DNA of 64,000 nt from Gemmatimonadota bacterium (GTDB taxonomy: Bacteria > Gemmatimonadota > Gemmatimonadetes > Gemmatimonadales > GWC2-71-9). Below, piece after piece: positions 1 to 64,000 of the stretch (its first letter is position 1; the number at the start of each line of letters is the position of its first letter). Below the pieces are notes generated by a model. It saw only the letters and a program-made list of their open reading frames with translations. It searched no databases and was not told the DNA's origin. Location: NCBI GenBank assembly GCA_003223415.1, contig QHUY01000015.1, positions 109,819 through 173,818 on the forward strand. Reading direction: 5' to 3'. Position numbers and translations under genes: made by a program.

Positions 1-231
1 CAGTCCAAGGACGCCGCCCAGGAGTTCCGTGTGGGCCTCGAAGCGCTGGTGGCGCAGGGCAAGGCCGCGGGCGCCGTCCGTCCCGGCGCGGTGGAGGTCT
101 TGGCGGCTGTGTGGCTTGCAGTGGTGAGCCTGGTGCTCGACCGGATTACGTCAAAAGAGTGGAGCGAGGGCCATCCCGGCGTGCGGCTGGCGATCGAGGC
201 AGCGTGGGAGGCGATCGCCGCAGCTCGATGA
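1..231 (+). CDS. possible TetR-like regulator, C-terminal fragment (5' end outside window)
   Basis: Frame 1 is open from base 1 to the stop at 229-231. The helical Ala/Leu-rich tail resembles a TetR ligand-binding domain. Weak call. Confidence 0.3.
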   Translation, partial: QSKDAAQEFRVGLEALVAQGKAAGAVRPGAVEVLAAVWLAVVSLVLDRITSKEWSEGHPGVRLAIEAAWEAIAAAR

Positions 232-1453
232 GTGCGATCTCCGGCGGCACAAAGACGCGGATCGGCACGCCCACGACCCCGATGCCGCGGCTGACGTAGA
301 GCTGGCTGTTGCCCTGCCGGAAGTGCCCCATGACGTATTTCGTGATCAACCGCCCCACCGACCAGCCGATGACCGGCAAGTAGAGCTGCCCCCCGTGAAT
401 GTGGCCGGCGAGGGTGAGCGGGATGCCGCGGGGTGCCGCGCCGTCGAACGCGCCGGGGCGGTGGGCGAGCAGCACCTGGAACGCCTCCGGCGGCGTGCGC
501 CGCAGGGCGAGGTCGATGTCGTGGGGCTGCGGGTCGTCGGCCCTCCAGTTACGGGGGTCGTCGATGCCCACGAGCGCGAGCGTGGCGCCGCTCCGCTCGA
601 TCAGGTGGGCGTCGTTCCGAACGAACACCTGGCCCGCGTCGCGCACCCCGCGAATCACCGCGGCCTCCCCCGTGTAGCGGTCGTGGTTGCCCAACACGGT
701 GACGACGCCGAGGGGGGCGGAGAGCTCCCGGAACGCGCGCACGTACCGCGGGATGTAGGTGGGGTCGATGTCGATCATATCTCCGGTCTGCACGATGAGG
801 TCGGCGGCGAGCGCGTTCGCCTGCGCGACCAGCGCTTGCATCTTGTCCTGCTCCATGTGGATCCCGGCGTGGACGTCGGAGAGATGGAGCAGGCGCAACC
901 CGTCGAGGCCCGGCGGCAGGTCGGGGAACGTGAGCGTACGGCGCGTGACCTCGGGGAGCCGCTCGGCATTCCAGATGCCGTAGGTCGAGAGTGCCGCTCC
1001 GGCGGCAGCGTACGCATAGGTCGCGCGGGCCAGGAAGCGGCGACGAGAGAGCTGTGCGTCGTGCGTAGTGCGTGGTAGGCTCCGATTCTCTTCGGCGCTC
1101 CGCTGCACAGCGGGGAACGCCACGGACCACGCACCGCGCACCTGTCTGGTCAGCCACACCAGGCTCTTCCCCACGATGTACACGGCCACGAGCCCGGCAA
1201 AGATCCACCCGAGCATCTGCCAGGCGAGCCACGGGCCGAGATAGGGAACGCGACCCATCCCCCACACGCTGCCGAACAGCACGCGCCGGGCGACGAACAG
1301 CCAGGGAAAGTTGAAGGCGATGAACACGACGGCGAGGCCGACCCGCACGAAGCGGGCGCGACCCGGACGCGTCGGGTCAGGCAGCCGCTCCCGCAAGTAC
1401 CCGTACACCAGCACCTGCGGCGCTACGAACAGAAGCAGATAGATTAGGGCCAT
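146..1453 (-). CDS. membrane-anchored metallophosphoesterase (calcineurin-like)
   Basis: ORF 146..1465, with Met at 1453 (MALIYLL) or 1465. N-terminal TM helices are followed by the motifs HLSDVHAG, GDMID, GNHD and GHIHGG. Confidence 0.85.
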   Translation of the reverse strand: MALIYLLLFVAPQVLVYGYLRERLPDPTRPGRARFVRVGLAVVFIAFNFPWLFVARRVLFGSVWGMGRVPYLGPWLAWQMLGWIFAGLVAVYIVGKSLVWLTRQVRGAWSVAFPAVQRSAEENRSLPRTTHDAQLSRRRFLARATYAYAAAGAALSTYGIWNAERLPEVTRRTLTFPDLPPGLDGLRLLHLSDVHAGIHMEQDKMQALVAQANALAADLIVQTGDMIDIDPTYIPRYVRAFRELSAPLGVVTVLGNHDRYTGEAAVIRGVRDAGQVFVRNDAHLIERSGATLALVGIDDPRNWRADDPQPHDIDLALRRTPPEAFQVLLAHRPGAFDGAAPRGIPLTLAGHIHGGQLYLPVIGWSVGRLITKYVMGHFRQGNSQLYVSRGIGVVGVPIRVFVPPEIALIELRRSPPTLPRSPAARRDGPRSTLLT

Positions 1454-2762
1454 GCCGTCACGCACCGTCCGTCACTGCGTCGTCGCGCTCTTCATCCCGT
1501 TCCCGGTTTTTGTGTCGGCCCAGCAGCTCTCGCCCGCCGATCGCCAGCTCATCGTCGTCAAACTGTGGGCGGAAGCACGGGCCAATTACGCCTACTGGGA
1601 TCGCGTGCACGCTGACTGGGACTCCGCGCTCACGGCGGACCTCGCCCTCGCCCAAGGGCGGGCCACGGACCGGCAGTTCTTCCGGGCCTTGCGCCGCCTC
1701 CTCGCCCTGTTGGGCGACGGTGAGTCCGATGTCCGCGCGCCGGGCGCCGTGCAGGCCCGCGTCGCGCGCCCGCCGATCGAGCTGCGTGCGGTGGAGCGCC
1801 GTCCCTTCATCATTGACTACGCCCCGAACGACGAAATGCGCATCGCCCGCCCCGAGCGCTTGGCCGAGGTCCTCGCCGTCCAGGGCATCCCCGTCGACAC
1901 CTGGATCCGCGACTCCGTGCTGCCGGAGGTGAGTGCCGCGACCCCGGCCGCCCGCTGGGAGCGCGCCGTGGCCCGCATGCTCGAGGGAGAGAAAGGTACC
2001 GCCCTGCACGTGCGTCTCCGACTCCCTGGGGGCGCCGAGCGCGGCGCCAGCGTGACGCGCGCCGTGGCCCTGAGCGATCGCTGGCCGCTCGAGCACCCGG
2101 CACTGGAAGGGGACACCCTCCCTGGCGGCGTGGCCTGGGTGCGGATCAACTCCCTGGCCGACCCCGACATCGTGCGGTTGTTCGACCACGCCTTTCCCGA
2201 CTTCGCGAACGTCACCGGGATGATTCTCGACCTGCGGGAGCACGGTGGTGGTAGCGGCGGCCGCGAGGCCGGCTATCAGATCCTCGCCCGGCTGACGGAC
2301 CGTCCCTTCCTCACTTCGCGCTGGCGCACCCCGCAGTACCGGCCGGCTTACCGCGGCCAGGACATGCCCGATTCGGCCGGCGCGTGGTTTACGGCGCCGC
2401 CGGATACCATCCGGCCGCGCAGCGACCGGCCGCGCTTCAAGGGCCCGGTGGCCGTGCTCTCCTCGCCGCGCACGTCGGGGCCGGCCGAAGATCTGCTCGT
2501 CGCGTTCCGGAACGCCGCACGCGGCCCCATCCTGGGCGAGCCGTCGGCGGGCAGCACCGGGCAGGTCCTCGCCATACCACTGGCCAAGGGATGGGGGGTC
2601 CAGCTGTGCGTGACGCGGGATGCGTTCCCCGACGGGTCGGAGTTCGCCGGCTTCGGCGTCGCTCCCGAGCTGCCGGTGGTGGTGACGGTGAAGGACTTTC
2701 TCGCGGGGCGCGATGTCGCTCTGGACCGGGCGCGTGAATACATCAGCGGGAACAGGCGGTGA
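1452..2762 (+). CDS. secreted peptidase, S41 (tail-specific protease-like) family
   Basis: Signal peptide (VALFIPFPVFVSAQQ). The C-terminal region VAVLSSPRTSGPAEDLL resembles the S41 catalytic Ser segment. Confidence 0.6.
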   Translation: MPSRTVRHCVVALFIPFPVFVSAQQLSPADRQLIVVKLWAEARANYAYWDRVHADWDSALTADLALAQGRATDRQFFRALRRLLALLGDGESDVRAPGAVQARVARPPIELRAVERRPFIIDYAPNDEMRIARPERLAEVLAVQGIPVDTWIRDSVLPEVSAATPAARWERAVARMLEGEKGTALHVRLRLPGGAERGASVTRAVALSDRWPLEHPALEGDTLPGGVAWVRINSLADPDIVRLFDHAFPDFANVTGMILDLREHGGGSGGREAGYQILARLTDRPFLTSRWRTPQYRPAYRGQDMPDSAGAWFTAPPDTIRPRSDRPRFKGPVAVLSSPRTSGPAEDLLVAFRNAARGPILGEPSAGSTGQVLAIPLAKGWGVQLCVTRDAFPDGSEFAGFGVAPELPVVVTVKDFLAGRDVALDRAREYISGNRR

Positions 2763-2769
2763 TCGGCGG

Positions 2770-3570
2770 TTACCGCCCTTCCAAGGTTCCCCGGAAAAAC
2801 CGCACCACCGCCCCCCACGCGCTGTCGGCCACCTCCGGCTTCTCGAGCGTTTGCAGGAACGCGTGCCCGACGCCGGGATACACGGTGAAGCGATAGTCCA
2901 CGCCCGACCGCTTCAGGGCAGTCATGAGGTCGGGCAGCCCCGCGTCGATGCGGGCGTCGTTCTCCGCGTAGACGCCTAGCCCCTTGGCCTTGATGCGCCT
3001 GAGCGCCGCCGTATCCGGCCCCGGCCCGTAGCACACGACGAACGCCCGCAGCGTCGGATTGTTGGTGGCGTAGCGGAAGCTCTGGCCTCCGCCCCAGCAG
3101 AACCCGATCACCGCGACGCGGTCGGCCCGCACCGCCCTGAGCGCGCGGAGGTAGGCGGCCGCTGCGTCGAGGTCCATCGTGATCGTGTCGGGATTGAGCC
3201 CGAGGATCAGCCGCCGCGCGTCGTCCGCGGACGCCGGTGTGCCTCCCTTCCGCGACAGGAGGTCCGGGCCGATCGCCACGAATCCCTCGCGCGCCAGCTT
3301 CTCCACCGCCGGGCGCAGGCGGTCGGACATCCCGTAGATGTCGTGGATCACGATCACCGCCGGCGCCGGATCCCGCCGCTCCGGGTAGGCGAGGTACGCG
3401 GTGATCGAATCCTTGCCGGAGAGATACTTGACGTACTCGGAATGAATGTCGGCGGTCGGGCGGGCAGCCGGTCGGGCGGACAGAACCGCCAAGGCTCCGA
3501 CCGCAAACAGCCCCCCGGCCACACCGACCGCCAGTCCGCCTGACCGCCTGACCGCCGGCTCAATGCCCAT
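2770..3570 (-). CDS. dienelactone hydrolase family protein
   Basis: N-terminal TM/signal region. Motifs VIVIHDIYG, GFCWGGG and YPGVGHAF. Confidence 0.8.
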   Translation of the reverse strand: MGIEPAVRRSGGLAVGVAGGLFAVGALAVLSARPAARPTADIHSEYVKYLSGKDSITAYLAYPERRDPAPAVIVIHDIYGMSDRLRPAVEKLAREGFVAIGPDLLSRKGGTPASADDARRLILGLNPDTITMDLDAAAAYLRALRAVRADRVAVIGFCWGGGQSFRYATNNPTLRAFVVCYGPGPDTAALRRIKAKGLGVYAENDARIDAGLPDLMTALKRSGVDYRFTVYPGVGHAFLQTLEKPEVADSAWGAVVRFFRGTLEGR

Positions 3571-4672
3571 AGGTGATCCTCCAGATCCGGCCGCCAGCGT
3601 CGTCGGAGACGAGCAGCGAGCCGTCGGGCAGCACCAGCAAGCTCACCGGCCGGCCCCACCGCGAGCCGTCCGCGAGCTGCCAGCCGGTCACGAAGTCCTC
3701 GACGGAGACCGGTTTGGCGTTCTGCACGTGCACCCGGACCACCTTCGCGCCCGTCGGCACGCTGCGGTTCCAGGAACCGTGGTAGGTCATGAAGGCGTCG
3801 CCCCGGTAGTCGGCGGGGAACATCGTGCCGGTGTAGAACGCAAGTCCGAGCGGCGCCGAGTGCGCCTGCACAAGGAACGCGGGCGACTCGACCCCGGCGC
3901 ACTTGGCCTCGGGGTACTCGGGGTTCGGCTTGTTCGGCAGGTAGCACTGCGGCCAGCCGTAGAACTTGCCGTCCTTCAGGATGTTGAGGTGCTCGGGCGG
4001 CAGGTCGTCGCCCAGGTTGTCGCGGTCGTTGTTGTTGGCCCAGAGCTCGCCGGTCGTTGGGTTGAACGCCACGCCGACCGAGTTGCGCAACCCCGTCGCG
4101 AAGAGGTGCTCACCTGAGCCGTCGAGGTTGTAGCGCACCACCGCGGCGCGGCGCGGATCGCTCTCCTCGCAGACGTTGCACGAGGTGCCGATCGCGACGT
4201 AGAGATGGTTATCCGGGGGAGGCCCGATCACTACGGTGCGGGTCCAGTGATTGCCGCCGCTCGGGAGGCCGGAGATGATCTGGACGGGATTAGTCGCGCC
4301 CGGGTCGAAGCGTTTCACGCCGTTGGTTTCCCCGACGTACATCGTGTCTCCCCGGAACGCGAGGCCGAAGGGGAGGTTGAGCCCGCTCGCGACGGTGATC
4401 GCGGTGTCGGCGACGCCGTCGCGGTTTGTATCCGGAAGCTTGATGATCAGTCCCTTGCCGGGCCGCGCGGCGTACACGACGCTGCTCAGGCCAAGGGCAA
4501 GGGAGCGTACCCCGCCGACATTGTCGGCGAACACGCTCACCTTGAATCCGACCGGGACGAACAGGTCGTGGCCGGCGACGGTAATCTTCTGGCGCTCGGG
4601 AGATGTACTCTGGGGGGCAAGGCTCCCCGAGCCGGTTACCATGGCGATAGTGAGGAGACAGCCGAGGCGCAT
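3560..4672 (-). CDS. PQQ-dependent sugar (glucose/sorbosone) dehydrogenase-like beta-propeller
   Basis: Signal peptide, the GWPQCY motif and propeller-like repeats. It overlaps the downstream DLH gene by 11 nt. Confidence 0.75.
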   Translation of the reverse strand: MRLGCLLTIAMVTGSGSLAPQSTSPERQKITVAGHDLFVPVGFKVSVFADNVGGVRSLALGLSSVVYAARPGKGLIIKLPDTNRDGVADTAITVASGLNLPFGLAFRGDTMYVGETNGVKRFDPGATNPVQIISGLPSGGNHWTRTVVIGPPPDNHLYVAIGTSCNVCEESDPRRAAVVRYNLDGSGEHLFATGLRNSVGVAFNPTTGELWANNNDRDNLGDDLPPEHLNILKDGKFYGWPQCYLPNKPNPEYPEAKCAGVESPAFLVQAHSAPLGLAFYTGTMFPADYRGDAFMTYHGSWNRSVPTGAKVVRVHVQNAKPVSVEDFVTGWQLADGSRWGRPVSLLVLPDGSLLVSDDAGGRIWRITYGH

Positions 4673-4752
4673 CAGTCATTCCCTGCCTTTCCGTCCGTTC
4701 GTGTTACCGTCGCCTACAGGAGAAGTTTCCCCCTCTCCGACCGACCGTCCCC

Positions 4753-5847
4753 CTATTGCCCATTCTTCGCATACACCCCCTCGAGCGCCGACTCACCCTT
4801 CGGCATCCGCCCCTTGCTCTTCACCGCCTCCGCGGCCGCCCGCTCCACCTCGGCCGCCACCTCCCCCTCCACCGCCTCCAGCTCCGCCGCGCCCCAGCCT
4901 GCTTCCTTGAGGTACTCCTCGTACTGCCCGATCGGGTCACGCCGGCCCCACTCCTTGAAGAGCGCGTCCGGGAACGTCTCCCGCGCTTCGCGCTCGTCGT
5001 GAGTCGCGTGGCCGCCCATGCGGAACGTCTCGGCGACGAGCAGCGCCGGCCCCTCGCCGCGGCGGCAACGCTCGGCCGCGAGGACCGTCGCCGCGTAGGC
5101 GTCGAGCACGTTGTTGCCGTCGAACTGGGCGCTCCACATCCCGTAACTCGCCCCCCAGTCCTGGAACGTGCCGGGCAGGTGGTGCTGCTCGAGACGGGTG
5201 CCGAGCGCGACCTGGTTGTTCTCGAGGATGAAGATGGCCGGGACTTTCTGCACCGCGGCGAAGTTGGTCCCTTCGTGCGCCGCGGTGGTCTTGGTCGAGC
5301 CGTCCCCCACCCACGTGAGGGCGACCCGCTGCTCGCCTTTCATCTTAAAGGTCAGCGCGATGCCGGTGATCACCGGCACCATGTCGCCCACGTGGGAGAC
5401 CGGCTGCAGCACACCATGGGAGAAGGAGCCCACGTGCAGGTCGCGGCCGCGGCTGGGGGAGTCTTCGCTACCGAGGTAGGCGCGCAGCATGTCGGCCACG
5501 CTCATCCCCATCTCGCAGCAGGCGGCGGCGTTGCGGATCATCGGCGCGACGATGTCGCGGCCTCGCTCCAAGGCATGCACCGGGCCGATGGTGGTCGCTT
5601 CCTCACCGGTGCCGAGCCACGCCTTGGAGATCACGCCGGTGCGGACCCAGCGCTTGAGCTGGATATCATGCAGCCGCGCCCGCAGCAGCCCGGCGTACAG
5701 GGCGCGGTGATCATCCTTGGTCAGGCGCGCCACGATGGCCGCCCGCTCTGCGTCGCCGGCGATGGTCTGCCGGAACGCCCGTACGAGCCCGGGGTCGGCC
5801 TTCCAGTCGATATACTCGGGGGGATCGAAGGCGGGGAATCGCTGCAT
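4753..5847 (-). CDS. TPP-dependent 2-oxoacid dehydrogenase E1 component, alpha subunit
   Basis: ORF 4753..5931; the internal Met (MQRFPAFDPPEY) at 5847 is the more likely start. TPP-binding region GDGSTKTTAAHEGTNFAAV...IFILENNQ. Confidence 0.8.
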   Translation of the reverse strand: MQRFPAFDPPEYIDWKADPGLVRAFRQTIAGDAERAAIVARLTKDDHRALYAGLLRARLHDIQLKRWVRTGVISKAWLGTGEEATTIGPVHALERGRDIVAPMIRNAAACCEMGMSVADMLRAYLGSEDSPSRGRDLHVGSFSHGVLQPVSHVGDMVPVITGIALTFKMKGEQRVALTWVGDGSTKTTAAHEGTNFAAVQKVPAIFILENNQVALGTRLEQHHLPGTFQDWGASYGMWSAQFDGNNVLDAYAATVLAAERCRRGEGPALLVAETFRMGGHATHDEREARETFPDALFKEWGRRDPIGQYEEYLKEAGWGAAELEAVEGEVAAEVERAAAEAVKSKGRMPKGESALEGVYAKNGQ

Positions 5848-5945
5848 GGGGATTAAGCTAACCGTCGTCTGGGCGGGTGGTGGAGGTCTCCCTGCGCGAC
5901 AAAAAAGCACAGTCGCTTCGGGAGACCTCACCCGCCTGACCGGGG

Positions 5946-7289
5946 TTACGGCACTCCCGCGGCGCTTCGCCCGACGACTTGTCCATCCCGCTTGAACACC
6001 GCTCCGCCCTTCATCACGAAGTCCACGTGCTGCAGCACGGTGATGTCCTGCAACGGGTCGCCGCGCACTGCGACGAGGTCGGCGTATTTCCCCGGGGCGA
6101 CCGACCCGACGTCCTGCTCCTTGCCGAGCAGTGTCGCCCCGCTCAGCGTGCCGGCCACGATGGCCTGCATTGGCGTCATGCCGTACTTCGCCATCAGCTC
6201 GAACTCCCGGGCGTTGGTGCCGTGGTGCATCACGCCGGCGTCGGTGCCGAGGGCGATCTTCACACCGGCGTCCAGCGCGAGCTTGAAGGAGTTGCGCATC
6301 CGCGGCGCGATGGCGAGCGCCTTAGCGGCGATCGGCGGCGGCAGCCGGCCGGCGGTGGCCAGCGACTCGACTGAGACGCCGGCGAGCAGCGTCGGGACCA
6401 GCCACGTGCCGTGCGCCTTCATCAGGGCGACCGCTTCGCTGTCGAGGATCGAACCGTGCTCGATCGAGGTGACGCCGGCCCGCACGGCGGCCTTGATCCC
6501 GGCGGTGCCGTGGGCGTGGGCGGCGACGCGACGCTGGAGCAGCGTCGCCGTCTCGACGATCGCCCGCATCTCTTCCTCGGAGTATTGCTGGAGACCGGCC
6601 GAATCGGTGAGCGAGAGCACACCGCCCGTCGCGCAAATCTTGATGACGTCGGCGCCGTACTTGATCATGTAGCGGACGGCGTTGCGGACCTCGTCGATCC
6701 CGTTCGCCACGCCCTCCTCCACGCCGGCCTCGTGTCCCAGCGCGTCGGGCTGCAGGCCATCGGTCTCGTCGCAATGACCGCCGCGGATGCCGAACGAGAT
6801 GCCCGCGCCGACGATGCGCGGCCCGGGAAGCCAGCCCGCGTTGATCGCGTTGCGGAGCGCGATGTCGCCGAAATGCGCGCTGCCCACGACCCGGACGGTG
6901 GTGAAGCCCGCCTCCAGGGTCTGCTGAGCGTGGGCCGCACCGAGCAGCACGAGCTGGCTTGGCATCTCGGTGAGGCGGCTGTGCTGCCAGTCGCCGTCGC
7001 CGATGGTGCGGCCGGCGAGGTGCACATGCGCGTCGATGAACCCCGGCAGCACCGTTTCACCCGACAGGTCGATCACCGTCGCGCCCCGCGGGATCGCGAC
7101 GTTCGCGCCGGCCGCCGTGATGCGCTCGCCCTGGATCACGATGACCGCGTTCTTCACCGGCGCCGCCCCGGTCCCCTCAATCAGCGTCCCCGCCTTGATG
7201 GCGGTGATGGGCTGGGGAAGGGGTGGGGGGGGGGACTGTTGCGCAGCGAGGGTGACCGGGAGGGCCAGCAGCAGAGCGAGCGTACGCAT
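5946..7289 (-). CDS. secreted amidohydrolase (imidazolonepropionase/Xaa-Pro dipeptidase-like)
   Basis: This is the C-terminal 448 codons of track ORF 5946..8384. The start MRTLALLLALPVTLAAQQ at 7289 has a signal peptide. Motifs GFIDAHVHL and AAHAHG. Confidence 0.85.
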   Translation of the reverse strand: MRTLALLLALPVTLAAQQSPPPPLPQPITAIKAGTLIEGTGAAPVKNAVIVIQGERITAAGANVAIPRGATVIDLSGETVLPGFIDAHVHLAGRTIGDGDWQHSRLTEMPSQLVLLGAAHAQQTLEAGFTTVRVVGSAHFGDIALRNAINAGWLPGPRIVGAGISFGIRGGHCDETDGLQPDALGHEAGVEEGVANGIDEVRNAVRYMIKYGADVIKICATGGVLSLTDSAGLQQYSEEEMRAIVETATLLQRRVAAHAHGTAGIKAAVRAGVTSIEHGSILDSEAVALMKAHGTWLVPTLLAGVSVESLATAGRLPPPIAAKALAIAPRMRNSFKLALDAGVKIALGTDAGVMHHGTNAREFELMAKYGMTPMQAIVAGTLSGATLLGKEQDVGSVAPGKYADLVAVRGDPLQDITVLQHVDFVMKGGAVFKRDGQVVGRSAAGVP

Positions 7290-7348
7290 CGTCCTTACGC
7301 CTCTGGTGGACGGTTCTGTTCGACGCCGTTGTTCGACGTCGGCTGCAG

Positions 7349-8407
7349 TCAGGTGAACTTCTCTTTGATCTTTCCGAACAACCGCGCTTCGGCAAACTCC
7401 AGCGCGGTGGCGTAGCGATCGTCGGCATTGGTCTCGAGCGACTTGGCCAGCGCCTTCTCGAGCCCGGCCGGGAGATCCGGGCGCGCCTGGCGCAGCAGCA
7501 TCGGAGTGCCGCGCAGTCGGGCGATCATCATCTCCTGCGCGTTGCGGCCCTGGAACGGCAACCTCCCCGTGAACATCTCGAACGCCACGATGCCGAGCGC
7601 GTAGACGTCGCTCCGGGAGTCCAGCGGCTTGCCGCGGATCTGCTCGGGGCTCATGAATTCGGGGGTGCCGAGGATGATGCCGGTGGCCGTCAGCTTCTGG
7701 ATGGCGGGGTCGGCGCGCCGCTCCTTGGCCAGCCCGAAGTCCATCACCACGGCGCGGTCCCCGCCGCCGTCCTGGGGGACCAGCATGATGTTCTCGGGCT
7801 TCAGGTCGCGGTGCACGATCTGGAGCTCGTGCGCATGGTGGAGGCCGGTGCACACCTGGCGCAGGATCGGGACGCCGGTCGCCACGTCCATCGGGCCGCC
7901 CTTCACCTCGCGGTCGGAGAGCAGCTCGCCCTTGAGGAACGGCATCACCAAGTAGATCAGCCCGTCCTCCGACTCCCCGAGTCGCAGGATGCGGCACACG
8001 TTCGGGTGGTCGAGTCGCATGGCGAGGCCGGCCTCGCGGCGCAGCCGCTCGACCGAGCTGCGGTCGCTGGCCAGCTTGGGGGAGAGCACCTTGACCGCCA
8101 CCTCCTCGCCGGAGGCGATCTCCCGCGCGAGGTAGACGTACGACATCCCGCCCTCGCCCAGCTTTTGCAGCACCTGGTAGCGGGTATCGAGAACCTGGTT
8201 GGAGAGGGTCGACGCGCGATCGAGCGAGATGCCCTTGGCTGCAGCGGCCGGGGTGCGCACTTTGGTGCCGCCGCCGGACGGCGGCTTCGCACCCTGCGCC
8301 GGTGCGGGCGGCGCCTGGACCTCCACGAGCATCGTCCCGTCCTTGGGGCAGAAGCGGGCGGCGTCCGAGTAGACCGTCTTGCACTTGGGACAGCGGCGAA
8401 CGCTCAT
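7349..8407 (-). CDS. Ser/Thr protein kinase with N-terminal zinc ribbon
   Basis: Start MSVRRCPKCKTVYSDAARFCPKDG at 8407. Kinase motifs VAVKVL, HRDLKPENIM, DFGLAK and GTPEFMSPEQ. Its start overlaps the upstream gene's stop by 4 nt (ATGA). Confidence 0.85.
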   Translation of the reverse strand: MSVRRCPKCKTVYSDAARFCPKDGTMLVEVQAPPAPAQGAKPPSGGGTKVRTPAAAAKGISLDRASTLSNQVLDTRYQVLQKLGEGGMSYVYLAREIASGEEVAVKVLSPKLASDRSSVERLRREAGLAMRLDHPNVCRILRLGESEDGLIYLVMPFLKGELLSDREVKGGPMDVATGVPILRQVCTGLHHAHELQIVHRDLKPENIMLVPQDGGGDRAVVMDFGLAKERRADPAIQKLTATGIILGTPEFMSPEQIRGKPLDSRSDVYALGIVAFEMFTGRLPFQGRNAQEMMIARLRGTPMLLRQARPDLPAGLEKALAKSLETNADDRYATALEFAEARLFGKIKEKFT

Positions 8408-9843
8408 TCGCGCACCAGGTTGCGGCCCTCGTTTTTCGCCCGGTAGAGAGCCTGGTCGGCCAGGGTCACGAGTCCTTCCGCGCCGTGGACGCGTTCGTCG
8501 GGGAAACACGCCAGTCCGATGCTGACCGTCAGGTGGAGCGGGTCCTCCCCGGGATCGGCGAAGTCGCGCGCCGCGATGCGGCGCCGCAGCCGCTCGGCGA
8601 AGATCGCGGCGCCGTGCAGAGCGGTCTCAGGCATCACCACCACGAACTCCTCGCCGCCATACCGCGCCACGAGGTCCACCGATCGCGCCTCGCGCCGCAT
8701 CAACTCCCCAACTTGGCGCAGAACCGAGTCCCCCGCAATGTGCCCGCGGGTGTCGTTGATCTGTTTGAAGCGGTCGATGTCGGCGAGCAGAATGCCGACC
8801 GCCAGGTTGTATCGCCGCGCCCGCTCCAGCTCGGCCTCCAGGGCCTCGGCCAGGGCCCGCCGGTTCAGCGTGCCCGTCAGCGCGTCCGTCGCGGCGAGCT
8901 TCTCGAGACGCTGTTTGTCGGACACCGCGGTCTCGAAGTCGTACGCCTTCTCGATCGCGGCCACCGCCGTCTTGATCACGGTCTCGGCGAACTGCGCGTC
9001 TGCGCGCGTGAGCGGCGGGTCTTCCCCCGTGGTGCGCAGGAAGAAGACCCCGAGCTGGCGGTCCGTCATCGAAAACGGCAGGGCCACCGCCGAGCGGGTC
9101 GGCACCTTGATGCCGTCGCGCTCCCAGCGCAGACGCTCCTGGGTGTACAGCGGGTCGCTCCGCACGTCCGTCACGAGCACCAGCCGGCCGGTCGAGATCG
9201 CCTGCTCGATCTCGGGGTACCGCGCCAGCTCGATCTCGAGGTTGCGCAGCATCGGGTTCTCGTAGGCGGCGACCACGACGCCCACCAGGTCACCCGGCTT
9301 GGCCAGGACCATGGAGCACTTCGAGATGTTGAGCACCCGCGCCACGCGCCGCGCCAGGATGTGGTAGATCTCGTCGGGCTTGAGGGAGTCGGTGACTTCG
9401 TGGAGGATGTCCACCATAGTGGCGCGGCTGCGGGCTTCCTCCCGCGCCTGCGCCAGCGCGCGGCCCACGCGCAGGTGGGCCTCCACCCGGGCGAGCAGCT
9501 CCTTGACGCGGAATGGCTTCGCGATGAAGTCGGCCGCGCCGAGGCCGAGCGCTTTCACCGTCGCCTCCTCGGGCGGCATCGACGACACCATGAGGACCGG
9601 CAGGTCCTGGAACTGCTCGTCGCTCTTCAGGCGCTCGAGCAGCTGCAGCCCGTCCACCTTGGGCATCATGATGTCGAGGAGCAGGAGCTGGGGCTTCTCT
9701 TCCTCGAGCTTGGCGAGCAGGCCCTCGCCCCCCGGCACGCTCACCACTTCGTAGCCCTGTTCCTTGAGGATCCACGACAGCGTCTTCACGAGCGACAGGT
9801 CATCGTCCGCGACGAGGATCTTGGACGGAGCGGCTTCGGTCAT
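8404..9843 (-). CDS. response regulator receiver - GAF - GGDEF diguanylate cyclase
   Basis: ILVADDD...LLLLDIMMPKVDG receiver, a central GAF-like region and a C-terminal RYGGEEF active site. Confidence 0.85.
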   Translation of the reverse strand: MTEAAPSKILVADDDLSLVKTLSWILKEQGYEVVSVPGGEGLLAKLEEEKPQLLLLDIMMPKVDGLQLLERLKSDEQFQDLPVLMVSSMPPEEATVKALGLGAADFIAKPFRVKELLARVEAHLRVGRALAQAREEARSRATMVDILHEVTDSLKPDEIYHILARRVARVLNISKCSMVLAKPGDLVGVVVAAYENPMLRNLEIELARYPEIEQAISTGRLVLVTDVRSDPLYTQERLRWERDGIKVPTRSAVALPFSMTDRQLGVFFLRTTGEDPPLTRADAQFAETVIKTAVAAIEKAYDFETAVSDKQRLEKLAATDALTGTLNRRALAEALEAELERARRYNLAVGILLADIDRFKQINDTRGHIAGDSVLRQVGELMRREARSVDLVARYGGEEFVVVMPETALHGAAIFAERLRRRIAARDFADPGEDPLHLTVSIGLACFPDERVHGAEGLVTLADQALYRAKNEGRNLVRE

Positions 9844-10781
9844 CCGGAGCCTTCGTTCTCGAAGAGCGCGGGGTCCACGTTGCCGCCGCTCACGATCAGG
9901 ACGACCGGGCGCGGCGGGTCCACGGCGCCGCTGCGCAGCGCAGCGGTCGTGGCCGCGCCGGACGGCTCGACGGTGAGGTCGCAGCAGCGGTGTAGAAAAT
10001 GCACCGCGTCGCGGATGCTGTCATCATCCACCAGGACCACGCCGCCGACGCGGTCGCGGTGGGCCTGCAGGACGGCGAACGGGATCGCGCCGACGGTGAG
10101 GGTGATGAGTCCGTCGGCGATGCTGGCCGTGCGCTCGAGGCGCGCCGGCGCCCCGGCCTCCAGCGAGCGCTTGAGTTTGGGCGCGCCCACCGGCTCGACG
10201 CCCCACACCATGGCGGTGCTGCCCACGACCGCCAGGCCCTGCACCACACCCGAGATCAACCCGCCGCCGCCGACCGGCGCGACCACGGCGCGGACGTCGG
10301 GCAACTCCTCGGCGATCTCCAGCCCCACCGTCGCCTGGCCGGCCACGATGTCCCAGTGGTCGAACGGCGGCACGATCGCCAGGCCCTCGTCGGCCGCGAT
10401 TTCCTCCGCCTTGCGCTGCCGGTCCTCCGAGGTCCGGCCGGCGAACACCACTTCGCCGCCCCACTTCTTCACGCCCTCGACCTTGATCGCCGGCGCGGTC
10501 TCGGGCATCACCACCACCGTGCGCACGCCGAAGGCCTGGCCCGCGAAAGCGAGGGCCTGTCCGTGGTTGCCGCTCGAGTAGGTGATCACCCCGCGCTTGC
10601 GCACCGCGAACGGCAGCCGGCGCACGGCGTTGTACGCTCCGCGGATCTTGAACGCGCCCACGGGCTGGAGGTTCTCGAGCTTGAGCCAGGCGTCGAGCGC
10701 CGGCACGTAGCGCAGGGGCGTCCGCACGACAACGCCGCGCAGCCCCTCGGCCGCCGCCCATACCTCCGCCGCCGTGAGCAC
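9840..10781 (-). CDS. threonine/serine dehydratase (PLP fold type II)
   Basis: FKIRGAYN (PLP lysine) and SSGNHGQALA. GTG start 1 nt after the gyrA stop. Overlaps the downstream gene by 4 nt. Confidence 0.8.
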   Translation of the reverse strand: MLTAAEVWAAAEGLRGVVVRTPLRYVPALDAWLKLENLQPVGAFKIRGAYNAVRRLPFAVRKRGVITYSSGNHGQALAFAGQAFGVRTVVVMPETAPAIKVEGVKKWGGEVVFAGRTSEDRQRKAEEIAADEGLAIVPPFDHWDIVAGQATVGLEIAEELPDVRAVVAPVGGGGLISGVVQGLAVVGSTAMVWGVEPVGAPKLKRSLEAGAPARLERTASIADGLITLTVGAIPFAVLQAHRDRVGGVVLVDDDSIRDAVHFLHRCCDLTVEPSGAATTAALRSGAVDPPRPVVLIVSGGNVDPALFENEGSG

Positions 10782-10782
10782 G

Positions 10783-13323
<2,541 letters not shown>

Positions 13324-13331
13324 GAACTCGT

Positions 13332-13481
13332 CGGTCGGTCGGACGGTCGGACGGGACAGGAATGGGCTAAGTTACTAAAACATAAATACTTAGCGCGTGA
13401 AAAGCAACGGAAAACAGCACCCTAACCTGGGGCACCGATGAGACTTACCGACGGGGCACCGTCCGACCGTCCGACCGTCCG
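13332..13481. repeat. inverted repeat pair (17 bp perfect, about 23 bp with 1 mismatch) flanking the AT-rich gyrA upstream region
   Basis: 13338-13354 gtcggacggtcggacgg is the exact reverse complement of 13459-13475 ccgtccgaccgtccgac. The arms are built from tandem cggacggt-type units. The core 13355-13430 is strongly AT-enriched. Confidence 0.8.
13379..13407 (-). promoter_or_regulatory. candidate sigma70-type promoter for gyrA
   Basis: On the minus strand: TTGCTT (13407-13402), a 17 nt spacer, then TATGTT (13384-13379), about 55 nt upstream of the gyrA ATG. Confidence 0.3.
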
Positions 13482-14484
13482 TCAGGCCGACTGTCCGACG
13501 TTGACCACCACCTTTCCCAACTGCTCCCCGCGCTCGAGGTACTGGTACGCCGCTCGCGCCTCGGCGAGCGGAAATACACGATCCACGATGGGCCGCAGCT
13601 CCCCGCCGCCGAGCCGCCGCACGATCTCCGCGTACTCCGCATCATTCCCCATCGTGGAGCCGAGGATGGTGTATTGACGCCAGAAGAGGGGGCGCACGTC
13701 GGTGACCAGCTTCGGTCCGCTAGTACCGCCGCAGGTCACCACGCGGCCCCCCTTGGCGAGACAGCGGAGCGATTCCTCCCAGGTCTTCTCGCCCACGTTC
13801 TCGATCACAACATCCACGCCGCGCTTGGCCGTGAGGGCGCGCACTTCCTTGGCGATCGGCTGCGTCCGGTGATTCAGGACGTGATCGGTGCCGAGCTCGC
13901 GCGCCCGGGCGAGCTTGGCGTCGCTCGAGGACGTCGCGATCACCGTCGCGCCGAGGAGCTTGGCGATGCGCAGCGCCGCGAGGGACACCCCACCGCCGAT
14001 CCCCCAGACGAGCACCCACTCCCCCGCCCGCACCAGCGCCCGCGTCACGACCATGCGCCAGGCGGTCAGGGTCACGAGGGTGAACGCCGCCGCCTCGACC
14101 CAGGAGAGCGCGGGAGTCACCTCTGGGATCCGCGCGACGTTGAACGCGGGGATGGTGACGAATTCAGCGAATGTGCCCGGCAGGTGCTCGCCCAACATGC
14201 GGTACTTCACGCACAAGGAGTGCTCGCCCTTGCGGCAAAACTCGCATTCCCGGCAGGAGACGCCGGGGTTGATCATCACCCGGTCTCCCGGCCGCGCCCG
14301 CGTCACGCCCGGGCCGATCGCCTCGACCACACCCGCCCCGTCCGCTCCCACAATCTTGGGGAACGCGTATTCCAGCCCGGATCGCCACGCGCACTTCCCC
14401 CGGCCCGGGATCGCGGGCCTTGGGCACGTCCGTTAGCGCGAGATGGTCGAGCTTGCCGGTGGCGGTGAGCACGCACGCTTTCAT
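13482..14484 (-). pseudogene. zinc-type alcohol dehydrogenase/quinone oxidoreductase (MDR family) disrupted by an internal deletion plus frameshift
   Basis: The N-terminus MKACVLTATGKLDHLALTDVPKARDPGPGEVRVAIRAG (start 14484) is in one frame. The remainder, (LEYA)FPKIVGADGAGVVEAIG...GKVVVNVGQSA (13482..14351), is in another frame. About 16 residues normally found between these segments are missing. Confidence 0.6.
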
Positions 14485-14524
14485 GGACACCCGGAGAACG
14501 GACGACGGTAAACGGACAACGTCG

Positions 14525-16813
14525 TTACGGCAGCGGCAGGAACGTCGGCGTCGCCATCTGTTCGGCGCCGGTCGTAGGCATGGGCACCGGCGTGCCGGAC
14601 CCGACCGGCTGGATATAGACCTTGTACAGCGGGTTACGGCGGTTCTCGGGCTGTGCGTTGACGACCAGGGCGAGCAGCTCACCTCCCGGGGAAATAGCGT
14701 AGCCGGTGATGGCGAGGTCCGTCCCGGTGAGCGGCGTGGTGGTGCCCGTGGCAAGGTCCGCCTTGATCACTTGCTGTACCGTGCGCCCGTTTTCCGGACG
14801 CTCCACCAGATAGGCGAGCGACCCGTCCCTGAGGAAATGGGGTTCGCTCTCGCGCCACTGCGGGCTGCGGGTGAAGGCCCGCTGGTTCGACCCGTCGCGC
14901 GACATGAGCCAGATGTCGTAGTTCTTGTTGCGCAGCGACACGTACGCGATAATGCCGCCGTCGGGGGAGACGGTGGGCGCAAAGCTCAGCGAGTCGGTGG
15001 TGAGTTGTTTCAAGCCCGTCCCGTCCAGGTTGACCATCCAGATCTGCTGCTTGCCGGTGCGCTGGGAGGCGAACACGATCGCCTCCCCGTCGGCCGTGAA
15101 CACCGGCCGCGCGTCGGGCTGGGGGTCGCTCGTCAGGCGGGTGACATTCGTGCCGTCCGCTTCCATCACGTAGATGTGCGGGATGCCGTCGCGCGTGGAG
15201 ACGAACGCGATACGCGAGCCATCCGGCGAGACTGCAGGGTCGACGGCCTGCGCCGTATCGACCGAGACCTTGCGCAGCTGGGCCAGGTTCGAGCGATCGG
15301 CAGCGTAGAGCTGGAACTTCCCACTGCGATTGCTGGCGACGATGATCTCCCCCTGCACAATGACGTCGGCCGTGGCGGTCTTCCCGCCCGGCGCGGTGGC
15401 CGTGATCCTTGCCCGGCCGTAGCCCGCCGCCGACACGCCGCCATCCTCGCCTACCGTAGCGACCTGGGGGTTGTCCGAGGTCCAGGTGATACCACTCGCC
15501 GGGCCCAGCACTCCCCCCGCGTCGTCGGCGAAGGTCGCCTTGATGGTCATGTGAGCGCCCTGCGGGAGCCCGAGGCGCGTGACGCCGAGCTTCACGGCGC
15601 CGGCGATCACGTTCACGTTCCACGTCACCGCAGGGGCTCCGCCGGGACCGCGCACGGTCACCTGCGTGCGTCCCAACCGCTTCCCAGTCAGCGTTCCGGT
15701 GGCGACCTCGAGGCCCACGATGGTGGTGTCCGCGACGCTCCAGCGCAGGGGCGCCTCGGGGATCGGCATCGTGTCGGCGGCTAGCGCTTGCGCTGTGAAT
15801 TTCGTTGTCGAGGTGACAGGCACCTGCACATCCACGCTCGAGCGCGGCCGCACCGCCAGGTACTGCACCACCCGGTGGACCAGGACCTCCATGGTCTTCA
15901 TCTGGAGCAGCCCGGTCACGGTGAGCGTGGCCTTGCCGGCGCTCACCGCCCGCACCAAGCCCAGCATGTTCACCTGCGCCACGCTCGGATCGCTCGACGA
16001 CCATTGCAGCGCCAACGGGTTCACCTGCCGCCCGTTCTGCGACGGGACGATCACGCGCAGCGTGTCCACATCGCCGGGAGACAGTCGTATGGGGTTCGTC
16101 GCCTGGATCGCGGCGTCGGCGGACGCGACGACGACGGGCGCGGTAGCGGTGAGCCCGCCGGGGCCGGTGACCTGGAGCGTGCCCTGCCCGGGCGCCAGCG
16201 CGACCACGTTCCCGTTCTGGTCGACGCCCGCGATGTCCTCCCGCAGCGATTTCCAGGCGACGCGCACTGGCGCGGCGGGCGAACCATCCTCCCGCAGCGC
16301 GCGCGGCAAGACGCGCGTGTTCTCGGAGGGGAGGAGATAGATGGCGGGCGGATCGATCCGTAGCGCCGCTGCGGGCCCCACGCCGGCCGGCTGACCGGCT
16401 AAGGGATCCAGCGCCGCGCTCGGCTCGGCCGCGGCGGGCTGACCGGCGGGGGGCTGGGCCCCTGGCTCCGTGCGCGGCGCCACCGGGGGCGCACCGCCAC
16501 CCACCACTTGCACGACCGCCTGCCCCTTGCGGGAGCCCGCGCGCGCTTCGACGATCGCCACTCCATTGGCGACGCCCGTGACGGTGCCGTTGTTGTCCAC
16601 CCGTGCAACCACAACGTTGTTGGACCCCCAGTTGAATCGCACCGTGGGGATGACGTTTCCGGCGCGGTCGAACGCGGTGGCCAGCAGCCCGGTGCGCTCG
16701 CCTGCCTTGATCGTTACGGTGGGCGGCGCTACCTGGACTTCGGCAACGTTCTGGGCGAGGGCCGCGGCCGGGAGGCTCAGGAGAACCAGCGCCGTGCAGC
16801 TACGGGGGGTCAT
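14525..16813 (-). CDS. secreted protein with multiple Big_2 (bacterial Ig-like) domains and a C-terminal TolB/PD40-type beta-propeller
   Basis: Signal peptide ending ALAQ. Repeated approx. 90-aa Ig-like units (VTVSP..., LQVTGPGGLTATAPVVV). C-terminus with repeated SPDG..IAFVS / DG..L.F motifs. Confidence 0.7.
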   Translation of the reverse strand: MTPRSCTALVLLSLPAAALAQNVAEVQVAPPTVTIKAGERTGLLATAFDRAGNVIPTVRFNWGSNNVVVARVDNNGTVTGVANGVAIVEARAGSRKGQAVVQVVGGGAPPVAPRTEPGAQPPAGQPAAAEPSAALDPLAGQPAGVGPAAALRIDPPAIYLLPSENTRVLPRALREDGSPAAPVRVAWKSLREDIAGVDQNGNVVALAPGQGTLQVTGPGGLTATAPVVVASADAAIQATNPIRLSPGDVDTLRVIVPSQNGRQVNPLALQWSSSDPSVAQVNMLGLVRAVSAGKATLTVTGLLQMKTMEVLVHRVVQYLAVRPRSSVDVQVPVTSTTKFTAQALAADTMPIPEAPLRWSVADTTIVGLEVATGTLTGKRLGRTQVTVRGPGGAPAVTWNVNVIAGAVKLGVTRLGLPQGAHMTIKATFADDAGGVLGPASGITWTSDNPQVATVGEDGGVSAAGYGRARITATAPGGKTATADVIVQGEIIVASNRSGKFQLYAADRSNLAQLRKVSVDTAQAVDPAVSPDGSRIAFVSTRDGIPHIYVMEADGTNVTRLTSDPQPDARPVFTADGEAIVFASQRTGKQQIWMVNLDGTGLKQLTTDSLSFAPTVSPDGGIIAYVSLRNKNYDIWLMSRDGSNQRAFTRSPQWRESEPHFLRDGSLAYLVERPENGRTVQQVIKADLATGTTTPLTGTDLAITGYAISPGGELLALVVNAQPENRRNPLYKVYIQPVGSGTPVPMPTTGAEQMATPTFLPLP

Positions 16814-16861
16814 GGCACCGCGAACCTAAGTCGGCCTAAGTGTCGTTGTCAAGCAAACTTG

Positions 16862-19480
16862 TCACGGTTGCGCCGTGACGCGGACTGCGCGGGCCGCGTA
16901 GCCGTCGAGCCGGGAGCCTCCCGCTGGAAAGCTCACCGTCACCACCTTGACGCCGACGGGCGTCCGCACCTCCAGGTGGTAGGTCCGATCGGCCAACCCC
17001 TCGAGCTGCAGCTCGAGTGTGTCGCCGAGGAGGCGCTGCGTGAGGAGCTTCAGCGCGCTCGAGCGCTCGCCGCGCGCCGGCGTGGGCGGGTCGAGCAGCA
17101 CTTCCCAACCGGGCGCATACCGGACTTGGACCTCCAGGCGATCGGCGAGCGGCAGCCGGCAGTCGACGTGGACGTCGGCACCCGTCGGACGGCTCGCGCA
17201 CACGACGGGTCGGCCGTCGGCCGTCACACTCTGCAGTGTCGCGCCCAGCGGCAGCGCCGGGCTGAAGAGCAGGGTGTCCACACCGCGGCCCGCCGTGCGA
17301 ACGAGCATGGCGGTGAGCGATTCGCGGGCGCGGACGATCCGCAATCGGTAGCGCCCCGTGCCGACCGGCAACCGCTCTACGGCGGCCGAATCCCAGCGCG
17401 CGGGCAGGTGAGGCGCGAGCCGGACCCGGTCGTTCGGCGCGTCCCCCTCCCAGCCCAGCAGCCCGCGCACGAGCGAGGTGAGCAGCATCGAGGTCGCGAA
17501 GAACTGTTGCGGCACGGCGGTCTCGAGCGGCTCGTAGAAGCTCCCGGAGAACACCTCGGGATTGTCTCCCAGTCCCCACAGGAACGTCGTGCGGGCGATG
17601 GCGTCGGTCGCGGCGTAGCCCATCGCGTCGTTGTGGTAGCGAAACAGCCCCAGCGCCTCGAACCCCGTCACGAACGGCCACACGGTGCCGTTGTTGTAGT
17701 GCAGCGGGTCGAACAGCCCGGAAGCGGGTGCGAGCGTGCGCGCGCCCCAGTCGGTGGTGATTCCCGCTCCGGCCAGCGACGCGGCGGTCGCCTGGCCGCG
17801 CTCCTCGTCGAACAGCCCGAAGGCGAGTCCGGTCGCCGGCCAGACCGTCAGCTCGTTGGAGAGCTTACCTCCCTCGAGGAGCGCGAACGCGTAGCGGCGC
17901 TCCGCAGGGAGCCACAGCTTCTCACGCAGCGTGGCGAGCGCGTGGTCGTGGAGGCGGCGCGCCTCGGCTGCAAGCTTCCGCTCTCCGCCACCCATCGCGT
18001 CGGCCATGTGCGGCAGCACTTCCAGCGCCTTCACCCACACGGCCGACATGTATACGTCCGACTGCAGCCCCTGCTGCAGGTCGCCGACCTCGATGGCGCC
18101 GGCCCCCGCTCTCGCGTTGTCCATCAGGCCGTCGCCGTCGGCATCGGTGGCCTTCGCCCAGTCGTAGGCGCGACGGATGTTGGGCCAGAGCCGGCGGATC
18201 GTCGCCGTGTCCCCCGAGGCCTGCCAGTACTCGGCGAGCGCGAGGATCCAGAAGGGCGTCGTGTCACCATGGTAAAAGGCGTACGGGAAGTCCTCGAACC
18301 ACCGGATGCGCGCGGCGCCATGGGAGATCTCGTGCGGGATCTTGCCCAGGTTGGGCGCCTTCTTGCCCTGGTAGGTCGCGAAGAAGGCAAGCCCATCGCG
18401 CGCCACGCCCCACAGTCCGACCGAGCTCATGGCGAACGAGTTGATCGAGGCGTCGCCGCCGAAGTACCACGCAAATCCCGGCCGGGTGCTGGTCGGGCCG
18501 GAAGGGCCGTACCCCGCGACCAGCCCACACCCCAGGTCCGGGTTGCAGGCGAGCGCCTCGTCGAGGTTCAGCTCGGCCCAGCGCACCGCGCGGTCCAGCA
18601 CCGAATCGGGCGAGTCGAGCACCAGCGTGGAGTCGAGCAGCGCCTGCGCGTGGGCCGCGCGGGCCGCGTACAGCGCCTCGGCGGTACGCAGCACCCGCCG
18701 GTAGATCGCCCGTACGGTATCCCGCGGCGCGACCGCTCCCACAATCACGATCGGAATCCCCGCCCCCCCGGCGTGCGCGTCGGTCAACCGGCCGGCCGGC
18801 TCACCCGGCTTCGGCATGGCTATGGCCATTTGGTCCGCTCCCCCAGCGGCGATGTGCAGCTCGCTCGGGGCGTCCGCCAACATGTGCGAGGGATTGTTGG
18901 TCGCCCAGGTGGCCGAAGGAGAACCGAAGAAGCCGTTCACCTGGCCGCGGCTCTCCGAGAGCACAAAGGCCTTCTCTCTGTCGTCCCAAAAGACGTACTG
19001 GCCCCCCAGGCCGGCCGGCCAGGCGTACTGCAGATCGGGGCGGAACCGCGCTAGGATCTCCAGGGGCCGGACCGCGTCCACTTCCAGAACCGCCACGACC
19101 GCCGGCTCGTTCAGGGGGGCGAACAGCCGTTCAGTGACTGTGAACGCGGGGTGGACGTAGACGATGGTCGCCCCGGCGGGGGTCACCTCCACCCGGCGCG
19201 CGATGTCCCGGCCGAGCACGGGTGCGTCGTACAGCGGGGTCTTGAACTCAAGCTCGAAGGCGTGGAGCAGCTTCAGCGGCCAGGCCCAGGCCTCGAAAGT
19301 GCCGGTCTCCGTGCCGATCAGGGCGGCCCGGCGGCCAACGACACTGAGGTAGCCTGAAGGTCGGGCGGGCCCGCTGAGGTCGGCCCCGAACCTCCGCCAC
19401 GCCAGCGATACTGGGCGCGGCGCTTCCTGGGCGGCCAGGAGCGTCGACGCCAACATGAGGGCGCAGCACAGGTTGCGCAT
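16862..19480 (-). CDS. secreted (alpha/alpha)6-barrel glycoside hydrolase-like protein (amylo-alpha-1,6-glucosidase/GH15/GH63-like)
   Basis: Start MRNLCCALMLASTLLAAQ at 19480. Central region RPGFAWYFGGDASINSFAM...GKIPHEISH resembles six-hairpin glycosidases. The family assignment is tentative. Confidence 0.5.
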   Translation of the reverse strand: MRNLCCALMLASTLLAAQEAPRPVSLAWRRFGADLSGPARPSGYLSVVGRRAALIGTETGTFEAWAWPLKLLHAFELEFKTPLYDAPVLGRDIARRVEVTPAGATIVYVHPAFTVTERLFAPLNEPAVVAVLEVDAVRPLEILARFRPDLQYAWPAGLGGQYVFWDDREKAFVLSESRGQVNGFFGSPSATWATNNPSHMLADAPSELHIAAGGADQMAIAMPKPGEPAGRLTDAHAGGAGIPIVIVGAVAPRDTVRAIYRRVLRTAEALYAARAAHAQALLDSTLVLDSPDSVLDRAVRWAELNLDEALACNPDLGCGLVAGYGPSGPTSTRPGFAWYFGGDASINSFAMSSVGLWGVARDGLAFFATYQGKKAPNLGKIPHEISHGAARIRWFEDFPYAFYHGDTTPFWILALAEYWQASGDTATIRRLWPNIRRAYDWAKATDADGDGLMDNARAGAGAIEVGDLQQGLQSDVYMSAVWVKALEVLPHMADAMGGGERKLAAEARRLHDHALATLREKLWLPAERRYAFALLEGGKLSNELTVWPATGLAFGLFDEERGQATAASLAGAGITTDWGARTLAPASGLFDPLHYNNGTVWPFVTGFEALGLFRYHNDAMGYAATDAIARTTFLWGLGDNPEVFSGSFYEPLETAVPQQFFATSMLLTSLVRGLLGWEGDAPNDRVRLAPHLPARWDSAAVERLPVGTGRYRLRIVRARESLTAMLVRTAGRGVDTLLFSPALPLGATLQSVTADGRPVVCASRPTGADVHVDCRLPLADRLEVQVRYAPGWEVLLDPPTPARGERSSALKLLTQRLLGDTLELQLEGLADRTYHLEVRTPVGVKVVTVSFPAGGSRLDGYAARAVRVTAQP

Positions 19481-19553
19481 GTCACTTGCGGGGTGAGGTA
19501 GGCCGGGTAAGCTATAGGCCACGCCCTGACCCTACCAGCGGAGGAGAGATCCG

Positions 19554-19826
19554 ATGGTTCTGAATCTGGATGTCACCGAGAGCGGCTGGACCGGCCCCGG
19601 GATGATGGAACCGATGTTCCCGTCGGCTCCCCCGGCGCCGCCGATGCCCGCCCCGATGGGCGCTCCGGAGCCGAAGCGGGCACCGGCGCCTAAGCCGAAG
19701 AAGAAGGCTCGCCGGCAGAAGGCCAAGAGGAAGGTGGCGAAGAGAAAGGCCAAGAGGAGCCGCCCCAAGGCCAGGAAAAAGGCGAGCAAAAAGAGGAAGG
19801 CCACCCGCCGGAGGCGGCGGCGGTAG
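19554..19826 (+). CDS. small protein with a Pro-rich centre and an extremely basic Lys/Arg tail
   Basis: GGAGGAG Shine-Dalgarno 7 nt upstream of the ATG and high GC3. C-terminus KKKARRQKAKRKVAKRKAKRSRPKARKKASKKRKATRRRRRR. Confidence 0.5.
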   Translation: MVLNLDVTESGWTGPGMMEPMFPSAPPAPPMPAPMGAPEPKRAPAPKPKKKARRQKAKRKVAKRKAKRSRPKARKKASKKRKATRRRRRR

Positions 19827-19880
19827 GCCGCCGGCGCGGTTCAGCACACGTCGACGGCACACCGCGGGAGCGCTCACCGG

Positions 19881-20369
19881 ATGGCGTCCGCCATCACCTC
19901 GAGGCGCTCCCGCGTGGTGCGTAGTGCGCGGTGTGCGCTGCTGGCCGGGCTCGCCGCCTGCTCGGCCCCGCACGTCCCGCTGGGGAATCCCCAGGTGGAG
20001 ATCGAGGTGATGCTGCGCCGCTCCGCCGCCGACTGGAACCGCGGCGACCTGGCCGGCTTCATGAGCGACTACGCTCGCGATTCCCTCACCAGCTACGTGT
20101 CGGGGGGCCACGCCCAATACGGCTGGCAGAAGCTGGCCGACCGCTACCGCGCCAACTACTTCGCTCCCGGCAAGTCGCGCGACTCGCTCACCTTCGAGGA
20201 GGTCCGGGTGCGGCCCCTCACGATGGACCTCGCGTATGCAACCGCGCGCTTCCTGCTGCACCGGGGCGATTCCCTGGTCGCGAGCGGGCCCTTCACCCTG
20301 ATCCTGCAGAAGCGGGGCGAACGCTGGCAGATCCTCCACGACCACACGTCCCCGGATCCCAAGCCATGA
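19881..20369 (+). CDS. lipoprotein, SnoaL/DUF4440-like (NTF2 fold)
   Basis: Lipobox LLAGLAAC. ADWNRGDLAGFMSDY...W(Q)ILHDHTS is typical of the DUF4440/SnoaL-like fold. ATGA overlap with the next gene. Confidence 0.6.
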   Translation: MASAITSRRSRVVRSARCALLAGLAACSAPHVPLGNPQVEIEVMLRRSAADWNRGDLAGFMSDYARDSLTSYVSGGHAQYGWQKLADRYRANYFAPGKSRDSLTFEEVRVRPLTMDLAYATARFLLHRGDSLVASGPFTLILQKRGERWQILHDHTSPDPKP

Positions 20370-21874
20370 CGCCTCCCGCATCCCGCCCCCCGATTGTGGC
20401 GCTCCTGGCGCTGGTCATGGCCGCCTGCACGGCGTCGGGCAAGGACATGATCGCGCTCGAAGGGGCCACGCTTATCGACGGCTCGGGCGGGCCGCCCATC
20501 CAGGACGCGCTCATTCTCGTCAGGAGCAGGCACATCGAGGCGGTGGCGCGCGTGAACGAGATCAAGATCCCGCGAGGCGCCGAGCGGATCAGCCTGGTCG
20601 GCAAGACGATCATCCCGGGGCTCATCGACGCCCACGCCCACCTGACGCGCTGGGCCATTCCGCGCTACCTCGCCTGGGGCGTCACGACGGTGCGCGACCT
20701 CGGGAACGACAACGACACGGCGTTCGCGCTGAAGATCGAGCTGAACACCGGCTCTGTGCTGGGTCCGCGAATGTTCACGGCGGGGGCGATGATCGACGGG
20801 GTGCCGGCGACCTATGCCACCGCCACGGCGATCGCCACCGGCAGCGAGGCTCGCAAGGCGGTGGACCAGCGGGCATTGGCCGGCGCCGACTACCTGAAGA
20901 TCTACACCAAGATCACTGCCGAACTGCTGCGGCCGCTTGTGGACGAGGCAAGAACCTTGCGGCTCGGCGTGGCCGCGCACCTGGGCAAGACCGACGCGCT
21001 CACCGCCGCGAAGGCGGGCGTGATCTCGCTCGAGCACATGGCCGGGGTAGTGCAGGCGGCGGCTCACAACCCGCGGGCCTATCTCGTGGCGCACAATCAG
21101 TTCCTGGCTGGGTGGACTCTCGAGGAGCAGGGCTGGGCGTCGCTCGATTCCGTGACTGTCGCCCGAACCGCGCGGGCGCTCGCGGCCACGCACGTGGCCA
21201 TCGTGCCGACGCTGGTGCTGCACGAGACGCTGGCGCACCTGAGCGACACCGCTCTGCTCTCGCGCCCCGCGATGGCCGATGTGCCCGCCGACTCCGGGAA
21301 TGTGGTCCGACAGGTGGCCAGCCTGCTGCGGCGCAGCAACTGGCGCCCGAGCGATTTCGCGGCCTTCCGCCGCTCCCGGCCGGTGCAGGACCGTTTCGTG
21401 CGCGAGTTTAGGCGCGCCGGGGGCCTCGTCGCTGTCGGCACCGACGCCGCCAACCAGCTGCTCATCCCGGGGGAGGCGTTGCACGAGGAGCTGGCGCTGC
21501 TCGTGGCCGCGGGTTTTACGCCGGTCGAAGCGATCACCGCGGCCACGCGCCGCAACGCCGAGCTGTTGCACGCCGACTCGCTCGGCCGGGTGGCCGCGGG
21601 CAAGGTAGCCGATCTCGTGGTGCTCAACGCCAACCCGGCTGACCAGGGAGGAGGAGGGGGGGGCGGGGGAGGGGGGAGCATCGCCGCCACCCGGAACATC
21701 GCCTGGGTCATGACCCGGGGCCGCATCGTGCGACCCGATTCCCTGAGGGCCGAATGGAAAACGCGTTGCCGCGGTACGGGGCGGTCGCCTTGCTCCTGGT
21801 GGCCGCGTGTGTCCGGCCGGCCGACCGGGCGGGGGGCGCGGGGGGGGGGGCCGCGACCTACGACAAGATCCTGA
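20366..21874 (+). CDS. secreted amidohydrolase
   Basis: Start MTPPASRPPIVALLALVMAAC. GLIDAHAHL metal-binding motif. The 3' end is uncertain because the last approx. 40 codons overlap the next gene and look non-native. Confidence 0.8.
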   Translation: MTPPASRPPIVALLALVMAACTASGKDMIALEGATLIDGSGGPPIQDALILVRSRHIEAVARVNEIKIPRGAERISLVGKTIIPGLIDAHAHLTRWAIPRYLAWGVTTVRDLGNDNDTAFALKIELNTGSVLGPRMFTAGAMIDGVPATYATATAIATGSEARKAVDQRALAGADYLKIYTKITAELLRPLVDEARTLRLGVAAHLGKTDALTAAKAGVISLEHMAGVVQAAAHNPRAYLVAHNQFLAGWTLEEQGWASLDSVTVARTARALAATHVAIVPTLVLHETLAHLSDTALLSRPAMADVPADSGNVVRQVASLLRRSNWRPSDFAAFRRSRPVQDRFVREFRRAGGLVAVGTDAANQLLIPGEALHEELALLVAAGFTPVEAITAATRRNAELLHADSLGRVAAGKVADLVVLNANPADQGGGGGGGGGGSIAATRNIAWVMTRGRIVRPDSLRAEWKTRCRGTGRSPCSWWPRVSGRPTGRGARGGGPRPTTRS

Positions 21875-23484
21875 AGGGCGGCTGGATCGTGGATGGCACC
21901 GGCAACCCGCGCTGGCGCGGCGACGTGGCCGTCTCCGGCGATCACATCGCGGCCGTGGGCTTCCTCCGCACCGCGCAGGCCCGCGAGACCCTGGACGTCT
22001 CAGGCCTCGTCGTGGCCCCCGGGTTCATCGATATGCTCGGCCAGTCGGAGACCAACGTCCTGATCGACAACCGGGCCGTGAGCAAGATCACCCAGGGGAT
22101 CACCACCGAGGTAACGGGCGAGGGCGGCTCGGTCGCCCCGCTGACCGATACGCTCGTGGCGCTCGACTCGGAGTTCATGAAGAAGTACCACTTGAGTGAG
22201 GACTGGCGGGACCTGGACGGCTACTTCGCCCACCTCACCCGCACCGGCTCGGCGATCAATATCGCAACATTCGTCGGGGCGACCCAGGTGCGGGCCGCCG
22301 TTGTCGGCTTCCAGAATCGCCGCGCCACGGCGGCCGAGCTCGCGCACATGACGGCGCTGGTCGACACGATGATGCAGCAGGGCGCGTTGGGCGTCTCGAC
22401 GGCACTGCTGTACGCTCCCGCCATCTACGCCCCCACCGAAGAGCTGGTCGCCCTGGCGAAGGCCGCGCGGCGCCGCGGGGGGATCTACGCGAGCCACATC
22501 CGCAACGAGGCCGCGCATGAGGACGTCGCGCTCGATGAGGCGTTCCGCATCGGGCGCGAGGCGAACATCCCTGTGGAGATCTGGCACCTCAAGGTGTCGG
22601 GCAAGCCGCGCTGGGGCCGGATGCCGCACATCCTGGCGAAGATCGACTCGGCGCGGGCGGCGGGTCTGGACGTCACCGCCGACCAGTACTCCTACATCGC
22701 CGCCGCCACCTCGCTCGACGCGTCGATCCCGCAGTGGGCGCACTCGGGGGGGATGGACTCGCTCATCGTGCGGCTGAAGGACCCCCCGACGCGCGTCCGG
22801 ATCCACCAGGAGATGCTGCGCCCCGCGCTGGGGGACGAGAGCACCTACGAGAACGCTGGAGGGGCCGACGGCATCCTGATCGCCGGCCCGTTCCAGGACT
22901 CGCTGCACTATCTCGACGGCCGGCGGCTCTCAGAGATCGCCCGCGCGCGCCACGCCGACCCGATCGAGACCCTGTTCGACATCGTGATCGCCGACCACAC
23001 TCGCACCGGGGCGATCTATTTCACCATGAGCGAGCCGGACGTGCAGGAGGCAATGAAGACGTGGTGGGTCGCGGTGGACTGCGATGCGGGCGGCGTCGCC
23101 CCCGACGGACCCTTCGGCAAGGACGGCACCCACCCGCGGGCGTACGGCAGCTTCGCCCGCATCCTGGGCCACTACGTCCGCGAGCTGAAGCTCCTGCCGC
23201 TCGAGTTCGCAGTCCGGAAGATGACGTCCCTCGCGGCGCAGCGCGTGGGCCTCAAGGACCGCGGGCTGGTGCGACCCGGGATGTACGCGGACATCACGGT
23301 GTTCGACCCCGCGACCGTCGCCGACCGGGCGACGTTCGAGCGGCCGCATCAGCCGTCGGTGGGGTTCGCATACGTGCTCGTGAACGGACAGGTAGTGGTG
23401 GACCACGGCACGGTGACGGCCGCGCGTCCGGGACGCGGGCTGCGGGGCCCGGGGTTCATACCGCCGGAGCGGCGGGGGAGGTGA
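21754..23484 (+). CDS. N-acyl-D-amino-acid deacylase (D-aminoacylase) family amidohydrolase
   Basis: Lipoprotein-like N-terminus (LLLVAAC). GGWIVDGTGNP..GDVAV.GD.I..VG, GFIDMLGQSE, ASHIRNE and DQYSY motifs. Confidence 0.8.
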   Translation: MENALPRYGAVALLLVAACVRPADRAGGAGGGAATYDKILKGGWIVDGTGNPRWRGDVAVSGDHIAAVGFLRTAQARETLDVSGLVVAPGFIDMLGQSETNVLIDNRAVSKITQGITTEVTGEGGSVAPLTDTLVALDSEFMKKYHLSEDWRDLDGYFAHLTRTGSAINIATFVGATQVRAAVVGFQNRRATAAELAHMTALVDTMMQQGALGVSTALLYAPAIYAPTEELVALAKAARRRGGIYASHIRNEAAHEDVALDEAFRIGREANIPVEIWHLKVSGKPRWGRMPHILAKIDSARAAGLDVTADQYSYIAAATSLDASIPQWAHSGGMDSLIVRLKDPPTRVRIHQEMLRPALGDESTYENAGGADGILIAGPFQDSLHYLDGRRLSEIARARHADPIETLFDIVIADHTRTGAIYFTMSEPDVQEAMKTWWVAVDCDAGGVAPDGPFGKDGTHPRAYGSFARILGHYVRELKLLPLEFAVRKMTSLAAQRVGLKDRGLVRPGMYADITVFDPATVADRATFERPHQPSVGFAYVLVNGQVVVDHGTVTAARPGRGLRGPGFIPPERRGR

Positions 23485-23858
23485 GCCTCGGCCGGCTGCT
23501 GCTCGCGTGGCTGCCGGTGGCCGCACTGTTCGTCGTCGCGCCGCCGATCGGCGACCGCTGGGAGGGGGTCGTCGGCCAGGGCTATTTCGTCTGGTCATAC
23601 AGTCGCTGGGAAGTCTGGTGGCGCCTGGTCGAGGCTGCGGTGGTCGTGCTCTTCGGCTCGCTCTGGTTTGATACGTTGGGCGCCGGCGGCTGGGGCGTGC
23701 TGTTCTTCCTTGTCGGGCTCCTCGTCGCCTTCCCGCGCCGGCTCGTGATGTGGCAGTACGTCGAGCCGCCCCGACGGCGGGCCCTGCTCGTCCATGCCGG
23801 GCTCGACGTGGCCCGCTATGTCGCGGCCGGCGGCCTCCTCGCCTGGAGGCTTGGCTAA
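23481..23858 (+). CDS. hypothetical small membrane protein
   Basis: GTG start overlapping the upstream stop (GTGA), with GGGGAG just upstream. About 3-4 hydrophobic helices. Confidence 0.5.
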   Translation: MSLGRLLLAWLPVAALFVVAPPIGDRWEGVVGQGYFVWSYSRWEVWWRLVEAAVVVLFGSLWFDTLGAGGWGVLFFLVGLLVAFPRRLVMWQYVEPPRRRALLVHAGLDVARYVAAGGLLAWRLG

Positions 23859-23889
23859 CGGCGGGCTTCGGGTCCATCTTCCGTCCACC

Positions 23890-24951
23890 ATGTCGTCACA
23901 ACCCAAGACCACCGTCCGGCTGACCGCCTACTCGCACGGCGCGGGCTGAGCCTGCAAGCTCGGCCCCGCCGAGTTGGCGCAGGTCTTGCGCCACGTGCCC
24001 GCCGCGACGGATCCCCGGATCCTCGTCGACGCCGCCACCCGCGACGACGCCGCCGTGTTTCGCCTCTCGGCCGACCGCGCGATCGTGGCGACGGTGGACT
24101 TCTTCACGCCCATCGTGGACGACGCGTATGACTTCGGGCGCATCGCGGCCGCGAACGCCTTCTCCGACGTGTACGCGATGGGGGCAACACCCCTGTTCGC
24201 CCTGAACCTGGTCGGCTGGCCGCGCGACACGCTGCCCTACGACCTGCTGGGCGACGTGCTGCGGGGCGGGGCGGACGTGGCGCGGGAGGCGGGCGCGTTC
24301 GTGTTGGGAGGGCATTCCATCGACGATCCCGAGCCGAAGTACGGCATGGTGGCGATCGGGGAAGTGCACCCCGACCGGATCGTGACCAACGCCGGGGCGC
24401 TGCCCGGTGATGCGTTGGTGCTGACCAAGCCGATCGGCACGGGCGTGCTCGCCACCGCCCTGAAGCGAGACCTGCTCGACGGCGCCGCGATCGCGCCCGC
24501 GGTGGCCGTGATGACCACGCTCAACGCCGGTGCCGCGCGCGCGCTGCGCGCGGTCCGGGCCCACGCCGCCACCGACGTGACCGGCTTCGGGCTGCTGGGC
24601 CACCTGCACAACCTGCTCGCGGCGAGCGGCGCGGCGGCCGAGATGGCCGCCGCCGCCGTCCCCGTGCTGGCCCGCGCGGCCGAGATGGTCGGGCGCGGCG
24701 CCGTGCCCGGTGGCACCAAGCGCAATCGGGAAAGCCTCGAGCGGGAGGACGCCGTCTCCTGGAGACCCGGCGTTCCGGAAGTCGAGCGGGTGTTGCTGTG
24801 CGATGCCCAGACGTCGGGCGGTCTGCTCATCGCCCTGCCGGAGCGGGATGTTCCCGCCCTGGTGGCCGCCTTAGAGAAGGAAGGGACGCCGGCGGCGGCG
24901 GTCATCGGACGGGTCGTCACGGGGCACCCGGGCACGATCGCGGTGACCTAG
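23890..24951 (+). CDS. selD: selenide, water dikinase (selenophosphate synthetase), selenocysteine-containing form
   Basis: ATG at 23890 gives MSSQPKTTVRLTAYSHGAG-U-ACKLGPAEL, with an in-frame TGA at 23947-23949 at the position of the catalytic Cys/Sec of the SelD N-terminal loop. It continues in frame into track ORF 23974..24951 (AIR synthase-like fold). Confidence 0.9.
23954..23978 (+). promoter_or_regulatory. SECIS-like hairpin downstream of the selD UGA
   Basis: Perfect stem ctcggc/gccgag (23959-64 / 23968-73) with loop ccc. It extends to 11 pairs with one mismatch and starts 5 nt after the UGA. Confidence 0.5.
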
Positions 24952-24976
24952 CGCCTCCCCTCTCACTCGCCTTCCC

Positions 24977-25213
24977 GTGGCCGCAATCCCCGAGTACCGC
25001 GCCCTTACGCCCGACGCGCTCGATGCGCTCGAGAGCGCGGTGCGCGAGCATCGCAGGGTGGCGCTGGTGCGCCGGGGCACCGAATATGTGGTGGTCGCCG
25101 AGCGGCTCGAGACGGCGGACCGGGACGAGCTCCTGGAGGGGAGATTGCCGATGACGGGTGAAGTGCTGGCGTTCCGGCTGCGCGACCTCGAGCGGTTCGC
25201 GGTCCTCCCGTGA
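24977..25213 (+). CDS. hypothetical 78-aa protein
   Basis: GTG start and high GC3. Tightly packed between selD and the USP gene. No recognisable motif. Confidence 0.4.
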   Translation: MAAIPEYRALTPDALDALESAVREHRRVALVRRGTEYVVVAERLETADRDELLEGRLPMTGEVLAFRLRDLERFAVLP

Positions 25214-25220
25214 GGGCCCC

Positions 25221-25985
25221 ATGTTCACACGCCTGCTGATTGGTCTCGACGGCAGTCCCCGGGCGGACGCAGCCCTGGAGCAGGCGGTCCAGCTGGGGCA
25301 ACGCTTCGGGGCCACGCTGGTCGCGGCGACCGTGCGCGAGGCACACGGGGGCGAGGGGGGAGGGGGGGGCGGCGGGGCCGCCCTGCTCGCGCGCGCCAAG
25401 GAGCGCGTCGACGCAGCGGGGCTCGCGGTCGAGCTGGTCGAGCGGGAAGGCAGCCCCGACCTCGTGCTGGCCGAGCTCGCGAAGACGGTGGATGCGGTCT
25501 TGGTGGGGCGACGTGGTAGCGCGACCGCGGCCGACGCGCTCGGCCCCACCGTCAGCTCGCTGATCACGATCGCCGAGAAGTGCGTCATCGTGTGCGGTGG
25601 AGCCCCCTCGCCGATGCAGTCTTGCGCGGTGGCGTTCGACGGCGGCGACACCAGCCGGCGGGCGCTCGACCTCGCGGCGCGCTTCGCCAGCATCTTCGAG
25701 AGCACCGTGCACGTGATTCACGCCACCCCGGACCATGAGGCCGGCGTGCGGGTGGTCGGCACCGCCGAGGCCGTCCTCTCGATGCTCGGCGTGTCGTTCG
25801 TGACGCACATCGAAGGGGGCTCGCCGGGCGAGGTGGTGGCCCGGGTGATCGCGCGGACCAAGTGCGACGCCCTGTTCGCCGGCGCGCACCTGGAGCGTCG
25901 GTCGGGCCGTCCCAGCCAACCCGTGGTCTCCCACGCCGAGGAAATCCTGCGGCACACCGACATCCCGGTCGTGATCCAGCCCTGA
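25221..25985 (+). CDS. universal stress protein (tandem Usp domains)
   Basis: Start MFTRLLIGLDGSPRADAAL. A second Usp repeat (CAVAFDGGDTSRRAL...PVVIQP). Confidence 0.8.
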   Translation: MFTRLLIGLDGSPRADAALEQAVQLGQRFGATLVAATVREAHGGEGGGGGGGAALLARAKERVDAAGLAVELVEREGSPDLVLAELAKTVDAVLVGRRGSATAADALGPTVSSLITIAEKCVIVCGGAPSPMQSCAVAFDGGDTSRRALDLAARFASIFESTVHVIHATPDHEAGVRVVGTAEAVLSMLGVSFVTHIEGGSPGEVVARVIARTKCDALFAGAHLERRSGRPSQPVVSHAEEILRHTDIPVVIQP

Positions 25986-26572
25986 TGCCCGACGCGACGG
26001 GGATCCACGTGTTGGTCCACGCCGACGAGAGCTGCCTGGGGAACGATTCCACCAAGCCCAGTCCGGGCGGCAACGGGGCGCTCATCGAGGCCCCGGCCGG
26101 CGACAGTGTCGCTCGCTGGGATTTTTACGAGTGCTCCCCCCAGACGACGAACAACAGGATGGCCATCGCCGGCGCGATCGCGGCGCTCGAGTGGATCCGC
26201 CGCCAGTGGGCACACGCGCGCGTGCGGTACGTCTCCGACTCCGAATACCTGGTGAAGGGCGTGACCCAGTGGTTGCCGGCCTGGGAGCAGAAGGGATGGA
26301 AGCGCAAAGGCGGGGAACTCCAGAACGTGGAGCTGTGGCAGAAGCTCGCCCAGGTCGTCCGGGCGCATCACGTGGGGTGGCGTTGGGTTCGGGGTCATGA
26401 CGACAACCCCAAGAACGAGTACGCCGATCATCTCGCGGTGCGCGCCGCCGAGCGCCAGGAGCGCTCCAACGGCCTGCTCCCGTCAGGGTTCGACACCTGG
26501 CTCGCTCAGCAGCGCGCGCGGGGCAAGTACGGGGACTACGACCCCGACGGGCAGGTGCATGAGCGTCTTTAA
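25985..26572 (+). CDS. rnhA: ribonuclease HI
   Basis: ATG overlaps the upstream TGA. Motifs HADESCLGN, TNNRMAIAGAIAALE, DSEYLV and GHDDNPKNEYADHLA. Confidence 0.85.
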   Translation: MPDATGIHVLVHADESCLGNDSTKPSPGGNGALIEAPAGDSVARWDFYECSPQTTNNRMAIAGAIAALEWIRRQWAHARVRYVSDSEYLVKGVTQWLPAWEQKGWKRKGGELQNVELWQKLAQVVRAHHVGWRWVRGHDDNPKNEYADHLAVRAAERQERSNGLLPSGFDTWLAQQRARGKYGDYDPDGQVHERL

Positions 26573-27062
26573 GGACGGTGTCCCCGCGAACACGCATTTC
26601 TTGAACCTGTTGCCCACCGGTGTGTCCGCTCCGCCGGTCGAGCGGATTCCGCTGTACGAGGTCTACATGCGGATGGCCGAGGAGCTCGCCAAGCGCTCCA
26701 CCTGCGCGCGGCTCCAGGTGGGCACCGTGGTCACCGACCAGGTGCTCGAGAACGTCCTCGCGATCGGCTACAACGGAAATGCCCGCGGGCTCGCCAACAC
26801 GTGCGACTCGACCGTGCCGGGGAACTGCGGCTGCATCCATTCGGAGATGAACGCGCTCGTCAAGGCGCCGGGCAACGTGCGCGACAAGGTCATGTTCATC
26901 AGTGCCTCGCCGTGCGTGATGTGCGCCAAGCTGATTATCAACTCGGGGGTCACCCACGTCTTCTACCGGAAAGCCTACCGCGACCCGTCGGGGATCGAAG
27001 TGCTCCAGCAGGGGGGCATCGTGCCGGTGCTGTACGATCGCTGGGTGCGGGAGTGGAGATAA
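26559..27062 (+). CDS. dCMP deaminase (ComEB-type cytidine/deoxycytidylate deaminase)
   Basis: CIHSEMNA and SPCVMCAKLI zinc motifs. The start MSVFKD at 26559 overlaps the rnhA end by 14 nt. Confidence 0.8.
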   Translation: MSVFKDGVPANTHFLNLLPTGVSAPPVERIPLYEVYMRMAEELAKRSTCARLQVGTVVTDQVLENVLAIGYNGNARGLANTCDSTVPGNCGCIHSEMNALVKAPGNVRDKVMFISASPCVMCAKLIINSGVTHVFYRKAYRDPSGIEVLQQGGIVPVLYDRWVREWR

Positions 27063-27063
27063 T

Positions 27064-27094
27064 GCAGATTGCGGATTGCGGATTGGGGAATGGC
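27064..27094. repeat. tandem GATTGCG/GCGGATT heptamer array (single arm)
   Basis: gcagattgcggattgcggattggggaatgg begins 2 nt after the dCMP deaminase stop. It has the same unit and the same ggaatgg end as the left arm of the 34423-34509 hairpin. Confidence 0.7.
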
Positions 27095-27141
27095 AAGGAG
27101 AGTCCTGAGTGCACGAATCCTACTGCCCCGAGGAGCCCTGC

Positions 27142-28191
27142 ATGAGATCGTTTCTCCCGGTCGCCCTTACCTTACTCGGCACGCCGCTCGCGGCCCAGTC
27201 GCTGCTGTACCGCTCGCCCAATCTGGGCGGCACCTGGACGCCCGATGGCGGCGTCGTTCAGTTCAACTTCGCGCACCGCTTCTACGTCTTTCCCGCCCCC
27301 AGTCACGCCGTAGTGAACTACCCCAGCTTCACGCTCGCCGCCGGCATCGGCCGCAGCCTCGCGGTGGGCTGGCACTTCGGCACCCACACCGTGGTGCAGG
27401 GCGCACTGTCCTCCAACGAGAGCGAGTTCTACGGCCGCTACCGGTGGGGCGCCGCCGAGGGGGCGACGGGGTTTGCGGTGGCGCTCACCCCGGCGTACAA
27501 CGCCGCCGCCAAGAGCGTGGACGGGGAGGTGGGGGTGGACTGGACGTCCGGCCCGATCACGCTCGAGGGGGTCGCCCGCGTGACGCAGAAGCCGCTCGGG
27601 CACTCGGGCGGCGCCAAGGGCGCGTTCGCCGGCGGGATCGTGGCGCGACTCACCGAATACGTCGCGGTGAGCGCGGACGTGGGCTCGTTCGTCAGTCCCA
27701 CGACGGTGGCGACCTGGGGCGCGGCGATCAGCGTCGTGATCCCCGGCTCGCCGCACACCTTCTCGCTCCAGACCAGCAACGCCGCCGTCAACACCATTCA
27801 AGGCAACTCGCGGGGCACGAACCAGCGGCGCTACGGGTTCGAGTTCACCATCCCGCTCCACCTGCGGAGGTTCAGCCCCTGGTTCCACCGCCCCGAGCAC
27901 GCCATCCGCACCAACCAGCCGCTCGTGAACCTCGCCGCGGCCGCGGAGGTGGTGATCGAGGGCATCCGGTTCTGGACCGATACGGTCACGATTTCCGCCG
28001 GCCAGGCCGTGAAATGGGTGAACCGCGACAACCTGGAGCACACCGTCACTTTCGACGCGCGCAATGCCGCCCGCCTCTCGGGTTCCCTCCCGCCCAAGGG
28101 CGAGCTCGCCATCCAGTTCGACCAGCCGGGAACGTACGCGTATCACTGCACGCCCCATCCGACTATGAAAGGCGTGGTGGTCGTAAAGTGA
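27142..28191 (+). CDS. secreted two-domain protein: N-terminal beta-rich (porin/DUF5777-like?) domain fused to a C-terminal type-1 copper cupredoxin
   Basis: Signal peptide MRSFLPVALTLLGTPLAAQS. The C-terminal approx. 95 aa read ISAGQAVKWVNRDNLEHTVTF...GTYAYHCTPHPTMKGVVVV, giving His, Cys-x2-His-x2-Met copper ligands. Confidence 0.7.
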   Translation: MRSFLPVALTLLGTPLAAQSLLYRSPNLGGTWTPDGGVVQFNFAHRFYVFPAPSHAVVNYPSFTLAAGIGRSLAVGWHFGTHTVVQGALSSNESEFYGRYRWGAAEGATGFAVALTPAYNAAAKSVDGEVGVDWTSGPITLEGVARVTQKPLGHSGGAKGAFAGGIVARLTEYVAVSADVGSFVSPTTVATWGAAISVVIPGSPHTFSLQTSNAAVNTIQGNSRGTNQRRYGFEFTIPLHLRRFSPWFHRPEHAIRTNQPLVNLAAAAEVVIEGIRFWTDTVTISAGQAVKWVNRDNLEHTVTFDARNAARLSGSLPPKGELAIQFDQPGTYAYHCTPHPTMKGVVVVK

Positions 28192-28215
28192 GCGGAGAGC
28201 GGGAGGGATCGGCGC

Positions 28216-28878
28216 GTGGATGAGTTGGATCGTCTCTTCGAGCGGCTGGTGGCGGTGCTGGTCAAGGACGCGCGGCTCGCCGTGCCCTTCCCCGCCGCCG
28301 ACGTGTACGAGCGGCTCGTGCCCTACCGCTCCAACCGCTCGCACCTGCGGGTCGCCACGCACCAGGACTACGAGATGGCGGTGCTGCGGCTGCTCGCGGG
28401 CGAGCGCGGCTACGTCCGGCTCGAGCCGGACGACGTGCGGGAGGCGATGCAGCGCGAGGTCATCGCGGTGAACCCTGATCCCACCATGTTCCGGACCTTC
28501 CCCGACGCCCGGGTGATGATCAACCGGCTCGCCGCCGAGCGGTTTCTGCGCGGCGAGGCGGCCTACGCGCCGCCGGTCGAAGAGGAAGAGGAGCCCGCGA
28601 GTTGGACCTCGGAAAACCCGATTCCGCCGGCCCCCGTGACCTCTGCTCGTGCCCCCTCCCCCGACACGCCGTTCGAGCTGGCGGAGGACGAGGAGACGCC
28701 GGGCCGGCAGTGCGCGTACTGCGGCGGCGTGCTCCCCCGCAACCGCAAGATCAATTTCTGCCCGCACTGTGGCCAGCCGCCGTCGGGGGAGGAGCTGAAA
28801 TGTCCGGCGTGCGGCGCCGAAGTGGACGTGGGCTGGGCCTACTGCGTGAGCTGCGGCCGCGCGACGGGGTTCGAGTGA
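28216..28878 (+). CDS. hypothetical protein with a C-terminal double zinc ribbon
   Basis: GTG start. C-terminus CAYCGG...CPHCG...CPACGA...CVSCG. Confidence 0.55.
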   Translation: MDELDRLFERLVAVLVKDARLAVPFPAADVYERLVPYRSNRSHLRVATHQDYEMAVLRLLAGERGYVRLEPDDVREAMQREVIAVNPDPTMFRTFPDARVMINRLAAERFLRGEAAYAPPVEEEEEPASWTSENPIPPAPVTSARAPSPDTPFELAEDEETPGRQCAYCGGVLPRNRKINFCPHCGQPPSGEELKCPACGAEVDVGWAYCVSCGRATGFE

Positions 28879-29906
28879 AGCGTTACCGCATCGCGGTGAT
28901 CGCGGGGGACGGGATCGGACCGGAAGTCGTCGAGGCCGCCATGCCGGTGCTGGACGCCGCCGCGCGGGCGCACGGCTTCACCCTCGACTGGGAGCGCCTC
29001 CCCTACTCTGCCGACCATTACCTGAAGACCAAGGAGACGCTTCCCGACCACGCGTTCCGCCACCTGCGGGACGACGTGGACGCGATCTTCCTCGGTGCGC
29101 TCGGCGACCCGCGCGTGCCGGGGAACGAGCACGCCCGCGACATTCTACTCGGGCTTCGCTTCCGACTCGACCTGTACGTCAACTTCCGGCCGGTGACGCT
29201 GCTGCATCCTGACCTCACCCCACTCCGCGCGGACCGGCCAGCGATTGACTTCGTAATCTTCCGCGAGAACACGGAGGGCATGTACCTCGGACGGGGGCGC
29301 GTCGAAGGCGATGAGCACATCGCCGAAGAGGTGCACACTGTGAAGGGAGTCTCCCGTATCATCCGCGCGGCGTTCGACTGGGCGCGGGCGCACGGCAAAA
29401 CCCTCGTCACCATGGGGGACAAGTCGAACGCCGTCCCTACCCACCATCTCTGGCAGCGGCTGTTCCGCGAGATCGCCGCCGACTACCCCGGGATCGAGGC
29501 CGAGCATCGCTACATCGACGCGCTGGCGATGGAGCTGGTCCGCAAGCCGGGGCGGTTTCAGGTGATTGTCACGAACAACCTGTATGGCGACATTCTCTCT
29601 GATCTCGGCGCCGCGCTCGTGGGCGGGCTGGGAATCGCTCCCAGCGCCAATCTACACCCCGGCCGCGCTGGTCTGTTCGAGCCGGTGCATGGCTCGGCGC
29701 CGCGTCACGCCGGCCGCGATGACGCGAATCCGATGGCGGCTATCCTCACCGGTGCCCTCATGTTCACAGAGCTCGGCGAGAAGGATGCGGCGCGGGACCT
29801 GGAACAGGCGGTGAAGGACGCCCTCGCCGCCGGTACGCGAACGCCGGACGTGGGCGGTAAGGCAACGACGCGCGAGGTGGCAGCGGCGGTTGCGGCCGCG
29901 CTTTGA
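28875..29906 (+). CDS. beta-decarboxylating dehydrogenase (3-isopropylmalate/tartrate dehydrogenase family)
   Basis: GTG start overlapping the upstream stop (GTGA). IAVIAGDGIGPEV, FRENTEG and NLYGDILSDL motifs. Confidence 0.8.
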   Translation: MKRYRIAVIAGDGIGPEVVEAAMPVLDAAARAHGFTLDWERLPYSADHYLKTKETLPDHAFRHLRDDVDAIFLGALGDPRVPGNEHARDILLGLRFRLDLYVNFRPVTLLHPDLTPLRADRPAIDFVIFRENTEGMYLGRGRVEGDEHIAEEVHTVKGVSRIIRAAFDWARAHGKTLVTMGDKSNAVPTHHLWQRLFREIAADYPGIEAEHRYIDALAMELVRKPGRFQVIVTNNLYGDILSDLGAALVGGLGIAPSANLHPGRAGLFEPVHGSAPRHAGRDDANPMAAILTGALMFTELGEKDAARDLEQAVKDALAAGTRTPDVGGKATTREVAAAVAAAL

Positions 29907-29992
29907 GCCACGGCTTCAGGTCGCGCCCTACCGCGGCCTCTGCCCCCCACCCATATTCCGCCCTCTCAGCACTGCACGCGGAGCTTTTCCCC

Positions 29993-31198
29993 ATGAAGAC
30001 CCAGGGTACCAATACAGACGTAGTCTTTCTCTCAGGGGTCCGCACCGGGTTCGGAACCTTCGGCGGCTCGCTCAAGGACCACTCGGCCATCGACCTCGGC
30101 GCCGTCGCAGCGAAGCACGCGCTCGAGCGCTCCGGCATACCCGCCGCCCACTTCGGCCACACCGTCTTCGGGAACGCGCTCCAGACCTCGGCCGACGCGA
30201 TCTACTGCGCCCGCCACGTCGGCCTCAAGGCCGGGCTGCCGATCGAAGTCCCCGCCGTCACCGTGAACCGGCTGTGCGGCTCCGGCTTCGAGGCGATCAC
30301 CCAAGGCGCCCAACTGATTCTGCTGGGCGAAGCCGACGCGGTGCTGGCGGGTGGCTGCGAGTCCATGAGCCAGGCGCCGCACGTGGTGCGCGGCGCCCGC
30401 TGGGGGCTGCGGCTCGGCCCCGCCGCCCCGCTCGAGGACCTCCTCTGGGAAGCGCTCCGGGACCCGCAATGCGGCTTGTCGATGGCGGAGACGGCCGAGA
30501 ACCTCGCCGAGCAGTACAAGCTGACCCGCGACGCAGTGGACGAGGTCGCCCTCGCGTCGCAGCGGCGGGCCAAGGAGGCCTGGGACGCCTGCGTCTTCCA
30601 GGATGAAGTGGTCCCGGTGCCGGTCAAAAAGAAGGGGCAGACCGTCGAGTTCCGCGCCGACGAGCACATGCGGCCGGAGACGACGCTGGAGGTATTGCTC
30701 GGCCTCAAGCCGTACTTCAAGAAGGACGGGCTGGTCACCGCAGGGAATGCGTCGGGGATCTGCGACGGCGGCGCGGCCACGGTGATCGCGAGCGAATCGT
30801 ACGCCAAGGCGCAGGGACGCCGGCCCTTGGGGCGACTCGTGGCCTGGGCCGTCGCCGGCGTCGAGCCCAAGTACATGGGCATCGGCCCGGCACCGGCGGC
30901 GCGCAAGGCGTTGGCGAAGGCGCAAATGAAGCTCGAGCAGATGGACCTCGTCGAGGTGAACGAGGCGTTCGCACCACAGTACCTGGCCGTGGAGAAGGAG
31001 CTCGGGCTCGACCGGAGCAGGACCAACGTGCACGGCGGCGCGATCGCCATCGGCCACCCGCTCGCGGCGACCGGTACCCGCATCACCATTCACCTGCTGC
31101 ACGCCCTGCGCCAGCAGCACAAGCGCTTCGGGCTCGGCTCCGCGTGCATCGGCGGCGGCCAGGGCGCGGCGGTCATCGTAGAAGCCTTCCCCGCCTAG
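29993..31198 (+). CDS. acetyl-CoA C-acetyltransferase (thiolase II)
   Basis: Start MKTQGTNTDVVFLSGVRTGFG. Motifs VNRLCGSG, NEAFA, NVHGGAIAIGHP and CIGGGQG. Confidence 0.9.
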   Translation: MKTQGTNTDVVFLSGVRTGFGTFGGSLKDHSAIDLGAVAAKHALERSGIPAAHFGHTVFGNALQTSADAIYCARHVGLKAGLPIEVPAVTVNRLCGSGFEAITQGAQLILLGEADAVLAGGCESMSQAPHVVRGARWGLRLGPAAPLEDLLWEALRDPQCGLSMAETAENLAEQYKLTRDAVDEVALASQRRAKEAWDACVFQDEVVPVPVKKKGQTVEFRADEHMRPETTLEVLLGLKPYFKKDGLVTAGNASGICDGGAATVIASESYAKAQGRRPLGRLVAWAVAGVEPKYMGIGPAPAARKALAKAQMKLEQMDLVEVNEAFAPQYLAVEKELGLDRSRTNVHGGAIAIGHPLAATGTRITIHLLHALRQQHKRFGLGSACIGGGQGAAVIVEAFPA

Positions 31199-31207
31199 GA
31201 GCTCCCC

Positions 31208-32041
31208 ATGGAAAATTTCCTGCTGCCCATCCTCCTCGGCGTCGGGTTTTATCTGTTCTCGGGGCTGCGCGTGCTGCGCGAGTACGAGCGCGCGGTCTAC
31301 TTCTTCCTGGGACGGTCCTGGGGAGCCAAGGGGCCCGGGCTCATCTACCTGCCGCCGCTGTTCGCCCGCATGCAGAAGGTCTCGCTGCGCGTGGTCGCGA
31401 TGGACATCCCACCCCAGGACGTGATCACCCGAGACAACATCTCGATCAAGGTGAACGCCGTCCTCTACATGCTGGTGAAGGATCCGGTGAAGGCGGTGAT
31501 CGGCGTCGAGAACTACCTCTACGCGACGAGCCAGCTGGCGCAGACGACGCTGCGCTCGGTGCTGGGCGAGACCGAGATGGACGAGCTGCTGATGAATCGC
31601 GAGAAGATCAACGCGATTCTGAAGAACATCATCGACACGCGCACCGAAGACTGGGGGATCACGGTCTCGGCGGTGGAGGTGAAAGACGTCGACCTGCCGC
31701 CCGAAATGAAGCGGGCCATGGCCCGGCAGGCCGAGGCGGAGCGCGAGCGGCGCGCCAAGGTGATCAACGCCGAGGGCGAGCTGCAGGCCTCCGAGAAGCT
31801 GGCCCAGGCCGCCCGCATCATCGGCTCCGAGCCGGCGGCCATCCAGCTGCGCTACCTGCAGACGGTGACGGAGATCGCCTCCGAAAAAAACTCGACCACG
31901 ATCTTCCCGATCCCCATCGACCTGTTCAAGGGGCTCCTCGACGCCATCAAGGGCGGCCGCGCGCCGGCCCTGCCCGCCAAAGCCTCCGGTGAATCGCTGC
32001 CCCCCGCTCAGCTGCCCAGCAAGGACCGGGTCCAAGCCTAG
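31208..32041 (+). CDS. SPFH/band 7 (stomatin-like) membrane protein
   Basis: N-terminal TM helix, then [15 protein letters not shown]...[20 protein letters not shown] and a coiled-coil [12 protein letters not shown]. Confidence 0.85.
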
Positions 32042-32043
32042 CG

Positions 32044-32862
32044 ATGCCCGGCGAGCTGATCAGCCGCGAGGCGCTCGACCGTATCCTCCAACGCGCCGCC
32101 GAGCTGCAGGCCGGTGAGCACGACGTTGGCGAGGGACTCACCGAGGCCGAGCTGCTGGCCCTCGGCACAGACGTCGGGATCCCGGCGCGCTACCTGCGCC
32201 AGGCACTGCTCGAGGAGCGCACCCGCACCGTGGCCGCGGTCCCCAAGGGCCTGTGGGCTTGGCTCGCCGGGCCCGCGCAGCTCGCGGCCGCCCGGGTCGT
32301 GCCCGGCGACCGGGTGGTCGTGGAACGGGCCCTGACGCGCTGGATGGAGGACGAGGAACTGCTGCAGGTGAAGCGCCGCTTCCCCGACAGCACCTCCTGG
32401 GAGCCCAAGCGCGGCGCCTTCGCCTCGATTCAGCGTGCGCTCGGTGCGGGCGGCAAGAGCTACGCGCTGGCGCATGCCGGTGAGGTCGCGGGGCAGGTCA
32501 CCCAGCTCGAGCCTGGGTTCTGCCACGTCCAACTCACGGCGGACAACCGCCGAGCGCGCAGCGTGCGCATCCAGGGAGCGGCGCTGCTCGGCAGCCTGGG
32601 CCTGGCCGCCGCCGGGGCCGCGCTCCCCCTCGGCTTCCTGATGCCGTGGGCCCTGCTGCCGCTGCCGATCCTCGCGGCCGCGGCCGCGACGCTGCTGCGC
32701 CGGCACCGGCCCGAAAACGAGAGGGTCCAGGTCGCGCTCGAGCAGGTGCTTGATCGGCTGGAACACGGGGAGATCCGCCCGGAGCACGCGCTCCCGGGGG
32801 GGGGCCCGCGGGCCAGCGCCTTCGTCCGTATCGCCGAGGAGCTGCGGAAGACCTTTCAGTGA
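32044..32862 (+). CDS. hypothetical membrane protein (soluble N-terminal domain plus 2 C-proximal TM helices)
   Basis: Starts 2 nt after the SPFH stop. Hydrophobic stretch GAALLGSLGLAAAGAALPLGFLMPWALLPLPILAAAAA. No recognised family. Confidence 0.5.
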   Translation: MPGELISREALDRILQRAAELQAGEHDVGEGLTEAELLALGTDVGIPARYLRQALLEERTRTVAAVPKGLWAWLAGPAQLAAARVVPGDRVVVERALTRWMEDEELLQVKRRFPDSTSWEPKRGAFASIQRALGAGGKSYALAHAGEVAGQVTQLEPGFCHVQLTADNRRARSVRIQGAALLGSLGLAAAGAALPLGFLMPWALLPLPILAAAAATLLRRHRPENERVQVALEQVLDRLEHGEIRPEHALPGGGPRASAFVRIAEELRKTFQ

Positions 32863-32915
32863 CCTTGAGACACCCGGGGCAGCGCCCCGGGGTCAGCCGA
32901 TCCGATGGGAGAGCC

Positions 32916-33803
32916 ATGAGCGAGGTCAAGAAGGTTGGGGTGCTGGGGTGTGGCCTGATGGGCAGCGGGATCGCCCAGGTGACAGCAACCGCCGGCTACG
33001 CGACGATCGTCCGCGAGGTGTCGAGCGAGATCATCCAGAAGGGCAAGGCAGGCATCGAGAAGTCCCTCGCCAGGTTCGTCGAGAAGGGGAAGCTGGCGAC
33101 CGACGCCCGTAATGCGACGCTGCAGCGCCTCACCTTCACGACGAACACCGCCGATCTCAAGGGTTGCGACATCGTGATCGAAGCGGTCACCGAAGACCTG
33201 GACCTGAAGAATGCCTTGTGGAAGGAGCTGGACGCCCTCTGCGGGCCCGCAACGATCTTCGCGTCCAACACCTCGAGCCTGACGATTGCGGCCATGGCCG
33301 CCGCCACTCGACGCGCCGACCGGTTCGTGGGACTGCACTTCTTCAACCCCGTACCCCTGATGCCGCTGGTCGAGGTGGTCCGGACGGTCACGACCGCAGA
33401 GGAGACCTTCAAGCGGGCGTACGCCTTCGCGACGTCCCTGGGCAAGGAGGCCGTCGCCGCCAAAGATACTTCGGGGTTCATCGTGAACCGGCTGCTCGTG
33501 CCGTACCTACTGGACGCCATCCGGGCGCTGGAGCAGGGCGTCGGCTCGGTGCCCGACATCGACAAGGCGATGCAGCTGGGGTGCGGCCATCCGATGGGAC
33601 CGCTCACGTTGCTCGATTTCGTGGGGCTCGACACGACCTACAAGATCGCCGAGATCATGTTCGCCGAGTACCGAGAGGTGAAGTACGCCCCCCCGCCGCT
33701 GCTCAAGCGGATGGTGCTGGCCGGCATGTACGGAAAGAAGAGCGGCAAGGGGTTCTACGATTACGCGGTGAATCCGCCGACCGTCTCGAGTCTCGGGCTG
33801 TAA
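32916..33803 (+). CDS. hbd: 3-hydroxybutyryl-CoA dehydrogenase
   Basis: Start MSEVKKVGVLGCGLMGSGIAQV (Rossmann fold). HFFNPVPLMPLVEV and GFIVNRLL motifs. Confidence 0.9.
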   Translation: MSEVKKVGVLGCGLMGSGIAQVTATAGYATIVREVSSEIIQKGKAGIEKSLARFVEKGKLATDARNATLQRLTFTTNTADLKGCDIVIEAVTEDLDLKNALWKELDALCGPATIFASNTSSLTIAAMAAATRRADRFVGLHFFNPVPLMPLVEVVRTVTTAEETFKRAYAFATSLGKEAVAAKDTSGFIVNRLLVPYLLDAIRALEQGVGSVPDIDKAMQLGCGHPMGPLTLLDFVGLDTTYKIAEIMFAEYREVKYAPPPLLKRMVLAGMYGKKSGKGFYDYAVNPPTVSSLGL

Positions 33804-33828
33804 GACCTCCACGAACACGGGAGACCGG

Positions 33829-34416
33829 ATGCACATTTTTGGCTACGACATGCCCCGCCTTCACGCCGCCCTGAACGACCTGCCGGCCGCCTTGCTCGTC
33901 GTCGCCGTCCTGTTCGAGCTCGCCGCCTGGGCGTGGAAGCGCGAATCGCTCAAGTGGGCGGCGCTGTGGACGCTGTGGGCCGGCGTGATCGGCGGCTGGG
34001 CGGCCGTGATCGCGGGTGAGCTGGCCGAGGACGCGATCGCGAACGACCACGGCGAAGCGATCCACGAGCTGATGGAGACCCACGAAACGCTGGCGCTCTT
34101 CACGATGGGCGTCTTCACGGTCGTGTTGGGCTGGAAGCTGTGGCGGCGCTTCCGCGTCTCCCCCGCCGAGGAGTGGGTGCTGCGGATCCTGTCCGTCGCG
34201 GGCCTGGTGCTGATCATCGCGACTGGGGTGTATGGCGGAAAGCTGATGTTCGAGCACGCCGCGGGTATCCCGACGAAGACGATGCAGGCGGAGATGCAGG
34301 ACCGGGAAAAAGCCCATCACCACGAGGAGGGTGAGGCCGAAGAGCACGAACACCCAAGCGCCGGGACGGATACGACTCATCATGATGCGTCCGGGACATC
34401 GTCGCACACGCACTGA
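33829..34416 (+). CDS. DUF2231-like membrane protein with a His-rich C-terminal tail
   Basis: Four predicted TM helices (LPAALLVVAVLFELAAW...). Tail KAHHHEEGEAEEHEHP...THHD..SSHTH. Confidence 0.6.
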   Translation: MHIFGYDMPRLHAALNDLPAALLVVAVLFELAAWAWKRESLKWAALWTLWAGVIGGWAAVIAGELAEDAIANDHGEAIHELMETHETLALFTMGVFTVVLGWKLWRRFRVSPAEEWVLRILSVAGLVLIIATGVYGGKLMFEHAAGIPTKTMQAEMQDREKAHHHEEGEAEEHEHPSAGTDTTHHDASGTSSHTH

Positions 34417-34422
34417 GGGGGA

Positions 34423-34509
34423 GCAATTGCGGATCGCGGATTGCGGATTGCGGAATGGACGCGTCAGCCTTCCATTCCGCATTCCGCATTCCGCATTCCG
34501 CATTGTGCT
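34423..34509. repeat. large imperfect hairpin built from tandem heptamers (GCGGATT x4 / ATTCCGC x4-5)
   Basis: Left arm gcaattgcggatcgcggattgcggattgcggaatgga, 11 nt loop, right arm tccattccgcattccgcattccgcattccgcattgtgc. Starts 7 nt after the DUF2231 stop. Confidence 0.85.
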
Positions 34510-34948
34510 CCTCGTCGCCGCCTGCTCTCCCGTCAGCCTGCGTCCGCCTTTTCAGCCGTTCCCCGAAGCGCCCGCGGTGGTGCTGGACGCGCCGCCGCTG
34601 CGCGTGCTGGGGGAAGTGCAGTCGTGGTTGACGGACCAAGGGCTTCACCTGGAGCGGGCCAGCGTGGAGGATCGCTTCGTCGAGACTGCCTGGTACGACA
34701 CGCGCACCAAGCGCTCCGTGGGCGGCCGGGGGGACGGGCTGGACCCGCGCAGCACGGTCAAGATCCGCTGCTGGATCGATCCCGACGCGCCCGGGAAATC
34801 GAAGCTGACCGTGGAGGCCGTGGTCCGGCCGCTACTGGACCCATCACGCGTGGAGCGGGACCTGGAGGCGATCGCGCCGAGCGACCACGAGGGGCGGAAG
34901 CTGGTGGACCGGCTGCTGGACGCGGTAAAGAAGAAGCTCGGGACCTAA
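34505..34948 (+). CDS. hypothetical lipoprotein
   Basis: Lipobox LLVAAC immediately after a GTG at 34505. The start is uncertain: the track ORF begins at 34331, but the region upstream of 34505 is the repeat hairpin. No recognised family. Confidence 0.45.
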   Translation: MLLVAACSPVSLRPPFQPFPEAPAVVLDAPPLRVLGEVQSWLTDQGLHLERASVEDRFVETAWYDTRTKRSVGGRGDGLDPRSTVKIRCWIDPDAPGKSKLTVEAVVRPLLDPSRVERDLEAIAPSDHEGRKLVDRLLDAVKKKLGT

Positions 34949-35751
34949 GCCCCGACGAGGCCCTTCACCCAGCTCTCCATCGTCGCGAGATCGAGCACCG
35001 CGTCTCGGCAGGGGCCGTTGGGAAGCTGCATCGTGAGGCCGAGCACGGGGAGCTTGCCCGCCACGTCGCGCAAACCGGTCAGCATGTCCCGCTCGCACGC
35101 CACCGCCACCACGGCTCGCGGCCGGCGCTCGCGGATCACGCGCCGCGCGAGCTGGCCGCGCGTCGCGACGAACACCGGGACTTCGTACCGCCCCGCGATC
35201 GCCAGCACGCCGTCCAGCGCGCCCTTCGAGAGGCAGCGCGGGATCAGCACCAGCAGCTCGCCTTTGCCGACGGTCCGACCCCGGCGCACCGCCAGCGTGT
35301 TGTAGACGTCGATAGCGGCGTGCTCGACCCAGTCGCGCCGGCCGAGCCAGCGCGCCACGCGGGAGGTGACATTCATCATTCGCAAGTAGGGGCCGCGTTC
35401 CAGCAAGGCTTCCGGAAGCAGCGACACCCCACCGTAAAAGGACGCGAGCAGGATCGCGAACCAGAGGACGGCCGCCCCGCAACATCCTGCGAGGATCCAG
35501 CCGAGTGCGGCAGGGAGCGGCGCCCACAGCGCGCCGAGGCGCGGCGCGAGCAGAAACAGAAGCCCGGTGGCGGCGGCGCCCACCACCAGCAGCGTGAGTG
35601 CGCTGTACGCGAAGAACAGCCGCGGTGGCGCAGCGTAGTCGCCGTTGTTCGGCAGCGGCTTGCCGTCCCACTCGTCCCACTCATGGCCGAGGCGGCGATC
35701 GGTCTCGATGTGGATGAGCTGGGGACGCTGGACCGGGGCGGATGTGGCCAT
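34945..35751 (-). CDS. DUF116-like membrane protein
   Basis: Two or three N-terminal TM helices, then a Cys-containing domain (LIPRCLSKG...VAVACERDMLTG...NGPCRD) that resembles DUF116. Tentative. Confidence 0.5.
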   Translation of the reverse strand: MATSAPVQRPQLIHIETDRRLGHEWDEWDGKPLPNNGDYAAPPRLFFAYSALTLLVVGAAATGLLFLLAPRLGALWAPLPAALGWILAGCCGAAVLWFAILLASFYGGVSLLPEALLERGPYLRMMNVTSRVARWLGRRDWVEHAAIDVYNTLAVRRGRTVGKGELLVLIPRCLSKGALDGVLAIAGRYEVPVFVATRGQLARRVIRERRPRAVVAVACERDMLTGLRDVAGKLPVLGLTMQLPNGPCRDAVLDLATMESWVKGLVGA

Positions 35752-35800
35752 GTGGACGAGGAAGCTTCACGCCGCGCTCCGGCCGTGTCAAGTTAGCAGC

Positions 35801-37375
35801 GTGTCCGCCACGCCACCGCTGCTGACCGACGGCCGCAGCCGCGCCGCCTACGCCGAAGGCGCCGGGATCTACCGCATCGTCCCGCTCGCGGTCGCGATCC
35901 CCAAGACCGTCCCAGACGTCCAGCACCTCATGCGCTGGGCCGCCGTCACCGGCACAGCGCTCGTCCCCCGCGGCGCGGGGAGCGGCATGCCCGGCGGGAG
36001 CGTGGGCCACGGCGTGATCGTGGACCTAAGTCACGGGTTCGGCGATGTCCTCGTGGACCCCGACCGGCGCACCGCCCGAGCCGGGGCCGCGGTCACCTGG
36101 GCGCAGCTTACCGAGGCGGCCCGCTCCTTCGGGCTGCGGTTGCCGCCTGATCCGTCCTCCGGGGCGTTCGCGACCTGCGGCGGCATGGTAGCCACCAACG
36201 CCGCGGGCCCGCGCTCGCTCCGCTACGGCAGCGTGCGGCGCTGGGTGGAAGCCGTGGAGATCGTGGGCACGGACGGGGAGGTTCGGACGGTCAGGCGGGG
36301 AGGGGGGAGCGGGGAGCGGTTTTCACTGACGGCTGACGGCCGACGGCTGATCGCTGAGCGTTTCCCGCGCACCCGGAAGAACTCGAGTGGCTACGCCCTC
36401 GATGCGTTCACGGCATCGGGCGAGGAGCTGGATCTGGTGATCGGCTCCGAGGGCACGCTCGCCATCGTCACCGCGGTGCATTGGCGGCTCGATCCCATTC
36501 CCACCAACGCGGCGGGTGCCGCCCTCGGCTTCCGCGACCTCACCGCGCTCGGGGAAGCCGTGCCACACCTGGCCGCCTTCAACCCGTCGGCCGTGGAGCT
36601 GCTCGACAATACGCTGCTCTCCTTTGTCGAGGATGCCGTTCCCGGAGACCTCGCCGGCCTGCTCCTGGTCGAGTTCGAGCGGAAGACCGACCGCGCGACC
36701 CGCGGCGTGGTAAGGGACGCGGTGCGCGCCCTCAAGCACCTGACGGCCCACGTAGACATGGCGGTGGACCGCGCCGGCCTGGAGCAGCTGTGGGCGGTGC
36801 GCCGGCTGGCCAGCCCCGCCCTGGCACGCCTGCCCGAGACGCGGCGATCCTTGCAGGTGGTGGAGGATGGCTGCGTGCCGCCGGAGCGCCTGGCGGACTA
36901 CGTCGCGGGCCTGCGCACGGCGGCCGAGCGGCGGGGCGTGCCCGTCGCCATCTTCGGCCACGCGGGCGACGGGCACGTGCACGTGAACGCCCTGCCCGAC
37001 ACGACACGCGCGGGGTGGCGTGAGGCGCTGGAGGGGCTGCTGGGTGACGTGACCGACCTGTTGGTGCGGCTCGCCGGGACGCCGAGCGGGGAGCATGGTG
37101 ACGGGCGGCTGCGCGCCGGCCTGCTGGAGCGGTTCTACGGGCCGGCGTTGCTCGCGCTGTTCCGCGACGTGAAGCGCGCCTACGACCCGCGCGGCGTCCT
37201 CAACCCCGGTGTTATACTTCCCGCGGCCGATTGGGCGCCGCTCGCCGAGCTGAAGGTGGGCCCCGACGCCGCCCCCATTCCCGACGACATCGCCGCCCGC
37301 CTGCGCGAGCTGGAGCGCGCCGCGGCCTGGGGCACGCCGAAGTTGGAGCTGGCTCGCGCGGCCCCGAGTCCCTAG
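35801..37375 (+). CDS. FAD-binding oxidoreductase (GlcD/D-lactate dehydrogenase-like)
   Basis: Start at GTG 35801 (alternative ATG at 35750). ALVPRGAGSGMPGGSVG (FAD_binding_4) and FGHAGDGHVHVN (FAD-oxidase C-terminal domain). Confidence 0.8.
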   Translation: MSATPPLLTDGRSRAAYAEGAGIYRIVPLAVAIPKTVPDVQHLMRWAAVTGTALVPRGAGSGMPGGSVGHGVIVDLSHGFGDVLVDPDRRTARAGAAVTWAQLTEAARSFGLRLPPDPSSGAFATCGGMVATNAAGPRSLRYGSVRRWVEAVEIVGTDGEVRTVRRGGGSGERFSLTADGRRLIAERFPRTRKNSSGYALDAFTASGEELDLVIGSEGTLAIVTAVHWRLDPIPTNAAGAALGFRDLTALGEAVPHLAAFNPSAVELLDNTLLSFVEDAVPGDLAGLLLVEFERKTDRATRGVVRDAVRALKHLTAHVDMAVDRAGLEQLWAVRRLASPALARLPETRRSLQVVEDGCVPPERLADYVAGLRTAAERRGVPVAIFGHAGDGHVHVNALPDTTRAGWREALEGLLGDVTDLLVRLAGTPSGEHGDGRLRAGLLERFYGPALLALFRDVKRAYDPRGVLNPGVILPAADWAPLAELKVGPDAAPIPDDIAARLRELERAAAWGTPKLELARAAPSP

Positions 37376-37400
37376 CCCCGAACCCCGAGCCCCTGCGCTC

Positions 37401-38153
37401 ATGGACATCTTCCGCGAACCCCGCGTCACGCTCATCGCCCGACCGCAGTTCCTTGAGCCCGCGCACTTGCCGGTGCAGTGGCTGGGCGAGGGCTCCGACG
37501 GCGAGCGGCTCGCCGAGTACGCCGGCCGGCTGTGCTACATGAGCCAGCGCAACCCGATCCACCGCACGACGGCCGAGTACCTCGAGAACATCAAGAAGCA
37601 GGGCCACGGCTCGGTGCTGGAGCACTCCGTCTACGTGCTGCTGATCGAGGGGATCTCGCGCTCGTGCTCACACGAGCTGGTGCGGCACCGCGCGGGGTTC
37701 GGCTACTCCCAGATCTCGCAGCGCTACGTGGATGAATCGCACGCGGCGTTCGTGGTGCCGCCGGCGATTCTCGGCGACCCGGCGCTCGAGTCCGACTGGG
37801 AGCGCCAGGTAGCCGCCGCGCAGGCCGCCTACGTGCGCGCCGTGGAAGGCTTGATGGAGCGTTACGCCTGGATCGCCGACAAGGTGCACCGGCGCAAGCT
37901 GGCGCGCGAAGCGGCGCGCAGCGTGCTCCCCAACGCGACCGAGGTGAAGATCGTCGTCTCCGGCAACGCGCGCGCGTGGCGCACGATGCTCGAGCTGCGT
38001 TGCGGCGAGGGCGCGGAACTCGAGATCCGACGCATGGCCATCGCGGGGCTCCGTGTGCTGCAGCGCGAGGCGTCCGCGCTCTTCTCCGACTTCGAGATCT
38101 ACGTCGCCGACGACAAACTGGACGCCGCGCGCGTGACGTATCACAAAGTGTAG
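37401..38153 (+). CDS. thyX: FAD-dependent thymidylate synthase
   Basis: ThyX signature HELVRHRAGFGYSQISQRY, 250 aa. Confidence 0.9.
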   Translation: MDIFREPRVTLIARPQFLEPAHLPVQWLGEGSDGERLAEYAGRLCYMSQRNPIHRTTAEYLENIKKQGHGSVLEHSVYVLLIEGISRSCSHELVRHRAGFGYSQISQRYVDESHAAFVVPPAILGDPALESDWERQVAAAQAAYVRAVEGLMERYAWIADKVHRRKLAREAARSVLPNATEVKIVVSGNARAWRTMLELRCGEGAELEIRRMAIAGLRVLQREASALFSDFEIYVADDKLDAARVTYHKV

Positions 38154-38230
38154 CGTTGTCCGTTATCCGTTATCCGTTGTCCGTCACGGAAAGTGTTGTC
38201 GGATGACGGACGACGGAAAACGGAAAACGC
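38153..38230. repeat. large imperfect hairpin built from tandem TCCGTTA-type heptamers
   Basis: Left arm gcgttgtccgttatccgttatccgttgtccgtca, approx. 17 nt loop, right arm tgacggacgacggaaaacggaaaacgc. Starts at the thyX stop codon. Confidence 0.8.
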
Positions 38231-38240
38231 CTTTTCCCTA

Positions 38241-38269
38241 TTGCGTATTCATCTTGAATCTCATATTCT
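38241..38269 (+). promoter_or_regulatory. candidate sigma70-type promoter for the ATP-grasp/GNAT/KamA unit
   Basis: TTGCGT (38241-46), 17 nt spacer, TATTCT (38264-69), within the only AT-rich stretch of this intergenic region. Confidence 0.3.
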
Positions 38270-38297
38270 GATACCGGACAACACGTTGACGCTGGAC

Positions 38298-38325
38298 GGA
38301 CCGCCACGCAGAGCGGCCTTTTTTT
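38298..38325 (+). terminator. terminator-like GC hairpin plus T7 tract in the putative leader (possible attenuator)
   Basis: gg(a)ccgc-cacgcaga-gcggcc followed by ttttttt (38319-25), then AGGAGG (38328-33), with the ATG at 38349. Confidence 0.35.
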
Positions 38326-38348
38326 GTAGGAGGTCACCCGAGACCACG

Positions 38349-39401
38349 ATGCGCATCGGTCTCGCCTACAACGAGAAACCGGATCCCAACAGCACTCTCG
38401 ACGATCCTGCGAGGACCGGCGATGCCTTCGTCGAGTGGGATGAGCCCTCCACCATCGACGCCGTGGAGCTGGCTCTCAGTCTCTTCGGCAGCGTCATCCG
38501 ATTCGAAGCCGATTCCCTGTTCCCGCAAAAGCTCGCGCTCACCCGACCGCACCTCCTCTTCAACATGGCCGAAGGACTCCACGGCCCGAATCGCGAGGCG
38601 CACGTCCCCGCGATCTGCGAGTACCTGAACGTCCCCTACACCGCGAGCGACCCGCTCACCCTGTCGCTCACGTTGCACAAGGCTCGCGCCAAGGAGATCC
38701 TCGCTTGCCGTGGCGTGCCCACGGCGCGTTTCACGCTGGTGAGCGAGCTGAGCGAGCTCGCGCGGGTGCGGCTGCGTTACCCGCTGTTCGTGAAACCGGT
38801 GGCCGAAGGATCGGGGAAGGGGATATTTGCCAATAACTTATGCCACTCCCGGGCGGAGCTGCGCGACCGCGTGGCTTTCCTGTTGGAGACCTATCGGCAG
38901 CCGGTGCTGGCCGAAGCTTATTTGCCCGGCCCCGAGTTCACCGTCGCGATCCTCGGCAACGGCCCTGAAGCCCGCTGCCTGCCGATCGTGGGGTTGGACT
39001 TCTCGACGTTGCCGCTCGGGGCGCCGCCGGTCTACGGCTACGAGGCGAAGTGGATCTGGGACACCCCCGAGCACCAGCTCGACATCTTCGAGTGCCCCGC
39101 GCGGGCCCCCGAGCCCCTGTCCAGGGAGATCGAGCGCGTCGCGCTCGCGGCCTACCACGCCCTCGGTTGCCGCGATTGGTGTCGCGTGGACGTGCGCGTC
39201 GACGACGCCGGCGTCCCCAACGTCATGGAGCTGAACCCGCTCCCCGGCATCATCCCCGACACGAAGATGAACTCCTGCTTCCCGAAGGCGGCGCGCGCGG
39301 CCGGCTTCTCCTACGACGAGCTGATCCAGGAGGTCGTCCAAATCGCGTGGCAACGAATCACGGGCCGGCCGCTGCCGGTGCGGGCGGAGGCGACCGCGTG
39401 A
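38349..39401 (+). CDS. ATP-grasp amide ligase, D-Ala-D-Ala ligase-like (copy 1)
   Basis: Start MRIGLAYNEKPD. LFVKPVAEGSGKGI, and RVDVRVDDAGVPNVMELNPLPG (ATP-grasp Mg/ATP site, E-x-N). Confidence 0.8.
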   Translation: MRIGLAYNEKPDPNSTLDDPARTGDAFVEWDEPSTIDAVELALSLFGSVIRFEADSLFPQKLALTRPHLLFNMAEGLHGPNREAHVPAICEYLNVPYTASDPLTLSLTLHKARAKEILACRGVPTARFTLVSELSELARVRLRYPLFVKPVAEGSGKGIFANNLCHSRAELRDRVAFLLETYRQPVLAEAYLPGPEFTVAILGNGPEARCLPIVGLDFSTLPLGAPPVYGYEAKWIWDTPEHQLDIFECPARAPEPLSREIERVALAAYHALGCRDWCRVDVRVDDAGVPNVMELNPLPGIIPDTKMNSCFPKAARAAGFSYDELIQEVVQIAWQRITGRPLPVRAEATA

Positions 39402-40417
39402 GGGTCGTCGTCCTGTACGACCCGGGCGCCGATGACTGGTCCGCCGCTGACATCGCCGGGGTGATGAAGGCGGTCGACGACCTCGGCGTGATCTTCGGCG
39501 CGATGGGCCACCAGGTCCAGAGGGTGCCCGTCAAGCACGACATGCGGTGGCTGCAGACGTGCCGGCGCGCCGATCTGGTCTTCAATCTGTGCGAGGGGGT
39601 GCACGGCGTCTCGCAGTGGGAGGAGCACGTGGTTGGGACGCTGGAATTTGCCGGCATCCCCCACACCGGGTCCGGGCTCTGGACGGTGGCCGCGTGCCGG
39701 CGCAAAGCGATCGCGAACGCGATCCTCGAGAAGGCCGACCTGCCGATCCCGCTCTGGATCCTCGCGCACGGCAAGATCGCCGACGACTTCCCCCTACCCG
39801 CCATCATCAAGCCGGCCGCCGAGGACGCCAGCGCCGGCCTGGACCGGCAGTCCGTCGTGGCCGACCGCAAGATGCTGCGCACGCGCATCGCCGCGATGAC
39901 CGAGCAGTTCGACGAGGTGCTGGTCCAGCAGTACGTCCCGGGTCGCGAGTTCAACGTCGGATTCGTGGGGAGCCGCACCCTGCCGATCGCCGAAATCGAC
40001 TTCACGGGGATGCCCGAGGGCACCTGGCCGATCCTCACGTATGCCGCCAAATGGCACGTCGGGTCGGCCGAGGATCTGGGAAGCCGCCCCGTCTGCCCCG
40101 CGCAGATCTCCGAGCGTCTCGCCATCCGCCTCGCGCGCACCGCCGAAGCGGCGTGGCGGGTCATGCAAGGCAAGGGCTACGGACGGGTCGACCTGCGAGT
40201 GGACGACGCGGGACGCCCGTGGGTCCTCGAGGTCAACCCGAACCCGGACTTGACGGACGAGGCCGGGCTCTCGCGCATGGCGCAGGCGGCTGGATGGGAA
40301 TACCCGGAGCTGGTGCGGCGGATCGCCGAGGTGGCGCTTCGGGACGCTCAGGGAGCCAAGGCCGCGCGTGAGCTGCTCGCTCCGCCCCGTCGCTCGCGCT
40401 CAGCGCGCACGGTTTGA
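39398..40417 (+). CDS. ATP-grasp amide ligase, D-Ala-D-Ala ligase-like (copy 2)
   Basis: GTG start overlapping the upstream stop (GTGA). MRVVVLYDPG..., AIIKPAAEDASAGL and RVDLRVDDAGRPWVLEVNPNPD. Confidence 0.8.
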   Translation: MRVVVLYDPGADDWSAADIAGVMKAVDDLGVIFGAMGHQVQRVPVKHDMRWLQTCRRADLVFNLCEGVHGVSQWEEHVVGTLEFAGIPHTGSGLWTVAACRRKAIANAILEKADLPIPLWILAHGKIADDFPLPAIIKPAAEDASAGLDRQSVVADRKMLRTRIAAMTEQFDEVLVQQYVPGREFNVGFVGSRTLPIAEIDFTGMPEGTWPILTYAAKWHVGSAEDLGSRPVCPAQISERLAIRLARTAEAAWRVMQGKGYGRVDLRVDDAGRPWVLEVNPNPDLTDEAGLSRMAQAAGWEYPELVRRIAEVALRDAQGAKAARELLAPPRRSRSARTV

Positions 40418-40874
40418 AGCGCTGACCGCGGCCACCGGCGTGTTCCAGCCGGCCGAAGCCGCGATCGCGGTGGAGGTGCTGGACGAGGCCCTCGCCGGGG
40501 ACGACGACTACCGCTTCGTCGGGGCATACGAGGGCGGCGCCGACACCCTGGTCGGATTCGCCTGCTGGGGCCCGACGCCGGCCACCGTGGGGACCTGGGA
40601 CCTGTACTGGATCGCCGTCGACCCGGCCTGGCAGGGCAAGGGCGTCGGCAGCGACCTGCTCCACGAAGTGGAGCGGCGGCTCGCGGCGGACTGCGCCCGC
40701 CTGCTGGTAGTGGAGACCTCATCCCGCGCCGAGTACGCCCCCACGCGGGGGTTCTACGAGCGGCGCGGCTTCCGGCGGGCGGCGGTGCTGCCGGAGTACT
40801 ACGCGCCGGGTGACGACCTGGTGATTTATCTCAAGGATCTGACGCATGGAGTCCTGGCAACAACTGCTTCGTAA
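40368..40874 (+). CDS. GNAT family N-acetyltransferase
   Basis: YWIAVDPAWQGKGVGSDLL (acetyl-CoA binding Q/RxxGxG/A) and FYERRGFR. Overlaps its neighbours by 50 nt and 29 nt. Confidence 0.8.
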   Translation: MSCSLRPVARAQRARFEALTAATGVFQPAEAAIAVEVLDEALAGDDDYRFVGAYEGGADTLVGFACWGPTPATVGTWDLYWIAVDPAWQGKGVGSDLLHEVERRLAADCARLLVVETSSRAEYAPTRGFYERRGFRRAAVLPEYYAPGDDLVIYLKDLTHGVLATTAS

Positions 40875-41922
40875 GCGGAGCATCGCCTCGCTCGACGCGC
40901 TGGCAGCCAAGTTCGGGCCGGAGCACTTCCCCGAGATCGAACGGCTGCGGCAAGCCGCCGAGAACTTCGAGTTCCGGATCGCGCCGGCGATGGTCGACCT
41001 GATCGAGTCCCCGGAGGACCCGATCTGGCGGCAGTACGTGCCGACGGTCCAGGAGCTGGAGGTGCATGACGGGCTGGTGGACTCCCTGGCTGAGGACGCC
41101 AACTCGCCGGTGCCCAACATCACGCACCGCTACCCCGACCGCGCGCTCTTCCTCGTTTCTCCGGTGTGCGCGTCCTACTGCCGCTTTTGCACCCGGCGGC
41201 GCAAGGTGGGCGACCCCGAGAAGATCCCGCTGTCGCAGCTCGAGTCGGCGTTCCGCTACCTCGAGGAGCACACCGAGATCCGCGACGTGATCATGTCGGG
41301 CGGGGATCCGCTGCTGCTCTCCGACCGCCGGATCGACGAGCTCTGCCGGCGGCTGCGGTCGATCAAGCACCTGGAGATCCTTCGCATCGGCAGCCGCATC
41401 CCCTGTCACCTGCCTGAGCGCATCACGCCCGAGCTGTGCGACATCCTGAAGCGGTACCACCCGCTCTACATCAACACGCACTTCAACCACCCGCGGGAGC
41501 TGACGCCCGCCGCCGTGGAGGCGCTCGGCAGGCTGGCCGACGCGGGGATCCCGCTGGGCTGCCAGACGGTGCTCCTCAAGGGTGTGAACGACGACGTGGA
41601 AGTCATGAAGGAGCTGATGCAGAAGCTGCTCGCGGCCCGGGTGCGCCCCTACTACATCTACATGTGCGACCAAGTGGCCGGGGCGGAGCACTTCCGCACC
41701 ACCGTCGAGAAAGGCCTGGAGATCATCCAGGGGCTGCGGGGCTGGACGAGCGGCCTCGCGGTGCCGCACTTCGTGATCGACGCCCCGGGCGGCGGCGGGA
41801 AGATTCCGCTGCTGCCGGAGTACGTCGAGGCGATCTCCGACGACGAAGTGGTGCTCCGTAACTACGCGGGCAAGCGGTACGTGTACAAGCAGCCGGCAGC
41901 GGAGACAGTGCTGGTCGGGTAA
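40846..41922 (+). CDS. KamA-family radical SAM aminomutase (lysine 2,3-aminomutase-like, short form)
   Basis: CASYCRFCTRR radical-SAM cluster motif, SGGDPL, and YYIYMCDQVAGAEHFRT...VIDAPGGGGKIPL. At 358 aa it lacks the long C-terminal domain of clostridial KamA. Confidence 0.85.
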   Translation: MESWQQLLRKRSIASLDALAAKFGPEHFPEIERLRQAAENFEFRIAPAMVDLIESPEDPIWRQYVPTVQELEVHDGLVDSLAEDANSPVPNITHRYPDRALFLVSPVCASYCRFCTRRRKVGDPEKIPLSQLESAFRYLEEHTEIRDVIMSGGDPLLLSDRRIDELCRRLRSIKHLEILRIGSRIPCHLPERITPELCDILKRYHPLYINTHFNHPRELTPAAVEALGRLADAGIPLGCQTVLLKGVNDDVEVMKELMQKLLAARVRPYYIYMCDQVAGAEHFRTTVEKGLEIIQGLRGWTSGLAVPHFVIDAPGGGGKIPLLPEYVEAISDDEVVLRNYAGKRYVYKQPAAETVLVG

Positions 41923-41932
41923 GACCGGGAAG

Positions 41933-41987
41933 CGAGAATCGGGAAACGGGAACCGTGGAGCGGTCGGCTCCCGTTTCCCGTTTCTCG
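41933..41987. repeat. 19-bp stem hairpin built from tandem CGGGAAA units
   Basis: cgagaatcgggaaacggga (41933-51) pairs with tcccgtttcccgtttctcg (41969-87) with one T-T mismatch and a 17 nt loop. Starts 11 nt after the KamA stop. Confidence 0.85.
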
Positions 41988-42000
41988 ATAGGTTTCTGCA

Positions 42001-42993
42001 ATGCGCGCCATGCTCCTCGACGCTCCCGGGCGCCCCCTGCGCCTGGCCGACCTCCCCCGCCCCGAGCCCGGCCCCGGCCAAGTGCTGCTGTCGGTCCGTG
42101 CCTGCGGCGTCTGCCGGACCGACCTGCACGTCGCCGACGGCGACCTCCCCAACGCGAAGCTGCCCCTCATCCTCGGCCACGAGATCGTAGGAATGGTCGC
42201 GGCCGTCGGGGCGGGGGTCGAACGGGTGCGCGAGGGCGACCGGGTCGGCGTCCCCTGGCTCGGCTGGACCTGCGGTACCTGCGGCTACTGCCGCGCGGGG
42301 CGCGAGAACCTGTGCGAGCGCGCCCGGTTCACCGGTTATCAGCTCGACGGCGGCTACGCCGAGTACGCGGTGGCGGACGCGCGCTACGTCTTCTCGTTGC
42401 CGGGTGGCTATTCCGACCTGGAGGCGGCCCCGCTGCTGTGCGCCGGGCTGATCGGGTACCGCTCGCTCGTCGCCGCGGGCGACGGCGTGCGGCTCGGCAT
42501 TTACGGATTCGGGGCGGCCGCGCACATCGTCGCGCAGGTGGCCCGGCATCAGGGGCGGCGGGTGTTCGCGTTCACGCGGCCCGGCGATGCGGCGGCCCAG
42601 CGCTTCGCCCGGGACCTGGGCGCAGAGTGGTCGGGCAGCTCAGAGGCGCCGCCGCCCGAGCCGCTGGATGCGGCGATCCTCTTCGCCCCGGTGGGCGGCC
42701 TGGTGCCGGTGGCGCTGCGGGCGGTGGCCAGGGGCGGGACCGTTGTCTGCGCCGGGATCCACATGAGCGAGATCCCGGCGTTTCCCTACGAGATTCTCTG
42801 GGGCGAGCGGGTAGTGCGGTCGGTGGCGAACCTCACCAGGCGGGACGGTGAGGAGTTCCTGAAACTCGCTCCGGCCGTGCCGGTCCGGTCCACGGTCGAG
42901 CCGTTCCCGCTGGCCCGAGCGAACGAGGCGCTGGCGCGACTGCGCGAGGGCAAGCTTCGGGGAGCGGCAGTCCTGGCCCTGGCAGCGCCTTGA
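42001..42993 (+). CDS. zinc-dependent alcohol dehydrogenase (MDR family)
   Basis: ACGVCRTDLHVADGDLP, GHEIVG and the structural zinc motif CGTCGYCRAGRENLC. Confidence 0.85.
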   Translation: MRAMLLDAPGRPLRLADLPRPEPGPGQVLLSVRACGVCRTDLHVADGDLPNAKLPLILGHEIVGMVAAVGAGVERVREGDRVGVPWLGWTCGTCGYCRAGRENLCERARFTGYQLDGGYAEYAVADARYVFSLPGGYSDLEAAPLLCAGLIGYRSLVAAGDGVRLGIYGFGAAAHIVAQVARHQGRRVFAFTRPGDAAAQRFARDLGAEWSGSSEAPPPEPLDAAILFAPVGGLVPVALRAVARGGTVVCAGIHMSEIPAFPYEILWGERVVRSVANLTRRDGEEFLKLAPAVPVRSTVEPFPLARANEALARLREGKLRGAAVLALAAP

Positions 42994-43043
42994 CGAATTC
43001 AATCTGGATTGTATTTTTATGAAGCCGGACGCATAGAAATACA
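42990..43043 (+). promoter_or_regulatory. candidate gltB promoter overlapped by a 12-bp inverted repeat
   Basis: TTGACG (42990-95), 16 nt spacer, TATTTT (43012-17). tgtatttttatg (43010-21) and catagaaataca (43032-43) are reverse complements with 1 mismatch and a 10 nt spacer. Confidence 0.35.
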
Positions 43044-43110
43044 CAACCAGTTGAGAAGGGGGACGCGGGCATGCCAGCGCACTGCTACCATGCCAAGCTG
43101 CAACTGAATA

Positions 43111-47715
<4,605 letters not shown>

Positions 47716-47776
47716 GTGGGTGGCCCACGCCGCCGTCGCATTCCACACTGGGTGAATCGGTTGTAGAGTTCTGCGC

Positions 47777-48700
47777 ATGGCCAGCGCAGCTCCAGCGCCC
47801 ACGAAGTTCACCGTCGCCCTCGTGCAGATGAGCATGGTGGCCGACCCGCGCGCCAACCTCGACAAGGCCGCGCGGCGCGTGAAGGAGGCCGCCGCCGGCG
47901 GGGCGACCCTCGTCTGCCTCCCCGAACTGTTCCGCACGCTCTACATCGGCCAGCGCGAGGATCACGCGCTATTCGACCTGGCGGAAACCGTGCCGGGACC
48001 GACCACCGACGCCCTGGGGGCCGTGGCACGCCAGTTGGGGGTGGTGATCGTCGCGCCGTTATTCGAGCGCCGCGCCCCAGGCCTCTACCACAACACCGCG
48101 GCGGTGATCGACGCGAGCGGGCAGGTCGCCGGCATCTACCGCAAGATGCACATCCCGGACGACCCGGCGTACTACGAGAAGTTCTACTTCACCCCCGGCG
48201 ACCTCGGGTTCAAGGCCTTCGACACAGCCGTGGGCCGCGTCGGCACGCTCGTGTGCTGGGATCAGTGGTACCCGGAGGCGGCGCGCCTCACCGCGCTCCA
48301 GGGGGCAAGCATCCTCTGCTACCCGACGGCGATCGGCTGGCATCCGGCGGAGAAGGCGCAGTACGGGCCACAGCAGCTCGACGCGTGGCGCACCATCCAG
48401 CGCAGCCACGCGATCGCCAATGGCTGCTACGTGGCCGCGGTGAATCGCGTAGGATGGGAGCGGCTGGACGGCCAGGGAGCGGGGCGGGGAGCGGTAGCCG
48501 GCCTCGAGTTCTGGGGAAGCTCATTTGTCGCCGATCCGTTCGGCGTCGTCGTCGCGCAGGCGCCGCCCGACAAGGAAGCACTGCTCCTGGCGGAGATCGA
48601 TCCCGGCCGCATCGAGGACGTGCGTCGCAACTGGCCATTCCTGCGCGACCGCCGGGTGGACGCCTACGGCGGGATCGAGCGCCGCTTTCTCACCGACTAG
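47777..48700 (+). CDS. aguB: N-carbamoylputrescine amidase (nitrilase superfamily)
   Basis: LPELF, the catalytic LVCWDQWYPE and HIPDDPAYYEKFYFTPG. Adjacent to agmatine deiminase. Confidence 0.85.
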   Translation: MASAAPAPTKFTVALVQMSMVADPRANLDKAARRVKEAAAGGATLVCLPELFRTLYIGQREDHALFDLAETVPGPTTDALGAVARQLGVVIVAPLFERRAPGLYHNTAAVIDASGQVAGIYRKMHIPDDPAYYEKFYFTPGDLGFKAFDTAVGRVGTLVCWDQWYPEAARLTALQGASILCYPTAIGWHPAEKAQYGPQQLDAWRTIQRSHAIANGCYVAAVNRVGWERLDGQGAGRGAVAGLEFWGSSFVADPFGVVVAQAPPDKEALLLAEIDPGRIEDVRRNWPFLRDRRVDAYGGIERRFLTD

Positions 48701-48804
48701 TGCCGTTCCAACTATACGCGCCGAGTGCCGTGACGCTCTTGCATAGGACATTGCGACTTGACGAGCGATCTATTCCTAGTCCCGTCAAGTTGGAACGGCA
48801 CTAG
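48697..48804. repeat. 108-bp element with perfect 17-bp terminal inverted repeats and a lower-GC core (MITE-like or structured intercistronic RNA)
   Basis: ctagtgccgttccaact (48697-713) is the exact reverse complement of agttggaacggcactag (48788-804). Inner 8-bp inverted repeat acttgacg/cgtcaagt (48756-63 / 48783-90). Confidence 0.8.
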
Positions 48805-48810
48805 CTGGCG

Positions 48811-49881
48811 GTGACCCTCACGCCCGCCGCCCTCGGCTTCCGCATGCCGGCCGAGTGGGAGACTCACGAGGCCACCTGGGTAGCGTGGCCCCACAACGCC
48901 GGCGACTGGCCCGGCAAGCTCGCCCCCATCCCCTGGGTGTACGGAGAAATCGTCCGGAAGCTGACGGTCGACGGGCGAGAGGGCGTACGCGTGCTGGTCA
49001 ATTCAGCCGCTCACGAGCGGGCGGCGCGGCGCGTACTCGAGAAGGTCGGCGCCGAGCTCGGGCAGGTACACTTCCTGCGCTTTCCCACAGATCGCGGTTG
49101 GACGCGCGATTACGGCCCGCTGTTCATCAAGCGGAGCGGTCCGCCGGCCGAGGCGGCGATCGCCCGGTTCCACTTCAATGCCTGGGCCAAGTACCGCGAC
49201 TGGAAGAAGGACGACCGGATTCCCGAGCTCGCGGCCCGGCGGCTCAAGCTGCGGCTGTTCGAGCCCAAACGGCGAGGCAGAACGGTGATGCTCGAGGGCG
49301 GCAGCATCGACGTGAACGGCCGCGGAACCCTGCTCACCACCGAGGAGTGTCTGCTCGATCAGGCGGTCCAAGCCCGCAATCCCGGAATGAGCCGGACCGA
49401 CCTGGAGGGCGTCCTGCGCGACTATCTGGGCATCACCAACATGCTCTGGCTGGGCGGGGGCATCGCCGGTGACGACACCCATGGCCACGTGGACGACGTG
49501 TGCCGCTTCGTGGGGCCGGAGACGGTCGTGCTGTGTGAGGAGCCGAACCCGCGCGACGCCAACCACCGGCCGCTTGCCGAGAACCGCGAGCGGTTGCAGG
49601 GGATGCGGGCGGAAGACGGGTCGAACCTCGACGTGATCGCCTTACCGATGCCGGCGCCGCTCGTCTTCGACGGACAGCGGCTGCCCGCGAGCTACGCGAA
49701 TTTCTACGTCGCCAACGCGGCTGTGCTCGTCCCGACGTTCAACGATCCCAACGACCGGGTCGCGGTCGGCATTCTGTCGGAGGTCTTTGCCGACCGCCCC
49801 GTGGTCGGGATCCACGCTGTCGACCTCGTCTGGGGGCTCGGCACCATCCATTGCCTCACCCAGCAGGAGCCGGCGCGTTGA
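48811..49881 (+). CDS. aguA: agmatine deiminase
   Basis: MPAEWETHEATWVAWPH, GGSIDVNG.GTLLTTEECLL, DDTHGHVDD and a C-terminal IHCLTQQ (catalytic Cys). Confidence 0.85.
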   Translation: MTLTPAALGFRMPAEWETHEATWVAWPHNAGDWPGKLAPIPWVYGEIVRKLTVDGREGVRVLVNSAAHERAARRVLEKVGAELGQVHFLRFPTDRGWTRDYGPLFIKRSGPPAEAAIARFHFNAWAKYRDWKKDDRIPELAARRLKLRLFEPKRRGRTVMLEGGSIDVNGRGTLLTTEECLLDQAVQARNPGMSRTDLEGVLRDYLGITNMLWLGGGIAGDDTHGHVDDVCRFVGPETVVLCEEPNPRDANHRPLAENRERLQGMRAEDGSNLDVIALPMPAPLVFDGQRLPASYANFYVANAAVLVPTFNDPNDRVAVGILSEVFADRPVVGIHAVDLVWGLGTIHCLTQQEPAR

Positions 49882-49897
49882 CCGGTGGGCAGCCGGG

Positions 49898-50866
49898 TTA
49901 CGGCAATTGCCAGATTTCGACTCGGTTGCCGGTGAAGACCGGGATCAGGAGGCGGTTGCGCTTCGCGTCGTAGCCGATGTCCGCCGGACTCGGCACGCCG
50001 GTGATCAACTTCACTTCCTGGCCGGTCTCGTAGCTCGACACGGTCGAGTCATTCCAGCTCGAGACCAAGATCTTGCCGCCGACGATCTCGACGCCGTCGA
50101 ACCCGCCCGGCCCCCGCGCGATCACGCTCGGCGCCTTGTCGCCCGGCTTCCAGGCGAGCACCGCCTTGCCGCCGAACTCCACGACGATGAATCGCTTGCC
50201 CGCGACGTCCAGCGTGATGCCATTCGGCCGGCCGAGCGTATCACCCCGGGCGGCGACCGTCACGGCCATGTCGGGACCGACGCGAAAGATCCGATCGGGC
50301 CCGGGATGCAGCACGTTGCCCACGTCGTCGAACTTGATGCCGGTGTCGGTGATGTACAGCGCGCCGTTCTGGGCGACCGCGATGTCGTTCAGGAACACCG
50401 CCCCCAGGCCGCTCAGGTCCGCCAGGGCGACCGGGGCCCCCGTCTTCGCGTTGAAGGCGCGCACGGCGTCGATGTCGGCCAGCCACAGCGTGTCGCCGCG
50501 CAGGGCCATCCCCTTCGGGGCGTTGAGCGTCACCCCGTTGCGCCCGCCCTCGATGAACTTGAGGTTCTCGACCGCCCCGTCAGGTCGCACGCGGCTGATG
50601 AAGCCGTTGTTGTCCTTCGCCGTCGGGCTGCCGTTGATGTTCGAGACGAAGTAAATGTCTTGCGCTGAGTCGTAGAGCACCGATTCCGGCGTGAGGAACC
50701 CTGCCACCACGGCCACCTTGGTGGCAGCCGGCGGCGGCGGGGTTGCGGGAAGTGGGGCGGCGGAGGCCGGGGGGAGGGGGCTCTGGGAAGCGGGGGGAGC
50801 CTTGTCCACCGGCTTGCAGGCCGCGCCGCAGACCGCGAGGGCGGTGCAGAGGATCGTCGTTCTCAT
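49898..50866 (-). CDS. lipoprotein, six-bladed beta-propeller (SMP-30/gluconolactonase/NHL-like)
   Basis: Lipobox LAVCGAAC, a Pro/Ala linker and propeller-like repeats (YFVSN, LWLADI, LYITD, ILVSS). Confidence 0.55.
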   Translation of the reverse strand: MRTTILCTALAVCGAACKPVDKAPPASQSPLPPASAAPLPATPPPPAATKVAVVAGFLTPESVLYDSAQDIYFVSNINGSPTAKDNNGFISRVRPDGAVENLKFIEGGRNGVTLNAPKGMALRGDTLWLADIDAVRAFNAKTGAPVALADLSGLGAVFLNDIAVAQNGALYITDTGIKFDDVGNVLHPGPDRIFRVGPDMAVTVAARGDTLGRPNGITLDVAGKRFIVVEFGGKAVLAWKPGDKAPSVIARGPGGFDGVEIVGGKILVSSWNDSTVSSYETGQEVKLITGVPSPADIGYDAKRNRLLIPVFTGNRVEIWQLP

Positions 50867-52227
50867 CGGAGCTCATCCTCCTCAACCAGCGCTTTGAGGT
50901 GCCGCAGCACCCGCCCATGGATCGCCGCGACGATGCGGCCGGCGGGCAGCGTCCAATAGCTCTGCGGGAACATATCCACGACGTACGTCGTCCGCCCCTC
51001 GAGCCGCGTGCGGCCGCCGGGAAGCGCCGTGAGCAGAAACTCGCCGTGGGTCGCCCGGAAGTACCCGTCCAGGTGCGGAGGGTTCACGTCCCGGTAGGGG
51101 CTCCACTCGCGCATCGGCGGCGCCTGGGCGGTGATGTCGAACGCGAGCCGGCGGTTCGCCTCCCACGCGGTGATCGGCTCGATGAAGCTGCCGGTCGTGA
51201 AGTCGCAGTAGCGCGTCGCCCCCGCTCCGGTGCCGACGATATGCGCGCGCAGCGGCGCGGCCACTCCGATCCGGAACACCCATTCGGTCGGCGGCGGCAG
51301 ATCGGGGAACGAGACGACGCGACGCCACACCACGTCCGACGGTGCGGCGACCTCCACCACCGTCACGACCTCGTGGACGGCCGGCGCGACGTGCGGCTCG
51401 ACCAGCACCAGCAGCGGGGCGACGAGGGCCGCCATGCCGGTCCGGCCGGGCGGCTCGACGCTGCGCAGCGCGATCGCCCGGCCGAATACTCCGCCGACGA
51501 TACCCACGGGGATGGCCAACGGGAAGGCGAGCGCGAGGCAGAACGCCCCTTCGGCGGCGAACAGCAGCAGGACGCCGGCGGCGAGCACCAAGCTGATGAC
51601 GACCACCTCGTGCGTCTGCCCCGCGGTCCGCGGATGCCGGTAATTGAAGACGTGCGCGCTGACCGAGCCGACGGTGAACGGCGTGCCGAGGAACAGACCG
51701 GCGGAGTAGCTCTTCTTCACGTACACGCTGAAGAGCACGGTGGGAATCGCCACCGCGAGCGCAGCCGCGACGCCCAACAACCCGCTCTTCAGCCGGTCGT
51801 CGAGCACCGGGATGATCGGCTCGCGCCACGGGCCGGGGACGCGTGGTCTCGAGGGAAGCAGGCTCAGCGCGGCCATCAGCGCGTAGTTCACGACCGGGAC
51901 GAAAAACAGCAGCGCCAGCCACGCCGACCGCCCAGCGTCCAGCGCGCGGCGCATCGACATTCCCACGCCGACCCAGAGGAACGGCAACGTCCACAGCGCC
52001 AGCGCGAGGACAGCCCACGTCGGCACGCCGCGCAGGGCTTGCTGGCGCATCGTCCAGACGGGATTGAGGTAGTCGAGCGGGGTGAACAGCCGCCCGGTGA
52101 ACGCCCCGACCACCGCGGCGTCCATCAGGTACTTGCACGCCATCAGTCCGGCCCCGTTCAGGACGTACGTGCGCCGGTCGACCGGAGCGTCGAAGCCGAA
52201 CCAGAGGCGTATGCGGGCGGCGAGCAT
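50863..52227 (-). CDS. multi-pass membrane protein with a C-terminal SRPBCC (START/Bet v1-like) domain
   Basis: About 8 TM helices, then VEVAAPSDVVWRRVVSFPDL...RYCDFTTGSFIEPITAWE...THGEFLL, typical of the SRPBCC fold. Overlaps the downstream gene by 4 nt. Confidence 0.55.
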   Translation of the reverse strand: MLAARIRLWFGFDAPVDRRTYVLNGAGLMACKYLMDAAVVGAFTGRLFTPLDYLNPVWTMRQQALRGVPTWAVLALALWTLPFLWVGVGMSMRRALDAGRSAWLALLFFVPVVNYALMAALSLLPSRPRVPGPWREPIIPVLDDRLKSGLLGVAAALAVAIPTVLFSVYVKKSYSAGLFLGTPFTVGSVSAHVFNYRHPRTAGQTHEVVVISLVLAAGVLLLFAAEGAFCLALAFPLAIPVGIVGGVFGRAIALRSVEPPGRTGMAALVAPLLVLVEPHVAPAVHEVVTVVEVAAPSDVVWRRVVSFPDLPPPTEWVFRIGVAAPLRAHIVGTGAGATRYCDFTTGSFIEPITAWEANRRLAFDITAQAPPMREWSPYRDVNPPHLDGYFRATHGEFLLTALPGGRTRLEGRTTYVVDMFPQSYWTLPAGRIVAAIHGRVLRHLKALVEEDELR

Positions 52228-52236
52228 CTCGACTGC

Positions 52237-54390
52237 CTACATCTTGCTCAGCAGTGTCTTGAACCGGGGGACGCCGCGCAGCGAGTCGAGATCGGGATCG
52301 TTCTCGAGCCACTCGCGGTGCCCGAACCCGTTGCGGATCGCTTTCTCGAGGCAGGTGAGGGCATCGTCGGTCTGTTCCAGGAACGCGTATACGCAGGCCA
52401 CGTTGTAGAGAACCCCGGGGTCTTCCGGATCAATGGCGCATGCGCGCTTCGCCCACTCGAGGCCCCGCTCCCGCTCGCCGATCTGTACCAGGGCACCCCC
52501 GCCCAGATAAAGAGCGCGTGCGTCGTCTGGGTTGAGCTCGAGGTGCTTCTCGGCCAGCTGCAACCCCCGCCGCTGGGCCACCGCAGCGTCAGCCTTGCGG
52601 CCCAGCCCCTTCAAGGGCGCCTGCATCAACAGCTGCGCCTGATAATCCTCCGGCCGCACGCGGCACGCATCTTCGTAATGCCGTACGGCGTCCTCCAGCT
52701 TGCCCTCCTGCATGCAAGCGCGCGCATACAGATAGTGCGCTTCGTAGAGCTTGGGGTTGAGCCGGATGGCCGTCTCGAATTCCCGGCGCGCCTCGAGGTA
52801 CTGCTGGCGCAGGGTCAGGGCGAATCCCCGCGAAGCATGGGCCTCGGCGAGGTCCGGGGCGAGCTCAAGCGCTTTGCGGCTCGCGGACTCCGCGCTCTCG
52901 AGGTTCGCCTTGCTGCCGTCCCAGTACATGTAGAGAAACGAACAGCAGTCGGCGACCCCGGCATAGGCGAGCGCGTAATTCGGATCGATCTCGATCGCGC
53001 GCTCGAACATCCTGCGCGCGAATTGAATCCCCGTTCTCCGGAACTGGTGGAAAAACTGGCGCCCGCGCAGGTAGTAGTCGTACGCCTGCACATTCTCGGT
53101 CGGGGCCTTCTCGATCGCCCGCTTCTCCTCCTCGCTCAGGACCACTCGCAGCGCGCGCACGATGTTCTCGGAGATCTCGTCCTGGATCACGAACACGTCT
53201 TCGAGCTGGCGGTCGTACCGCTCAGACCACAGATGATAGCCGTCGGCGACGTTTACGAGCTGGGCCGTCACACGCAGCCGGGTCCCGGCTTTGCGGACGC
53301 TACCCTCCAGCACGGTCGCGACCTTCAACTTCCGGCCGATCTCCCCGATGTCCTCGTTCTTTCCCTTGAACGCAAACGACGACGTACGGGCCGCCACGCG
53401 CAATGCCTGGATCTTGGTGAGGGCGTTGATGATCTCTTCGGCGATGCCGTCGGTGAAATATTCGTTCTCGGGGTCGGCGCTCATGTTGACGAACGGGAGC
53501 ACCGCGATCGATTTCGGGGCACTCGCGCCGGCCGGCGTTCCCGGCGGGGTCGAGCCGCTGGAGGGCCACGCGAGCGCCTGGGCGAACTGGGCCGCCGTCG
53601 CGAAGCGATCCGTGGGGGCTTTGGCCAGCGCCTTCCGCACGGCCTGGTCCAGCCACTCGGCGACGTCCTCCCGGTGTTCGCGGAGCGACGGCACCGGTTC
53701 CGTGAACAGCTTCGCGATGATCGCCTGCGCCGTCGTGCCGGTGAAGGGCGCCGTCCCTCCCAGCATTTCGTACAGCATGGCGCCGAGGGAGTAGACGTCG
53801 CTGCGGCCGTCGAGCTCCGCCTCGCCCGCCGCTTGCTCCGGGCTCATGTAAGCCGGCGTCCCCACCGCCGTCCCGGTCTGCGTCAGGTTGTCCGCGGCTG
53901 CGGTGACGGCCTTGGCGATGCCGAAGTCGGTTACGACCGCCTCGCCTTGGTGCAGCATCACGTTCTCGGGCTTGATGTCGCGATGCACCACGTGGTTGCG
54001 ATGGGCGTAATCCAACGCCGCGGCGACGGCCCGGGCGATCTGAATCGCGTCCTCGACTGGCAGCCGCGGCTCGCGCGCCAGACGCTGGCGCAGACTCTCC
54101 CCCTCTACGTAGGGCATCACGTAGTAGAGCAAGTCCTCGGCTTGCCCTGAATCGTACAGTGGCACGATGTGGGGATGCTGCAACCGGGCGGCGATTTGGA
54201 TCTCGCGCAGGAAGCGGTCGGAGCCGAGACTGACCGCCAACTGGGGATGCAGCACCTTGACGGCCACCGGCCGGTGGTGCCGAACGTCTTGCGCGAGGTA
54301 GACGGTCGCCATGCCGCCCCGACCGACCTCTCGTTCGATGGCGTAGCGGTCGACGAGGGCCGCTTGCAGACGGTCTAAAAGCTCCGGCAT
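52237..54390 (-). CDS. Ser/Thr protein kinase with a periplasmic-type middle domain and C-terminal TPR repeats
   Basis: Start MPELLDRLQAAL at 54390. Kinase motifs VAVKVL, HRDIKPENVM, DFGIAK and GTPAYMSPEQ. SIAVLPFVNMSADPENEYFTDGIAEEII, followed by multiple TPR units. Confidence 0.85.
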   Translation of the reverse strand: MPELLDRLQAALVDRYAIEREVGRGGMATVYLAQDVRHHRPVAVKVLHPQLAVSLGSDRFLREIQIAARLQHPHIVPLYDSGQAEDLLYYVMPYVEGESLRQRLAREPRLPVEDAIQIARAVAAALDYAHRNHVVHRDIKPENVMLHQGEAVVTDFGIAKAVTAAADNLTQTGTAVGTPAYMSPEQAAGEAELDGRSDVYSLGAMLYEMLGGTAPFTGTTAQAIIAKLFTEPVPSLREHREDVAEWLDQAVRKALAKAPTDRFATAAQFAQALAWPSSGSTPPGTPAGASAPKSIAVLPFVNMSADPENEYFTDGIAEEIINALTKIQALRVAARTSSFAFKGKNEDIGEIGRKLKVATVLEGSVRKAGTRLRVTAQLVNVADGYHLWSERYDRQLEDVFVIQDEISENIVRALRVVLSEEEKRAIEKAPTENVQAYDYYLRGRQFFHQFRRTGIQFARRMFERAIEIDPNYALAYAGVADCCSFLYMYWDGSKANLESAESASRKALELAPDLAEAHASRGFALTLRQQYLEARREFETAIRLNPKLYEAHYLYARACMQEGKLEDAVRHYEDACRVRPEDYQAQLLMQAPLKGLGRKADAAVAQRRGLQLAEKHLELNPDDARALYLGGGALVQIGERERGLEWAKRACAIDPEDPGVLYNVACVYAFLEQTDDALTCLEKAIRNGFGHREWLENDPDLDSLRGVPRFKTLLSKM

Positions 54391-54406
54391 CGGCCCACCC
54401 ACGGTC

Positions 54407-56512
54407 TCACGACGCCTTGGCCTCCAGCAGCTCCTTCTTCCGCGCGTCGGCAATCTTCCCCGCCACCTCGGGGGGTACCTCCTGATAAATGTAGAACTTC
54501 TGCCGATAGGTCCCGCGCCCGTGCGTGATCGAGTGCAGCGACGTCGCGTAACGGTCGAGCTCGGCCTCCGGCACGTGCGCCCGCACCTTCGTGAGTCGCC
54601 CGTCGGGCTCGGTCCCCAGGATCTGGCCGCGCCGCGACGACAGATCCCCCATCACCGCCCCCAGGTAGTCCTCAGGCGTCCACACCTCCAGCTCCAGGAT
54701 CGGCTCGAGCAGTGTCGGTCGCGCGTTGGGAGTCACATTCCGGAAGGCGAGGATGCCGGCCATTTTGAACGATTGCTCGTTCGAATCCACGTCGTGGTAG
54801 GAGCCGTCGTACAGCTCCACCTTGAAGTCCACGACGGGGTACCCCGCGATCGGCCCCCGCAGCGCCGCCTCGACGATCCCCCGCTCCACCGCCGGGATGT
54901 ACTGCCGGGGAATCACTCCGCCCACGATCTTGTCCTCGAACACGAAGCCCGAGCCGCGGGGCAGCGGCGCCAGGCGGATCCAGCAGTCGCCGTACTGGCC
55001 CCGGCCACCCGTCTGCTTCTTGTGCTTGCCCTGCCCTTCGGCTCTTCCCTTCAGCGTCTCGCGATAGGCGATCTTCGGCTTGGTGACGTTGGCATGGACG
55101 CCGAACTTGCGCGCCAAGCGCCCCACCACGATCTCCAAATGCCGCTCTCCCAGGCCGCGGATCAGCGTCTGGCCGAGCTCGGCGTTGAACTCGTGGTGGA
55201 AGGTCGGGTCCTCTTCGTGGAGCTTGTGCAGGCCGGTCGACAGCTTGTCCTCCTCCCCCCGCTGCTTCACCTCCACGGCCACCGTGATGACCGGCTCGGG
55301 GAAGGGGATCTTGGGCAGGACCAGCGGGTGCTCCCGCGAGGACAGGGTGTCGTTGGTATGCGTGTCGCGGAGCTTGGCCACGACGCCGATGTCCCCGGCG
55401 CGCAGCTCGGCGATCTCGGTGCGCTCCTTCCCCACCGCCACGCACAGGTGGTTCAGCTTCTCCACGGCCTCGCGGGGCGCGTTCCAGACGTCCTGGCCGT
55501 TCCTCACGGTGCCGGAGAACACCCGGAAGTAGGTGACGTCCCCCACGTGGGGCTCGGAGATGGTCTTGAACACCTGGGCAGCGAGCGGGCCGCCGTCCGA
55601 GGGACTCAGCGTGACCCGCTCGGCGCTGCCCCACTTCTGCGCCTCGAACGGGGGCCGGTCGGCCGGTGAGGGGAGCAGCTCCGCGATCTTGGAGAGCAGC
55701 GCCCGGGTGCCGTACGTGAGCTCGGCCGCGCCGCAGAACAGCGGGAAGATCTCGCCCGTGCCCATTCCCTTCTTCATCGCGGCGATCGCTTCGTCCCGCC
55801 CGATCTCCTCACCCCCCAGGTACCGCTCGAGCAGGGTATCGTCGCTTGCGGCGATGCTCTCGATCAGCTCCTGCGAGTACTTGTCGAAGCGGCTCCGGTA
55901 CTCATCCGGCACGTCCACCTCGTCGTACTCCCCCGTCTTGGTCCCCTTCTTGTAGAGGTGGCACTTTCTGGAGAAGAGGTTGATGATCCCGTGGAACTCC
56001 GGCCCTTCGCCGACCGGGATCTCCACCGGGATCACCTTCGGGGTGAGCCGCTGCTTGACCTGGGTGTAGACCTTCTCGAAGTCCGCGTGCTCCTTGTCCA
56101 TCATCGAGACGAAGATGATCCGCGGCAGCCGGCGCTGCTCGCAGTAGTCCCAGACCTTCTCGGTCCCCACTTCGACGCCGGCGGCGCCCGCGAGCACAAC
56201 GACCGCCCCGTCGGCCGCCCAGACGCCGGCCAGCGCGTCGCCGGTGAAGTCCAGGTAGCCGGGGGTATCGATCAGGTTGAGCTTGGTGTCCATCCACTCG
56301 GCCACCGCCAAGGCCAGGTTGATGGAGTACTTGCGCTCGATTTCGTCGGGGGTGTAATCGGTGAGGGCGGTGCCGTCCTTGACGGACCCATGGCGTTTGC
56401 TCGTGCCGGCCACGAACGCGAGGGCGTCGACCAGAGATGTCTTGCCGCTCGCGCCGTGGCCCACGACCGCCACGTTGCGGATTTCTCCTGTCTTGTAGAC
56501 ACGCATGCTCAC
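54407..56512 (-). CDS. elongation factor G paralog (EF-G2-like translational GTPase)
   Basis: G1 motif VVGHGASGKTS (not the canonical AHIDAGKT), DTPGYLDF, and EF-G domains II-V. It is not in a str-operon context. Confidence 0.85.
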   Translation of the reverse strand: MSMRVYKTGEIRNVAVVGHGASGKTSLVDALAFVAGTSKRHGSVKDGTALTDYTPDEIERKYSINLALAVAEWMDTKLNLIDTPGYLDFTGDALAGVWAADGAVVVLAGAAGVEVGTEKVWDYCEQRRLPRIIFVSMMDKEHADFEKVYTQVKQRLTPKVIPVEIPVGEGPEFHGIINLFSRKCHLYKKGTKTGEYDEVDVPDEYRSRFDKYSQELIESIAASDDTLLERYLGGEEIGRDEAIAAMKKGMGTGEIFPLFCGAAELTYGTRALLSKIAELLPSPADRPPFEAQKWGSAERVTLSPSDGGPLAAQVFKTISEPHVGDVTYFRVFSGTVRNGQDVWNAPREAVEKLNHLCVAVGKERTEIAELRAGDIGVVAKLRDTHTNDTLSSREHPLVLPKIPFPEPVITVAVEVKQRGEEDKLSTGLHKLHEEDPTFHHEFNAELGQTLIRGLGERHLEIVVGRLARKFGVHANVTKPKIAYRETLKGRAEGQGKHKKQTGGRGQYGDCWIRLAPLPRGSGFVFEDKIVGGVIPRQYIPAVERGIVEAALRGPIAGYPVVDFKVELYDGSYHDVDSNEQSFKMAGILAFRNVTPNARPTLLEPILELEVWTPEDYLGAVMGDLSSRRGQILGTEPDGRLTKVRAHVPEAELDRYATSLHSITHGRGTYRQKFYIYQEVPPEVAGKIADARKKELLEAKAS

Positions 56513-56576
56513 CTCCGGCCCAGGGGAGGACTATTATGGACCGGCGGGACCCAGACGGCTAGGCGACGATGTGGGC

Positions 56577-57116
56577 TTACTTCACCCGGGTGTCCGTCCC
56601 CTCCCCCGCGAGCGTCCACGCGCCCCCGGCCATCGACATTTCAAACTTCCAGCTATAGGAGTCCGCTGAGAGCTGCTTGATGGTGTAGCGGGACTTCACG
56701 GTTTGCCCACCCATCAGGGATTCCCCTTCCCAGTTCCAGGTGTCGCCCGCCAGCTCACCGTACGCCGGGTCGCCGAAGCCCGAGTTATCGATCCCGTAAT
56801 ACGTGTAGCGCTTGCGCTCGCCGCTGTATCCCAGAATCCCGAGTCCGTGCATGGGGCCCGTCGGGCCCGCGCCGTCCGAGTGGCAGACGAGATGGAAGCC
56901 GCCCGGGAACCACTCGCAGGTCGACGTCGCGGTCATCTTCCCCCCCGGTCCCATCGGCCCGGCTTTCATTTCCCCCACCTCGGTCCAGCGGCCGGCGAAG
57001 TAGGCGAGCTTCTGGTGCTCGGGGCCTGGCTTGGGCGGCGCCGGCGCCTGGGCGCGAAGCAGTGGCGCGGTGGCGAGAGCGAGCAGGGTGACGACAGCGG
57101 CGCTTCGAGCGAACAT
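56577..57116 (-). CDS. secreted DUF1579-like protein
   Basis: Start MFARSAAVVTLLALATAPLLRAQA at 57116. GRWTEVGEMK...CEWFPGGFHLVCH pattern. Confidence 0.55.
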   Translation of the reverse strand: MFARSAAVVTLLALATAPLLRAQAPAPPKPGPEHQKLAYFAGRWTEVGEMKAGPMGPGGKMTATSTCEWFPGGFHLVCHSDGAGPTGPMHGLGILGYSGERKRYTYYGIDNSGFGDPAYGELAGDTWNWEGESLMGGQTVKSRYTIKQLSADSYSWKFEMSMAGGAWTLAGEGTDTRVK

Positions 57117-57185
57117 GGTAACCCCCGGTGGAATGTTGGAGGGCGGAATATCACGCAGTCGCGCCCGGTCCGCCATTGGCCGGCG

Positions 57186-57521
57186 CTAAGCTCCCGGCCG
57201 GCGGCCCAGCTGCGTGCTGGCCCACAGACCGGCCGCGACGGCCGTCTCCGGCGTCGGACCTTCGAAGCGTTTCACCATGATCGCCGGTCGGCCATCGCGC
57301 AGCACCGCGACCATGTGCAGCATCGCGACTTGGTCCTGGGCCGGGCGGTACTGCAGGCGCAGCTGGGCGCCGCCCGCCTCCCCCTTCGAGCCCAAGGGGA
57401 TCCCCGGCTGCACGCGGCGGTTGTACTCGTCGAGCCACGCCTGCAGCACGTCCATCGCATCCTTTTGTGGCCCCCCCTCTCCTCTCCCTTCCGACTCCGC
57501 CATGCGCGTCTCCTTTCTCAC
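57186..57521 (-). CDS. hypothetical small protein (105-111 aa)
   Basis: The GTG at 57521 overlaps the upstream stop (GTGA); an alternative ATG is at 57503. No recognised motif. Confidence 0.45.
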   Translation of the reverse strand: MRKETRMAESEGRGEGGPQKDAMDVLQAWLDEYNRRVQPGIPLGSKGEAGGAQLRLQYRPAQDQVAMLHMVAVLRDGRPAIMVKRFEGPTPETAVAAGLWASTQLGRRPGA

Positions 57522-58093
57522 CCTCTGGAAGTCCGCGGTTGGAAGCGCTCCAGGATGATGTCCGACCGTCCAGCCTCCAGGAGCCGGTAGCGTGTCTGCC
57601 CCCCCCCCACCTCAGGATCCCGATCCACCACCTCGACGAGGTAGGCCGGGAGCCACGCCGGATAATGGCCGGGCGCACCCCAGCCGCCCAGATCCAACGC
57701 ACGCCGACTGTCGACCAGGCGCAACAGCGCCACGCCGCGCTCAGCCGCCGCGCGCAACGCATCGGGCGTGAAGTCCGCCGTGCTGAACAGCAGGCCCACC
57801 TCGGCCCGAGCCTCAGCCAGCCGTCCCGCCACGCTCTCGACCGCCTCCGGCCCGACCGGGCCCTCCTGCCGCCGGCAGGCGATCAGACCGGTTCGCCGCC
57901 ACTCTCCCCGGCTGAGCCCCGCCCGCAGCTCGAGCAGGAACCCTCGCTCCGGCTCCGGCAGCTCCGTGCGCCGGTGGATGCGCAGGTCGGCGACCTCGAG
58001 GCCGACCTTCCGGAGCTCGCGGACCACGAGGATCTCGTAATAGTCGGGCGTAACCGGCGGGAGGTGGGGGGAGGGCTCGGAGGAGGGGGGCAT
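57518..58093 (-). CDS. restriction endonuclease-fold (Mrr_cat-like) protein with a substituted active site
   Basis: This is the C-terminal 191 codons of track ORF 57518..59419, starting at MPPSSEP (58093). YEILVVRELRKVGLEV...ERGFLLEL...LIACRRQEGPVGPEAV...LLFSTADFTPDAL aligns by eye with the Mrr catalytic core. Confidence 0.55.
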   Translation of the reverse strand: MPPSSEPSPHLPPVTPDYYEILVVRELRKVGLEVADLRIHRRTELPEPERGFLLELRAGLSRGEWRRTGLIACRRQEGPVGPEAVESVAGRLAEARAEVGLLFSTADFTPDALRAAAERGVALLRLVDSRRALDLGGWGAPGHYPAWLPAYLVEVVDRDPEVGGGQTRYRLLEAGRSDIILERFQPRTSRG

Positions 58094-58183
58094 ACTACCT
58101 GTAACGCTACCATCTCGTAACAGGCGACTCAACGGAGTTCGCGCCCCGCCCGGGCGCTTCAGTTTGAGCCGGACTGGGGAGGG

Positions 58184-61100
58184 TTGCGGATTCCAGAGCC
58201 CGCCAGTCGGCGGGATTTCCTCAGGGTGTCGGCCGGGGCCGGCGCGGGGACGGCCCTCGGCGGGCTCGTCGGTCTTGGCGCAACGCTGGCGCCAGCCACG
58301 GCGCGGGCGCAGGAGCTGCGGATCAAGGACGCCACGACGACGCCGAGCATTTGCCCCTTCTGCTCGGTCGGGTGTGCGACCCTGATCCACACGGTGAACG
58401 GCAAGATCGTGAACATCGAGGGCGATCCGCGCAGCCCGCACAACGAGGGCACGCTGTGCCCGAAAGGTGCCGCGATCTACCAGCTCCACCTGAATCCCAA
58501 CCGGGCCACCAAGGTGTTGCACCGCAAGCCGGGCGCCTCGGACTGGGAGGTGGTGGAGCTCGAATGGGCCATGGATCGCGTGGCCGAGCTCGTGAAGAAG
58601 ACCCGTGACGAGACGTTCATCGAGCGCCTCCCCAACGGCAAGCTCGTGAACATGACGTCCGCCCTCTTCGCGCTCGGCGGCGCGACCCTCGACAACGAGT
58701 TCAACCACGTGTGCCAGAAGTTCTGGCGCGGGCTCGGGGTCGTCGCCATCGAGAACCAGGCCAGGATATGACACAGCTCTAGCGTCCCCGGTCTGGGGAC
58801 ACGGCTGGGTCGTGGCGCGGCGACGACGTATCCGCGCAACCTGGAGCACACCGACTGCTTCGTCATCATGGGATCGAACATGGCGGAATGCCACCCGGTG
58901 GCGTTCCGCTGGCCCGTGAAGGCGAAGCTCAACGGCGCGAAACTCATCCACATCGATCCGCGGTTCACGCGGACCAGCGCGCTGGCGGACCTGCACGTCC
59001 CGATTCGCGCCGGGAGCGACATCGCGTTCCTCGGCGGGCTCATCAACTACGTGCTCCACAGCCCGCGCTGGAACACGGACCCCTTCTTCAAGGAGTACGT
59101 GGCCAACTACACCAACGCGGCCACGATCATCAACGCGGACTTCAAGGACACCGAGGATCAGGAGGGCGTGTTCTCGGGGCTGGTGCAGTTCACCGAGCCG
59201 CCGTTCTGGCCTTACAACGGCCTGCTCGGCCGCTACGACAACGCCTCGTGGCAGTACCAGCGGGGGCCGAAGGCCGCCGGTCCGGCCACGAAGGACCTCG
59301 TCGCCAGGCGCGCCGGCCCGCCGTTCGACGACCTCGTGCGCTCGCTCCGGCCGGGCCCCGCCGACAAGGACCCCACGCTGCAGCACCCACACTGCGTGCT
59401 CCAGCTCATCAAGCGGCACTACAGCCGCTACACGCCGGAGATGGTCGAGCGGGTGTGCGGCTCACCCAAGGAAAAATTCGTCCAGGTGGCCGAGGCGCTC
59501 CTGGCGAACTCGGGTCGAGACCGGACCAGCGCGTTCGCCTACGCGGTCGCCTGGACCCAGCACACCTACGGCGTACAGATCATCAGCTGCTGCGCGCTGC
59601 TGCAGCTCCTGCTCGGCAACTTCGGCCGTCCGGGCGGCGGCATCATGGCGCTCCGCGGCCACGCGGCGATCCAGGGCTCGACGGACGTCCCCACGCTCTA
59701 CCACAGCATCCACGGGTACATGAACGCCCCCTCGGCGCTGCGGCCGCACGAAACGCTGCGCGACTACCTCGCGGCCGAGACGACGCCGACCGGGTACTGG
59801 GGCAACTTCCCCAAGTTCATGGTCTCCTACCTCAAGTCCATGTACGGCGCCGCCGCGACGCCGGCGAACGACTTCGGCTACGACTGGCACCCCAAGATCC
59901 TCGGCGACCACTCCCACATGGCCATGCTGGCCGCCATGGCGGAGGGGAAGGTCAAGGGCATGGTGGTGGTGGGCCAGAACCCGGCCACGTCGCTCAACGG
60001 CACGGCGACGCGCCGCGCGCTACGCCAGCTCGAGTGGCTCGTGGTCAAGGACAACTGGCTCACCGAGACGGCGACGTACTGGTACCTGGCGCCCGAAGTG
60101 AAGAGCGGCCAGGTGCGGGTCGCAGACAACAAGACCGAAGTGTTCTTCTTCCCCTCCACGCAGATCGCCGAGTACGACGGCAGCTTCACGAACACCCAGC
60201 GCATGCTGCAGTGGCACTTCAAGGCGTCGGACGCGCCGGGCGACTGCCGGACCGACTCGTGGTTCTACCACAACCTGGCGAAGCGCCTGAAGAAGGCCTA
60301 CGCCGCCAGCACGGCTCCCCGCGATCAGGGGTGGCAGCGCCTGACCTGGGACTTCGACCCGGATCCCGGCGAGAAGCCGCTCTACCCGGGCGAGATCAGC
60401 GCGCTCAAGGTGCTGCGCGAGATCAACGGGTATCAGACCGCCGACCCGACCCAGCATCTCAAGGGCTTCGCCGAGCTCAAGGACGACGGCTCGACCACGT
60501 GCGCGTCCTGGATCTACTGCGGCTGCTATCCGGCCCATGACCAGAACCTCACGGCGCGCCGGGAGCCCGACCCCCCCGGCGTGCCCGGCGCGCACCTCAA
60601 GTGGGGCTGGGCGTGGCCCGCCAACCGCCGCGTCATGTACAACCGCGCCTCCGCCGACCCCCGCGGGCAACCCTGGAGCGAGCGCAAACGGTGGATCTGG
60701 TGGGATGCGACGTTCGTGAATCCGCCGGATCCCAAGACCGGCGTGGTGCCCCCCCGCGGCAAGTGGGTCGGCTACGACGTGCCGGATTTCGGCGCCACCA
60801 AGGCCCCGGACGCGAAGCCGAAGCCCGGGAGCATCGGCCTCGACGCCCTGTCGGGCACCGACGCCTTCATTATGAAGGGCGACGGCCGGGGCTGGCTGTT
60901 CGTGCCGGCGGGACTCGTGGACGGCCCGCTGCCGACGCACTACGAGCCCCACGAGTCGCCGGTGCAGAACCCGCTGTACCGGCAGCAGACCAGTCCCGTG
61001 CACAAGGTGTGGTCGAAGGGGAAGGACTGGAACCCGCTCGCCAGCGTCGGGGACCCGAAGTTCCCCTACGTCATCAGCACCTACCGGCTCACCGAGCACT

Positions 61101-61450
61101 ACCTGGCGGGCGCCATGAGCCGCTGGCTGCCGTGGCTCGCGGAGCTGCAGCCCGAGCTGTTCATCGAGATCGGCAAGGGCCTCGCGCAGGAGAAGGGGAT
61201 CAAGAACCTCGACTGGGTCGTGATCAGCAGCCCGCGCGGCCATATCCGCGCGAAGGCGCTGGTCACCGACCGCATCGGCGTGATGAACGTCGCGGGCAAG
61301 CACATCCACCACGTCGGCATGCCCTGGCACTGGGGCTGGATGGGCCTCTCCACGGGGGACGTCGTCAACGACCTCACCTCCTGGGTGGGTGATCCCAACG
61401 TGTCGATCCACGAAGGCAAGGCGTTCGTCTGCAACGTGGAGAAGGCCTGA
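58184..61450 (+). CDS. fdnG: periplasmic formate dehydrogenase catalytic subunit (Mo/W-bisPGD), selenocysteine-containing
   Basis: TTG start with GGGGAGGG upstream and a Tat signal (SRRDFLR). 4Fe-4S motif CPFCSVGCATL...C. Track ORFs 58184..58771 and 58868..61450 are in the same frame and are joined by TGA 58769-71 in the context QARI-U-HSSSV, matching the FdnG/FdhF ARV-U-HG Sec site. Confidence 0.9.
58784..58806 (+). promoter_or_regulatory. SECIS-like hairpin downstream of the fdnG UGA
   Basis: Perfect stem gtcccc/ggggac (58784-89 / 58795-800) with apical loop GGUCU. It begins 13 nt after the UGA, and the UGA is followed by CAC as in E. coli fdhF. Confidence 0.6.
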
Positions 61451-61451
61451 T

Positions 61452-62279
61452 ATGCCGGAGCCCATGGGATTCTTCACCGACACCACGGTGTGCATCGGCT
61501 GCAAGGCGTGCGAAGTCGCGTGTAAGGAATGGAACCAGCTCCCGGCCGCGAACGGCGGGCTCGGGGAGCTGAGCGGGGACAGCTACGACAACACCCGGCG
61601 GCTCGACGGCATCCACTGGCGGCACGTCCGGTTCATCGAGCAGTTCAAAGGTCCCTACGACGGCCGCTGGCTGATGATGAGCGACGTGTGCAAGCACTGC
61701 GTCCAGGCCGGCTGCCTCGAGGTGTGCCCCACGGGGGCCATCATCCGGACGCAGTTCGACACCGTCGTGATCCAGTCGGACGTCTGCAACGGCTGCCGGG
61801 CCTGTATCGCCGCCTGCCCGTTCGGCGTGATCGACATCAACCCCGTGTCCGCCACGGCGCAGAAATGCACGCTGTGCTACGACCGCCTGCAGGTGGGGCT
61901 CGAGCCGGCCTGCTCCAAGGCGTGTCCGACCGACTCGATCCAGTTCGGCACGATCACGGAGCTGCGCGCGCGGGCCCACAAGCGCGTGGACCAGCTCCGC
62001 GCGCAGGGCGTGCAGGCGCAGCTGTACGGCGCCGAGCCGGACGGGCCGCTGGGCGGGCTCAACTCGTTCTACCTGCTGGTGGACAAGCCGGAGGTGTACG
62101 GGCTGCCGGCGCACCCGCAGCTGCCGACGCGGACCCTCGGCAGGAGCGCCACCCTCACCACCGCGAGCGCGGCGGTCCTCGGACTGCTGGCGCTCGTCGG
62201 CCTGCGCAAGCGGCGCATGGAGGAAGTCGCCGCGGATTCGTCCGGAGCCCCCCCGCTCCCCCCGTCCTCCCATGTCTGA
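61452..62279 (+). CDS. fdnH: formate dehydrogenase iron-sulfur subunit (4x[4Fe-4S]) with a C-terminal TM anchor
   Basis: CIGCKACEVACKEWN, CKHCVQAGCLEVCP, CNGCRACIAACP and CTLCYDR...CSKACP. Hydrophobic tail AAVLGLLALVGL. Confidence 0.9.
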   Translation: MPEPMGFFTDTTVCIGCKACEVACKEWNQLPAANGGLGELSGDSYDNTRRLDGIHWRHVRFIEQFKGPYDGRWLMMSDVCKHCVQAGCLEVCPTGAIIRTQFDTVVIQSDVCNGCRACIAACPFGVIDINPVSATAQKCTLCYDRLQVGLEPACSKACPTDSIQFGTITELRARAHKRVDQLRAQGVQAQLYGAEPDGPLGGLNSFYLLVDKPEVYGLPAHPQLPTRTLGRSATLTTASAAVLGLLALVGLRKRRMEEVAADSSGAPPLPPSSHV

Positions 62280-63177
62280 CACCTTCTTCAGCGGTGCGCC
62301 GCACTGGACCTGGTTCATCATCCCGTACTTCTTCGTGGGCGGGCTCGCCGGGGGCGCCTGCTTCCTAGCGGTCGTCCTGGATTGGTTCGGCGGTCCGGAG
62401 GACCGCCCGGTGGTCCGTACCGGGTACTACGTCGCCGCCACCGGCGCGATCCTTTCCGGCCTGCTCTTGACCATCGATCTGGGCCAGCCGCTGCGCTTCT
62501 GGCACATGCTGTTCCAGTCCGCGAACTTCCCGGCCATCATGTTCAAGGCCTGGTCGCCCATCTCCTTCGGGGCGTGGGCGATTCTTCTCTTCGGGCTCTT
62601 CTCGGTCTTGTCGGCCCTCGGCGCCATGTCGGAGGAGGGCCGGCTCCAGGCTCCGGCGTTCCGCGTGTTGCATCGGGGCGCCCTCGCCAAGATCGTCGCT
62701 GGCCTCGCCGGATTGTTGGGCTTCTTCGTCGCCGGCTACACGGGGGTCCTCCTCTCGGTGACGAACCGGCCCATCTGGGCGGACAGTCCCTGGCTGGGCG
62801 CGCTGTTCCTCGCCTCTGGGGCGTCGACCGGGGCGGCCGCGCTGATCCTGCTCGCCCCACGGCGCGGCGCCACGGAGCAGTCGCTCCGTTGGCTGTCCAC
62901 GTTCGACAGCAGGGCGCTGGTGGTCGAGCTGCTCGTGCTCGTCCTCTTCCTGGTATCGCTGGGCGCGATCAACCGCGTCTGGCTGAGCTTCTGGGGGCTG
63001 CTCTTGGTCGTAGGCGTGGTCGGCCTGGGTATTCTGCTGCCGCTCAGGCTGCACGCGCAACGACGCCCGGTGGCGAGTGCGGCCAAGCTCGTGCTCGTCG
63101 GCGGGTTCCTGCTGCGTCTCGCCACGATGCTCGCCTCCGAGGGGATTTCGCGCTTCCGCGTCGCCGCGGGGATGTAG
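62272..63177 (+). CDS. NrfD/PsrC-family integral membrane (quinone-interacting) subunit
   Basis: About 8 TM helices. The N-terminus HWTWFIIPYFFVGGLAGG is typical of the NrfD family. Overlaps fdnH by 8 nt. Confidence 0.75.
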   Translation: MSDTFFSGAPHWTWFIIPYFFVGGLAGGACFLAVVLDWFGGPEDRPVVRTGYYVAATGAILSGLLLTIDLGQPLRFWHMLFQSANFPAIMFKAWSPISFGAWAILLFGLFSVLSALGAMSEEGRLQAPAFRVLHRGALAKIVAGLAGLLGFFVAGYTGVLLSVTNRPIWADSPWLGALFLASGASTGAAALILLAPRRGATEQSLRWLSTFDSRALVVELLVLVLFLVSLGAINRVWLSFWGLLLVVGVVGLGILLPLRLHAQRRPVASAAKLVLVGGFLLRLATMLASEGISRFRVAAGM

Positions 63178-63185
63178 GGGTGGGA

Positions 63186-63413
63186 ATGACTCGATCGCAG
63201 TGGTGGGCGGCTTTCATCCTCACGGGCCTCTTGGGCTGCGGCAGCCCCGAAGCCGGGCGCGTCCGGGGCGGCGGGCCCGGCGGCGATCTCGGCAACCACA
63301 GCCGCGTCACCAAGCTGCACCAGGGCGCGAAGATGTATTACCATACGCCCTGCCGCACCGTGAAGGTGAAATGCTCTGGCCCCATGCCGGTCTTCGGCGC
63401 GTCCGGAACGTAG
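63186..63413 (+). CDS. hypothetical small lipoprotein (75 aa)
   Basis: Lipobox LTGLLGCGS, in the same frame as track ORF 62382..63413. A weak call because it overlaps the putative fdhE start. Confidence 0.35.
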   Translation: MTRSQWWAAFILTGLLGCGSPEAGRVRGGGPGGDLGNHSRVTKLHQGAKMYYHTPCRTVKVKCSGPMPVFGASGT

Positions 63414-64000
63414 AGCTCCAGCAGCACCTAGCCGCGGCCCACCGCGAGAGCCCCGAGTCCGAGACATGGCTCGGGCTGCTCGAGGCCGCCCTGGCCGAGA
63501 GTGAGGAAGGCGCCGGCTGGGAGGCCGCCGTGCCGACGCCGGCGCCGGAGCGATCCGCCAAGGCGCCGCTGTTGGCCCACGCGCGGATCACCGTGGATGG
63601 ACGCGCCGTCCGGCGCTGGGTAGGCCGCCTGCTCAAGCGTGCCAGGCAAGACGGCAACCGCATCGACGCCGTCGCGCTACTCGAAGCCGCGGTGTGCCAG
63701 GACGACGGGCGCGTCGAGGCGCAGGCGGCCGCGGCGGGCACGGCCGCCCCGGCGCTGCGGGTCGTCGGGCAGATGGCCGCGGTGCCCCTGCTCCAGGCCT
63801 GCGCCCGCGGCCTCGCGGGCTCGCTACCGGCGACGTGGTGGGAGGGGTATTGCCCGTTATGCGGGGCCTGGCCGGTCCTCGCCGAATACGCGGGCCTGGA
63901 GCGCAAGCGCCAGCTGCGCTGCGGGCGCTGCGGCACGGGATGGGCGCTCCCGTGGCTGCGCTGCGTGTTCTGCGACGAGACCCACCACGAGCACCTCGGC
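63371..64000 (+). CDS. fdhE: formate dehydrogenase accessory protein FdhE-like (3' end outside window)
   Basis: This frame is open to the window end, so it is absent from the ORF track. Paired Cys motifs CPLCG...CGRCG..W...CVFCDE match the FdhE rubredoxin-like pattern. The first in-frame ATG is at 63371, but the start is uncertain. Confidence 0.7.
   Translation, partial: MLWPHAGLRRVRNVELQQHLAAAHRESPESETWLGLLEAALAESEEGAGWEAAVPTPAPERSAKAPLLAHARITVDGRAVRRWVGRLLKRARQDGNRIDAVALLEAAVCQDDGRVEAQAAAAGTAAPALRVVGQMAAVPLLQACARGLAGSLPATWWEGYCPLCGAWPVLAEYAGLERKRQLRCGRCGTGWALPWLRCVFCDETHHEHLG

Follow-up and report, generated by a model that had tools for sequence, protein, structure and literature searches.

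AblA and AblB form the pathway to N-epsilon-acetyl-beta-lysine, an osmolyte, in methanogens and some bacteria, and KamA-family enzymes also provide beta-lysine for the modification of EF-P. In blasticidin S biosynthesis the BlsG/BlsI pair illustrates a related logic, in which a 2,3-aminomutase makes a beta-amino acid and an ATP-grasp ligase attaches it. The osmolyte N-acetylglutaminylglutamine (NAGGN) is made by Ngg, a bifunctional GNAT–ATP-grasp enzyme. RimK is an ATP-grasp enzyme that modifies proteins, and streptothricin carries a beta-lysine tail.

Here, we analyse a four-gene unit within a 64,000-nucleotide stretch of a Gemmatimonadota genome (the window), encoding two ATP-grasp ligases (AG1 and AG2), an N-acetyltransferase (GNAT) and a KamA-family aminomutase. 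A first-pass annotation had proposed it as a candidate undescribed pathway to an acetylated beta-lysine conjugate, and no characterised pathway was found to claim the quartet: full-text literature searches returned no description of the cassette, and NCBIfam holds no model specific for AG1, AG2 or GNAT. We consider it probable that the four genes are one operon for small-molecule biosynthesis, with an N-acetylated beta-lysine-containing amide as its product.

The cassette resembles AblA/AblB in that KamA lies beside a GNAT, has its highest score on the AblA model and retains both lysine-binding Asp residues. It differs in that KamA falls under the AblA equivalog cut-off (444.3 vs 525.4) and ends ~50 residues short at the C terminus, in that its GNAT is not of the AblB type, and in that two ATP-grasp ligases – sometimes fused – are integral to it. 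With EpmB/EpmA, which carry out EF-P beta-lysylation, it shares a short KamA without the C-terminal domain and an ATP-dependent ligase predicted to make a beta-lysyl amide. However, KamA is not EpmB (238.5 on that model vs a cut-off of 369.3), the ligases are ATP-grasp rather than LysRS-like, the cassette also occurs in archaea, and there is no linkage to efp, which is absent from the window and from about 180 related loci. BlsG/BlsI likewise couple a KamA-family aminomutase to an ATP-grasp amide ligase consuming a beta-amino acid, but they belong to an actinomycete antibiotic cluster, whereas the cassette lacks nucleoside genes, has housekeeping genes around it and is conserved from phylum to phylum; its KamA scores 328 on the arginine aminomutase model, against a cut-off of 600. 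In the NAGGN system, too, an ATP-grasp ligase is coupled with or fused to a GNAT and a small N-acetylated peptide is the product; a 518-aa AG2–GNAT fusion protein in one lineage (L088) parallels this arrangement. The NAGGN ligase is of another subfamily, and the cassette differs further in having no AsnO-type amidotransferase and, as predicted, a beta-amino acid building block.

Layout and flanking elements

An ORF check of the window recovered all four genes where the first-pass annotation had placed them (Table 1), co-directional and overlapping: AG1 and AG2 share a GTGA start/stop overlap, AG2 and GNAT overlap by 50 nt, and GNAT and KamA by 29 nt. Gene calls in relatives show the same overlaps. 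The sequence motifs quoted earlier are also all present (RVDVRVDD..MELNPLPG, RVDLRVDD..LEVNPNPD, CASYCRFC, MCDQV and VIDAPGGGGK).

Table 1. Positions in the window of the four genes, their flanking elements and a downstream gene pair.
Feature	Position	Strand	Description
Upstream hairpin	38161–38229	+	CCGTTAT-type 7-nt repeats, inverted repeat I2, just 3′ of thyX (stop 38153)
Promoter-like boxes	38241–38269	+	-35-like TTGCGT (38241–38246), 17-nt spacer, -10-like TATTCT (38264–38269)
Leader hairpin	38298–38325	+	GG-A-CCGC(loop)GCGG-CC, then run of 7 T; between promoter-like boxes and Shine-Dalgarno
Shine-Dalgarno	38326–38333	+	GTAGGAGG, after leader hairpin
AG1	38349–39401	+	Ddl-fold ATP-grasp amide ligase, 350 aa; motifs YGYEAKWIWD, NPLPG..NSCFP
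AG2	39398–40417	+	Ddl-fold ATP-grasp ligase paralogous to AG1, 339 aa; motif NPNPD
GNAT	40368–40874	+	N-acetyltransferase, 168 aa; acetyl-CoA motif QGKGVG
KamA	40846–41922	+	Short KamA-family radical-SAM/PLP 2,3-aminomutase, 358 aa
Downstream hairpin	41933–41987	+	CGGGAAA-type 7-nt repeats, 11 nt past kamA stop; 23-nt arms, 91% complementary
CN_hydrolase gene	47777–48700	+	N-carbamoylputrescine-amidase-like; Pfam E 4e-68
PAD_porph gene	48811–49881	+	Agmatine-deiminase-like; Pfam E 1e-108

The unit had been described as bracketed by large repeat hairpins and thereby insulated, and only the first part of this description stands. Both hairpins do fold (38153–38230 at -45.7 kcal/mol, z -6.9; 41933–41987 at -37.8 kcal/mol, z -4.2), but hairpins of this class, made of 7-nt tandem units and placed after genes, occur throughout the window, with a third at 34428–34502, and the two are generic terminator-like elements rather than special insulators. 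The upstream hairpin, which has analogues built from different heptamers at the same place after thyX in relatives, probably terminates the unit before it, and the downstream hairpin probably terminates the four-gene unit. The unit is not mobile: its GC content is normal and its position after thyX is fixed in the Gemmatimonadota.

Comparison across relatives both bears out and sharpens the proposal that the unit has its own promoter-like and leader region. About 70 Gemmatimonadota loci conserve the boxes CTATTGCGC / TATTCT (or CTATTGTGC / TACTTTAG) 5′ of AG1, with an A-tract before them in relatives, and these boxes would act as a promoter; a strict consensus promoter scan did not call those in the window. 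The leader hairpin keeps its position and shows compensatory changes, with pairing in 87% of cells, compared to 28–71% in slid controls, and both-side changes in 21 cells as against 8.9 in shuffles (0/500). Its terminator-like form suggests that it may be an attenuator.

Aminomutase, acetyltransferase and ligases

KamA contains Radical_SAM and LAM_C domains (Pfam) and passes the TIGR00238 cut-off (295.6 vs 199.2). It matches the lysine 2,3-aminomutase structure 2A5H (E 6e-113) up to residue 369 of 416, and the alignment agrees with the earlier reading of its catalytic features: the CxxxCxxC motif is kept, the two Asp residues align to D293 and D330, and a Lys to K337. These two Asp residues, reportedly the determinants of lysine specificity, are retained in all cassette-linked KamAs, for which the AblA model is again the best (420–465 bits). 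The predicted reaction is conversion of L-lysine to beta-lysine.

The GNAT has Acetyltransf_7/1/10 domains (Pfam), does not match the AblB model of NCBIfam, and belongs with PDB 2R7H (E 4.5e-34, about 50% identity) in an uncharacterised family. Members of this family occur in the same cassette of Desulfovibrio, Planctomycetota and Nitrososphaerales; the fused GNAT of one lineage comes from a different GNAT subfamily, which counts against the explanation that we favour.

Both ligases carry the Dala_Dala_lig_C domain (PF07478; E 9e-31 in AG1 and 3.5e-25 in AG2) and are 34% identical to each other. The source annotations name them D-alanine--D-alanine ligase. An AF2 model of AG1 (pLDDT 92.9) has Ddl as its best fold match (TM 0.75/0.84, 24% identity), and like Ddl and VanA the cassette ligases have the full three-domain fold and all ATP/Mg2+ catalytic residues, with DdlB positions K97, K144, E187, K215, R255, D257, E/D270 and N272 retained in both. 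They are nonetheless not bona fide Ddl enzymes, being only 24–30% identical to Ddl/VanA, scoring far under the Ddl cut-off (158.7 and 141.2 bits vs 243), having Trp in place of Tyr216 (Y216W) and a 5-residue omega-loop insertion, lacking a cell-wall gene context, and being co-conserved with KamA and GNAT across phyla and domains. At the substrate positions – Y216W, S150/S281 and an N-terminal AE[FW]D motif – they are unlike Ddl and unlike each other. Orthology groups separate them into two distinct, independently conserved paralogous subfamilies, of which the AG1 type is the one fused or adjacent to KamA, AG1 being orthologous to the ligase half of KamA–ligase fusions, and the AG2 type is the one fused to GNAT. 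Their substrates are assigned by homology, as are those of the other two enzymes.

Recurrence, rearrangement and fusion

Of 64 Gemmatimonadota species genomes with adequate flanks, 57 carry all four functions together, the downstream neighbour varying among them; four Gemmatimonadota loci have no KamA nearby. Synteny of the quartet in unrelated genomes extends to other bacteria and to archaea with changes of gene order, which is KamA-AG-AG-GNAT-HDAC in Desulfovibrio mangrovi, KamA-AG-AG-HDAC-GNAT in a Planctomycetota MAG, and AG2 on the opposite strand beside KamA-AG1-GNAT in a Nitrososphaerales archaeon. Among well-flanked metagenome loci 33 of 43 hold all four functions, and GNAT and/or KamA are missing nearby in about a quarter. 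Natural fusion proteins join KamA to AG1 (702–784 aa), and many others are tandem AG–AG fusions (650–730 aa). AG1-AG2-GNAT forms the invariant core; amine supply falls to two modules, alternative or complementary, and KamA is one of them. Since the cassette recurs, rearranged and sometimes fused, in distant bacteria and archaea, an acetylated beta-lysine-containing amide is its predicted product.

Alternative products and a proposed pathway

It is possible, though rather unlikely, that the pathway centres on polyamines, with AG1-AG2-GNAT aminoacylating and acetylating putrescine or homospermidine so that the product would be a polyamine bearing an acyl or aminoacyl group and not a peptide; beta-lysine would then be the acyl group on the polyamine or one of several interchangeable amine substrates. 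In six loci AG1-AG2(-GNAT)-methyltransferase is directly preceded by genes for a homospermidine/putrescine route (DHS-like, arginase-family and pyruvoyl ArgDC), which in another locus lie downstream of AG1-AG2-GNAT. An agmatine deiminase and N-carbamoylputrescine amidase pair lies directly 3′ of kamA in two loci, ~1 kb downstream in a third, and 6 kb downstream of the cassette in the window, where it is a possible functional partner supplying putrescine. In five loci the cassette has an HDAC-type deacetylase gene beside it; acetylpolyamine amidohydrolases are of this family. Moreover, AG1 in KamA-free homospermidine loci is nearly the same protein (57–64% identical to KamA-linked AG1, with the same active-site motifs), and for this reason AG1 may not be specific for beta-lysine. 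However, in most KamA-type loci polyamine genes are missing within 7 kb, the Gemmatimonadota adjacency may be ordinary synteny (a CN_hydrolase gene directly follows kamA in only 2/57 loci), and the KamA–AG1 fusions point to beta-lysine itself as the ligase substrate.

The abundance of tandem AG–AG fusions raises the improbable alternative that an AG1/AG2 pseudo-dimer polymerises beta-lysine into short epsilon-linked chains (streptothricin being the model) or a cyanophycin-like reserve, capped by GNAT and turned over by peptidases or deacetylases. A Peptidase_S58 gene (DmpA/beta-aminopeptidase family) comes after one tandem fusion, and a Thioflavicoccus plasmid places KamA and one such ligase with diaminobutyrate/diaminopropionate genes; but beside the cassette there is no conserved gene for a primer, a carrier or export, the two distinct ligase subfamilies point to bonds of two kinds and not to the repetition of one, and the window contains neither S58 nor HDAC genes. 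We regard as similarly improbable a role in protein modification, whereby beta-lysine or a peptide made from it would be joined to a lysine or carboxylate of a protein as in the RimK and EpmA/EpmB systems. DHS-like genes, from an enzyme family that modifies IF5A, adjoin AG1-AG2 in some loci, but efp is absent from the window and about 180 related loci, KamA is well under the EpmB cut-off, a conserved small ORF for a substrate was not seen, the small-molecule enzyme Ddl has the closest fold from end to end, with the closing omega-loop region included, and the cassette also occurs in archaea, where hypusine is used on aIF5A. A chance meeting of an AblAB-like KamA and GNAT making N-epsilon-acetyl-beta-lysine with two unrelated cell-wall Ddl paralogues – as the AblA score, the adjacent GNAT and the source annotations might suggest – is close to refuted by the KamA–ligase and ligase–GNAT fusions, the linkage of the four functions under rearrangement across domains, the sub-cut-off ligases with Y216W, an archaeal host without murein, and the GNAT's lack of an AblB match.

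The acetylated beta-lysine conjugate is supported by ligases that are not Ddl, a GNAT that is not AblB, an AblA-like KamA and the conservation of the quartet, and none of the refuting findings that the first-pass annotation named for database and neighbourhood searches turned up. Expression would proceed from the unit's own promoter through the leader hairpin. KamA would then turn L-lysine into beta-lysine by radical-SAM/PLP chemistry, AG1 would form an acyl-phosphate from ATP and a first amide bond involving beta-lysine, and AG2, the catalytic residues of which are intact, would form a second. GNAT would N-acetylate a remaining free amine with acetyl-CoA as donor, and in HDAC-bearing lineages the amidohydrolase would take the acetyl group off again, for turnover or deprotection. 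The final product would be a di- or tri-amide that contains beta-lysine and is N-acetylated, our best guess being either a beta-lysyl-polyamine conjugate or a beta-lysyl peptide in N-acetylated form. Its physiological role would most likely be that of a stress-protective cationic or zwitterionic solute, or of a polyamine analogue.

Organization and conservation of the cassette

The first-pass annotation described four co-directional genes with coupled boundaries, and both the ORF list and the raw sequence bear this out. The cassette encodes two paralogous Ddl-fold ATP-grasp ligases (AG1 and AG2), a GNAT-family N-acetyltransferase, and a short radical-SAM/PLP aminomutase (KamA), and its neighbors in the window are thyX, an ADH gene and gltB. 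Gene-caller predictions in relatives show overlaps identical to those of the window, and the early GNAT start is favored because conserved residues in the orthologue alignment precede the next possible start codon. Very long antisense ORFs (e.g. one of 572 aa) lie opposite kamA and its neighbors; these are the usual high-GC artefact, and the GC3 pattern favors the plus-strand genes.

Features of the window discussed in the text (cassette genes from the ORF list and raw sequence)
Feature	Position	Strand	Remarks
Hairpin	34428-34502		after DUF2231 gene
Hairpin	38161-38229		upstream of AG1
A-tract			leader; precedes -35-like box
-35-like box	38241-38246		leader; followed by 17-nt spacer
-10-like box	38264-38269		leader; followed by 30-40 variable nucleotides
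Short bulged hairpin	38298-38318		leader; followed by run of 6-8 T
GTAGGAGG, then start codon			3' end of leader, after T run
AG1	38349-39401	+
AG2	39398-40417	+	GTGA overlap with AG1
GNAT	40368-40874	+	50 nt shared with AG2
KamA	40846-41922	+	29 nt shared with GNAT
Antisense ORF	40831-42549	-	opposite kamA
Hairpin	41933-41987		downstream of kamA
Agmatine deiminase/N-carbamoylputrescine amidase pair	47777-49881
Molybdopterin oxidoreductase	58184-61450	+	in-frame TGA at 58769-58771

Elsewhere in the window, a molybdopterin oxidoreductase gene (Fe4S4, Molybdopterin and Molydop_binding domains) is interrupted by an in-frame TGA in the context ARI-TGA-HSSSVPGLG, with a possible SECIS-like stem (GTCCCC..GGGGAC) about 12 nt downstream of it, and is followed by an NrfD-like gene. 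The product is probably a selenocysteine-containing subunit of the formate-dehydrogenase type.

Among the 80 species-representative genomes ranked best by similarity, all of them Gemmatimonadota, 64 loci have enough flanking sequence to judge, and all four genes are present in the same order in 57 of them; in three others a divergent KamA-family protein of 446 aa takes the place of the orthologue, and the remaining four lack any KamA in the vicinity. This conservation alone proves little, because the FAD oxidase and thyX genes upstream of the cassette are also syntenic in Gemmatimonadota. Downstream of kamA the neighbor varies among these loci, being gltB, an ADH gene, a CN_hydrolase gene or another. 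The divergent protein, which replaces the orthologous KamA in three Gemmatimonadales genomes (L052, L053 and L054, at about 10.6-12.0 kb of the locus), is 28% identical to it and has CDVPFVGKRW where KamA has IDAPGGGGK. Gemmatimonadota-like cassette loci with thyX synteny also occur on L056 and L063, MAG contigs labelled Solirubrobacterales and Bacillota, labels that are probably the result of mis-binning.

The decisive evidence for the quartet as a predicted functional unit comes from outside Gemmatimonadota, in the form of gene fusions. An exhaustive AG1 search of 50%-identity cluster representatives returned many proteins of 650-790 aa that are, by Pfam, tandem ligase-ligase or KamA-ligase fusions; P0136, P0172 and P0237, for example, each have Radical_SAM, LAM_C and Dala_Dala_lig_C domains. 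The quartet recurs in other lineages, either rearranged or fused: as a KamA-AG1 fusion with an AG2-GNAT fusion in a metagenome (L088), as a KamA-AG1 fusion with AG2 and GNAT in MAG assembly GCA_936418525.1 (L089), and as AG2 on the minus strand followed by KamA-AG1-GNAT in a Nitrososphaerales archaeon (L093; named through a cluster member, on a contig that encodes eIF2-alpha). On the Desulfovibrio mangrovi chromosome (L097; CP104208.1, around 3.558-3.564 Mb) a sigma54 activator gene precedes KamA-AG-AG-GNAT and a gene for a GNAT-like/HDAC protein follows, and a Planctomycetota MAG (L098) has a permease-Usp gene and then KamA-AG-AG-HDAC-GNAT. Seeding a metagenome scan with the ligase of L088 gave 80 loci (42-71% identity). 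The four functions occur together in 33 of them, and at least one is missing in 10 of the 43 that are flanked on each side by 4 kb or more. A tblastn search of plasmids found, besides a Thioflavicoccus variant, only rhizobial ATP-grasp genes (32-37% identical) without the cassette.

Flanking hairpins and the conserved leader

The hairpins bracketing the cassette had been taken to mark an autonomous module. The hairpins themselves are real, but the insulating role does not hold, as they belong to a window-wide post-gene class in which the arms are tandem 7-nt units located just 3' of genes, with a third member elsewhere in the window. They are best read as terminators delimiting the cassette. 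Gemmatimonadales relatives have heptamer hairpins at the same positions with unrelated heptamer sequences. The heptamers of the family include GCGGATT, CCGTTAT, CGGGAAA, GGAACGC and GTGAAAG among others, and hairpins also lie upstream of AG1 in L012, L014, L047, L056 and other related loci, always just 3' of a gene. Rfam yielded no riboswitch and, for the hairpins, nothing but spurious miRNA-like matches. We reject a mobile or insulated island because the bracketing hairpins belong to the general class and because a GC anomaly is absent, the cassette having a GC content of 0.63-0.71 that is ordinary for the region.

The promoter-like and leader region attributed to the cassette stands: the 118-nt leader upstream of AG1 is conserved across the order, with conserved boxes and a covarying hairpin, although a consensus promoter/terminator scan did not call the leader elements. 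In an alignment of 37 Gemmatimonadota leaders (A5), 87% of cells in the leader hairpin are paired (28-71% in slid controls), and both-side changes occur in 21 cells compared with 8.9 in shuffles (0/500). This terminator-like structure follows the promoter-like boxes and precedes the Shine-Dalgarno sequence, which suggests possible regulation by attenuation. The hairpin is absent from a sub-clade (L025, L026, L029, L030, L032, L033, L035 and L037) in which the -10-like box lies 7-8 nt before the ATG, such that the mRNA appears to be leaderless.

Relationships of the ligases, aminomutase and acetyltransferase

Databases routinely annotate both ligases as D-alanine–D-alanine ligase. PF07478 (Dala_Dala_lig_C) is the sole confident Pfam match of each, and the AlphaFold model of AG1 (pLDDT 92.9) superposes on Ddl across all three domains (TM 0.75/0.84, 24% identity), with the top 50 PDB matches in Foldseek all being Ddl or VanA. 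In an alignment of E. coli DdlB with orthologues of AG1 and AG2 drawn from five lineages, the ATP/Mg2+/acyl-phosphate residues K97, K144, E187, K215, R255, D257 and N272 (DdlB numbering) are invariant, and E270 is either E or D. The substrate positions are altered, in that Tyr216 of the Ddl Glu15-Ser150-Tyr216 triad is Trp in AG1 and AG2 of the window and in most orthologues – the loop deviates in the two AG1-type ligases of D. mangrovi and the Planctomycetota MAG – and the omega-loop has an insertion relative to Ddl. Differences from Ddl, and also between the two families, are further found at S150, at S281 and in the region of N-terminal E15. Because the ATP/Mg2+ residues are invariant and the substrate positions changed, both enzymes look catalytically competent, yet with two new and distinct predicted specificities.

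Pairwise comparison separates two conserved ligase subfamilies: the AG1 type, with motifs YSYEAKWxWD and NPLPG..NSCFP, is fused or adjacent to KamA, whereas the partner in fusions of the AG2 type, with motif NPNPD, is a GNAT. Both fall below the cut-off of the general Ddl model NF002378 (158.7 and 141.2 bits for AG1 and AG2, respectively, versus 243 in NCBIfam). The three-domain fold and ATP/Mg2+ residues of Ddl are present, but Tyr216 and a cell-wall gene context are absent. These scores and substitutions, the thyX/ADH/gltB context, and the presence of the cassette in a Nitrososphaerales archaeon lead us to reject bona fide Ddl enzymes, and the D-alanine–D-alanine ligase annotation is almost certainly wrong.

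KamA is clearly a member of its family, scoring 295.6 bits with TIGR00238 (cut-off 199.2) and matching lysine 2,3-aminomutase 2A5H with an E value of 6e-113. Its CASYCRFC motif aligns with C125/C129/C132 of 2A5H and the GGGGK lysine with the PLP lysine K337, and the CTRRR segment is conserved. The C-terminal part is absent, as the match to 2A5H runs no further than residue 369 of 416; position C268 of 2A5H, one of the zinc ligands, is Asp. Asp293 and Asp330 of 2A5H are both Asp in KamA (MCDQV and VIDAPGGGGK), confirming a reading made at first pass, and both are kept in all cassette-linked KamAs examined. These two residues reportedly hold the lysine epsilon-ammonium group, and are said to be replaced in glutamate 2,3-aminomutase.

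Among the closest characterized systems is the AblA/AblB pathway, which makes N-epsilon-acetyl-beta-lysine as an osmolyte, and the cassette might be regarded as an AblAB pair with bystander genes. AblA is the best model for cassette-linked KamA orthologues, although their scores (420-465 bits) are below the cut-off; the window's KamA gives 444.3 bits with TIGR03820 (AblA; cut-off 525.4), with the match stopping at model position 363 of 417. Its scores with the glutamate and arginine 2,3-aminomutase models are 392 and 328 bits, respectively. GNAT clears the Pfam gathering scores of both PF13508 (53.1 bits versus 27) and PF00583 (52.5 bits versus 20.7), and has an acetyl-CoA motif of the Q/RxxGxG type (QGKGVG). 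AblB is absent from its NCBIfam matches at E <= 0.01, the best of which is RimI (43.7 bits versus a cut-off of 86.4), and we reject the AblAB reading. GNAT is about 50% identical (E 4.5e-34) to PDB entry 2R7H, a protein from structural genomics that bears the label 'putative D-alanine N-acetyltransferase' and is presumably derived from Desulfovibrio (Oleidesulfovibrio) alaskensis G20.

An EpmB identity, in which KamA would serve EF-P beta-lysylation together with EpmA, is also rejected. The TIGR03821 (EpmB) score is 238.5 bits versus a cut-off of 369.3 (226-262 bits in the cassette-linked orthologues), and tblastn with an E. coli EF-P query found efp neither in the window nor among roughly 180 related loci.

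Polyamine context and the proposed product

Some well-flanked metagenome loci contain AG1-AG2 without KamA. Directly upstream of the pair in L110, L128, L135, L139, L141 and L161 are genes for a deoxyhypusine synthase (DHS)-like protein (PF01916), an arginase-family protein and a pyruvoyl arginine decarboxylase (ArgDC), and a class I methyltransferase gene follows the ligases, in some loci with a GNAT gene in between. Their AG1 shares 57-64% identity, and the same motifs, with the AG1 linked to KamA, and L099 has AG1-AG2-GNAT followed by DHS-like and ArgDC genes. From work in Anabaena, ArgDC, agmatinase and a DHS homologue are said to form an alternative route to sym-homospermidine. Occurrence in both the KamA and the polyamine-gene contexts points to AG1-AG2-GNAT as the invariant core, with the amine supplied either by KamA (as beta-lysine) or by the polyamine genes, or with both needed.

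In five loci the KamA cassette is bordered by HDAC-type enzymes, the family to which acetylpolyamine amidohydrolases belong. The agmatine deiminase/N-carbamoylputrescine amidase pair present in the window is directly after kamA in L006 and L007, and in L151 it follows at a distance of about 1 kb. These associations fit a polyamine link. Within the window there are no HDAC, S58 or EF-P genes. Two further variants point the same way. L090 (8001-11432) encodes a 724-aa tandem Ddl-like ligase fusion followed by Peptidase_S58 (DmpA/beta-aminopeptidase family), with no KamA and no GNAT. L095, at 6.7-12.2 kb of Thioflavicoccus mobilis plasmid pTHIMO01 (NC_019941.1), is a cluster that brings three putative diamino-acid suppliers together with a single Ddl-like ATP-grasp ligase; its other genes encode a KamA-family protein, a diaminobutyrate transaminase, SbnA and an SbnB-like cyclodeaminase.

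What the sequences show is the family of each enzyme, that the catalytic sites are intact, and that the genes are conserved together and in places fused; the substrates, order of steps, product and role are inferred. KamA would form beta-lysine, AG1 would make a first amide bond involving beta-lysine (as the KamA-AG1 fusions imply), AG2 would make a second, and GNAT would acetylate a free amine, with an optional HDAC-type enzyme taking the acetyl group off again. The predicted product is either a beta-lysyl peptide that is N-acetylated or a conjugate of beta-lysine with a polyamine. Its role is the weakest part of the proposal; a stress solute or polyamine analogue would fit the soil and sediment lineages, the AblAB and NAGGN precedents, and the circumstantial hints at a compatible-solute pathway among neighboring genes, namely Na+/H+ exchangers with TrkA_N in L088 and the AA_permease-Usp gene in L098. 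A bolder and rather doubtful reading is that N-acetylated beta-lysyl polyamine (putrescine or homospermidine) conjugates or short beta-lysyl peptides constitute a new metabolite class, a widespread stress-protective polycation or osmolyte of soil Gemmatimonadota, sulfate reducers, Planctomycetota and ammonia-oxidising archaea.

The enzyme families are already known, as is the general logic of an aminomutase feeding an ATP-grasp ligase and of a GNAT-capped small amide; what is new is the combination, its breadth, and the two predicted Ddl-fold specificities. No NCBIfam model covers the cassette and we found no description of it in the literature searched, although there may be an earlier, purely computational mention (e.g. 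Iyer et al. 2009, on amidoligases). The almost certain misannotation of these ligases as Ddl affects thousands of database entries. The cassette is present in cultured D. mangrovi and D. psychrotolerans, and we also count O. alaskensis G20, the presumed source strain of 2R7H, among its cultured carriers; the question is therefore directly testable.

Few fates of beta-lysine are currently known: apart from the AblAB osmolyte and the modification of EF-P, it figures in lysine fermentation and in a small number of antibiotics. If the bolder reading is correct, the cassette would represent a third general role for beta-lysine beside the AblAB osmolyte and EF-P modification, and would add two substrate specificities to those of the Ddl fold. 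Its conservation from Gemmatimonadota to Thaumarchaeota, with a lysine 2,3-aminomutase coupled to two Ddl-fold ligases and an acetyltransferase, points to a metabolite that has gone unrecognised and is apparently common, and the recurrent link with polyamine genes suggests a bridge between beta-amino-acid and polyamine metabolism.
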